Shown here: positions 1-64,000 of the stretch, one piece after another
Layout of the letters: each line of letters begins with the position of its first letter
Position numbering within the stretch: the stretch's first letter is position 1
NCBI GenBank assembly: GCA_951406725.2
Contig: OX597820.1
Span: forward strand, 107,074,001 to 107,138,000
Source: Octopus vulgaris
Lineage: Eukaryota
Length of the DNA stretch: 64,000 bases
Direction of reading: 5' to 3'
Notes under the pieces: generated by a model
The model's database searches: none
The model's input: only the letters and a program-made list of their open reading frames with translations
What the model was told of the DNA's origin: nothing
Translations under genes and position numbers: made by a program

Positions 1-366
1 ACCTAGAAGAACCTGAGTGGATAAGGTATTGACTGTGTTGTAGTTTGATTCAATGGAAATTTTTCAATAAGATTTGGACAGAGTTGAAATTCAACAGCTT
101 AAAAATTAAGCTGAAGTTTCTTTCCATTTTTAATTTGAGAATGATAATTAGAGTAGCAGGAATTGTATTTATTGAGTTCAGTGATAAGCTGCTATGATGA
201 CAAACAACATCCAAAATGCTACATGTATTTATTATTACTATCATTACCATTCTAAAATAGGTAATTAAAGTAAATTATAAATCAGATTCTAATTGCATAG
301 CGAACTATTTGTATGACTTTATGTTGAAAATCATTAATGTCCTTGGATTGTATTCATTTACCATGT

Positions 367-675
367 TTAACTCTCTAGCAATCAAATTACTGTCAAACGT
401 AAAACTTATTTATTCACATTGTTTTGAATTAACCATGTATCATCTTATGGTTTCAAGGTTTATATTTAGAATGATATTGAAGGTTATGTATGAGGGGCCA
501 ACTCTGGCCATTTTAAACATAAAACAGGTAGAATATTTGGGTTGGATATGGCTTGTTTAAATGCTAAAAAGTTAAACTTTCTGGTAGGAGTGAATAGCTG
601 GATGTGTCCAGCTTGAATATAAAATGGGTAGAATACTTGGGTGGGATAGAGCTAGTTTAAATGTTGAAGAGTTAA
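367..675 (-). mobile_element. TTAA-bounded piggyBac-like MITE plus a partial second copy (family A)
   Basis: Reverse-complement homologue of 8064-8293; ends ttaactctctagca ... atgctaaaaagttaa; second partial end at 672-675. Confidence 0.6.
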
Positions 676-890
676 GATAGCATGTATTCATATTTTCTAA
701 ACCTTTCAAAAGTATAAGTACATTCGCAAAATATATCTATAGATTTTGAAGTTAACACAATGCTGAGACAGATGAAAACATCTTGGCTGTATATGATATA
801 TTTGTGGATAGTGAAAGAGAGACCAACTTGACTAATTTCAGTCCCATGCTGGGGTTTTATCAACAAAAGACTTTCACTATTCATGGAGAT

Positions 891-1280
891 ATCATCATCA
901 ACACTTTAACACCCACTTTTCCATGCCTGCATGGGTTAGACTGAGTTTATTGAAAAAGATTTTCTACAGCTGGATGCCCTTTCTGTCACCAACCCTCACC
1001 TGTTTCGAAACAAGGCCAACTATTCTTGCAGAATATTGAAAATGAGTGAAACTACTTGTATGACAATCATTTTACAACTATCATGTGATCCAAAGAGACC
1101 CAAACAAACATACATATATAATGGTCTTCTTTCAGTTTCCATCTACCAAATTCACTCACAAGGTTTTGGCTGACCCAGGGCTATAGTAGCAGACACTTGT
1201 TCAAGGTGTCATACAATGGGACTGAACCTGAAACCATGTGGTTGGGACGCAAAACTTCTTATTCCACAGCTGTGCCTGTA
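891..1280 (-). mobile_element. tRNA-derived SINE with RTE-type 3' tail
   Basis: Head and body match the SINE at 28498-28881; the tail has the gaagggcatccagctgtagaa motif and (GAT)n as in the RTE ends. Confidence 0.7.
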
Positions 1281-1392
1281 CCTACTGTTTATAAGACTAC
1301 CATAACCAAGGGTTTAAATAAACTGACCAATTGGCATATATAATGTATCTATGATGTAATTCAATACATCATAAATTAGTGACACATTAATA

Positions 1393-1393
<1 letters not shown>

Positions 1394-1465
<72 letters not shown>

Positions 1466-1747
1466 AGTGTGGTTGTGCGGTCGAAAAGTATGTTTTACAC
1501 CTAGCTTGGGATTCGGTCACATTACATGGCACATGGAGAAACTGTCTTTTTCTAGAGCTCTAAGCCAATTTAAAAAGTCTTCAAAAGGGCATGCATAGTA
1601 CACTGAATAAAACACGATGGAAAAGTGAACAGTAAAAGAGCCATAAAGAAGAAAAGGGGTATTGGCACATCTGGAACAGAATTGGCAAGTTTTGAGAAGC
1701 ATGGAACTTTCTATGTGTATTTGGTAGAAGGAAACTGTGTGGAAGTT

Positions 1748-1779
<32 letters not shown>

Positions 1780-1990
1780 ACGCACATGCGTGTGCATGCA
1801 CACATAACTTTGTCTTTCACCACTTGATACACTTGGCATTGATTTTTTTTTATCCCTATCACTTAGTGGTTCAGTAGGAAGAGACCAATAGAACAAGTAC
1901 CAGACTTAAAATAAGTACTGCAGCTGATTTGAATGACTAAGCCCTTCAAGGAGATAGCCCAGCAGGGCAACAGTCCAATGGCTAAAACAC
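1394..1990 (+). mobile_element. (TA)n(GA)n microsatellite followed by a decayed SINE
   Basis: Decayed head at ~1462-1590; gatttggtagaaggaaactg-like body, (GT)n, agaacaagtaccag and cccagca..cagtccaatggctaaaac tail. Confidence 0.55.
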
Positions 1991-3306
1991 AAATACATAC
2001 ATACATATATGAAGAACTGCGCAAGATACCACTGAGTAAACATCTAGATACATGTGGAGAAGAAAAATTTAAGATCTTTCCCTTTGTCCAAAGAATGACA
2101 CCTCCTTCAGGAGGAATATGGAAAAATATTTCATAACTAAGTTCTCCCCCGAATTGAATGGCTGAAAATATCTCTATAATAAGCTGTACCAAATGAAGGA
2201 CCAAATTTGTTAAGTAAACTGTATTAAACACACACACACAGAGTTCTACACATATGTTTTGATTTTTGAAAATACAATATTGAACAAAGGATATTCTAAT
2301 ATTTGAATGAAACCATTTCACTTTTATTTGTGGAACCAGTTACTCCTGTATGATAAAATTTAATATTTATTTAACTGTCAATCAGTGAGATATTAGACTA
2401 AATCAATTGAAGATCAGACAACAGACTCAGTAGTTGTCAGTTTGTATTCTGTCATCTGTAACTTCAATACAAGAAAGTCTCGTTTTCAAGTATGGACCTT
2501 ATGAAATTTTGCTCATCATACATTGAAGGACAAATCTTTCAATTTACAATTTAACATAGTGTAGCATTTAGTGTATATATATATATATAGTGGTATAAAT
2601 ATCAACACAATTATTTCTTCTTCCTTTTTTTTCTTCTTCTTTTCCTTTCTTCCCTTCTCCAAACTCACAGACACCCCCCCACACACCTCCACAAAACAAT
2701 AATAAAAAGAATTCTTCTTCACTAAAACCCAAAAACCATTTGACCATCCCTCATTAAACACACACACACATATACACTCTCTCACAATGATAAAAAGGAA
2801 ATATAATTTATGGTCTACCTTCTTATGTCCCTCCCCGCCACTACACACTCAATAACACTATGAAATGGTCAAAACTTAAATTCTTTTTCCCCAAGATCTT
2901 AGATCCCCCTTGGAGTAAACATCCTGTCCAGCAGATCCCCCTTGGAGTAAACATCCTGTTCAGCAGAACAAAATTTTTTTCTTCTTCTTCCCCTCTTTTT
3001 CTTTAACACTTCTTCCAAATACAAAAACACACACACATGCACTCTCTCTCTCACTTTCTCCTCATCCATCACCCTCTTGTACTGTCTTATATCCCTCCCC
3101 ACCACTACACACTCAATAACATTATAAAATAGTCAAAACTTTTTACACAGGAACTTAGTTTGATTTGAAAACCCCACTAGAATGGGAGAAAGCGCTAATA
3201 CATGATCTAAGTTATATGATGTATAAAAACATGTAATATACAAATAAATATCTGTAAATATAAAACCATCCGAATTCCTGAGTACCTCATTTCTTTTAAT
3301 ACATGC

Positions 3307-3347
<41 letters not shown>

Positions 3348-3819
3348 TATATATATACTTTTCCATGCTTTATGGGTCAGACAGAATTTGTCGAGGCAGA
3401 TTCTCTATGGCTGGATGCCCCTCCTGTCACCAACCCTCACCTGTTTCCAAGCAAAGAAATATTTTCCCATAAACAAGTTTTTCACAGAAGACTGGATATG
3501 TCTAGCTATGGGAAAATATTGCCTTGCAGGTGAACATTTGTATCAAGCATCATATGTATCATTATTTTCTTTTACATGTTGAAGCTTTGCTTTGAAAGGT
3601 GAAAGGTTTAGACATTCATATAAAGCCAAGTACTTACTTATGGGTCTGGTACTTATTAATCTCATTTATTTAATCAAAATACTGTCGATCATAGCAAAGA
3701 AGAACAGCTTTTGAGCAGCATCAATGTAAAGACAGACAAGGAAAACACATATGTACAGTTTATGTCAATCAAATTTTACTCCTAAATGATTTGTCACACA
3801 CACACACACTGATTCTTCC

Positions 3820-6357
3820 TGAGAATTGTTAAGAGTACATTGAAAGGTAGGTCTGGTGAGATTGTTGAGATGCTTGAATGGAGATGAGTAGATTCGTACT
3901 ACATCCAAGAAGTAAGGTGGAGAGGAAGTTCTGCTAGGTTTCTCACAGGCAAAGAACATAGGTATAAGACTTCCTGGGTAGGGAACACTGTTGGGGTTGG
4001 GGGTGTGGGTATACTTCTTGTGTGGAGAAATGGGTTGATAAGGTAATCGAGGTAATCAGAGCCTGTGATAGAATACTAAAGCTTAGATTAGTGCTGCAAC
4101 ATGGATTAGCAACTATTATCTCAGTTTATGCCTCTCAGCCAGGGCGACCCTGATGAACAGAGAAACTAATTTTATGACACCCTCTTGCAGACTACATCAT
4201 CGATGAATGACAGGGACCTTCTCTTTGTGGCTGGTGACTCCAATGGGCATGTTGGACAACAACATCCAAGGAGCTTCCATGGTGTACATAGAGGCAACGG
4301 ATTTGGTTCCTGCAACGAGGAAGGAATCAGGCTGCTGGAGTTCTCTGATGCAAGTGATCTTATGATCTGTAATATTAACTTCAGGAAACCTGCCAGTCAC
4401 CTGTTCATTTACCAGTCTGGTGGGTACACTAGTCAGATTGATTATATTCTCACCAAGAAAAATGGAAGATGGCTACTTATAAATGCCAAAACCTTCCTGG
4501 GTGAAGAATACAGCCCATAATATGGGTTAGTAGTTAGTGACTTCAGGATCAGGGCTAAAGCCCAACTGATTAGGAAGAGAGTTAGTTTAGACGAAATGCA
4601 GTTTGGGTTTGTGCCAGGGATAAACACCACTGGTGCTATATTTCTGATAAGACAGCTGCAGGAGAAATATCTAACCAAAGATAAACCTCTGTACTTGGCT
4701 TTTGTTGACATGGAGAAAGCCTTTGACAGGGTCCCCTGATTCCTTACCTGGTGGTCAATGTGGAAACTTGGGATAGATGAGTGGTTGGTGAGAGCTGTAC
4801 AAGCCATGTTCAGGGATACTGTCAGTAAGGTGAGAGTTGGCAACAAGTATAATGAAGAATCCCAGGTAGGAGTAGGGGTCCACCAAATATCAATCCTCAG
4901 CCCCCTCTTATTCATCATAGTCCTCCAGGCAATAACGGAGGAATTCAAGACGGGAAACCCCTGAGAGCTCCTCTATGCTGATGACCTTGCTCTAATTGCT
5001 GAGTCACTATCAGAACTAGAGGAGAAGTTTCAGGTGTGGAATCAAGGTCTAGAATCGAAGGGCCAGAGAGTCAATCTAGCAAAAACCAAAGTCATAGTAA
5101 AGAGGCAGACAAATCACAAATCCTTTCAGGTAGATGGCTCTGCTCAATCTATAGAAAAGGTGTAGGTAGAAACTCCATAAGATGTACCCAGTGTAAGCTA
5201 TGGACACATAATAGGTGCAGTAATATCAAAAGAAGGTTAACTGTGAAGATAGTTTTTGTGTGTGACAGATGCACAGGGGCAATAAACACTGAAAATGTAC
5301 AGAAAACAGCTTCCATCATATGCCAGGGAAAAAAACTAGAAGTAGTTGATAGCTTCTGTTATCTAAGTGACAAAGTCAGTAGCAGTGGGGGGGGGGTACT
5401 CTGAAAGCATAGCTGCTAGAATAAGAATAGCCTGGGCAAAGTTCAGAGGGCTCCTACATCTGCTGGTAACAAAGAGCCTCTTGCTCAGAGTGAAAGGTAG
5501 ACTGTTTGATGCGTATGTGCACACAGCCATGCAACACAGCAGTGAAATATGGGCTGTGACTGCTGAGGACATGTGTAGGCTTGAAAGAAATGAAGCTAGT
5601 TTGCTCCACTGGATGTGTAAAGTTAGTGTGCATAACACGACAGAGTGTAAGCATCCTGAGAGGAAAGTTGGACATAAGAAGCATCAAATGTGGTATGCAA
5701 AAGAGATAACTGTGCTGGTATGGTCATGTGTTACATATGGATGAGAACAGCTATGTGAAGAAGTGTCACACCTTAACAGTTGAGGGAACCTGTGGAAGAG
5801 GTAGACCCAAGAAGACCTAAGATGAGATGGTAAATCACAATCTTCAAACGTTGGGCCTCACAGAGGCAATGGCAAGCAACCAAGACCTTTGGAGATATAC
5901 TGTGCTTGAGAAAACCTGTTGAGTCAAGTGAAATCATTGTTGTGGCCGATGCCAGTACTGCCTGACACCCATGTTGGTGGCACCTAAAAAACACCATTCA
6001 AGCATAGTCAATGCCAGTGGCACATAAAAAGCACCATGTGAGCATGGTTGATGCCAGTGCTGCTAGACTGGCTCCCATGCCAGTGGAATGTAAAAAGTAC
6101 TATTCGAGTGTGGTCAATGCCAGTGGCACGTAAAAAGTACCACTTGAGCATGGTCTATGCCAGTGCCGCCTGACTGGCTCTTGTGCCATGTAAAAAGCAC
6201 CCATTACACTCTTGGAGTGGTTGGCGTTAGGAAGGGCATCCAGCTGTAGTAACCTTGCCAGATCAGACTGGAGCCTGGTGCAGCCTCCTGGCTTGCTAAT
6301 CCTCAGTCAAACCATCCAACCTATTCAGCATGGAAAGCAGACTTAATCGATGATGAT
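3820..6357 (+). mobile_element. Decayed RTE-clade LINE (APE endonuclease, RT, PHD-like insert, 3' UTR repeats, (GAT)n tail); internal deletion near 4560
   Basis: AGDSNGHVG and SQIDYIL endonuclease motifs; FVDMEKAFD, GVHQ..LSPLLF and LYADDL RT motifs; many stops and frameshifts; tail atcgatgatgat. Confidence 0.92.
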
Positions 6358-8063
6358 CTTATGACATGTACCTGTGGAATTCAGCCATTTACATGTCAAT
6401 TCAGTTAATTGAACAACTGAATCCTCATAGTGAAATGATGGAGACCTACACCATCATTGTTAGTGTCCTTTACACCCTGAAATCTATTTTTGTTTTATTT
6501 AACAATCTTTTCTATATTATTTAACATTTTTTTTTCAGAACCCTCCCAATTGGTTTCACATTACATCCCTAATTTTCTCCATATTGTGTAATTACTTCTT
6601 CCAACCCCTCATTAATTAGTTTCACTTACCAGATTTTATTAAGTTTTCTTGTTATCACTTTACAACTTGATGATGTCTGCTATTTACTTTCCTATTTATC
6701 TAACAACTGATTATTTAACCACCTGTTCTTTCCAGAACCCTCCTGTTTAACCACCTGTTCTTTCCAGAACCCTCCTGTTTTTGATACCAATTTGCCTGAG
6801 AAAACCCTGGGTCTATGATGCAAACTTCCTATCTTATAGTGATCTAAATTAAAATTTTCCATTAAAATTTCATGTTAATTTATGTTCCAAACACCAGCTT
6901 GATAATGACAAGTTATTTGAATAAATACTTCATTATTAACTGAAACAAAAACAATACATTTTTAATAATGCCTCACCTTTTCTTTTATTCCTCACTTTCA
7001 TCTCAGCTATATTTAGTCTGTTTTCTCTTCCTTCCTTTTCTACATACACAATCTTCCAATACTGTTAACCTATTGCATCATTAAAATATTTTCCCTCTGA
7101 CCTCTTCTCTTTCAGAAAAGTAGATTCTTTTATTGTTAATTAATTACCTTATTTATTTATGTATAATGTATGGGTCTAATTATGGGTAATGAAAAGTCAG
7201 GAAAAAAAAAAAAGAATGACTCTTGTGTATAACATGCAATTTTTTTCTTTAGAATTGAAATGCTTGGAAGAAAAAGAGTTTAAATTACATTGATCTTAAC
7301 TGCTGAACTAAAAAAAAAGCAGTTCATATATTGTAAAGAAATCAGAGAATAACATTGAAAGTGAGCTTTGAAACTTTATTGTAAAAGTGTGCCTAGTGTA
7401 AAATCAACATTATGAAAATTATCACACAATCACTGTTACTGATGTTTGAACAGGTGCAGAAAATAGTCGTGTGTTAAGGAAGTTTGCTCCCCAACCACAT
7501 AGTTTTGAGTTCAGACCCATTGTGTGGCATCTTGAGCAGATGTCTTCTATTATAGCTAGTCCAGAATTAAATAAAGCATTGAGAGTTGATTTGGTAGATG
7601 GGAGCCAGTGGTGTGTGTGTGCACACATGCATGGATATACATATATAGGACTATATCCTGAGAATGAGTACTACTGTACAGTACTGACTGGCAGCACAAA
7701 ATCACTCACAGATATGTTCCAACCTCTGACCCACAGGTGCACTGTCTCTCCTCTCTCTCTCTGCTTTTTCTATCATTATTATGTCCTCTGTTCCTTTAAG
7801 CCAGCTGAACTTGAACCTCCTTCATTCTTGACCCCCTAATCTTTTCCTTATTGTGTCAAGTCCACCAGGTCCCATAGAAACCACTACACCTAGTCCTTCC
7901 TCCCCCAGAACATCATTCCTTATCACATCTTTCTGGCAGGTGTTACCTTGCAACTGGTGAAACAAAACGTTAATGGGATCAATCTCACCAGAGTTTTAGA
8001 GTCTACAAGGGTCACTGCCTCTTCCTCAAGACCCAGCAAAATAAAAAAAAATGTCATCCCCAC

Positions 8064-8293
8064 TTAAACCTTTTTGCATTTAAACCAGCCATACCCTTCA
8101 AAAATATTCTACCTATCTCATGTTCAAAGTGGCCAGTTCTGGTCTCTCACACCTACCCTATGAGGTCTTTCTAAAAATAAACAATCACTTCATTGAAATC
8201 TCAAAGCTATGAGATAATGCATAATTAATTCAAAACAATATGAATAAACAAGTATTAGATATGACAAGAATAATCTGAATGCTAAAGTGTTAA
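8064..8293 (+). mobile_element. TTAA-bounded piggyBac-like MITE (family A)
   Basis: ttaaacctttttgcatt ... aatgctaaagtgttaa imperfect terminal inverted repeat; homologous to 367-575. Confidence 0.6.
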
Positions 8294-8424
8294 ATCATAT
8301 AACAAGGTTACTCTTAGTGTACTCAGCAATATGTAAACAAATTTCCCTCAAACAATACCCTACTATTTAATGTTTGTATGAATCAATAGCAGCCAAATCT
8401 CCCTTAAATCATAATTTTTTTTCA

Positions 8425-8492
<68 letters not shown>

Positions 8493-10524
8493 TATATGTA
8501 TGAACCATGAATGACACCTCTTTGTAATAGCTAGACATGTTTGAAATAGCAGGCAGTTCTCTCTTAAATCACATCCACCTGTCATATTATTTTGATAAAA
8601 TCCCTGAGCATTACTCTGATAGCAGTATTTAAAAAGGAGAGATTAGTGTTTTAAATAACAGGTTACATTTAGTAAAAAATAGATTTTAATAATTTGAATT
8701 ATCTCGCAGATTTTCTGTAAGTACATACATACATATGTATGAGAGTGTGTGTGTGTGCATGTACATATAATTTTACTGTTAGATCTAATTACCGTTTATC
8801 TAAATCTGAATGTACCCTTCTTTATATACACTTTAAAAGATAATCTTGTTATATTTATGGGAAGAGCCCTTGATTTTCCTTCTCCACATACATGTTTGCT
8901 TTCTCATTGGTAATGCTTTCTCCTATATATATGCACAAATGTAATTCTTTTCCCAAATAAACTGCACTTCATATTCAAGGCTCCAATGAAGCTATAAGAT
9001 GTTACTCAGGCATTCAACAATGAATCCATTGCAGCTTATAGCAGAAACAAATATAAGCTAATGAAGTTCATAAGATAATTTTTTATTCCTTTGTCATTGC
9101 ATTATTTTGAAGGATTTTTTGCATTTTGCATTAATGCAGACATGTAAGTAATTTATTTATTATTAAGTATAAGGATATAAATTATTTTCATGTTTTCAAG
9201 TTACGAAACAATTTCTCGTGATATTAGAATTTTCTTATTGTTAAATAAAATTTCATCAAACTATTTCTCTGCCACATATGTGTGTAATCATTGTTTAACA
9301 TCCACTTTTCCAAAATTGTATGGATAGAACATAATTTGCTGAGGTGGATTTCCTATGGCAGGGTGCCCCTTCTGTCGCCAACCCACACTGGCTTCCAGGT
9401 AAGGTAATATTTCCCATGATCAAACATTGTTTCCACAGAAGATGAATTGCAAAACAAAACTAAGTATAGCGTGGATCAGATGTAACATGCAAGACAGGAA
9501 AGTGTGATCGTATGGACGTGTGGGGTATTCATAAAGAATGATAGCTACACGAGCAAGTTCTAAACACTCAAAATAAATGATCCCATACTGACAGAGGGAG
9601 ACTGAAGAAGACATGGGATGAGGTAATGAAAAAAATGATCCCATACTGACAGAGGGTAGAGAAGACAGTGTTGATTAATGATATGTAGTGCTGCAGAAGA
9701 CCCAACCTCTCTGGCAAGCTTGGCAAAATACTTTGTGAAATATAGAATATTGCATGCAACCTGCTTGCCTTTCTATTCTACATACATCTCCCCAACCTGT
9801 CTATTGCTCCTTCTATGCCCTCATACCCCCTACCATGTATTCTCCCAGCCATTTATGTAATTTTCATAAATGAAATGAAAATGAGCTAACAGAAATAACT
9901 CAGAGTGGCCAGTGACATATATTTGAACAATGACAATTAAAAATATATTAAATAACATAGAAGCTATCCTTTCCTCTTGCCTTCAGACTATCAGACCGTC
10001 TTTTTCTTAGTGTCATGTCAATTTTGGAGAATTTTTGACATTATCTTCATTGTCTTATTTGGAGCTGGACCCTAGTTGCCACAGAGTAATTTTTCTAACT
10101 TCTTTGGATTCAGAAATAATTTTAGTAAATTGATAATTTATCTTACAAAGTATTCAATACTGGAGAAAACTTTCCTAAAAGAATTCCATCTGACCCATAT
10201 ATGTATGAAAAAGTGGATGTTAAAATAATGACAATGATGATAATGATGTATGCATGAGATTTCAAGTATTTCAACCAACAACTATTTAATATTTTAGTAT
10301 AACTATTTAAATGGATGTCATGGTGTGTGCTCTGAATAGGTAGGTGCATTGTAAGACATCCTATTTTAAAGCTTGTATTGTATACTATTGTATTGCTCAG
10401 AATTGTAATTAGTGTTGTAAATAAATTATTATCATTACAAATTATAAACTCTCCATGACAGAAAATACCAGCAAAATAACCATTTCACTTTAATCTTTGC
10501 AGGTACTTTATAGTTATAAAAATA

Positions 10525-10707
10525 TTCTTTTCTACTCTAGGCACAAAGCCCGAAATTTTTGGAGAGGGGTCCAGTCGATTAGATCAACCCTAGTACACAA
10601 CTGGTACTTAATTCATCAGCCCCAAAAGGATGAAAGGCAAAGTCGACTCAATGAAATTTGAACTCAGAATGTAAAGACAGACGAAATACTGCTAAGCATT
10701 TTGCCTG
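10525..10707 (-). mobile_element. SINE family B fragment
   Basis: aaaggatgaaaggcaaagtcgac ... gaaatttgaactcagaa core shared with 11903-12342 and 19280-19845; B-box-like gagttcaaatt on the minus strand. Confidence 0.7.
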
Positions 10708-11064
10708 TTAGTATATAAAGCATTTTACTTTCTCTTTTTACATGGATTCATAAAAGTAACAGAGCTCTTATTATTTAATAAAGGACATAATGTCAGGGGC
10801 ATAAATCAATTTCACAGGTACATTTTTGTTTCACTCTTGCCTGCCCTGCATATCACACATGGTACACAAAAATATTTCCATGGTGTCCATGCATCATATG
10901 ATACACATTCTCGGTTTTTTTTCAACAACCAGAGTAACTTGGGACTTACGAAGGGAAAACAACAGAGCAAGCTAAAAGTCAGAAAACAAGCATGGACATT
11001 TAGGATAAACTCATGAAAATGCTTTGAATTGGTAAAGGGTTAAAAATGCTTCTATACTCTAAAA

Positions 11065-11808
11065 CAGTGTCTTCCAACCATTTTCACCTATGCACCCCTT
11101 TGATTCCTATTTTACTCAGGTGAACCCTCATAGCCATTCGATATTTAAAAAATCTTATAGTTTTGTAGTGATGTCATTTTCCAGTGTGCGCACACGCAAC
11201 GTCATTCTTCAGTATGCGTGTGCGGAACGTCATTCTTCAGTGTGCGTGTGCGGGGCTGGAACCTTCTGGAAAGGCATAAGGAAGTTCCCTCATGCACATG
11301 CGCTAGAGACTGGGGATTGTTAGCGTCGTTGACTTGAGACACGGCTATTGAAGAGAAAGGACGTATTTTTACACGTGTGATCAGCCATTCTCCTGTCCCA
11401 GATGCTTAGGATTTGACCTGCTCTGTTGCTGCTGAATTTGTTGTAAGAATCTTACAAATGATAAAATTCAGCCTTGCTATATTGAACCAAGTGGATACCA
11501 ATATACCAACGTGCTTCATTTGTAATTAAGAGAATAAAGAATCATATATATTTTTAAAGTTGCATTTGGTTCCTGACTGGTAGTTTCTGGAAACAAAAAG
11601 AAAGGAAATTGTGTTGCACCCAAAAGGTGTAAAGAATCAACCAGTTCTCTTTACAGTTTTATAATTAAATATTAGTAACTATATAAAAAATTGTTAAAAT
11701 ATTTTGCATATTCTAGAAGTATAATCAATTTATTACACATGGATTTTACCAACAAAATCTTATATGAACCCTCACCAGGGTCATAAGGACCCTGGTTGAG
11801 AAAAACTG
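11065..11808. mobile_element. Non-autonomous hAT (Charlie-type) DNA transposon
   Basis: TIRs cagtgtcttccaacc / ggttgagaaaaactg; exact 8-bp TSD ctctaaaa at 11057-11064 and 11809-11816, matching the Charlie NTCTARAN target pattern. Confidence 0.85.
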
Positions 11809-11902
11809 CTCTAAAATCTCAGAAAGTTTTAGTTTCTCTGAAAGTGAAACAAATAAGCTTACTAAGAATTCTTTTTTAACTGGCAGTGATTTAAGATACA
11901 TA

Positions 11903-12342
11903 ATGGTTTAAAATTTTTGCACAAGGCTAGCAATCTTAGTGGGAGGGGATAAGTCGATTACGTCAACCCTTGTGCTCAACTGATACATATTTTATCGACC
12001 ATGAAAGTATGAAAGGCAAAAATCAACCACAGTGGAATTTGAACTCAGAACATCGTGCCAGAAGTAATTCCACAAAATATGTTGTTCAGCACACTAACAA
12101 TTCTGCCAGCTCTCTGCTTTAAAATGGTTTAAAATTTTGGTACAAGGCCAGCAATTTCAGGGGGAAGGGCTGAGTCAATTATATCAACCCCAGGGCTCAA
12201 ATGGTACTTATTGTATTGACCTCAAAAGGATGAAAGGCAAAGTTGACCTTGACAGAATTTGAACTCAGAACCCAAAGAGATGGAAGAAATGCCACAAAGC
12301 ACATTATCTGATGCACTAATGATTCTGTCAGCTTGCTGCTTT
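11903..12342 (-). mobile_element. Two tandem copies of SINE family B
   Basis: Two diverged ~220-bp units, each starting aatggttttaaaattt on the plus strand and carrying the atgaaaggcaaa..gaatttgaactcagaac core. Confidence 0.75.
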
Positions 12343-13291
12343 GATTTACCACACATTAGAAGCGAACGGGCCTTACCACACATATTTCATTCAAAGTACC
12401 ACTGTTACTCAACTTAGACCTACTAGCCAAGATATTAGTACCGTTCCAATTTTACTATATGGTTTAGTTGATAACAGGAAGGTTCTATAGTTATAGAATA
12501 CATTCTCCAATAATTCAAGGACTTGAAAAGATTTTTGTAACCAAACTGTTACATGTTAACATAGAAAATAAGGCTGGTTTGTAAGTTCAATCCTGCTGCA
12601 AGTGTTTGTGTCTCTAGAAGAGATAGTCAAATAAGATAGTTAAATCTACAGACATCAGCCTATTTGTGAGAGAATAGATAGCATGAGTACTATCCAATCA
12701 GAAGATTTCTTTCCCACCAATTTAATATTACAGCATCCAAGACTACATCTTAGTTCTATATCTTTCAAGATATTGTCTTGAAAAGAAAATTGAAATAAAC
12801 TTTAAATAAAAATGAATAGTATAAGTTAATTAGTTATAATGAAGCTATTTTCCAGGGCTTACACAATCCTGTAATTTTCTTTGTTTCAGTATGTCAGTTA
12901 CTGTTTTATCTGGATAAAATGTGATTAAGTTTTTCCCTCTCTTTATAAATAAAAATGCTTTGGGTTATTTTTGCATGCAAAATAAATGTTTAGCTTGTTA
13001 GTATGTAAATGTGATAAATCCGCCATATTTAAGCATATATCCTGCACCATTGATATGTAATATTTTATAGTAGAAAATCTTAAGTTATGCAAAAAGAAGG
13101 TTTTTCTTATACTATATCATTCTTATCTGATTATACTGATTATAGCTGAACATATACAAAAACATAACCATAAGGTAAATAATTCATTCACACAGACAAT
13201 TTAGCTATAATAGTAGTTTCCTTATTCAAGCAATGGAAAATGGATCTGGCCATCTCTTAGCTGTAGTTCATTACCTGATGTGAAGTGTGAT

Positions 13292-13583
13292 GGCACTGAT
13301 GTCAGAAGTTTGACTAGTGCAGTATGTCTATCAAATGCTAATGTAGGGGACCCAAGGTGAGTTCAGTACAGACAGAAATCACACACCAAGCAAAAGTTTG
13401 CTTTACATTAATCTTCAATATAAATAAAGAGTGCAAAAACCTGGCCTAAATATCCCTTTTGAATAGTAAGCAAGCTATGTATGTGTTTGCTGAGAGATGT
13501 CAGAAAGGTTAACATGGGGATAACTGGCTCATAGCAATCAAACTCTCACAGTTTTGTCAATTCATAATCCTATCAGCGATGCC
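13292..13583 (+). pseudogene. Decayed fragment of the 3' half of 28S (LSU) rRNA
   Basis: Colinear matches to conserved LSU blocks recalled from memory: gaagtttgactagtgcagta (gagtttgactggggcggta), ccaaggtgagttcagtacagacagaaa (ctaaggcgagctcagggaggacagaaa), gatgtcagaaaggttaacatggggataactggct (ggtgtcagaaaagttaccacagggataactggct), tcctatca. Confidence 0.8.
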
Positions 13584-14821
13584 ATTTGTTATAAGGTAAA
13601 TAATTCACAGATAAGAATTCAAATGTGACAATAAATACACAAGGAACATTTATAGAACAAAGTATAGATAAATACTGAAGGTTCAATATAGAATATACTA
13701 GAATAGCTAAGGTGCAGTCTGATTCATCAAGCTGTAGTCCTTGCCTTTGTAACTGCTTTCCACCAGCTGTCCAATCACATAACTTACTCTGTGTGTGTGT
13801 GTATATGTGTGTGTGTGTTGAAGCATGAAAAGGTTCATTCAATAGTCTCACAGTTCTACAATAACACTATACAACACAAGTACCTTCACATATACCTAAC
13901 ACCATTAATATCATAATAAATGCTAATGAACCTTTGAGTGAGAATCAATACTGTCACTGAATCTGCTACAAAATAACAGGCAAAGAGAACCCTCTAATCA
14001 TACCCTAAAGAACACATTTGGATAATATAGTCCTAGATATATTCTACCTGAAAATAAGTCTGGATGGGTACCGTTGGAATATCATTGATCATAGCTTGGT
14101 TTGATCAAGGTTTACTTTGGGTTAAACAATAATAAATGCTAAAGTCTTATAGGATTTTTTCATTTTTTCAAAACTTAGGCTGGACAAAAGAAAAAAACAG
14201 CTTCAAGAACTGAATCTATACATTAGGGGATCGAGCAATAAAAAAAAATTATACTTGTAAATATAATTATTATGTTACTTGCCTGTTGATGGAAGATGTC
14301 TATGGCCATTTTCCTGAGTGTCTGTATAAGGACTTACCCAGGAATCTGTGGAGAAAATTTAACAGGTATTAAAAACAATAGACTATATTACAGCCCTCTG
14401 ACCAATTCATGCAAATAACCAAATTTGCAGACAAAATGAACAGATAGAGTTTATGAACCATTTACATATAAAAAAAACCAAAACTTCAAAATTATTTCTA
14501 TTTTTTAATTATTATTAATTATTTCATTAACTGACATTAGGATATAACAGAAAGGACACTATACTAAATAATAAATAGTAACGAAAAGACAGACTCCACC
14601 AACTGTAGTAGCCAAGCACTACTAAAGCAGATGTTAACTTGGTTACTTTCTATTGCTGTGACTAATCAACATAGATCGAAAAAAAGTCATATCAAAACAG
14701 AATGTCATTTTCAGTTAACAACAACTGACTAACAGATAGTAGCAGGCACATATACATAAGCAGAAGAAAATAAAAGCAAACCTAGACATAAGTCAGACAG
14801 ACTATTTAATAGCTGACCTAC

Positions 14822-14967
14822 CTGAAGCCAATCAATGAACTAGGATATTGATAAACAACCCTAACTCTTAAACTCTCCCTAAGTTTTATCTTTCTTGTAC
14901 ACACACAATGTCTTCTCAAGCAATAAACAAATATATACCTTGATACAACACCACTGGTACCTGCTCT
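14822..14967 (-). other. Candidate internal exon (probably non-coding)
   Basis: Minus-strand acceptor ttccattttaccttgctgcag and donor cag|gtaggt bracket 146 nt of non-repeat sequence. Confidence 0.3.
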
Positions 14968-15587
14968 CTGCAGCAAGGTAAAATGGAACTGTAAATGTTC
15001 TGCAGTAGATGTGAACCCCTGATTCATGAGCTAGTAGTCAAATGAGTTACCTACTGAGCTATTTTAACTGTAAATGTATGCTTGGATGTGTATATGCTAT
15101 TCTGATCTATAAAAATATATCGATCTACAAAGTGTGTTTAATATAAACTTGTGGCAAGTTGGCAGAATTATTAGAGTGGTTCTTAGTTTTAGTCCATTAT
15201 TTTCCATGTTCAAATTTTGATGAGATCAATTTGGTTTCCATCCTTCCATGGTCACTAAAATAAAGTCCCAGACAAGTAATGGGATCGCTTTAACTGACAT
15301 TCCCTATCACCAAATATTGGACCTTATACCTATGTCAGAAATTGATTTAAGCTAGTTCAATTTCAGTAAAAGTAACTGGAGACAAATTTTTAAAATAATT
15401 AACAATTAATTTTTTTGTAGATTAATTACCAATTATAATTACAATATTTGGTATCTTGTATTTAAGCACAAATACATATGATCTAATCAATATTTAAGCA
15501 ATCTGACACAACTAGTTCTAACCTGAGCCATTATTAGCTACTTTCCCACCTGCCTAAGTTCTATTTCATGAAGTACAAATTGCATGT

Positions 15588-15948
15588 TTAATCCTTTTGT
15601 TATAATTATTTTTTAGAATAATAAAGAATTTAGTAAAATAAATTTATTGTGATTTATGTGGTGTTTGAAACATAAATTAACATGAAATTTTGATGGACGG
15701 TTTTTAGATCACTTTAATCCTTTAGTTACCATATTTCTGTTGAAATACACTGCTTTTGTTTGAATTAATCTTAAAAATAATGAAAATAGTAAATAATTTA
15801 GTAAAATAATTTTGTCGTTATTAAGATAGAGTTTGGAACAGATTAACATGGAATATTGAGGGAAAGTTTTAATTTAGATGACTTTAAAACAGTAAGTTAC
15901 ATCATAGAACCAAGGGTGGTCTCAGGCTGTTGGTATCAAAAGGGTTAA
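15588..15948 (-). mobile_element. TTAA-bounded MITE family C with a duplicated right part
   Basis: ttaacccttttgatacc left end on the minus strand; two right ends (aaaaggattaa); homologous to 32152-32665 and 6780-6960. Confidence 0.6.
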
Positions 15949-16251
15949 GCACTGAATGAATGTACCACAATGAAGGTGGGTAAGCCATTGCTAGAAATAT
16001 TCATTATAAACTGATCCAAACTGATATCTCCCATATCTTCATATCTGGATCTGTTATTTTTAAGCCAGAATTATGCTATTAGATCGGGATTATTCATTTA
16101 CTAATTTCACTGAGAAAAAAGACAACAAACATTAAAAAAAAATCACCAATTAATGTTTCTTATGAAAAAAATCCATTATATTTCTATCAAATGTTAATTT
16201 TTTCCCCTTTCATAGTCCTAACAGCTTATATATATATATATATATATATAA

Positions 16252-16306
16252 ATGGCGGTGCCCCAGCATGGCCACAGCTCAATGAGCTGAAACTAAAATC
16301 AATCAA
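16252..16306 (+). mobile_element. Extreme 3' end of a CR1-group LINE or partner SINE
   Basis: ggcggtgccccagcatggccacagctcaatgagctgaaac followed by (aatc)n; same motif as the LINE end at ~53001-53040. Confidence 0.7.
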
Positions 16307-17200
16307 TATATATATATATATATATGTGTGTGTGTAAGGGCAACATTTACCTCTGCACTAAAGTTTATTAGCATAAAACATTAAATTTAGGCTAATAAAG
16401 TCATGGCTCACAAAAAAATGTGTAATAGTATAGTTATAAGTTTGTATATTTATGCTGCATGTGTGTGTGAGTGTTTGTGTGTGCAGGAGTGATTGTGTTG
16501 ACAAGGTGATTGATCGAAGCAATAGAGTCATAAGAATATTATATATTACTGAAAATCTTGTGCCAAAAAAAATTTCAGTTTTTATAGCAAGGTTTATTTT
16601 TAAAACATTGTATCATGGTGTTTATATTTTAAAATCAAGTTCATGTTACCATCACTGAGTGATGTTAAGTAAAGTGTACAACAAATGTAGATATGAAAAA
16701 TTTTCCAGAAAATTTTATATATTATATCTATCAGTTGTAGCAAAACAAAAGGTTAACTTGTATAAATGATAAACTAATTTAACATCTCGGAAAGAAAAAA
16801 AAACAAAAATAAACAAACAAGACAGGTAGACAGATACAGGTATACAAAGATAAACAAAGCCATGTAAAGAAGCAAAAATAAAGGCGGTATGCTTGAAATA
16901 AATATAAAATGAACAAATACAAAATATTACTATTATTATTGTTTTCAATTAGATTGAAATAAAATTAGTAAGGCTTAACGAAGTTTCTTCTTACCATCTG
17001 CACAATGTTATACTAGTACATACATACACACACCTGTGCTAATCCAACTTAACAGTGAATATGGACAGGTACACACACACATACACACGCAAAGATATAT
17101 GACAAGAGAACTTAAGAGTGAGTGAGTGAATAAGAAACATAATAAATGAATAAGCTAAGTTTTCTTGGAAGTTAAGTCACGTGACTGCAACAGGTTGGAA

Positions 17201-17249
<49 letters not shown>

Positions 17250-17425
17250 ATAGATATAAACACACATACTATGTTGAAATTAAGAAATTACTAGCAGATA
17301 AGAACTTCAGTGGACTTAATATTTTCAATAATTACAGCATTGTTTTCTTTTTCTTGCCTTCAATATAAAAGTAACCCTGAAGTTAGTGCACAACCTAACT
17401 CCAGCTGTATCAAATTAACACTTAC

Positions 17426-18000
17426 CTTATTTGTCCCAGATATATGTGTGTGTGTTTACTTATGTTTGTTGTTTTTTTTTTCACTTCATTTTCAAACTCT
17501 AAAACTTATTATCATTATCATTATTATTTCTTTCAGGTTGGCCTAACCATTAGGTCTTTATTGCTAAACCTCCTCCACTTTTTCCTTTATTTACTGTTTC
17601 TTTTTATTTTTTGTCTTATCTTTTAGTGGATTAATTAATCCTACAGAAATTGTTGTTTAACAACTCCACCAAACTATGGTAACCAGATGACCCTGTCTGA
17701 GACTGAAGAAGAAACTTGAAGTGCTGCTGCTGCTGCTGCTTTTCAGGTTCCTGGCCCAATGAGCTTTAAACTGCTGCCACTGATAAAACTACTACTACTA
17801 CAGCCGCACTGATAAAACTACTACTACTACTACTACCACCACCACAATTACTACTACTACTACCACCACCACAATTACTACCACTACTACTACTGTTACT
17901 ATAACTACTACTATAGCTACAGTGAGTGAGCTGCTGTCATGTGGTCTCATGTATTCACACTCTCTCACTTTCCCTATCTTTATTCTCTCTACCACCACAC
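17426..18000 (-). other. Candidate 5' UTR/first exon of a minus-strand gene (5' boundary unknown)
   Basis: Consensus donor AAG|GTAAGT at 17426/17425; upstream sequence lacks recognisable TEs and has (CAG)n and (AGT)n tracts. Confidence 0.35.
17789..17915. repeat. (ACT)n/(ACC)n compound trinucleotide repeat
   Basis: Directly visible; includes two copies of cactgataaaactactact. Confidence 0.9.
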
Positions 18001-19279
18001 ACTACCTAACTATAGACATTCACAGAGATAGATAGTGAAGCAGAAGCAGCAGTAGTGGTAGAACATAAAATAAAATAGGTAAATAAATAAAAAAAGATTT
18101 ATGCAAACACTCCCCTACCAAAGCCAACAGACCCACCCACCACAACAAGAACAACTAGGTACTAACTACTAAGAGTTTCTCAAGTAGGTCAAATACATCT
18201 TTACAATATCACAGGGAGGGTGGTGGCGGTGGTGGTGGTGAAGCCTGCCCACTAGAATATTACAACTGATGAACAAACTATCACTTCACTGGTCTCTTTT
18301 ACTACCCAGAACTGAATTTGCCAATCAGTGTAACTCCATCCCCCCCCATCACCCCCCCCCCACACACACACAGATAGCTAGGTCAGAAACTACTATTGCT
18401 ACAGGTACTATCACCATTACTTACTAGTGCTGTTACTACAGTGTATCTATTCAACAACTGGTGGATGTAGTACTGTGGTACCCAGAAGTAGAATAGTAGA
18501 AACTTTTGATAACCCTATATCTATAGGTGTGTGCATATGTACACATACAGGTGAGTGTGTGTGTGTGTGAGCGGGGAGAGAGCAAGAGAAAGAAAGAGAG
18601 TATTTATACTTGTGTGCGAGAGAGAAAATTCATATATGTGTATGTATTGTGCATTATAGCACTGATCTGATAAGTTTGTCTTCCTTCTGCAACATGACCA
18701 TCTGAAAGCAAACAGCTACATAATGAATATACATTTATTCAATAATAATGGTTTTGACAGGTTACACATGGCTGACATTTGCAGGGTAATGTCATGGTTG
18801 ATTGACTGAATGCCTAGTATATATCAACTGACACTTATTTTTCTTGTTCTTTCTACAGAAGAAATGGAAGTTTAAAACATGCACTGGAAGGATTTGAACT
18901 TAAAATATACAAGGACAAAACTAATGCACTTAGATTAGTACTCTACTTATTATCATCATTTTTTTGTCTGCTTTTCCATAAACCTCTTTGGTGATCCCCA
19001 GAAGCATGAAAGGCAAAGTTAACTAACAGGATTTGAACAATTAATGCTGTTTTTGTCATCCAACCAACCCTAATAAAAATGAATAATTTCTTACCCAGAA
19101 TGGAACAAGTAGCATCAATTCCATCAACTTCTGTCCCTTATGTTATGAAAAACTCGAAGAACAAAATAAAGTTGACTCCAACAAGATTTGAACACAAAAC
19201 TAAAATGTGGAACTGAACACTGACAGGTATTTAATTCAGTGCCTGTGCCATTTCCATCAATATAAATAATGATAATAAT

Positions 19280-19845
19280 AATTTTTTCTAATTTTGAGGA
19301 GAGGGGCAAGTCAGTTACATTAATTGGTACTTATTTTATCAATCCTCAAATGATGAAAGGTAAAGTTGACCTCCGTGGAATTTGAACTGAGGACATAAAG
19401 AACAGGAAGAAATACCACCAGGCATTTTGTCTGGCACACTAACAACTCTGCCAGCTTGTTGCCTTATTAATAGTAATAATAATGGTTTGTAATACAAAGG
19501 GACAAAGTTGGAAGAGAAGGGAACAATTGGCATAGATGACCCTATAGATGACCACAATAAGATTTGAATTCAGAGCATAATGAAAGGGGGAGTAAAAACT
19601 GTAAGGCATTATTATATCCTGTGCTGTACTGATTCTTCTCATCAACAGACATAAGAATAATAATTCTTCCTAATTTTGGTAAAAAGCCAGTAAATTCGAG
19701 GGCAGGAGGCAAGTTGATTACATTCACCCCAGTACTTGACTGGTACTTTATTTTTTTTACTCCCCCTTCCCCCAAAAAAGGAAGAAAGGCAAAGTCAACC
19801 TTGATGATATATGACCTCAGAATGTAAGGAGCTGAAACAATTCCT
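19280..19845 (-). mobile_element. Cluster of decayed SINE family B copies
   Basis: Repeated ggtacttattttat..gaaaggcaaagt..gaatttgaact cores. Confidence 0.6.
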
Positions 19846-21549
19846 GCTAAAGGAAGTGATTTACACTATGGACTTGGCTCAATATGAAACAGCAGCAGTT
19901 CAACAAAAGCTCACAAGTCAGTAATACATAGACTGAACAATAGTGTACATATTAGTTTAATCATCCTATGTACATTTCAAACAGGTCCAGCTACTGGCAC
20001 TTATGTACTTGAAGAGCTTGTCCTAAAAAAAGTAATATCCCCACTGTAGCTGCCCTGTGCAACAATAAATAAAAGTGGTTTTACTGCCAAGGTGAAACAA
20101 AGAAATAGTACGAAGGAACAAAACAAAAATAATTTGATATAACCCTCCTTATAGTTTAAATGTAAGCATTAAATCTAGTAAGAACATTCTCAACACTAAT
20201 CAGTATGCTTTTCCAACTTCGAATAAATATCATAAAATCTTCAATAGAAATTCTATTACGGATAGTTGTAACTCTTTAGGAATAAAGGATAACAATTCTC
20301 TAATCACAAACTAAAATCCATAAACACTACAAAAACAACCTGGCATTGCTATCTGGGCACAAAATTCCTATTGAATAAAATAACATATAGATCACACACC
20401 AAATCAGTTGATGGTGCCGTAAAATGTAGACTGGGTTAACTGCAAACACTTTTAAAACAAGATTCACATAACACACACATTAATTTAGGTTTGGAATTAT
20501 GGACAAGTGCAACATAATTTTCAAAACACATTTTGTTTCTAGAAGACAGAAGAGAAAGCAATCTTACAATAATAAAATGGAATATTGTGGTAAAGGAAAA
20601 GAAATGCAATACTACTTATATGCAAAAACGAACCCCGCCCTGTTCTCAATATCCCAAATATGAGAGAAAAAGTTGTCTTTTTCTTGACTTCAGGTTAAAA
20701 TTTATATTGCAAATTTTCAAATGTATACCTGTGTTAATGGTTGTAAAATGCAAACTGGTTGAATCTACACCTGACATTTAGGACAATGAGAATTTCAATA
20801 CTCAAAATTAAAGCAGAAAATTTGTACCTAAACTTTGGTTGAAAATATGAATAATTGTCAAGAAAAGAGTTGACTCCCTTTCATATGAATATTTTCTAAT
20901 GCTACCCAAATCATAAATTCACATGCATTTGTGAATGACACAAGTGAAAAATGTTAAGCAAAGATAGTAGTGTCAGTGGTATATTAGAATTCTTTCGCAG
21001 TATTTTTTTTTTTTGCAACTCCCCACATTCAGGAATTATCAAATACTGATTTCCAGAACAAGATACAGAGAAATAAATAAAATTATACTCCACATTTGTA
21101 CAATATTTACTTTTACTCATGTTCAAAGAGCTTGATGTAGTCTTCTATCTCGCCAGATCATGTTGAACAACCCAACTGAAGCCAGCATGGAAGATGAACA
21201 CTAAATGGTGCTGCAATTATAATCACTCACACACACACACACTATATACACATGCATACATACATATATGTACACACACATGCGCATATGTACAAACATA
21301 TACATAATCCGAAAAAGAAGATAAAGAAAGATTTTACTACATCTTTTGGGATTATAGTTTACTCTTTGCTAAACCCACACAATAGTTTTACTGTTGTGGC
21401 ACTTGGATTTTCTACACCTGAAGAATTTCTATCTTACTTAAGACTATAATTCAACAGTGTAGATAACTTAAAGCTTGGGTTGAGTGCTGCATTGGCAACA
21501 CCTTATCTTTCTACCTTCCTAGGAACTTATACATACAGACATACATACA

Positions 21550-24500
21550 CATAAACACATAAATGCAAGTTGTCTGTTTGTGTCAAGTTACCATCAATAC
21601 CCGTTAACAAATTTTCATGAAACTTTGCAAACCTGTTCAAGTAACATCCAGTTTGTTACTTGGCTCATTGAAGTTTAATAAAAATCTACAATTTGATGGC
21701 TAGGGTGCCTAGAAGGGTCCACATATATAATCAATATATTTTCCTTTAAAAGCCAAAAACCTATTCATTTTTCTTTGATCACCCTAAACACTACCAAGCT
21801 CAAAGTTAATGGCCAATGGATGGAAATTGACAATAGGTGGATTGCATCCGACAACCCATTGCTGTCTAAAACATTGCAGGCCCATGTTAACAATATAAAA
21901 ATTATTAAATATGTATGTAAATACATCAATAAGGGCTTAGATATATGGCGGTTTTTGGACTTGAACAGGAGGGCAGGCAGGCAGATGAAATCCAGCAATA
22001 TAAGTTGGTCAGGTATATTTCCTCTAATGAGGGCTTTGAAATCCACAAGTGGCATCCAACAGTGGTATCTGTACATCTTGAAAATGGCCAGCATGTATAT
22101 TTCACAGAAGACAATGTGCAAAACGTAGTTCTGAATCCACGAGAAACCACTTTTGACAGCTTTCTTGAAATTATGCCAATGTGAATCTGTTTGCCTGAAC
22201 ACAATAGTATGTTGAGTATGTGTACTGTGTCTGGGCACATAGTAGATGGAACAGACGCAAGCAAGGAGCACGCATTGAGGTCTGGGAAGAATATGCTGTC
22301 TTCAAAAGTGGGGCCATCGGGCAGGTGTGTACTGTGCACCCTAATCAGCAGGAGTGCTTCTTTCTGTGTCTACTGCTGCACACTCTCAGACATTTGAAGA
22401 TACAATGGGGAAGTCTGCACAACCTACAGAGGAGCCTGAGCCAAACATGGGCTACTGAAGGATGATGCTCACTGGGACCAGACGTTGGATGAGGCAGCAA
22501 TCAGCAGGACACCAAGTCAACTGCACCAGCTATTTTCTATCATGTTCAAGATATGTGGCTTGGGTGAACCTCTTGAGCTTTTGGCCACCCAGAAAAACCA
22601 GCATGACAGAGGACATCCTACAAAGGATTTAAAGGCATACCACAGCGGAAATTACCACATTCACTAACGCCATTTACAATAAGGCATTACTCAATCTGGA
22701 CACCTGAGTGCAAGCTATGGGAGGTCAAGGCATTGCCACATTTGGTCTACCTCAACAGGAGCAGACAGCAAACAATCTCGCGAGAAATCAGCTATGACAT
22801 CATGGAAATGACGACATATATAGCTGATAACAAACTCAAACTGATTTAAGACCAATTGGGTGTTTATAAGACCATTATTTTGAGCACTGAAAGTGAAAGA
22901 GGAGGTCTTTTCTTTCTGGATGTTCCAGGTGGAACTGGCGAAACATTTTTCATCAACCTTCTTCTGGCTACACTGTGCCATATGAAACACATTGCCATAG
23001 CAGTGGCGTCAAGTGGAATATCTACAACACTGCAAAGTGGTGGCCACACAGCACATTCCTGTTTCAAATTCCCTTTGGACCTGTTCAAGAAAGAGACAGC
23101 AAACTACAACATCAATTGTGGTTTTCTAAAAGGCAAACTTCTGGATGAATGCAGGCTGATCATCTGGGATGAGGTGAAAATGAGCCATAAAGTTTCCTTT
23201 GAAGCTCTTGACATGGCCCTTCAGGATCTGAGACACAACACCAGGCTCATAGGAGGTGCCACAGTCATGCTGGCAGGAGACTTTAGACAAACCCTTCCCA
23301 CGGTTCCAAAGGGGACAACAGCTGATGAGGTAAATACCAGCATAAAGTTGTCCTACCTATGGAGCAGCATGCAAAAGCTGAGACTCACAACCAACATGAG
23401 ACTGCAGATCAGTGGTGATGATGCAGACAGAACCTTTTCAAAGCAACTGTTGGATGTTGGTAATGGCACTTCGGTTGGCAAGAAGGATGGCTGGGTATGC
23501 TTGCTTTTTGGACAGGTGGTATCTGAATAAGGTATTTCCTAACCTGAGGAATTAGTTTACAGACCACAACTGGCTGAAAACCCATGCCATTTTAGCTCCA
23601 AAGAATGTGGCAGTTAATGATTTGAACATTAAACTTCTGGAACAGTTACCAGGTGAGCATCACATCTACAATTCCATTGACACTGTACTCAACATCAATG
23701 AAGCTGTGAATTATCCAGCTGAGTATTTGAATAGTCTAACGCCACCCAGCCTCCCACCTCACAACTTGCACCTCAAGATTGGGGCAACAGTATTGCTGCT
23801 TCGAAACCTCAATCCACCAAAGCTTTGCAATGGCACACAACATAATAAAGAAGATGATGATAACAGTCTTGGGGACAACAGTTTTGACTGGTAAAGCATG
23901 TAGTGAGCCTGTAATCATTCCTAGAATTCCACTTATTCCCTGAGATATGCCTTTCAATTACAAGCACCTGAATTCCCATTGAAACTGAGCTTTGCAATGA
24001 GCATTAACAAGGCCCAGGGGCAGTCCTTGGACAAGTAGGTCTGAACCAGTTTTCTCCCATGGCCAACTTTATGTGGGATGCTCAAGAGTCGGCAATCCTA
24101 ATCATTTGTTTTTTTATACCCCACAATGAAAGACCAAAAATGTTGTTTATCAAGAATCTCTGCAAACTTAATAAGATTCACCAGATCATCAGGTATTTAT
24201 TATTTAACTCTAATATTTCTAAGTGTTTTAAATGTATTGATAATCTACATGTTATTTTATTTATAATTTACATGCAAATTTATTTGTATGTCTACCATAA
24301 AACTAAATGTCAGTCTGTTTCTACATTCATTGTAAATCTATTTCAATACAAGTGCCCCTGTATTCTCTGGGAACACTCAAAAGCCCTTTTCAGAGTTATT
24401 TACTTTGAATTGCTATCATCTCATATCCGATTAGCCTGTTACCACATAACAGGCTTCATGATTTTGGCATACATACATACCTTATTGATATTTCTTCCTA

Positions 24501-24807
24501 AGTTCTGTATACTCTGGGAACGCATTAAAGCCCTTTCCCGGGGCTACTTTATCTCAATTCTTACTATCAGGTAACTAATTTCATGTTATTACATAACTGA
24601 CTTCACAATTTAGGTATTCATAACTTATTGGGATTTCCTAAAAGGAAGATCCTATGTAAGTTAGTTGGTAATTCTCTGTAAAAACACAAAAACCATTTTA
24701 AGGGCTACATACTTTGTATTGTTGTTACTGGATTAGCGAAAAAATTATGAGAATGGAACCAAGGGATAAGCCCCACTTTTCCAGGAATTACTGGGTGTGT
24801 CAGCTAG
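21550..24807 (+). mobile_element. Decayed autonomous Helitron (Rep/PIF1-helicase pseudogene)
   Basis: Rep motifs DNRWIA.DNPLL and IKYVCKYINKG; helicase motifs GGTG(E)T, IIWDE, AGDFRQTLP, LLRNLNPPKLCNGT, INKAQGQS, SHGQLYV; 3' hairpin ccag..ctgg then CTAG|T at 24804-24808. The 5' end is approximate. Confidence 0.9.
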
Positions 24808-24836
24808 TATATAAGATGGATGGATGGATGGATGGA

Positions 24837-24870
<34 letters not shown>

Positions 24871-25677
24871 CACATATATACATACAACACACATACACAT
24901 GTTTATATAAATACACACATACATATATACATACACACCACATATTCATATAAATACACACACACATATATATATATATAGATGTATACATATGCGCACA
25001 CACACACATATATACACATGTATATAAACACAGACATATATATACACGCGCTGAGAAAAGTTAACTGATATGGAGGAGTGAAAGTCATCTGAATATTGGA
25101 AAAGAGTTACCTATATGATGACGATATATGCTGGGTATAACAGTACCAACATCATAACTGCAGCTCAATTGGAGAGATTGACAGGCCCAAAGACTGCATC
25201 ATGCTTCAATGTATGTATGGTTTCTACAGCTAGATGCTTTACCTAACACCAACCACTTTACAACATGTAGTGGGTACTTTTTTCTTTTTTTTCTTTTTGT
25301 CACTCTAGCACTAATAAGGTCACTATGTAGCCATTTCAGAATAAATTTTTTCTTACTGCCCCAGTTAGGAAAGTGAACCTATAATCAGAAGTTATTAGCT
25401 CCAGTATACTGAATCTAAAACTAGATTTCAGTCCCAGCTACAGCATCCTTAACCCTTTCTATTTATTGACATTCTGTAACATTGGTTATTAACAAACAAT
25501 CCATGTGTTGCAGAATTTTTGAAACACGTTTTATTTTTTTTTTTTTTTTAAATCCTTTGAAAAATGGTCTCTAATCAATCTTTGAGCAACAACTTATTCA
25601 ATGATATACTCAACAAATTATGGCAGATAAATGCTTTAGAGATTATAACCTCACTAATATATAAAATACATATACCA

Positions 25678-26572
25678 TCGCAAGAGCGACACTTGCGATG
25701 GTATGGTCATGTACTGCGGATGGATGAGGAGAGATGTGTGAAGAAGTGCCACTCCCAAACAGTTGAAGGTATCAGGGGGAGAGGTAGACCCAGGAAGACA
25801 TGGGATGAGGTAGTCAGGCATAACCTCAGAGCGTTGGGCCTCACTGAGGCAATGGCGAAGGACCGAGATCTCTGGAGATATGCTGTGACTGCAAAGACCC
25901 GGGCTGCTTCCTGCGCCAGTTCCGCATAGCCCCTGCCCATTCAAAGTACCCTGGATTCCAGAATATCCCGCTGTGCTTGAGGAGACCTGTTGAGTCAAGA
26001 ACATGAACATCGAAATATTCATCAATGGAAATAGTAGTTGTGATACCTGTGCCGGTGGCACATAAAAAGCACCATCCGAACGTGGCCGTTGCCAGCGCCG
26101 CCTCGACTGGCTTCTGTGCCGGTAGCACATAAAAAGCACCATCCGAACGTGGCCGATGCCAGCACCGCCCCGAGTGGCTTCTGTGCCGGTGGCACATAAA
26201 AAGCACCGTCTGAACGATGCCGATGCCAGCGCTGCCTCGACTGGCTCCAGTGCCGGTGGCACATAAAAAGCACCATCCGAACGTGGCCTTTTCCAGCGCA
26301 CCTTGGCTGGCTTCCGTGCTGGTGGCACATTAAAAGCTCCAACCGATCGTGGCCGGTGCTGGACCCCCCCCCCCGGCACCTGTGCAGGTGGCACGTAAAA
26401 AGCACCCACTACACTCACGGAGTGGTTGGCGTTAGGAAGGGCATCCAGCTGTAGAAACTCTGCCAGATCAGACTGGAGCCTGGTGCAGCCCCTGGCTTCC
26501 CAGACCCCGGTCGAACCGTCCAACCCATGCTAGCGCAGAAAACGGACGTTAAACGATGATGATGATGATGAT
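25678..26572 (+). mobile_element. 5'-truncated RTE LINE (C-terminus plus 3' UTR repeat array)
   Basis: LRWYGHVLRM..GRGRPRKTW motif; six ~67-bp units; ends ggacgttaaacgatgatgat. Confidence 0.92.
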
Positions 26573-26639
26573 GTATATATGATGAATTCTCTTGTTGTGA
26601 ATGGCAAATGAGGGTTCAATAAAATAAAGTGTTAATCAT

Positions 26640-26900
26640 GTTCTATTGACATGAATGTGTCCCTTGAGGCCTGCTGGTGCCTTGCAAACCTTTTGGCAAA
26701 TGAAACAAGTTGAGGACTCAGTTTGCTCGAGTGCTTGTGGACCATTTACTATGTGTTTTCTTGACTGGATAGCAAGGCCTGCTTTACCTGGTGCCAAAAA
26801 ACCACAATGGCATTATCTATATTTATATATTTCTTCTGTTCACACGGACTGACTTCAATCCATTCAATTTTTCATCAAGTGACATGGATGAAATTTTACC
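26640..26900 (-). mobile_element. Decayed fragment encoding two C2H2-like fingers, likely a LINE (RTE-type) C-terminus
   Basis: Minus frame reads CHCGFLAPGKAGLAIQSRKH ... CFICQKVCKAPAGLKGHIH, preceded by a stop; resembles C-terminal fingers of RTE/BovB-type ORFs. Confidence 0.45.
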
Positions 26901-27490
26901 TGAAGAATAGTCAGACCAAACTTTTTATGAACATTGCTGATCCAAAAGCAGCTTTAGCACTTGATGTAAAGTGATATGACATGCATGTACACATTGGGTG
27001 TAAAATAGTATTAACCAAATAAATATTTGGATGTGGTTATCTAACGTAACCTATTGCAGAATGCACTCCATACTACTCGAACATAAGTATGATATTAAAT
27101 CAACACACATTGCACTAACACAGTAACTTCACCTTCTTGAGAATTAAACTGCCATAACATAAAGAATATGTCACCCCCAAAAATTGATTTATATGCAGAA
27201 CAACCTTGTTCCTACATGTGTTGAAATTCATGTACACCTGGGTATATTACTTGTGATTGGAGTAACTCAGCATTCTTGTAAATTTCATAATGAACAAACT
27301 GCAAAACTGATCAACTGAGAAGGATAATACTGATTAAAAAGTTCAATAAATTAAAACATTTGGAATGATTTTTAAAAATATGCTTTATAGTAGGAAGCAT
27401 TTTTCTAATATATTAATTAATTGATCAATTAATTGCAAAATAAGAGTGGTATTGATCTTATCAGAGGTGGGATCTAAACTTAGGACATTT

Positions 27491-28063
27491 AGGCACAGGC
27501 ATGGCTGCATGGTTAAAAATATTGGTTCCTAACCATAAGATTCTGGATTCAGTCTCACTGCCATAGAACTTTAGGCAAGCGTCTTCTGCTAAAACCCAAG
27601 TCAAACAAAGCCTTGTGAGTAGATTTCATAGACAGAAACTGAAAGAAGCCTACTGTGTATACGTATGTATAAGTATGTGTGTGTGTGTGTGTGCGCGCGC
27701 GCGGGTGTGTGTGTGTGTGTGTGAGTGCGCGCGCGCGGGTGTGTGTTTGTGTGTGGAGTGTGTGTGTGTGTGTGGAGTGTGTGTGTGGAGTGTGTGTGTG
27801 TGTGTGTGTGCATGCATATGTGCCTGCATGTATCTATGTTTGTCTCTCTTGGTTTTGACATCAGGTGGTGGTTGTAAATAAATGGCACATCATACAAGCC
27901 AGTGTCATTTGTTTCAAACTGAAAAATATTTCCATGTTTGATCACAAGGAAATATTAGCTTGGTTGGAAATAAGTGAAAATTGGTGACAGGAAGGGCATC
28001 CGGCCACAGAAAATCTGCCTCAACAAAGTCCAGCATGAAAAAAGTGGACGATAATAATGATGA
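27491..28063 (+). mobile_element. tRNA-derived SINE with RTE-type tail and internal (GT)n
   Basis: aggcacaggcatggctgcatggtt head, ggattcagtctc B-box, shared body, tail ggtgacaggaagggcatccggcc..gtggacgataataatgatga. Confidence 0.75.
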
Positions 28064-28497
28064 AAGATAATGAACATTAGCAATCAGTAAGCAAGGGCTC
28101 AAATTTTAAAAGCAGCATTCTCTCAAAGAGCTGGTATCCTCTTTGTATAGAAGTTAAATATTATCTAGCAAAATATGTTAAAATACTAGGCTCCAACTAA
28201 TACAACTGGAGGTCAGACTACACAGGAAACAGCTGTACCTCTATGAAGTAGGATATATCATGTAGCAAACAAAACTTGTTTTTTCCCCCCCTATTAATAC
28301 ATTTGTCATTTCACTATCTTTCACTTGCAAGGGCTTATTATACTTATGAAAAAAACACTGAGAAACTGAGAAGAAAAGGAAAAACCAAAAAAAGGAAAAA
28401 AAAAGAAAGCAAAAACCTGTTTTCCTCCCAATAAATTTACAAAAGTTTGGGGAAGATCAGAAAAAATAGTCATGGCTTTGTGGTTAAAAAGTTCACT

Positions 28498-28881
28498 AGG
28501 CGTAGGAGTGGCTATGTGGTAAGTGGCTTGCTTACAAACCACATGGTTCCAGGTTCAGTCCCACTGCGTGGCACCTTGGGCAAGTGTCTTCTACTATAGC
28601 CTCGGGCTGACTAAAGCCTTGTGAGTGGATTTGCTAGATGGAAACTGAAAGAAGCCTGTCGTATATATGTATATATATATATGTATGTGCGTCTGTGTTT
28701 GTCGCTTGACAACCAATGCTGGTGTGTTTACATCCCTGTAACTTAGCAGCTCGGCAAAAGAGACCGATAGAATAAGTACTAGGCTTACAAAGAATAAGTC
28801 CTGGGGTTGATTTGCTCGACTAAAGGTGGTGCTCCAGCATGGCTATAGTCACATGACTGAAACAAGTAAAAGAGTAAAGAG
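28498..28881 (+). mobile_element. Full-length tRNA-derived SINE (family A) with CR1-type tail, nested in an older SINE head
   Basis: A box tggctatgtgg, B box ggttcagtccc; tail ggtggtgctccagcatgg..gactgaaacaagtaaaagagt; flanks 28467-28497 and 28882-28980 join into a decayed copy of the same head. Confidence 0.88.
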
Positions 28882-28992
28882 TTTGCAACCACGTGGGCAA
28901 GTATCTTCTATTAAAGATCTGGGTCAACCAATGCCTTGTGAAAGGAATTTAGTAGACAGAAACTGAATGAAGTCTGTGATATATATAAATAT

Positions 28993-29372
28993 CTTTTACT
29001 TGTTTCAGTCATTAGACTGTAGCCATGCTGGGGCACTGCCTTGAATAATTTTAGTCAAACAAATCAATCGAAGTACTTTTAGTTTTTTAAGCCTGACAAT
29101 TATTCTATCAATCACTCTTGCCAAACTCATAACACTAACAAATTACTAAGATGCAAACACACCAACACTGGTTGTCAAGAGATGGCAGGGGACCAACACA
29201 GACACACACACATATGACAAACTTCCACTTTCTGTCCACCAAATCTACTCACAAGGCTTTGATTGGCCTGAGGCTATAGAAAAAGACACTTGCCTAAGGT
29301 GCCACACAGTGGGACTGAACTCGGAACCATGTAGCTGGGAAGTAAACTTCTTGCCACACAGCCACGCCTGTG

Positions 29373-29377
<5 letters not shown>
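28993..29377 (-). mobile_element. SINE family A, inverted copy
   Basis: Reverse complement of the 28498-28881 element. Confidence 0.8.
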
Positions 29378-29416
<39 letters not shown>

Positions 29417-30532
29417 TCATCACCATCATTTAATGTCTGCCTCCCATGGCTTGATGTTAAGAAGAGCATCCAGTCATAGAAACCATGCCCATGCCAAAAT
29501 TAGATATTGATTTGATGGTTTGGCACTATTTAATGAGCAGGAGAACTGTGTCCAGCTCCAATGTCCATTTTAGCAGAGTTTCAATGGCTGAATGCTCTTA
29601 CTAACATCAGCTATTTTACAGAGTGCACTTGGAGCTTTTTTTTTTTTTTTGTGACACTGGCACTAGTGAGGTCACCCAATAACTTACAAGACAAAGAAAA
29701 AGGCTCCATGTGGCTTTATGCCAGCTGTTGAGGAGTTGAAGTATGATAAAGAGACAGCCACCAGTGTCTTGCTATAGACATGTGCATGCATGTCTTTGTC
29801 CCTCAAACTACTTGCCAACTATTGTTGGTTTGTTAACACACCCTGAAACTTAGTAGCTTGTCACAGGTAACAAACAGAATAAGTACCAGATAGATAAAAA
29901 AAAAGTAATGGGGGTCAAAGAAATGTCCCAGTATGACCACAATCCAATGACTGAAATAAATAAAAGAAAAGAAAAGTGAAAACAACAATGAGTGTAAGAC
30001 ATTCTTTGCTGTTGTGTCACTGTTACACTGTCATTGCAGCGTCTCTTGTTGTTAATTGAGAGATCCTGCAATAGTTATAGCAATGACGAAGGTCTTTAAC
30101 GTTGACATAAAGCCACAATATTTTAGGTGATGGTGTAGTAAAATGAATCAGGTCCCAGGACAGACACATTTATTTTATAAACAAGGCTGGCCCTAGTGAT
30201 TTACAGGACAACTCTCTTTTACTAGCTGAGTGGGCTGGAGGAGTACCCTATAACAATGTGCTGCTGGTTTTCAAATTCATGATGGTGAGCTGAATACTCT
30301 AACCTCTAAGCCACGTGCCAGCAGATATCAGCTGACAATTGCATAATCTCCTATTGTTACACAAACATACACAGATAACAACATACACACTCAAACGCAT
30401 ATTGTTATATACACATACACACAGTCTATTTATTTTATACATACACATATCAGCAGACATTCCACACACAGTCTGTATGTTAAACATACTGACACCAACA
30501 TACATATTCAGTTGTTTCACAAACACTCACAC

Positions 30533-30815
30533 ACACAGTCTCATACAGTTACGAGTACACACACACAAACACAATGAGTCTCATATAGATACACACACAC
30601 GCGCACACACACACACACACACACTGTCTCATACAGTTACGTGCATACACACAAACACACAGTCACATACAGTTACGCATGCACACATACACAGTCTCAC
30701 AGTTACGTGCACAAGTAAACAGTCTCATACAGTTACGCGCATACACATAAACACACAGTCTCATACAGTTACGTATACACATACAAGCACACAGTCTCAT
30801 ACAGTTACATGCATG
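30533..30815. repeat. Minisatellite cacagtctcatacagttacg embedded in (CA)n
   Basis: About seven imperfect copies visible. Confidence 0.85.
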
Positions 30816-31339
30816 CATGCACGCACACGAACAGATACCAGCAGACAATCAGCATCATATTTTTCATTTATTTATTATTTATTGGAACGCTAAAATTTTT
30901 GTAGGGTTAGTCGAAGGAGAAGGAGGGTATAGCAACTATATAGCAGACTTAGCAAACCAATTTTATTAATATAGATTGTACCTCCTATACAGGAAGAAAC
31001 CTGTTTTGTTCTGGTCCTTTCTTTCACACTTTAACCTCTCATAATCCAGCATAATGCCATCCCACTTCCTCCCAACTGTAGCCCCACTGAGTCAATGAAG
31101 ATTTTAGTCTTGTAAACTACACGGCAACTTCACTAGTGCTGGAGTCAAGGAAAAAAAGCACCCAGTACACATTGTAGAGGTGGCTGACATTAAGAAGTGC
31201 ATCCATCTTGTCAGAGTAGACACTAAAGCTCGAAACAGTCTTCTGGTTCATCATCGGTCTCGGCCAAACTGGCTGAGGAATACTAAAGTGGAAGATGAAT
31301 ATTAAATGATGATGATGATGATGATACACATACACGCAC

Positions 31340-31672
31340 AGGGTAAAGACCCCCTTTGGTCATGAATGACCATGGGATTGCACCTAGAAAGTACCCTGTG
31401 AGGCACAAGTCCAGGCAAGGTTGTTTGTGGAAGACCAGCAGTTGCCCAAGCATACCAGGCTCCCCCTCTCCATGCTACCAATGGCGTCCAAAGGAAAGGC
31501 AAAGGGGCCATACAGCTTGGCACCAGTAATATTGCAACTCATTTCTACAGCTGAGTGATCTGGAGCAACATGGAATAAAGTGTCTTGCTCAAGAACACAG
31601 CCCAGTCCAGAAATCAAACTCACTAATTCATGATTGAGCCCAATGCTCTAACCACTGAGCCATGCATCTTCA
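31340..31672 (-). mobile_element. tRNA-derived SINE, third family
   Basis: Minus strand tggctcagtggttagagc A box; tgtgttcttgagcaagacacttta..cactcagctgtagaaatgagt body. Confidence 0.7.
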
Positions 31673-32151
31673 CACACACACACACACACACATCTATATG
31701 AACAGATAAATACATAGATATGTATTCACACACCCTCCCATATAACACTCATATATGCACACATACATATATATTTGTGTATCTTGTCAAGCTTCCCTAT
31801 CTGTACCAGCATGGAAAGTGGATGTTAAAAGGTAATGATAATGATGATGACAGTGATTCTAGGGAGATGTAAGCAACTGTTGACTAGCAAAATTTGAATT
31901 CAACATAAGGGAGTAAAACTAAACACTGCAACTGTATGGTATCAACTTTCAGATTGGGAAGCAACCTTCAATTCATGAGGTATATCCTGAGGAAGTTGTC
32001 ACATTACAACTTTACTCTGATTTCTGTGATATTTTCTCCATTCATACCAATTATATATATTTGTTAGATATTGCTTAATTTATCTCTTATTCAAAATTCA
32101 CCATCACATAAGAACCAAGGTAGTATTGGTGAGACACTGATAAGGCAGTGT

Positions 32152-32665
32152 ATTAATCCTTTTGATATCTTTAGCTGAGAACCCTTAATTTTAGGATAAA
32201 GCCTTCCTGTTTTGAAGTTATCTAAATTAATATCTATCCGATTTATGTTTCAAACTTCAATTTAATAAGGACAAAATTATTTTACTAAATTCTCCATTAT
32301 TTTCAAAATTAATTTAAATAAACACATATTTGGCCAGAAATATACTAATGAAAGGGTTAAGTTATCTAAATTAAAATTTTCCAACAAAATTTCAAGTGAA
32401 TTTATGTTTCAAATCACTACCTCAATAATAGTAATTTTACTAAAGTTTTTCCTTATTTTCAAAATGAATTGAAACAGGCAGTGTATTTCAACAGAAATAT
32501 GGTAACAAAAGGGTTAAAGTGATCTAAATTAAAACTTCTAATCAAATTTCTAATGAATTTATGATCCAAACTTTAACTTAGTTATTTCACTAAACTCTTA
32601 TTATTTCTAAAAGAAATTGAAACAAAAGCAGCTTGTGTCAATGGAAATATGGTAATAAAAGGAAT
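32152..32665 (+). mobile_element. MITE family C: one left end followed by three right parts
   Basis: ttaatccttttgata start; three units ending aagggttaa (last decayed); units 2 and 3 restart at gt(t/g)atctaaattaaaa. Confidence 0.65.
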
Positions 32666-34076
32666 AAGGATGCTAAACTGATCAAGAATCAATTTTTCTA
32701 ATTCTGGTAACAAAATAAGAAAACTGATAAACTGAGTAAAAGTTCAGCAGCCAACTGAACCTTAAACTATTCCCTATCACCATTTCAAATTAGATGACCA
32801 ACCTACCAGGCTATGCTGACATTTTCTCAAACAGGAAATTTTATGCAAAACTCTAAGGGGAAGTGAACTATAGTGACTTTGAGCAGCTTAATGTTGGTAT
32901 TAAGTGTTACACCAATTGGTACAAAATAATGGAATCTAGAAAGGCTTCGGAGAAGCATCCAATGACTGTAGTAACTAAACAACACAGAAATAGTGAGTGG
33001 GAGGGAATTCTAAACAAGAGCCTTTCAGTTCAAAACAGTTACTATTCAAGCAAACATCAGGTATGGTATATATTACAATAGATGTCTGTTTCTCTAAAAG
33101 AATTCTTCATCTCAAGATGGAGAAATTGGAAGAGAATTTTGATGCTCAATTATAGAAAATTTATAATTTAACCCAAAGTCTATACTAGAATGGAATACCT
33201 TAGATGTTTAAAGCTGACAATATGAAGGACTTTACAAACATATGATAAAACATATAAAGACTTATAAAGAACTTACAAATCATTCCCATCATCGTCAGCA
33301 GCTTAACATTTACTTTCCCATGCTCACATGGATCAGATAGAATTTGTTGAAGCAGGTTTTCTATGTCTAGAGGCACTGCTTGTATGATAGTGATGGTCAT
33401 TTGCAATTATCACACAATGTCAAGAGAAGGAAATTGTAACACACACACATATATATACATGTGCGCATGTGCATACACACACACACACACAAAGGAAGGG
33501 GTTCTTTCAATTTTCATCTACCAAATCCACTCACATGGCTTTGGTCCACCTGGGACTATAATACAAAAAACACCTTCCCAAGATGCTGAGAAATGGGACT
33601 GAACTCAAGGCCATGTGGTAGGGAAGCAAACATCTTAGGCACACAACCATGCCCACACCTACATATAATAAAACACAGAAGAGGGGCTAAACAAAGACTT
33701 ATTGAGGAAGTATTTTATGGCAGTATGCTCTCCTTGTCAACCCTTCCTTGTTTTTCAAACATGGTGTTTTTTTTTATTCCACTGACATTGACAAGATGAA
33801 ACTGCAGAGCTACAAAACATTTATTACAGTAGATATGGGCAAGACATCACAGTTTTGCCCAAATTGTATCATGCAAAGACATGTAGAAAATAAACACTCA
33901 GACACACACACATACAGGGCTTCCATATAGCTTCCATAAAATAATTTCATTCATTCTCACTCATTTGTCAGCCTAAAGTTATAGCAGAAGACCAAGGCCT
34001 CCTGCAGAGGGATGGAATCTGAAACCACATGGCTTATCCACACAGCATAATATGCAGGTAAGATAGGAGAAAATTT

Positions 34077-34295
34077 TTATGTTTGAATGTATGGGTGTAT
34101 TATCAATCCCCATTCCTCTTGACAATTGTAGGTTGAACCTACAGCACAAGTTCTTATGGAAGTTGTAGAGTCAGTTGAAGTAGTGGCGCAGGTTGAAGTT
34201 GTGATGTATGTTAATGTTGTGGGGTTGGTTAAAGTTGTGTTGGGCGAGACCAATGGAGCCAGACCATCAAGCACAAGAAGAAAAAAATGAATCTT
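34077..34295 (-). CDS. Candidate terminal exon encoding a hydrophobic stretch then a Thr/Ser-rich peptide
   Basis: tttag acceptor at 34297-34296 in frame with KIHFFLLVLDGLAPLVSPNTTLTNPTTLTYITTSTCATTSTDSTTS...QT*; no homology recognised. Confidence 0.25.
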   Translation of the reverse strand, partial: KIHFFLLVLDGLAPLVSPNTTLTNPTTLTYITTSTCATTSTDSTTSIRTCAVGSTYNCQEEWGLIIHPYIQT

Positions 34296-36532
34296 CTAAA
34301 TCATTAAAGATTAAAGAGCTTGAATTAAATCATTAATTTTAGAATTATTTTAATATTTAGTGGTAGTTATTGCTTTCATAATGTCCTGAAAGGAATTACA
34401 AGACAATCATCATGCTCATCATTTTATATCCATGTTCCATGTTGGCAGGAATTGGATAGTTCAACAGGATCTAATGAGCTAGTGGACTGCAGTAAGCTCC
34501 AATGTCTAGCAAGGTTTCTATGGCTGGATGCCCTTCCTAACAGCAACTATTTTAGAGTGTATGGGATGCTTTTTTTCGAAGCACTGACTTGAGTGAAAGA
34601 TACCAAGTAACTAGCAAGACAAAATAAGCTGACCTCTCAATTGAGAAGCATGTAGTAGTGAGGGCAATGGCCTTTTCCATATGTTGGGAGACTGAAGTAT
34701 GATAGAGGAACAGGAACACGTATGTTACTCTAGAGGAAATACAGGGCTATCCTAGCTGGAAAGGGAGAAAGGATAGTGGAGATGAGGTGTCAGTGAGTAC
34801 TCTCAAGGTACAAGAAGGTGGATATAAGAAAGAGTAGAGGCAGAGGATTGATGATTGGTTGATCTGTAGGCTCAATATGAAAAGAGAGACAGATGATGGT
34901 TAGAGATGGAGGTAGAGGTAAATATAGTGAAAGGTAAACATGACTAGAGATGTAGTCAATGGTAAATCTGTTTGGGGGGGAGGAGGAGGTAAGGGAAAAT
35001 GAGAATTACAGAGGAGGAGGAGAAAAAGGTGATAAGTGAGAATACATAAAAAGGTGGAGTGGGGGTTGCTGGAGATCAACAATTAAATAAAGCCAAAGAT
35101 AGACGATAATTAATTTTGAAAACAGACTTCTAACAGCTCTTTCTGATTTACTAGATGCTCATCCATTGACCCCAATGGAAAGAAACACAAAGTCGAGGAA
35201 ACTAATGATGGTGTGCATCAGCAGAAATTCAATTTGATAAAGTTTATAAAAACACACAATTTTGAAAGGAAATAGAAAAATAAATGCAGATTAAAAAAGA
35301 CTCCCTAAAAAATCATATTTACTATCAACTATATCTTCACTCTTATTCACCACTCACTACATTCATTTCCACCTACCGCTCTAACTATTTGTTACTTTTT
35401 CTTACACACTTTTGAACTTCCCTACCCACTCTTATATAATGCAGGAGTAGCCATATATCTCCTTTTCAGCAAGACACCTGTTCCTGACCGTCTATCATAT
35501 TTTAACTTTTCAACACCTGACATAAAGCCACCTTCCTCTCTACTACATCCCCACTCAGTCATGGGGGACCTTTTATGTCTTGTAAGTTAACCTGGCAACC
35601 TCACTAGTACCAGTGCCATAAAAACAAGCAACCTGTACACTCTGTAAAATGGTTGGTATTAAGGACATCCAGCTGTAGAAACCATGCTAAAGCAGACACT
35701 GGAGCAAACTGTGGACTCACTGGGTTTAGGCAAGATGTCCTACACATGTAAGCATGGAATGCAGATGTTTAATGATGATAATGATTTAACAATAGCAAGA
35801 GAGAGTTATTACATGTTAGGATTCCTAATTATATTAAATAAGGTATTTTCACTTTCAAAAAAATGCAATTTTCTTTTATTAATTCATAAAATTTTATTAA
35901 TTAATTTAACTTTAAAGCAATGAACTATTAACAAAGATTTTAAGTTAAAACTGTACTACTGGTATTATTTTGTTCCCTTAGATAAGTAACATCAATCAAC
36001 CTAACTGTATTACATTAGATATGTTAAAGGTAAAAAAATTCAGGAGTGACTGCAGATCACTAGCAACACAAGCAGACAAGTAGAGACACACTGGTCATAT
36101 ACTATTGCTGAAGGTAATTAGTTCCAGGAACAGTACCAATAACAAAAAATAGGCTGGGTGTTGAAGGATTCCTCAAAAAAAAAATTTTCTAGACACTTTG
36201 GAATTTACAGGACAGATAAAATATTCCATAAACAAAATCACACAGATGAATGAATAAAATGTTTTTCTTTCATATATTTCAATCTCTAAAAATGATATAT
36301 TTCCCTCTCCTATCATCATTGTCATCATCATTTTAGTGTCCACTCTGCCATGCTTGCACGAGTCAGACAGAATTCATTGAGGTAAATTTTTTACCTCAAT
36401 GAACACCATGTTACCAACTCTCGTCTTTTTCCAAAGTTTGTGAGCCTTGTGAGTAGATTTTGTAAATGACACTATGCTAGCATGGAAAACGGACGCTAAA
36501 CGATGATGATGATGATGATGATACTTATTTTT

Positions 36533-37030
36533 TCTTTTTCTCTTTTACTTGTTTTAGTCATTTGACTGCGGCCATGCTGGAGCACCACCTTTAGTCGAGC
36601 AAATCGACCCCGAGACTTATTCTTTGTAAGCCCAGTACTTATTCTATCGGTCTCTTTTGCTGAACCGCTAAGTGACAGGGACGTAAACACACCAGCATCG
36701 GTTGTCGAGTAATGCTAGGGGGACAAACACACACATACATATACATATATATACATATATACGACAGGCTTCTTTCAGTTTCCGTCTACCAAATCCACTC
36801 ACAAGGCATTGGTCGGCCCGGGGCTATAGCAGAAGACACTTGCCCAAGATGCCACGCAGTAGGACTGAACCCGGAACCATGTGGTTGGTTAGCAAGCTAC
36901 TTTATTTTAATATTATTTTAATAATTTGCCACTAGGACAGCACACAGAGTAGCTACGGGCTGGACAAGGACATTAATGGATGATGGTGGTGGTTGATGGC
37001 AAGCTACTTACCACACAGCCACTCCTGCGC
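36533..37030 (-). mobile_element. SINE family A interrupted by a 96-bp insertion
   Basis: Reverse complement of the family A sequence; insert 36903-36998 flanked by the 11-bp direct repeat gcaagctactt. Confidence 0.85.
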
Positions 37031-37074
37031 CTATATATATGCTCATATATATATAAAATATACATTATAAAATA

Positions 37075-37230
37075 TTATTAGAGACAAAACCACTATTTTG
37101 CAAAACAAACAAGGAAAGACTTAATCAATACATAAAATTTTAATAAATAGTCAAAAAAACCGCCACTACAATTGTTTCTTGTCTTGATCGACAATCTTCA
37201 GGTGGACTTCCAATAAGTCAGTTTCAAATT
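37075..37230 (-). mobile_element. Penelope-like terminal-repeat remnant
   Basis: Homologous to 49962-50100 (attagagacaaaaccactattttgcaaaacaaacaagga); contains a minimal hammerhead. The Penelope assignment is inferred from the ribozyme type. Confidence 0.55.
37163..37205 (-). ncRNA. Minimal type I hammerhead ribozyme
   Basis: CCAC-CUGAAGA-UUGUC(GAUCAA)GACAA-GAAA-CAAUUG-UA/GUGG: intact core, stems I and II, palindromic stem III, GUA cleavage triplet. Confidence 0.8.
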
Positions 37231-37242
37231 ATATATGTATAT

Positions 37243-37446
37243 TACTCTTTTACTTGTTTGAGTCATTTGACTGTGGCCATGCTGGAGCACTGCCTTTAGT
37301 GGAGCAAATCGACCCCGGGACTTATTCTTTGTAAGCCTAGTACTTATTCTATCGGTCTTTATTGCTAAACCGCTAAGTTATGGGGACGTAAACATACCAG
37401 CATCGGTTGTCAAGCGATGTTGGGGGGGACAAACGCAGACACACAA

Positions 37447-37477
<31 letters not shown>

Positions 37478-37650
37478 CATATATACAACAGGCTTCTTCA
37501 GTTTCCGTCTACCAAATCCACTGAGAAGGCTTTGGTCGGCCCGGGGCTATAGCAGAAGACACTTGCCCAAGGTGCCACGCAGTGGAACTGAACCCGGAAC
37601 CATGTGGTTGGTTGGCAAGCTACTTACCACACAGCCACTCCTGCGCCTAT
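37243..37650 (-). mobile_element. SINE family A, young full-length copy
   Basis: Reverse complement of the family A sequence with many CpGs retained. Confidence 0.88.
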
Positions 37651-37815
37651 ATATATGCTCATATATATATAAAATATACGTTATATGTATATATATAAAA
37701 TATATATTATATATATTATATATATATATATATATAAAATATATATTATATATATAAAATATATATTATATATATATTATATATATTATATATATTATAT
37801 ATATATATATATATA

Positions 37816-38375
37816 TCATCATCGTTTAACGTCCGTTCTCCATGCTAGCATGGGTTGGACGGTTTCGACCGGGGATCTGGGAAGCCAGAAGGCTGCACCA
37901 GGCTCCAGTCTTATCTGGCAACGTTTCTACAGCTCGATGCCCTTCCTAATGCCAACCACTCCGTGAGTGTAGTGGGTGCTTTTTACGTGCCACCTGCACT
38001 GGTGCCAGGCGAGGCTGGCATCGGCCACGGTCGGATTGGTGCATTTTATGGAAGCCAGTCGAGGCGGCACTGGCTTCGGCTACGATTTGGATGGTGCTTT
38101 TTACGTGCCACCGACATGGAAGCCAGTCGAGGCGGCGCTGGCATCGGCCACAATTTGGATGGTGCATTTTATGGAAGCCAGTCGAGGCGGCACTGGCTTC
38201 GGATGGTGCTTTTTACGTGCCACCGACACGGAAGCCAGTCGAGGCGGCACTGGCATCGGCCACAATTCGGATAGTGCTTTTTACGTACCTCCAGTCCCAG
38301 GGCCCTGGCATCTGCCGGGTGCTAGTCATAGGATTGGTTCAATTTCGATTTCACTTGCCCCAACAGGTCTTCGCA
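37816..38375 (-). mobile_element. RTE 3' UTR-only copy
   Basis: (CAT)n end and repeat units near-identical to 42853-43230. Confidence 0.88.
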
Positions 38376-39238
38376 AATATAAGTATATACATAATAATAT
38401 ACATACGCATAAGGTTACAGTTAGTCAAATCAATATACTAGAATATACATACACATATCCACATGAAAGTGTACATATACAAAGTCCAGAGTTCATTGCA
38501 TTATATTATAAAAGGCTATTAATATTATTATTATTATTAATAATACCAGTAAAAGAATATGTGCATTCAGCTATTCACAATACATAGTAGATGGAAAATA
38601 CCACATAAAATACAGCATCAGCATAATATAATACAATGCAGTATAGCACGCCAGTAAATTACTTAATTCAATATGATATATTCAATAAAATAAAATAAAA
38701 TAAAATAATGCCAAAATAATGTGTAATGTCACAATATACCATACCATTATAAGTATACATTATACAGCTAAAAATGACAAATTAGTATAAATCTACATAC
38801 ATATATATACACACAAGTACCAACTAACATGTACTTGCATATACATACATGTGCAACAGCATCCATTAATACAAATACATATATGAAGAAAAATTATTCT
38901 TTTACATCATACAAAATAACCAAACTATGCATGTATATACATACAGATCGCAGTTCGAACGGTGATTGATAGTTCTTAGCAGGCTGGTAGATAATTTAAA
39001 ATTTAAAGCTCAATTCAATTGGTTGGCACATATGAATTTCGATTGTTTTAGTTACGGTTGGTTGGTTAAGATACATTTACATACATACACACATATATGC
39101 GCACATACACACACACACATAGATAAACATAAGCACGAAAATACAAACTTTCATACATACAAACATACATACATACATAACTACATACATATATATCAAT
39201 ATATAAATATATATACATAAATCCATAAACCACCACGT

Positions 39239-39287
<49 letters not shown>

Positions 39288-39704
39288 CATACTAATAACT
39301 AAAAAAATAGTATTATGAATCATTAAAATGAAGATATTACTAATTCTTAATACATCAAAAAAGGTTGAAAGGGTAATTTGTAAAGTATAAAAAAGGGGGG
39401 CCTAAAAGGGTAGAAAATGTTAGGATTTATATTAGGCAAAGGTTGGAAAATGTTCAGATAAAACTTACAAAAGAGATAGAAACTAAGCAAACACATTTGA
39501 CAACAACTAGGGTAAAGAAAAAGTAAGTTATTTACGGAAGATACATAAGTTAAAATTCACCGTGGTAAGTAGCTTGTTTACCAACCACATGGTTCCGGGT
39601 TCAGTCCCACTGTGTAGCACATATATCAAGTGTCTTCAAGTATAGCCTCGGGCCGACCAAAGCCCCGTGATACAAACTTTATCCAAGCAATTTATACATC
39701 CATA

Positions 39705-40606
39705 TCTATATATATAAAACTCTAGTTGTGTGAGTGTCTGTCCCCTTCGATTTAGATTCCTAACTCCTCCCACATTTTGCGGTGCAGTTTAACCAAAACC
39801 GGGTATCTTATAGTCGTGATTCATATCGAGCCCGTCTGACTATTAGCGCGCGTCAACGATGAGTCTACAATTTTAAAAATAATTTAACATCATTTTTTAT
39901 TCCATTTTAATGCATAAAATGCATCGTGTGTCGATGGCGGCGGAGTTGGCGTCCACGCTCACAGCTGCACCTGTTTGCTTCTCCCCCTTCCCTCCCTCGT
40001 GAAGCTGTGGGGAAGGGAGTGTAAAGAAATCAACGTCGTAATGCGTTGTGAAGGAAACCAGCGTTCTTTTAGAACAACGACTTCATGGCTTGAAGACACC
40101 AAAACAAAAATGGCTAAGAAAGCCCGAATTTATAAGGGAAGTAACTCTCTAAAAATGCTTATATAGTTATTTCCCTTACAAACCCGAGCAACGCCGGGCG
40201 ATACTGCTAGTCTTTATATATAAAAGTGAAGTTGTGTGTCTGTCTCCTACGATTTAGATTCCTAACTACTCCCACATTTTGCGGTGCAGTTTAACCAAAA
40301 CCGGGTATCTTATAGTCGTGATTCATATCGAGCCCTTCTGGGTATTAGCGCGCGTCTTTGATGAGTCTACGATTTAAAAAAAAATTTACCATCATTTTTT
40401 TCAATTTTAATGCATTTTTTCGCTATTATAATCGGGAAGTAACTCTAAAAATGTCTACGATGAGTCAACGATTTAAAAAAAAATTTACCATCATTTTTTT
40501 CCCATTTTTAGTGCATTTTTTTGCTATTTTTTGGCTATAACTCTCTAAAAATGCTTATATAGTTATTTCCCTTACAAACCCGAGCAACGCCGGGTGATAC
40601 TGCTAG
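39705..40606 (+). mobile_element. Two head-to-tail non-autonomous Helitrons (39705-40150 and 40151-40606)
   Basis: Each starts TC(T/A)..ATATAAAA and ends cccgagcaacgccggg hairpin + gatactgCTAG; inserted between A and T with no TSD. Confidence 0.92.
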
Positions 40607-41053
40607 TACTAAAACAAATATAAGGTGGTTATTTAATAACAAACCGGAGTTATTCATTATTACATCTATGTACCCCCAATCACGATATATAATTTATCAA
40701 AGGTTATGTAATTTATATCTTGTCGGTGTATACATGCTTGCTTTTAATATACACTGACAAGAACATTTATACATAGACTCATACATATGTACTTGTATAC
40801 CCAAATACCTACACAAATATACATATAAGTAACAGATATACACCTATAAACATAAATTTAATATATATATACAGGTATACATACACTCAAGTACCTATAT
40901 ATACCCTATTAGAATAGACATACTTATATATCCTCCTATATACAAATATACTCCATAAATAGATATGAATACACGTCCATATGTACATGCACAAACACAA
41001 CTTCAACAACACATACACTTAAAACATATATACAGGTATGGAAAACTACACCA

Positions 41054-41084
<31 letters not shown>

Positions 41085-41219
41085 CATACATATATACATA
41101 CATATACACACACATACGCATACCCACCCATAAACATATATAAATATACATATAAACGTACGCAGACATACATACGTATGTACAGGTATACATGCATGCC
41201 CACAGCTTTAATTCTGTAT

Positions 41220-41490
41220 AAACTTTATCCAAGCAATTAATACATCCATATACTAAAACAATTATAAGGTTATTATTTAATAAGAAACCGGAGTTATTCA
41301 TTATTACATCTATGTACCCCTAAACATAATATGTAATTTAACAAATGTTATAAAATTTATATATTTTGTCGGTGTATACATGCTTATTTGTTATACACCG
41401 ACAAGAACCTTTATACATAGACTCATACATACGTACTTGTATACCTATATATCTACACATAAATATACATATAAGTAACAGATATACACT
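41220..41490 (+). repeat. Local duplicate of 39675-39704 + 40607-40850, lacking the Helitrons
   Basis: aactttatccaagcaatt.atacatccata|tactaaaaca..aaaccggagttattcattattacatctatgtacccc is shared by both copies. Confidence 0.85.
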
Positions 41491-41530
<40 letters not shown>

Positions 41531-41533
<3 letters not shown>

Positions 41534-42207
41534 TTAAATCCTTAAAAATGTTTTAGCCCGAAGGCTGCGGTCATGCTGGGGCACCACCGCTGAATGAGCT
41601 ACACTAATGTGAATCCACCTCTGATATGTGGCACTTGGTCAACAAGAGAGTTCGATGCTGCTGCCTGCATCTGCGTCTCCTGTCGTGAGGTAGGTTCATC
41701 TGGGACCCCAGACAAGAAGAGATCCAGTTTAGTTTTAAAGAAACCCACATCCACACCATGCAAGTCTCTCAGGCATTTAGGGAGGATGTTGAAGAGCTGT
41801 GGTCCTCTGAAACCCAAGCTGTTGCAGTATCTGGTCCTGTATTTGAAGGTGATGTTGAAATCTTTGGCACCATGCAGTGGTGCCCCGTTCTGTAGTTGGG
41901 GTAACTTTGAATGCCAAAGTTTGGGACAAGACCCTCCAGGACTTTCCAGATGTATATCACCGAATATCTCTCCAGCCTTCACTCTAGGGAGAAGTGTTTT
42001 AATACTTTCACTCTTTCCCAGTAGCTGATATGTTGCATTGAGACGATCTTCATAGTGTAGCTTCGTTGAATTGCTTCAAGTTCTGCTGTTAGCTTTGTAT
42101 TGTGTGGTGACCACAGTTGGGAGCAGTAGTCCAAGCGGCTGAGGACGAAAGTTTTCCAAAAGAGCATCAGTGTCTCCTTCTCTCTTGTTCTGAAAGTTCG
42201 GAGAAAA
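41531..42207 (-). mobile_element. 5'-truncated CR1-group LINE, (TTTAAGGA)n tail
   Basis: LRTFRTR..KTFVLSRLDYCSQLWSPH and GPQLFNILP..LR motifs; related to 51732-53068. Confidence 0.88.
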
Positions 42208-42210
42208 TAT

Positions 42211-42617
42211 ACTATTATTTTCCGGGAACGCTGCCGCTGTTCTCTTTTAGAGAGACTTAGTAATTTTAATATTTCTATTATTGAAAACAAGTGGATGTAT
42301 TCCACCGAAACTAGGTAAATAAAACCATCGAACAGAGATTGTCAGAAGCGACACCTACTGGCTGGCTACGCTGCATTGAAAAGGGGCAATACCCCGAAAC
42401 GCGTCTGTAGCTGCGGTCAAGTAGTGTGGAGCGACTGACCTCCCTTGTTCGAAGGTTATATGGATACAGTTTGTGTATCAAATAGCTAACTTAAGGCGAT
42501 GGCCTCATGGAGCTAATAAGCGGACAGCTTTATTCTTATTTTTATAAGAATGCCATATTTGTATGGCGATAACTATTATTTTCCGGGAATACTTAGTAAT
42601 TTTAATATTTCTATTAT
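42211..42617 (+). mobile_element. Direct-repeat-bounded Penelope-like/retrozyme-like unit
   Basis: actattattttccgggaa and acttagtaattttaatatttctattat occur at both ends; internal hammerhead; no ORF. Confidence 0.6.
42370..42411 (+). ncRNA. Minimal type I hammerhead ribozyme, U3-A8 core variant
   Basis: GCUGCA-UUGAAAA-GGGG(CAAUA)CCCC-GAAA-CGCG-UC/UGUAGC: 6-bp stem I, 4-bp stem II, palindromic ACGCGU stem III, GUC cleavage triplet. Confidence 0.8.
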
Positions 42618-42646
42618 ATATATATATATATATAATATATATTATA

Positions 42647-42784
<138 letters not shown>

Positions 42785-42852
42785 ATATATATATTATATA
42801 TAATATATATATTATATATAATATATATATTATATATATATATATATATATA

Positions 42853-45086
42853 TCATCATCATCATCATCGTCGTTTAACGTCCGTTCTCCATGCTAGCAT
42901 GGGTTGGACGGTTCGACCGGGGATCTGGGAAGCCAGAAGGCTGCACCAGGCTCCAGTCTTATCTGGCAGTGTTTCTACAGCTGGATGCCCTTCCTAACGC
43001 CAACCACTCCGTGAGTGTAGTGGGTGCTTTTTACGTGCCACCTGCACAGGTGCCAGGCGAGGCTGGCAACGGCCACGGTCGGATTGGTGTATTTTATGTG
43101 CCACCGGCACGGAAGCCAGACGAGGCGGTGCTGGCATCGGCCACGAGTCGGATGGTGCTTTTTACGTACCACCAGACCAGGGATCCTGGCTGGTTCAATT
43201 CGATTTCGATTTCGCTTGCCCCAACATGTCTTCGCAAGCAAGGGGGTTGGCATGGGTGCCTGTTGTACGGTCAGATTGGTGTATTTTACGTGCCACCGGC
43301 ACGGAAGCCAGTGGAGGCGGCACTGGCATCGGCCACGAGTCGGATAGTGCTTTTTACGTACCACCAGACCAGGGAACCTGGCTGGTTCGGTCGATTTCGC
43401 TTGCCCCAACATGTCTTCGCAAGCAAGGGGGTTGGCATGGGTGCCTGTCGTACGGTCAGATTGGTGTATTTTACGTGCCACCGGCACAGAAGCCAGTGGA
43501 GGCGGCGCTGGCATCGGCCACGAGTTGGATAGTGCTTTTTACGTACCACCAGACCAGGGATCCTGGCTGGTTCAATTCGATTTTGACTTCGATTTCGATT
43601 TCGCTTGCCCCAACATGTCTTCGCAAGCAAGGGGGTTGCATGGGTGCCTGTCGTCGGATGAGGTTCTATATCGACTTCGCTTGCCTCAACAGGTCTTTGT
43701 GTCCAAGGGAGGAAAGGCATTCATAAGTGGGCTGGGCTCACTTGTCCTGCCTGGTCTTCTCACGTACAGAATATTTCCAAAGGTCTCGGTCGCTGGTCAT
43801 TTCCTCAGTGAGGCCTAAAGTTCGAAGGTCGTGCTTCACCACCTCGTCCCAGGTTTTCCTGGGTCTACCTCTTCCACGGGTTCCCTCAACTGCTAAGGAT
43901 TGGCACTTTCTCACACACCTATCTTCATCCATTCTCGCCACATGACCATACCAGCGCAATCGTCTCTCTTGCACACCACAACTGATGCCTCTTAGGTACA
44001 ACATTTCTCTCAAGGTGCTAACGCTCTGTCGAGTATGTACACTGACATTACACATCCATCGGAGCATACTGGCTTCATTCCTCACGAGCTTACGCATATC
44101 CTCGGCAGTCACGGCCCATGTTTCACTGCCATGTAGCATGGCTGTTCGTACACACGCATCATACAGTCTGCCTTTTACTCTGAGCGAGAGGCCTTTAGTC
44201 ACCAGCAGAGGTAAGAGCTCCCTAAACTTTGCCCAGGCTATTCTTATTCTAGCAGTTACACTTCTCAGCGCACCCACCCCCACTACTGACTTGGTCACCT
44301 AGATTCAGCTATCAACTACTTCTAGTTTTTCCCCTTGGAAAGTGACAAGTTATTTTCTGCAGATTTTCGGAGGTTAATGCTCCTGAGCATCTGCCACATA
44401 CAAAAACTATCTTCCCAGTTAGCCTACCTTTGACATTGCTGCACCTCTTATGTGTCCATAGCTTACACTGGGTACATCTTATAGAGTTTCTACCTACACC
44501 TTTTCTACAGATCGAGCAGGGCCATCTTCCTGAAGACATTTGTGGATTGTCTACCTTCCTACTTATTAGTACTTTGGTTTTAGCTAGGTTGACTCTAAGG
44601 CCCCTCAATTCTAAACCCTCCTTCCACACCTGGAACTTCTCCTCCAGCTGTGATAGTGACTCAGCAATAAGAGCAAAGTCGTCAGCGTAGAGGAGCTCCC
44701 AGGGACAACCTGTCTTGAATTCCTCCGTAATTGCCTGTAGGACGATAATAAATAGGAGGGGGCTGAGTACTGAACCCTGGTGGACCCCAACCTCTACTTT
44801 GAATTCTTCTGTGAACATGTTGCTAACCTAACCTTACTTACGGCATCTCTGTACATGGCTTGCACAGTCCTCACCAGCCATTCATCTATCCCTAGTTTCC
44901 TCATTGATCACCAGATAAGGGATCGGGGGACCCTATCAAAAGCTTTCTCCATGTCAACAAAAGCCAGGTACAGGGGCTTATCTTTGGCTAGGTATTTCTC
45001 CTGCAGCTGCCTTACCAGGAATATAGCATCCGTGGTACTTTTCCCTTGCACGAACCCAAACTGCATCTCATCTAAACTAACTCTCT
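42853..45086 (-). mobile_element. Relatively young RTE LINE cut by an assembly gap
   Basis: GVHQGSVLSPLLF, LYADDF, PHD-like Cys/His cluster, LRWYGHVARM; a few frameshifts; long 3' UTR with three ~185-bp repeats; (GAT)n tail. Confidence 0.95.
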
Positions 45087-45186
45087 NNNNNNNNNNNNNN
45101 NNNNNNNNNNNNNNNNNNNNNNNNNNNNNNNNNNNNNNNNNNNNNNNNNNNNNNNNNNNNNNNNNNNNNNNNNNNNNNNNNNNNNN
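45087..45186. other. Assembly gap (100 N)
   Basis: Run of n. Confidence 1.
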
Positions 45187-45479
45187 AAAGACAAATCAAT
45201 CTCTTTTGTGTATATGATAATATATATATTTATATTCCATGTGTGTGACATTTATCAATCATAGGAAAATTTTGTAATCTCCTGTTTGTGTCACCTACAA
45301 TATAAATCAGTAAGCTTCTCATTTAATAGTGTGCTCATAGTATTTTTATTTGTGATTGTTTTTTTTGATTGTTGTGTATATTTGTTTCTGTTGTGTGTAT
45401 ATGTGTCTGTTTGTCTATAACTTCTTTGTGTATACAATACAATACTGTATATATGTCTATATGTATTTTACTATATGGT

Positions 45480-47894
<2,415 letters not shown>

Positions 47895-48210
47895 TATAAT
47901 AGAAACTGGTTCGACAGTCGAACCAATTCTTACTATATGGCTCAAGAAACCTGGACGCTATCAAAGAAGCTTGAGAGGCGGCTGGATGGAATCTACACTT
48001 GCATGAACGAACTCACTTCACGATATATGAACTTTTTTGATGTCTGACTCTATTGTATATTATAAATGAATTTTTTATATTTGATAGCATGAACTATCTT
48101 TTTTTATATATAACTTTTTTGATAAGGTTCTCAAGAACCGAAATATGTTATAATGTATATATAAAAATTAAAAATTTGTGTACTATAGCAGCATTTTCAG
48201 ACTTCATTTT

Positions 48211-48259
<49 letters not shown>

Positions 48260-48260
<1 letters not shown>

Positions 48261-49550
48261 GAGGGGCGTTCAATAAGTAATGCCCCTGACCCACTTCCCA
48301 TAGCAGTAGAGCGACGAAACTTGGCACAGTTATTAGTATTTTTCTACATAGGAACCACCAAGAGTTACGCATTTCTCCCATCGTTTGATGCAGCTCTGAA
48401 GACCGTTTTTGTAGAAGACCCCAGCTTGGTCCTCCAACCACGATGTGACTTCAGAAATCAAGGCTGCATCATCTGGGAAACACTTTCCTTTCAAAAACAA
48501 CTTCATGACTGGGAAGAGGTGAAAATCAGAGGGTGCAAGGTCAGGAGAGTAGGGAATGGGGGAGGAGTTCATAGCCGCATGCCTGTGCTTCTGATCTGGC
48601 GACACGTGAGTTGTGGACCGGAGGCGTTGTCCTGCAAGGAGGATGCCTTTGCTGATCTTGCCCCGCCTCTTGATTTTGATAGCTTCTCTTAATTTCCTCA
48701 AAAGTGAAGCATAATAGGCTCCTGTAATTGTGACACCCTTTGCCAGGAAATCTGTCATCACTACTCCGTCCTGGTCCCAGAAGACTGTGAGCATGACCTT
48801 GCCAGCAGCGAGGGCTGCACCCTTGCCTTCTTTGGAGGAGGTGAGTCAAGGTGCTGTCCACTGCATTGACTGGGCTTTGGTCTCTGGATCATAGTGATGG
48901 AACCAGGTTTCATCCTGTGTAATCAGTATTTTGAAAAATTTTGACTCATATTCTTGGCACATCTCCAAATTCATCCTCGAGCAATCGACGCGTTCTTGCT
49001 TCTGGAAAGTGTGAGCAGCCTGGGAATTCATCTGGCAGACACCTTTTGCATATGCAAATGGTCATGAATGATAGTTTCCACAGACCCAGTACTAATCTTG
49101 ACCTCATGGGCTATTTGGCGAATAGTTATGCGTCGATCTTCCAAAATGGCAGCCTCAACTTGACGGACAGATGCCTCATCAATGGCAGAAGGCGGCGACC
49201 AGATCTGGGAGCTGTTTCCACAGAGTTCCGACCATGTTTGAATTCACGATGCCAGCGTTTTACAAGGTCATATGATGGGGCATCATCACCATAAGTTACT
49301 TTCATTTCATCAAAAGTCTCCCGTGGTGTGCGTCCTTTCAAATACAAAAACCGGATCACTGCTCGATACTCAACAGGCTCCGTTTCACACTTGACTCAGT
49401 TCAAACACCTGTAAATCAGAAACCACAATTAGTTCAGAGCTGTGATTTGCCACTTAATCTATAGAGATATAAATAATTGTACATGCAAAATTTCAGCTAG
49501 ATCAAATAACTGCAAGTGGGTCAGGGGCATTACTTATTGAACGCCCCTCG
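48260..49550 (-). mobile_element. Full-length mariner transposon with frameshifted transposase
   Basis: Perfect TIRs cgaggggcgttcaataagtaatgcccctgacccactt, TA on both sides, 1291 bp; motifs RSGR, QDETW, VFWD, YSPDLAPSDFHLF; the expected start codon reads ACG. Confidence 0.95.
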
Positions 49551-49580
49551 TATGTATAACGTGTGCGTGTGTATGCATGC

Positions 49581-49796
49581 AAAAAATAAGCAATGTAAGA
49601 ATGGATCCGGTAATTTAGTACAATTGTTTCATACTATAACAATTTATTAAAGCTGCAAATATTATAGCAAATATAATATGTATAATCTTATGAATATTAC
49701 TTGACATATTATATTTGCATGTTTGCATTTTAATAAATTGTTATAGTATGAAATATGTACTAGAATTACGGATCCATTCTTATGGCTTATTTTTTA
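49581..49796. repeat. Imperfect ~215-bp palindrome
   Basis: taagaatggatccg..tttcatactataacaatttattaaa..gcaaatataatatgt mirrored by acatattatatttgc..tttaataaattgttatagtatgaaa..cggatccattctta. Confidence 0.8.
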
Positions 49797-49916
49797 AGTT
49801 ATAATCACTCCCACATAACTTTATGGGTAATACCATAAAAAAGTTCTGTGCATCTATATAAGTACCATATTCATTTGAATCTAAATTGTTTTGCTGAACT
49901 TATATATATGTATATA

Positions 49917-49965
<49 letters not shown>

Positions 49966-50027
49966 TTAGAGACAAAACCACTATTTTGCAAAACAAACAA
50001 GGAATTTTAATAAAAATAAAAAAACCG

Positions 50028-50072
50028 CCACTACAATTGTTTCATGTCCATAAAAAGACAATCTTCAGGTGG
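50028..50072 (-). ncRNA. Minimal type I hammerhead ribozyme (same family as 37163-37205) in a Penelope-like remnant (49962-50100)
   Basis: CCAC-CUGAAGA-UUGUC(UUUUUAUG)GACAU-GAAA-CAAUUG-UA/GUGG; core identical, loop II different, first stem II pair U-U. Confidence 0.7.
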
Positions 50073-51365
50073 ATTTCCGATCTAAAATATCAATATTTTA
50101 AAATATAAGTTTAAAAAATAATTTTAAAATAATAAAAGTATCAATGAAAAAATATAAATATATAATCCATATATACCTATATATAATCCATATATAATCA
50201 ATATATAATCTAAAATAAACCCTATCAACAATTAAATATAAAACAAAATAAAAATAAACTATATATACACACATACGCATACACATATAACTAAGTATAT
50301 ATAACCATATCTAAATACATACACTAACTCACACACCTATATATATATCCCTATACATACACATAAAAACGTCTAGGAACGATAAATAAATAACATAAAA
50401 TAGCCAAATACTTCAACACATTACTTATTCATACTCCCACACACACACATACAACCCACATTCATAAACAATATACACATACCCGCTCACACATACATAT
50501 ACATACATACAGAACCTCGATATATACACCAATATATTCACACCCACATCTATACAGATAAATAAATTACGCAAACAATCACACACACACACACACACAC
50601 ATTCACACATACATAAACACTCAAAAGAAAAATAAACAATTCTTGGCACGTGGTGACTTCCAAACGTTTTCTTTAAAAATTATGAATGGAATAATATATA
50701 ATCAACGTAAATATACAGAATTTACTCCAAATCATTAATAAACCATCATGATAAATGAAACCCATATATACATATAATTATATATGTATATAATTATATA
50801 CAAACATACACACATGCACACTCAAATGAACCCACACATACATCCTATACACACTCATGCATACACGATTACAATTATACATACATGTATACACACACAC
50901 GCACACAGAGTAAAGTACAGTTACTCCACACACACACGAACACACATATACACACACACACTGCAAACAAATATACACACACACACTGCAAACAAATACA
51001 CACACACACACTGCAAACAAAACATACACTACATATACGCACACACACATACTTCAAACTACCAGTACCTTCTACTGACCATTATCCTATGCACATGTGT
51101 AGGTAGACACACAACAGGCAGCCACTCCTACCAAAATTCTTCCTATGACCTTAAACGATACTAAATACAATCACACACATAGATAAACAGCCACAACCAC
51201 ACACACATACACACGTGCTATCATTATACACACACACAGAGACCTGTGCGCATGCACATACCTTCTTCTCTTGCACTCTCCTGTCTTTGAAAGAACTTTT
51301 TCTTCACCCATTCCCTTCTGGTCTTTCTGCGTGTTCCTTTCTTGGACTTTTCCTCTTTTCTGTAT

Positions 51366-51392
51366 CTGACGAAGAGCTTCGCTTGAAATGCT
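51366..51392 (+). ncRNA. Degenerate hammerhead core
   Basis: CUGACGA-A-GAGC(UUC)GCUU-GAAA; stems I and III not intact. Confidence 0.4.
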
Positions 51393-51509
51393 GAAATCCT
51401 CCTTCTTTCTTTCCTTCCTGACGTCCAATAACACTATACTTGCTCCACGTCCTCGTGTTGTGTTTTCTCTTTGTTCATGTTTGGATTAACTATACATATG
51501 TGTATATTA

Positions 51510-51555
<46 letters not shown>

Positions 51556-51731
51556 AACATAGCTGACACTACTTTGAGAAGTTATAATTTATATATCAGA
51601 ATGATGAACAAATGGGATATAAAAATACATATATAATTATGCATTTATAAAAGAACGTATTTATGTATAATGTATATATGTTTAATGTATGTATATAAGG
51701 TATGTATCATGTATTTACATATAATGTATAT

Positions 51732-53068
51732 AGCTGCCTTACGCAGCTGTTACAACACTACGACTGGGTACTGAAACAACTACTGGATCGCTCACAGGTG
51801 GATGTGGTATATCTCGACTTTGCGAAGGCCTTTGACAAAGTCGACCACGGAGTGATATGTCACAAATTACTCAGACTCGGCATAACAGGAAAAGTAGGTG
51901 AGTGGATACATGACTTCCTGAAGGACAGAAGCCAGATGGTTGCAGCCAATGGAGCCCTCTCGGGAAAGACACCAATAGCAAGCGGGGTGCCACAGGGCAC
52001 AGTCTTGGGACCCTTGCTGTTTTTGGTGGCGCTCTCTGACATGCCCTTGGTAGCACAAACAACATCCCTCACTAGCTATGCTGATGACACAAAGGTAGCA
52101 CAGGCAATCAAAAACCCAGCTGATGCTGACCTTTTACAAGATCTGGATGCCATATACAAATGGGCTGAAGACAACAACATGCAATTTAATGCTGGTAAAT
52201 TTCAAGCCTTACAATATCAAGCTGTAAACACATATACATTACAACACAACTATACTGGTCCAGGAGGGATCGAAATCCCAGTATCGAAATCAATACGGGA
52301 CCTGGGGATAGACATGAGTGATGATGCATCTTTTTCTTCACACATCGCGAAGGTGGCGACAATGTGCAGACGACTCACTGGCTGGATCCTGAGGACATTC
52401 CGGACAAGAGACTGCGAGACCATGTTGACACTATGGAGGACATTTGTCCTAAGCCGCCTGGACTACTGCTCCCAACTGTGGTCACCGCATAGTGTCAAAC
52501 TAACCACAGAGTTTGAGACAATCCAAAGACATTTCACCAAGAGGATTTCCACCATGAAAGAAAAGAACTATTGGGAGAGGCTTAGGGAACTCAATTTGTA
52601 CTCCTTGGAACGAAGACGAGAGAGATATGCAGTGATATACATATGGAAAATCCTGGAGGGACTAGCACCAAATTTTGGAATTGAGAGCTGTTCCAATCCC
52701 CGTACAGTACGTCACTGTGTGGTGCCAAAGGTCCCGTCTTCCACATCCAGGGTAAGGAGCAGATACTGTAATAGCCTGGGGTTCAGGGGCCCTCAGCTGT
52801 TCAACAAACTGCCAAGAAAACTAAGAGATCTACATGATGCGGATGTGGACATTTTCAAAAAACATCTAGACAAGCTGCTTTCCGGGATCCCAGATGAACC
52901 CACTGCAAGGTACGAAGGTAACCTAAGGGCAGCAGCTACAAACTCTCTCTTAGATCAGTGGCCAGCCACGGCAAACTGGACTTAGAGAGGGTAGCAACAA
53001 GGGCGGTGCCCCAGCATGGCCTCAGCCGGATGGCTGAAACAAGTAAAAGAGTAAAAGAGTAAAAGAGT
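51732..53068 (+). mobile_element. 5'-truncated CR1-group LINE with uninterrupted RT/C-terminal ORF (to 52985) and (GTAAAAGA)n tail
   Basis: YLDFAKAFDKVDH, SGVPQGTVLGPLLF, YADDTK, RDLG, LDYCSQLWSPH; open frame of over 400 codons. Confidence 0.95.
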
Positions 53069-54141
53069 ATATATATGTATATACATACATATACACAGGG
53101 TAGCAAAATAGCACCTATATATATTTATATAAGTAAATATCCCATTTTATATTTGTATGTATACAAAACAAGTACATATATATACAGCCTATGTGTACAT
53201 ATATTACATAAACCAAACATCATCTACACAAACATATATATATATATATACATGAAGCTTTAAATATGTATATATATAAGCTTATCATTTCAGTAACAAA
53301 ATACATTCACGGCATTTCTACTTCAGTTTCTAGTTATAACTAAAACAGTTATTAACAACTAATAGAAGAAAACCACTGTATTCGTGCTGCAACATATACT
53401 AAAGGTCAACAAGGTGTGTCAAGAGGGTGCTTGAGGTTTTAGGAAAAAAATTAGTGTCTCTGATTTCACTGATGGTGTCTTACTAATTCAGTCAGAACTT
53501 ATACAAATATATTGGGAAAAAGTTGTTTTTTTAAGTGACAAGGTCAATGAGGTTTTGTCAGGGACCATTAAAAAACTCAGCAGTTTAGAGAAGAGAAATC
53601 AAACAAATAGAGAAGGCATATATACGGTAGCAGTTTATACACCAGAGGAAGTTGTTGTTTAGCTTCAGGACAGCACTGATCAAGCAGACCTATAATCAAA
53701 AACATTACTAGCTATGACCATCCCAACATTTAGTTAGAGAAAGAATTAATTGTCCAATGTGTCCTTCCTTTTTTGTAAGATTGTAAGTGTAATTTTGGAG
53801 AGATTTAATTGTTATTTCAATGAAATTGAACTACCATAGAGGCACTCTCATTAGCTCAAATGATTTATTAGATTTATGTTGAATTAGACTTCTCTTACAT
53901 AAATGAAAAATACAAATATGCACATCATCATCATCTACATTGCATTTCACATGTTTTATTTTTTTTTACATATTGGCATAGGCACAGGTGTGGGTGTGTA
54001 GTTAAGAAGTGTGTAGTTAAATGCTGGCACCTTGTACAACTATCTTCTACTATAGCCTGGGACTGACCAGGGTTTTGTAAATGAATTTGGTAGTCAGAAA
54101 CTGAAACAAGCTTGTTGCATGTGGTGTATATGTATCTATGT

Positions 54142-54911
54142 ATATGTGGTCTGATCAATAAGTATCTGGACTGTTGCTGTAGTAACAAAACTAAAGCACG
54201 CAGAATGAAGCTGCCTGACATAAATTGACCTTGAACTCTGCTGCGTATGCACACTAAGTTTTAATGTTCTAGCTCACTTCTGCTGCTTACAGCAGTGTTT
54301 GGAAGGAAAATGTGTAGGGTGTGGTCGTTGCATTGACTATGACAGAGAAAGTTGAACAGAGAGTCTGAATCAAATTTTACCAAACGTTTGGTGATATCAC
54401 CTCAGCAAAGTTTTCAAAAAGTTTTCATCATTCTCGACACAATCAAGGAGATCTTATGCAACAGGAACCCCAAGTGTCTTTTTGGTCGACTGGAAACAAA
54501 CTTAGCAGACCCGCATCTCAAACCCAAATTTTCAGTGATAAAGGGCTGAACTGAACTGTAACTAATCTGCACATCATCCTCTGATAACTCAAAGATGGTG
54601 ATTCGACGATCTTATCTCACAGCTGCATGCAAATCTGCGATGTTTTTCTTGGTTCTGCAGGTTGCAGGTCTTTCAGAATATTCGTCAATATCGACATATT
54701 TTGGCCATTTTGTAAACATCTGAACCATTCGTATTTTTGTATGCAGCTCACACACTCCTCTCTATACATTTTCTGCAACTTAGTGTAAGCCTCTGAGCAG
54801 GTATCACCATGACAACTTTCTCTGTCATGGTCAGTGTGATGATCACACACTGCATACCCTCCTTCTAAGCACTACCTTTAACAGTAGAAGTGAGCTAGAA
54901 TGTTAAAACTT
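54142..54911. mobile_element. Decayed mariner-derived element with two inverted 5' ends
   Basis: TIR-like gtggtctgatcaataagtatc; 54253-54355 is an inverted homologue of 54810-54911; both lead into atgacagagaaagttg (MTEKV). Confidence 0.6.
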
Positions 54912-54914
54912 GAT

Positions 54915-55690
54915 GGAAGAGCACCTTTAATCTTGAAACCAAGATGGTTGTTTTTCTTCTAGTGTTGACTTAAGCTGCTCGCAGTAGATCTCCTTTATCA
55001 TTTGATTTGGGTTTAAATGTTCAAAGTCGATTAAACCTTCCATATCCTTTCATACAGATAACAACACCTTACGTGGGTGGAGACCTTCTTTCGCCTGGGG
55101 TACTGGTGTTTCTCCTTTCTCTACCCACTGTCTTCAGTGCTTGACATTTTTATAGAGAATCCATTTCACGTCACCAGTCACTATTTAGTCCAAAAAAGAT
55201 CATTTGTGAGACGTGGCAGCAAAGAAGAGCATACATTCACTCTCTGCACACAATTAGACTCAGAAAGTTTGTGAGGAACCCAATTTGCTGACTTTTCCGA
55301 TGGCATGCAGGTGTTGATGACCTGCACGACCAAATCCAAGCTTCTCTGCTAGTTCCTCAACAGTTACAATGGGATTTTGTTCCACCAGGGTTTGCAGGAA
55401 GTCTTCATTGAGCTCTACAGATTCCCCAGGATGAGGCTTGTCTTCTAGGCTATAGTTACCAACTCAGAATTTCTGGAACAACTGTTGACATTGGCTTATG
55501 CTTATTGTCTGATCCCCATAAACTGCCTTAATATTCCTCGCATTTTCTGCTGCATTGTTGCCTTTATTGAACTCATAAAGCAAAATATACTCCTTTGTCA
55601 CTTCCATTATAGCTTTGGAAAAATAAGTATTAACTTTTCTCAATGGGAAATACTGAAGAGTGATAAACCTTGGTAGATTCAAAGCTGTAA
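54915..55690 (-). mobile_element. Decayed mariner transposase fragment
   Basis: MEVTKEYILLYEFNKGNNAAENARNIKAVYG..CQQLFQKF resembles a mariner N-terminal HTH. Confidence 0.7.
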
Positions 55691-55799
55691 CTTTAACTAA
55701 AAACAGTCAACATCAGTAACTGAGTAGTGCTAGTGGACTGCCTGGTTGGAATAAAAATAGCAGCATCAGGGCTGGCTTTGTTTGGAGCACATCTTTTTT

Positions 55800-56605
55800 A
55801 AGATGGGTGATAAAGAATATTTTTAAAGAATTACCACTCCATATGCCTCTGTTTTCACCTCTATAAGCTGTTTACAAAGGTCATAGTCACCAGACTATCA
55901 AAACACCTCAATGACCAACAGCTGAGAGAGCAAGAAGGTTTCTGTAAGAAGTATAGTATGATAGATCAAGTGTTCACTCTAACACAGCACACAGAACAAG
56001 CGAACAAATACAAGCTTCCTCAGTGTATCACTTTTGTTGATTGTGAAAAGGTTTTTGATAGCATCAACATAAACACAGTGTTGAAATCTCTGGAAATGCA
56101 AGGTGTCGAGGTGCAATACATCAAACTGCTCAGAGATGTAAACTCAGGGTGCACAACAGATACAGCTTTGCTCTCGCCACCAATAAGGGTCCCAATTGAG
56201 AAGGAATGTCAAGCAAGGAAATACAATTTCTCCAAAGTTGTTTAACCCACATGTCTAGAAACAGTCATTAAGGACATTGACTGGACAGATGGCATGAAAA
56301 CCAATGGTGAGCAACTAACACACCTCTAATTCACAGATGACATTGTACTCATCACTGAAACCACAGACCAGCTGTAGACCATGCTGACAGAACTTAACAC
56401 TCACAGCTTAGCAGTCAGTCTTAGAAGGAATCGCATGAAAACAAAAAATATATGTGGTCAGAAGATGTAGCACAAGGCCAAATAAAGGTGGGAAGTGATG
56501 AAATTGAGGAGGTAAAGAAGTATGTCTACTTAGGACACACATTGAATATGCGCTTTGATATGAATGCTGAAATCTCAAAAAGAATAAGTGCAGGATGGAA
56601 GACAT
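55800..56605 (+). mobile_element. Decayed RT fragment of a second RTE family
   Basis: LYKLFTKVI, FVDCEKVFDSI, QG.TISPKLF, FTDDIVL, YVYLG motifs with stops and frameshifts; no PHD insert. Confidence 0.8.
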
Positions 56606-58134
56606 TTCACCTATATGTTTGTGTGTATTATGTAAATACATAAATCATAATAACAATGAATTATCTGAGTATTCTACAGACACTTGCAGTTTTAACATAA
56701 TTCTCAGGCAGATTGCACATTTCCTATCTACCTTTTTTCACTCACAAGACTTGCGTTGACCAAAGTAATGATAAAAGAGTAACACAAAATTAGATTAAAC
56801 ATAGGACACAGTGATTGTGATCCTTGCCTATTAACTATTAGGTCACACAAATATATGAAACATTTATAAGTATAATGTAAGACAAAAAAGGGAAAAGATT
56901 CCAACAAAGATGTTGAACTATACATCTGTTGTTTGTTACAATTAAGCATTAATCATATTTTGGTATTTGCTTGAACTTATAAACAAGGGAGAATTCTTTC
57001 AGCATGCACTGAGTTAGCAGTCAGTGGGTTAGCCTATCTGCTGGTGATTAAGTAGTTGAGACATTGTCCATGATTCACATGCAATATGACCAGGAAGTGG
57101 GGGTACTTTAAGCAAATCTAGTAAAACATTTATTTTTTCATTCTTTTATTTGTTTCAGTCAAACAGCTGCAGTCATGCTGGAGTACCATAACTGCTGATT
57201 TCGGTTTAATTTGTTCAGAGCACATCTAAAGTAACTAGCAGTATAGTCGTGTAGCAAATGATTGATGTGTGGTTCAACTCTCGTGATGAGATCTGTTCTC
57301 TTTTTTTACTTTGTACTTGAAAATCTCTCTCTCTTATATATATAAATATAGATAGATAGATATAGATATATATATATATATACATGTATGTCTGCATGCA
57401 TGCATGCTATCATTTAGCTTTATTTCTAGATTTCTCAACAGTTGAGAAAGATGGTTTCTAACTGAGATCCAAAGTTCCTTCATTGCAATTTCAACAATAC
57501 CAGAGGATATTTGTACATGTATGGGTGTACACATGCAAGTATTTAGTGTTAGTACATGTGCAGATGTGTATGCTTTGTTTTATGCATGTATACTCATATA
57601 TATATATATATATAGCATCATGTCTAGACAAGTACATATGTATTTATATGCTAAAATTTATGAAAGTTTTATTCATTTTGACAGTTCTAGTGATGGCATG
57701 TGTGTGTGTATGTTTATATACATATGTATGAGTCACATTAAGAAAACCCGACTCATTTATATGCTCATAATGAAATCAATTTCCCTTAGAAAATTTCTTG
57801 TATATGAAAAAGTGGACCATATGTTTTAAGTTGTAAATATTTATAATAGCATTTGCAGAGAGAACAACAATGAAGATATTACAGCTGTGTATCCAGTGTA
57901 CTGGACAAATGGACTGGTCCCAATGCATGGTTTTCTGCCATGAGATGGCAGATCTAACAGGAAGCTACTCAAATGACATAGGGTTTTGTAGGTTTCAATG
58001 TTTGCAATAACCTCAACAGTGGAATTCTACTTAAATAGTAGTTATGGGCATTAAATACTCGAATCTATGTAACAGCTGTAGGTTTTGCTTTAGATGTTCA
58101 GCTATGAAAGAAGCAAATACATTATTTATAATAC

Positions 58135-58963
58135 AGGATGATCCACTGAATGTGTAATGTCAGTGTGCACACACAGCAGAGTGTAAGTGCCCTGAGAGAA
58201 ATGCTGGAAGCATTGGATGTGGCGTGCAAGAGAGACGTCTGCACTGGTATGGTCATGTACTACGGATGGATGAGGAGAGATGTGTGAAGAAGTGCCACTC
58301 CCAAACAGTTGAAGGAATCCGGAGTAGAGGTAGACCCAGGAAGACATGGGATGAGGTGGTCAAACATGACCTTCGAACGTTGGGTCTCACAGAGTCAATG
58401 ACGAAAGTCGAAAGACCGAGACCTCTGGAGATATGCTGTGACTGCAAAGACCTGACAAATAATGTGAGTTCATGGCTGTTTCCTGCACCAGCTTCACATA
58501 GAAGCCTCAGCCCATCCAAAGTACATTGGATCGCAGGATGGCCTGCTGTGCTTACCTTGGATCGTAGGGTGACCTGCTGTGCTTGAGGAGACCTATTGAG
58601 TCAAGTACATCAACGTCAAAATATATATCAGATGGAAATTGTAGTTGTGATACCTGTTCCAGTGGCACGTAAAAAGCACCATCCAAACATGGCCAATGCC
58701 AGTGCCGCCTTGACTGGCTTCCGTGCTGGTGGCACTTATAAAGCACCAACCGATCATGGCTGTTGCCAGCCCCTCCTGGCACCTGTGCTGGTGGGACATA
58801 AAAAGCACCCACTACACTCACGGAGTGGTTGGCGTTAGGAAGGGCATCCAGCTGTAGAAACTCTGCCAGATCAGATTGGAGCCTGGTGCAGCCTCTTGGC
58901 TTCCCAGACCCTGGTCAAACCGTCCAACCCATGCTAGCACGGAAAACGGATGATGATGATGAT
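58135..58963 (+). mobile_element. 5'-truncated RTE LINE
   Basis: LHWYGHVLRM..GRPRKTW; three 3' UTR units; (GAT)n tail. Confidence 0.9.
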
Positions 58964-59594
58964 GTAGCAGAAAATCCGCCCATATTTTACATGGTTATCA
59001 ATGTGGCACTAGTAAAGTTAGGCAGATGGTAATAGTGTCTTCATGTAGCTAAAATAAAACAGCTTTTTCTTTTGTTCTTTTTTCAGTTATAAACATACTT
59101 TGGACTTGTGCAATTGTGTTTGCTGTTGAAACGTTTGTCAAACCATTACAGGGGAGGTATTTTTGCTACATCCTGTATGATTCAATAGGACTCAGGGACT
59201 GTAATGCAATCTCTAAACATGATTGTATTTAAGATTCAAAATAGGATAGTGTGTAGGTCAACACTGATAAAACAATGTTGAATATTTGTATAACACTTTT
59301 TATAAAACTAGGAGCTACAGCTGCACTATCATGGACCTTTTATTAACTTATTGAAGAGTGCATGTGAGTTATTACCTCCCTGCAACACACATATATATAA
59401 GCACACTTTCAACTTATAGGCATCTATTATCTTACCACCAAGTCTGTCTTTGAATATACTTTTAAAACGAAGACATACAGATATTTTTGTTGGCAATTTT
59501 GATTCCAGAAAAAAATTGAAATCTTATTTTCAGAATGGGAAATACAGCACATGAGAAATAATTTGTTTTAATAACTAAGTGAGATATTGCAGTA

Positions 59595-60377
59595 TTAGAT
59601 TTTTATCATTGAACTTCTTTCTATATGTGTTCTCATATAATAACATAACAGGGAATTCCCACACATTTCACAGTGATATGGTTTATCATTCAGATGAGTT
59701 TTTATATGTTCTTTTAGATGGGAATTTTGAGAAAAATCTTTCCCACAGATTTCACAGTGAAAAGGCTTTTCTCCAGTATGTATTTTGATGTGTTCTTTTA
59801 AATGGGAATTCCGAGAAAAATCCTTTCCACAAATTTCACACTGGAAAGGTTTCTCACCAGTATGGATTTTGATGTGTTCCTTCAGATAGGAATTCTGAGA
59901 AAAGTCTTTGCCGCATATTTCACAATGATATGGTTTTTCTCCTGTGTGTGTTTTAATATGTTCTCTAAGATGAGAATTCCGGGCAAATTCTCTTTCACAT
60001 ATTTCACAATGGAAAGGTTTCTCACCAGTATGAATCCTTATGTGCCTCTTTAATGTTGAATTATCAACAAAATCTTTACCACAAATATCACAGTGAAATG
60101 GTCTTTCTCCAGTATGTGTCCGTATGTGTCGGCTTAATAAAGAGTTTCGGGAGAATTCTTTCCTACATAACTCACACTGGAAAGGTTTCTCCCCAGCATG
60201 GGTTCTTATATGTTTCCTCAGATAAGAATTTAAAGCAAAACGTTTCCCACAAAGCTCACAGCTAAAAGCTTTCTTTACAACATGGGTTTTTAAATGCATT
60301 CTTAAATCCCTTTTCAATGTGAAATTTTTACCACAAATTTCACAATGAAATGGTCTTAGAACTGGATCTTGTTGCAT
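59595..60377 (-). CDS. C2H2 zinc-finger protein: 8 intact fingers plus 1 degenerate, no effector domain in this exon
   Basis: 260-aa ORF of CxxCx12Hx3H repeats with TGEKP linkers; splice acceptor tttttttttag at 60511-60510, so the exon starts at 60509; candidate AATAAA at 59344-59339. Confidence 0.93.
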   Translation of the reverse strand: MQQDPVLRPFHCEICGKNFTLKRDLRMHLKTHVVKKAFSCELCGKRFALNSYLRKHIRTHAGEKPFQCELCRKEFSRNSLLSRHIRTHTGERPFHCDICGKDFVDNSTLKRHIRIHTGEKPFHCEICEREFARNSHLREHIKTHTGEKPYHCEICGKDFSQNSYLKEHIKIHTGEKPFQCEICGKDFSRNSHLKEHIKIHTGEKPFHCEICGKDFSQNSHLKEHIKTHLNDKPYHCEMCGNSLLCYYMRTHIERSSMIKI

Positions 60378-60958
60378 CCTGCTTCCAAAAGAAAGTGTTT
60401 TTTTTTATAAAAAGTTTCTTCAATGTAGAAGTGTCAGTAATTTCAAAAACACTGTATGCAAGTCATCGGTAAGTGTCTGTATGAACTGTGAAATCTCCAA
60501 TTTCAAAATCTAAAAAAAAATTAAGAAATCATTTTAAATGTTGGCATCAAAATTTTCTTTCGATTTCAAGACAAAAGACATACAACACTACTTTTACATT
60601 ATGAGTGACCAATTTCTTCAAATAGAATAACATGTTGGTGTTTCACAAGCGTTCTTTGACACATGAGTCTATTTTCCAATGATAGTAGTTATGAATCTGC
60701 TACCAACACTCACTCAAAACTGTAACCTTTTCAGATATATAGAATAATTTATTTTAGCACCTCTCAGAGATCCTGATTGCAGTTAGCAGTAATAAATATC
60801 AGTCAAAATATTATCTAAAATAGGATTTAAAGAAATATTCTTCACAGCAAAATGAAGTAAACTAAATATACAATTTCACTGAGTAACTCTTTTCACTGTT
60901 ATCAATAAAAAATTTACTTACAAGAATGTTCTATAACAAGAACAGTTTAAAAAAGATA

Positions 60959-62304
60959 CTAGATGTATCCGCCATGACCCATTGGGTCAGAACCACTCCA
61001 AGTTGAAGATGTCGATGCGCAGTTCTATGACCCAGTTTTCGTTGGTTTGTAGTCGGAGAGTCTGGAAAAAAAATTATTGCGCTTTGTTCTGTTATTTTCT
61101 GGGGAGATTAATGGGTTTGGAAGAGACCTCTGACCCTTTTCCGGTCAGGGAAAGTTTAAGAAACCACCCTTTAAAATGCTACGCGCTGGGGTTTGTTGGG
61201 CAGTTCTGCCTGAGACAGCAAAAGGGCCGGAAGAGACAGTCAGTTGGCAAAAGACAGCAGCCAAGAAGGTGGCGATGGCAAGAGGCAACGACAACGATGA
61301 GAAAGACAGACAGTGAATGTGAGAGATGACAAGCGAGAAGTAGAGAAAGACAGGCAGATAGCATTGGGGACATGTAGAGCGAAAGAGAGAGAAAACGGCG
61401 GAAAGGCACAGCTATTGTAGTAGGAGTTCGTAACGGTATGTTTGTTTATGTAAATTGTGAACTGTGTTGCAAAAAAAAAGAACATTGTGAAAAGAGTTAT
61501 TGAAGAGGAAGAAAAGAATTGTTAAAAAAAGAAAGAACTGTGTTAAAGTGAAAAAGAAAGAAAGAGAAAGACTTTAATGTAGAACATTGATTCGAACTGT
61601 ATTGCACTGAACATTTGTTTTGATTGCTTCGGACGTTCTGTATCGTGCATGCCTTTGATTGTTTTCGAACGACGTGTTATGTTTAAATGCATTGTTGTTT
61701 TTTTCTTTTTAATTCTGTTGCATGTTATTTTCTTTAATATATCTGCTATGTTTCACATTGTATTTGATGTTGTAATAGTCGTATAAACTGTTCTTAAATG
61801 TAAGCAAATTGCCTTCCGCCGTCTCTCTATCTCTTCCTCCTGTTGTTGTTGTTATCTCCGGTCGCCGGTTCAAGTTCGCTGCCATCCCCCACCACCGTTT
61901 TCTCTCTCTGTGGTGGATTCCCGTTCGACTGAGCTGGTCAATCGTCATCGCTCGACTTAGTAGGGTCCTGGGTTCGAGTTTGAGCGACGGCAGGTTTCGT
62001 AACAATACCAATTCATTAGGTATTGCCTAATTTCATTATCACTGTTTATTTGAACAGCAGCTGGTCATTTCCTTTCAGTGTGTACTTGATGACATACTTA
62101 ACTGACCTCACTGAGGCAACAATTTCAATGTTGCAGTGGCATTTGAATGATCTTAAAAGAGTTTCATTATAAGGTACAACCCATTTGATGTTGTTTGTTT
62201 TTCCAGTCTTATAAGATTCAACTCCTCCCACTGCAACTGATCTTCATCTATAAAGAGATAGTCTCTCTGTCTGTTTTTCTGCCTTTTAAGTAAGATGATA
62301 AAGA
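60959..62304 (-). mobile_element. Internally deleted Helitron with a Rep fragment
   Basis: Minus-strand 3' end: hairpin tgaccc-aat-gggtca, 12 nt, CTAG|T at 60962-60958; 62046-62231 encodes WVVPYN..LL..F.CHCNIEIV.SV.SVKYVIKYTLKG.D (Helitron Rep). 5' TC at 62304 or 62295. Confidence 0.8.
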
Positions 62305-62510
62305 TTAATATTTCATTTTAAATAAAATACTAATTTTCCCCTTTAAAAAAAAAATCAAGTACCCATGATTCAATTTCTACCTTTCAATTCTATAGCACTC
62401 CAAAAAGTGTATAAATGATTAAGGAAAGAAAAAAGAAAGTAAGAAAAAAGGACGGATAGTGGTAGCTGCGACAACTCTTTGAAGTGTTGACATTTTCAAC
62501 TTGATTTTCT

Positions 62511-63313
62511 GGATCTTTTCCTTTTGAACGGCAGTTTGTATCATAATTTCTAGGTAAAAAATTTTAAACTTTGTATACTGGTAGAATGTGTTTATAAAAC
62601 ATCATTTTCTCTTGGCTTTATTGAGAAAATTCTATAGGTTGTAACATATTTCGTCTTTAATTTCTTGCATTTCGGCAATTTTAACCAATCAATTACCTCC
62701 ATTGATGTAAATAACATTCTGTGCATAATGAATATGTCCCTCGTTTAAGAAACAGATTGGGTTTATTTACATTTGTGAAGAAAAAAAGATACCCTTCCCC
62801 CACCCCTAACCCTAACTCTAAATCTAAAATAGATTGAAATGCAATAGATTGGTACTAGGGTTATAATTATGGGTGACAATTTCATACGACACCACTATAA
62901 AAAACTTAGCAGTGTCATATGAAATTGTCACCCATAATTATAACCCTAGTATCGATCTATTGCATTTCAATCTATTTTAGATTTAGGGTTATAGTTAGGG
63001 TGAGCTAGGGTTAGGGGTGGGGGAAGGGTATCTTTTTTTCTTCACAAATGTAAATAAACCCAATCTGTTTCTTAAACGAGGGACATATTCATTATGCACA
63101 GAATGTTATTTACATCAATGGAGGTAATTGATTGGTTAAAATTGCCGAAATGCAAGAAATTAAAGACGAAATATGTTACAACCTATAGAATTTTCTCAAT
63201 AAAGCCAAGAGAAAATGATGTTTTATAAACACATTCTACCAGTATACGAAGTTTAAAACTTTTTAGTTACCTAGAAATTATGTTACAAACTGCCGTTCAA
63301 AAGGAAAAGATCC
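62511..63313. mobile_element. 803-bp foldback MITE, Merlin-like
   Basis: Near-perfect inverted arms of ~390 bp around a ~10-nt loop (~62898-62906); GG...CC termini; exact 8-bp TSD gattttct at 62503-62510 and 63314-63321. Confidence 0.88.
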
Positions 63314-63411
63314 GATTTTCTTCTTTTAAAGGGGGAAATGACTATCTTATTTGTAACCTTTATCATTTTAATCAAATGGTGAGAAAACAGACAAACTTTG
63401 AGTTTTAGTAT

Positions 63412-63448
<37 letters not shown>

Positions 63449-64000
63449 TGATACTACCACTGCATCAAAATTATTTCATGAAGCTTCTCCCATCTTTAAG
63501 CATAGCACAGATATTTAAATGAAAATATGTTTAAGGGGCGAGTATCATAAGAAATACATTGAAACGTCTGTTTTAAAATCAGTTATAATAGGATACTAAG
63601 AGAACAATAGTATGGTGTCATAGTTGGGAATATTAGTGTAGTACTATAATACAGGACACTGTCCTGGTGACATGGTTAGGAACTTAGCTGTAGTACATAA
63701 TAAAAGACACTGTCCTCATGCTATAATAAGGAATAAAGGACATTTTCCTGGTGTCATAATAGGGAATACTGATGCAGTACCATAATACAGGATACTGTCA
63801 CCATGCCATATTAGTCCTGATCTGGTATGGCGAGGAAGATAAGTGTTTGACCACAAGGGAGAAAAATAGTGTAGTGCAACCAGGGAAGCTACTGGCATGA
63901 TATTGTGGAAATTGCCAGAGAAACATGATAACACATTGAAAGGCATGCTGGAGAAAACTGATGTGCTTATACAAGAAAGGCATAGATAGCACAGCAAACA

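Follow-up and report, generated by a model that had tools for sequence, protein, structure and literature searches.

The element at 42211-42617 of the 64-kb window, i.e., of the whole stretch of Octopus vulgaris DNA that was analysed, is with good probability a dispersed copy of a high-copy family of 361-362-nt hammerhead ribozyme units arranged head to tail, likely a non-LTR retrozyme and thus a non-autonomous retroelement. That the family as such is a retrozyme is highly probable in our judgement, and cleavage by the common family form of the hammerhead is rather likely. This kind of element is known already, including from a mollusc (mussel, 350-390 nt), and the swap in the ribozyme core has been published before, as the retrozyme and hammerhead papers cited below report. 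The locus itself holds 1.1 units with a single ribozyme (Table 1).

Table 1. Features of the element and its flanks, with positions in the window
Feature	Position	Strand	Basis or remark
5'-truncated LINE 3' fragment, flank outside the element	41532..42205	-	RT C-terminal region, broken frame
AATAT, in neither LINE nor monomer	42206..42210	.	loose ends at 42205 and 42211; presumably a TA target remnant
Full 361-nt monomer, non-coding, 41% GC, highly self-paired	42211..42571	+	exact repeats, ORF scan, fold, joint 42571->42211
Distal extension of helix I, 42355-66 with 42413-24	42355..42424	+	one base absent behind 42413 in this copy
Internal loop 1, UAC side	42367..42369	+	compared by sequence with the loops given in PMC2632901
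Type I hammerhead motif	42370..42411	+	sequence, descriptor scan, fold
Predicted self-cleavage site	42405..42406	+	after GUC, C17 = 42405; hammerhead consensus position
Second monomer start (46 nt), internal 26-to-1 nt replacement	42572..42617	+	sequence, repeats; recurring loose ends
(TA)n microsatellite at the right end of the element	42615..42853	.	sequence; presumed insertion target
LINE, presumably RTE-like, with (CAT)n tail, flank outside the element	42854..45086	-	far side of the same TA tract

The hammerhead and its repeat unit

Helix I of the motif pairs GCUGCA (42370-75) with UGUAGC (42406-11) over 6 bp, helix II pairs GGGG (42383-86) with CCCC (42392-95) over 4 bp and is closed by loop 2, CAAUA, and helix III has 2 bp with a 2-nt loop, formed by the palindrome ACGCGU (42399-404). 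The core UUGAAAA at 42376-82 runs from U3 (42376) through U4, G5, A6 and A7 to A8 (42381) and A9 (42382), the residues G12, A13, A14 and A15.1 are GAAA (42396-99), and C17 is 42405; apart from positions 3 and 8, where the pair has covaried to U3-A8, all positions agree with the type I hammerhead core. A descriptor of type I hammerheads that accepts either core pair (C3-G8 or U3-A8), composed after the motif had been seen, gave one match on the forward strand and none on the reverse strand of the window, and in block-wise dinucleotide shuffles of the window (n=150) strict matches came up 0/150 times and loose matches 2/150 times. The sequence and the absence of strict matches in the shuffles confirm the initial annotation, which had read 42370-42411 as a type I hammerhead with a UUGAAAA core and these stems. 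The local 42-nt fold has z = -1.9, and a search of Rfam (E<=5 over 5 kb and E<=10 over 181 nt) detected neither a hammerhead nor any other family of relevance; the miss is probably due to the shortness of helix III and to the two changed core positions.

Canonical metazoan type I hammerheads are described in PMC4209133 as having a helix I of 6 bp, a helix II of 4 bp and a helix III of 1-2 bp with a palindromic loop of 2-4 nt, whereas the minimal Penelope hammerheads of S. mansoni have a helix II of 7-8 bp, a helix I of 4-5 bp, one additional base ahead of helix II, a loop 1 that is ill defined and a palindromic helix III, dimer cleavage being proposed for them (PMC4209133). For the S. mansoni ribozyme with the internal loop UCCA:GUAC and the loop 2 CAAAUA, Dufour et al. 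(PMC2632901) name three key features, i.e., the first U and the last extrahelical pyrimidine of loop 1 and the unpaired 3' A of loop 2. All three residues are present in the octopus motif as U42412, C42369 and A42391, the 3' A of loop 2, and their contact is predicted. As in the canonical S. mansoni form, loop 1 starts with U and ends with UAC, loop 2 keeps the C...A opposition and ends with UA, and helix III is short and palindromic; unlike it, the octopus loop 2 is CAAUA (5 nt) and not CAAAUA, and the core is U3-A8. Since helices of 6/4/2 bp are combined with Schistosoma-like loop residues, the ribozyme is predicted from its sequence to be of the canonical, tertiary-stabilised metazoan type I form and not of the minimal Penelope type to which it had been assigned at first.

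The U3-A8 change noted at the outset stands, but it had already been described in nature and reported to be active in vitro (PMC3088659, PMC4209133). Cervera and De la Pena (2014, PMC4209133) counted about 1,300 matches with U3-A8 in S. mansoni, whose Cercyon Penelope-like elements hold a U3-A8 family. The octopus motif shares the covariation and the palindromic helix III with these minimal hammerheads, yet it has neither their helix sizes nor their extra base nor their ill-defined loop 1, and unlike in the Cercyon elements no linked RT/GIY-YIG ORF stands beside the octopus unit. Perreault et al. (2011, PMC3088659) found U3-A8 in several natural hammerheads and cited earlier in vitro activity; the compensatory change is the same, but theirs are "several examples", whereas in octopus a high-copy tandem family has it as its common form. 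Such a family offers a natural high-copy testbed for the U3-A8 core within a full-length hammerhead.

The repeat unit is delimited by exact direct repeats of 18 nt (42211/42572, spacing 361) and 27 nt (42255/42591, spacing 336). In the second copy the equivalent of 42229-42254 is absent, with a single T instead, and its right end, 42617, is the equivalent of 42281 in the first monomer. When the monomer is taken as a circle, Met-started ORFs reach 38 aa at most, and stop-free stretches 65 aa; the spacings and ORF lengths bear out the proposed ORF-free unit of about 360 nt with direct repeats. The linear fold of 42211-42617 has z = -8.4, a value inflated because a palindromic repeat joins the two ends, and the circular monomer fold has z = -6.9 (60 shuffles). 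No further copy of the unit was found within the 64-kb window; a 17-nt match at 1288-1304 was rejected as the end of an unrelated interspersed repeat. A B-box-like GTTCGAAGG with one mismatch lies near 42448 in the unit, by eye without a clear A box.

The family in public sequencing runs

At least 0.69 of the sampled words were present in 20 of the 24 public runs listed (12 studies, 6 organism codes). In four of these 20 runs (X1, which may be the source sample, X3, X10 and X11) contigs were aligned to 42120-42618, which gave 4468 (X1), 40, 2084 (X3) and 9 contigs with the LINE flank included. The summed depth over the unit is mostly 1e5-2e6 in X1 and X3, with single contigs listed at about 30-110, which indicates a high-copy family of 361-362 nt, depth being no copy number. 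Differing flanks among the aligned unit contigs point to dispersed as well as tandem copies. Head-to-tail joints occur in 4/4 runs, leading from 42571 to 42211 in X10 and X11 and from 42576 to 42216 in X3, and variant joints lead from 42576-42589 back to 42241-42249 in X1, X3 and X10 (e.g., 42578 to 42241). One 392-nt contig of X11 (record 18), which differs from the window at 1-2 places, forms a closed loop of an entire 362-nt monomer with the motif, and tandem DNA accounts for this loop as well as an RNA circle does. None of the runs listed as containing the words is given as an RNA run; X10 may be one, but it contains LINE pieces too and tells nothing about expression either way, and the contigs are unstranded. 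The unit and its tandem copies thus proved to be high-copy, with 361-nt joints in all four runs. Together with the conserved core and helices, these joints and many copies uphold the initial description of the locus as a monomer-plus-overlap copy of a retrozyme-like family.

Conservation of the core and of stem pairing among the copies was checked in the same four runs. Among the substitutions listed, no variant of at least 4% falls on U3 or A8, a place covered in 4/4 runs. The listing holds the best 40 of 49 rows, 7 of which lie in the LINE and were dropped; the remaining 33 in the unit comprise 14 at unpaired positions, 10 that keep a pair, 3 whose partner also varies so as to pair and 6 that break a pair. 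Among the 17 commoner variants, seen in at least 10 contigs, 8 are unpaired, 7 keep the predicted pair and 2 break it, against 5.3 breaks expected under the same substitution spectrum (P=0.03). Both common variants in helices I and II preserve pairing, the one at 42373 turning G.U into A-U in helix I and the one at 42393 turning G-C into G.U in helix II, and at 42417 G.U becomes G-C. True compensation, such as that of 42357 with 42422, is suggested by tables from which linkage is absent. Degenerate copies exist too: in record 14 of X10 (depth 20.2 of 88.3) G12 is changed, 42400 is deleted and several pairs are broken, including some in the helices. Contigs and loose ends of X1, X3, X10 and X11 contain divergent unit subfamilies (about 80-90% alike) over 42430-42522 and 42340-42362, and 42216-42240 is strongly variable among the unit copies.

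The copy in the window differs from the common family form behind 42413, where a base is inserted in the contigs (C, sometimes T). The depth of this insertion is 107,638 in X1 and 107,506 in X3, that of the alignments crossing 42415 is 108,853 and 107,908, respectively; since the two nearly agree, nearly all spanning contigs presumably carry the extra base. In the table itself it has ratios at 42413 of 31-32% (X1, X3) and 76-77% (X10, X11). In ViennaRNA predictions helix I of this copy has P=0.16, its 3' strand being slipped and paired with GGCUAC (P=0.84); once the common base is put in behind 42413, helix I rises to P=1.0. Without that base this copy is therefore predicted mostly to misfold, and with only one ribozyme at the locus it would not release a circle by itself. 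The locus is probably a dispersed inactive monomer, a dead end, of a family whose common form is modelled to fold correctly. The word "intact" in the initial annotation holds for the presence of the motif but not for the distal helix I, from which one base is absent.

Two isolated cores co-fold as a double hammerhead at -31.9 kcal/mol versus -12.9 kcal/mol per monomer. For a complete tandem dimer folded as a double hammerhead the energy exceeds the minimum by 9.3 kcal/mol in this copy and by 7.5 kcal/mol with the common base, both being energies of secondary structure alone. Dimer cleavage is therefore possible and is not favoured by secondary structure alone.

Ends, flanks and competing explanations

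The unit ends with TATTAT against the (TA)n microsatellite. Among the loose ends listed for X1, at least 40 contigs (not necessarily 40 loci) end at 42281 and continue with (AT)n; a depth step follows 42281, clear in X1 and weak in X3, and in X10 single contigs stop in non-AT sequence at 42277 and at 42280. Lying 212 nt downstream of the predicted cut, the right end seems to recur as an end of the family, and its recurrence against (TA)n suggests target-primed insertion of the Penelope type, a (TA)n bias being described for Penelope-like elements in PMC8557442. No target-site duplication is readable in the microsatellite, and both flanks are TA-rich; in non-LTR retrozymes such duplications, where they occur, are longer than 4 bp. 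The truncated LINE on the left has 61-66% aa identity to a LINE at 51699-52985, and its 3' end adjoins another (TA)n tract (41497-41531). In 4/4 runs the LINE contigs run on beyond 42203-42205 in LINE sequence, and LINE and unit are therefore independent; moreover, the upstream part of the truncated LINE was not found elsewhere in the 64-kb window, so this is not simply a case of one LINE cut in two by the unit, with its other half close by. On the simplest reading the LINE fragment, the unit and the LINE on the right, which we take to be RTE-like, are three insertions into one TA microsatellite. The ORF of the right-hand LINE at 44312-44827 has 6 protein matches at E<=1e-55, two of them unnamed (80% and 70%), one from Octopus vulgaris (75%), one from O. 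bimaculoides (64%) and two from Hydractinia (58-60%). No ORF for a Penelope RT with GIY-YIG was found beside the unit at this locus, where the adjoining ORFs belong to the two LINEs.

A pattern of the core, helix II and helix III with positions 3 and 8 left free found two loci in metagenome contigs, L001 (WNGL01048539.1, 1-1775) and L002 (Ga0209126_1043486, 1-1339). They are distant look-alikes sharing only about 30 nt with the octopus motif, and both have C3-G8 and, outside the pattern, a 6-bp helix I that differs in sequence and yet pairs; the scaffold therefore exists with either pair. Both hammerheads share the helix II stem and the helix III of the octopus motif. That of L001 follows an RT ORF at a distance of about 720 nt; this ORF, of 338 aa, is open at the 5' end and has no obvious in-frame C-terminal endonuclease. 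By its motifs we take this RT to be of the Penelope type; its matches were to generic RT only, with no class given. In L002 a further copy of the first approximately 115 nt stands at 1225-1339 and a partial one at 955-1053, which may mark a tandem unit of about 1.2 kb or a pseudo-LTR. Pattern scans gave 0 matches in viral contigs and 0 in genome contigs; 7 viral-contig loci for a looser U3-A8 pattern were dropped as chance matches, being without the family scaffold on inspection.

The likeliest competitor regards the unit as the pseudo-LTR (pLTR) of a Penelope-like element that is autonomous and of which 5' truncation left a terminal repeat here, solo or partly in tandem. The location of the hammerhead, about 210 nt upstream of a right end that adjoins (TA)n, would suit it, as would the position of the L001 hammerhead behind an RT ORF, and the first animal U3-A8 hammerheads were those of the S. 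mansoni Penelope-like elements (PMC4209133). We nevertheless consider it unlikely: monomer-to-monomer joints are present in 4/4 runs along with a closed whole-monomer loop, the architecture of the hammerhead is canonical rather than minimal, and the unit has no ORF, the adjacent ones coming from the two LINEs. A preprint (bioRxiv 10.64898/2026.07.22.740005) argues that animal retrozymes derive from Penelope pLTRs, and a pLTR may therefore fit the origin of the family, even if not its present state.

Alternatively, the family might be an inert minisatellite with a fossil hammerhead, spread at the DNA level by unequal crossover and extrachromosomal circles and not via RNA. Degenerate copies such as record 14 of X10 and the predicted misfolding of the present copy are in line with this, and the same preprint reports that most of the Xenopus retrozymes assayed did not cleave in vitro, only 1/9 dimers being cleaved (bioRxiv 10.64898/2026.07.22.740005). 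However, the common variants avoid breaking RNA pairs (P=0.03) and include swaps from G.U to Watson-Crick pairs, the core positions are constant among them, and a recurring end at (TA)n suits target-primed insertion better than DNA slippage, all of which makes an inert minisatellite quite improbable.

It is very improbable that the ribozyme belongs to the neighbouring LINE, either as a 5' processing ribozyme or through a template-switching chimera. The unit does begin 5 nt from the truncation point of the LINE, but the two have opposite orientations, both adjoin TA tracts, the LINE contigs pass 42203-42205 in LINE sequence (4/4 runs) and the unit contigs enter another monomer, by which this reading is largely refuted. 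A chance match, for which the silence of Rfam and the modest z of the local fold might be cited, was already refuted at the motif level by the 0/150 strict shuffle matches and the tertiary-loop residues, and with the conservation in the family and the C3-G8 look-alikes on the same scaffold its probability is negligible. A viroid-like or HDV-like circular replicon was rejected as well, there being no minus-strand hammerhead and no Rfam ribozyme match, and the family being genomic and high-copy.

Proposed cycle and relation to known retrozymes

Metazoan non-LTR retrozymes are described in PMC7229834 as tandem non-coding monomers of 150-450 nt with a GC content below 50% and one canonical type I hammerhead per unit, with lengths of 220-245 nt in coral, 350-390 nt in mussel and 330-350 nt in axolotl; their predicted circle is self-paired and leaves the ribozyme domain free to fold (PMC7229834). 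Dispersed single-unit copies occur too, according to the preprint cited above (bioRxiv 10.64898/2026.07.22.740005). The octopus family matches these retrozymes in size, GC content, tandem arrangement, self-pairing and one ribozyme per unit. It differs from those described in having U3-A8 for C3-G8, without a listed reversion, in a right end fixed at (TA)n and in its octopus host. The coral, mussel and axolotl retrozymes are known experimentally, whereas the cleavage and the circles of the octopus family are predicted.

By analogy with the coral, mussel and axolotl retrozymes (PMC7229834), we hypothesize that tandem arrays would be transcribed on the forward strand, that each hammerhead would cut after C42405, either alone, stabilised by its tertiary contact, or paired through the ACGCGU palindrome into a double hammerhead, and that the monomers would be circularised by a host ligase, for instance RtcB. 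The chance that circles of the family RNA accumulate is about even. Reverse transcription would be supplied by an autonomous element, again as proposed for the retrozymes in PMC7229834, and we lean slightly towards Penelope machinery as what mobilises the family. A Penelope-like RT/endonuclease would nick the (TA)n tract and prime on the RNA segment UAUUAU, the equivalent of 42276-81 and 42612-17, and copying of more than one unit from a circle or an uncut multimer could yield a 1.1-unit insert running through the cut site. The insert starts 195 nt before the cut, crosses it and exceeds one unit, and a linear monomer reaching from cut to cut could therefore not have been its template; it must have come from a circle, from an uncut multimer or, at the DNA level, from an array. 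The full picture, i.e., an active retrozyme with abundant circular RNA, a whole family on a U3-A8 core in a canonical scaffold, and insertions with a fixed 3' end, (TA)n micro-homology and more than one unit copied through the cut site, is offered tentatively and is doubtful when taken as a whole.

If it were true, the insertion footprint would identify the mobilising Penelope-like partner and would reveal rolling reverse transcription of an RNA circle, a retrozyme step so far only proposed. Reviews find in animal retrozymes no motif that betrays which retrotransposon moves them, and a recurring end against (TA)n would be a concrete handle on this question. The initial annotation knew of no element of this sort characterised in cephalopods. 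The mostly open-access literature searched likewise yielded no characterised cephalopod retrozyme, though the supplements of PMC7229834 and PMC4209133 may list cephalopods, nor a family of retrozymes in which the U3-A8 core is fixed; but hammerheads as such had been noticed in the group, 235 Rfam Hammerhead_1 matches having been counted computationally in the giant squid genome (PMC6962438). With the octopus family the range of the retrozymes, which experiments have shown in coral, mussel and axolotl, would come to include the cephalopods.

Elsewhere in the window, 2.7 copies of a 185-bp repeat lie at 43075-43583 in the 3' region of the right-hand LINE, with relatives at approximately 26040-26580, 37800-38380 and 58650-58960, and a second long TA tract follows downstream at 45491-46363. 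ORF fragments at 21697-23894 presumably resemble a Helitron Rep/PIF1 helicase, and we take an ORF on the reverse strand at 48333-48845 to resemble the C-terminus of a mariner transposase. The reverse strand also contains, at 59595-60404, an ORF of 269 aa with tandem C2H2 zinc fingers, whose best identity among the 120 matches listed is 53%.
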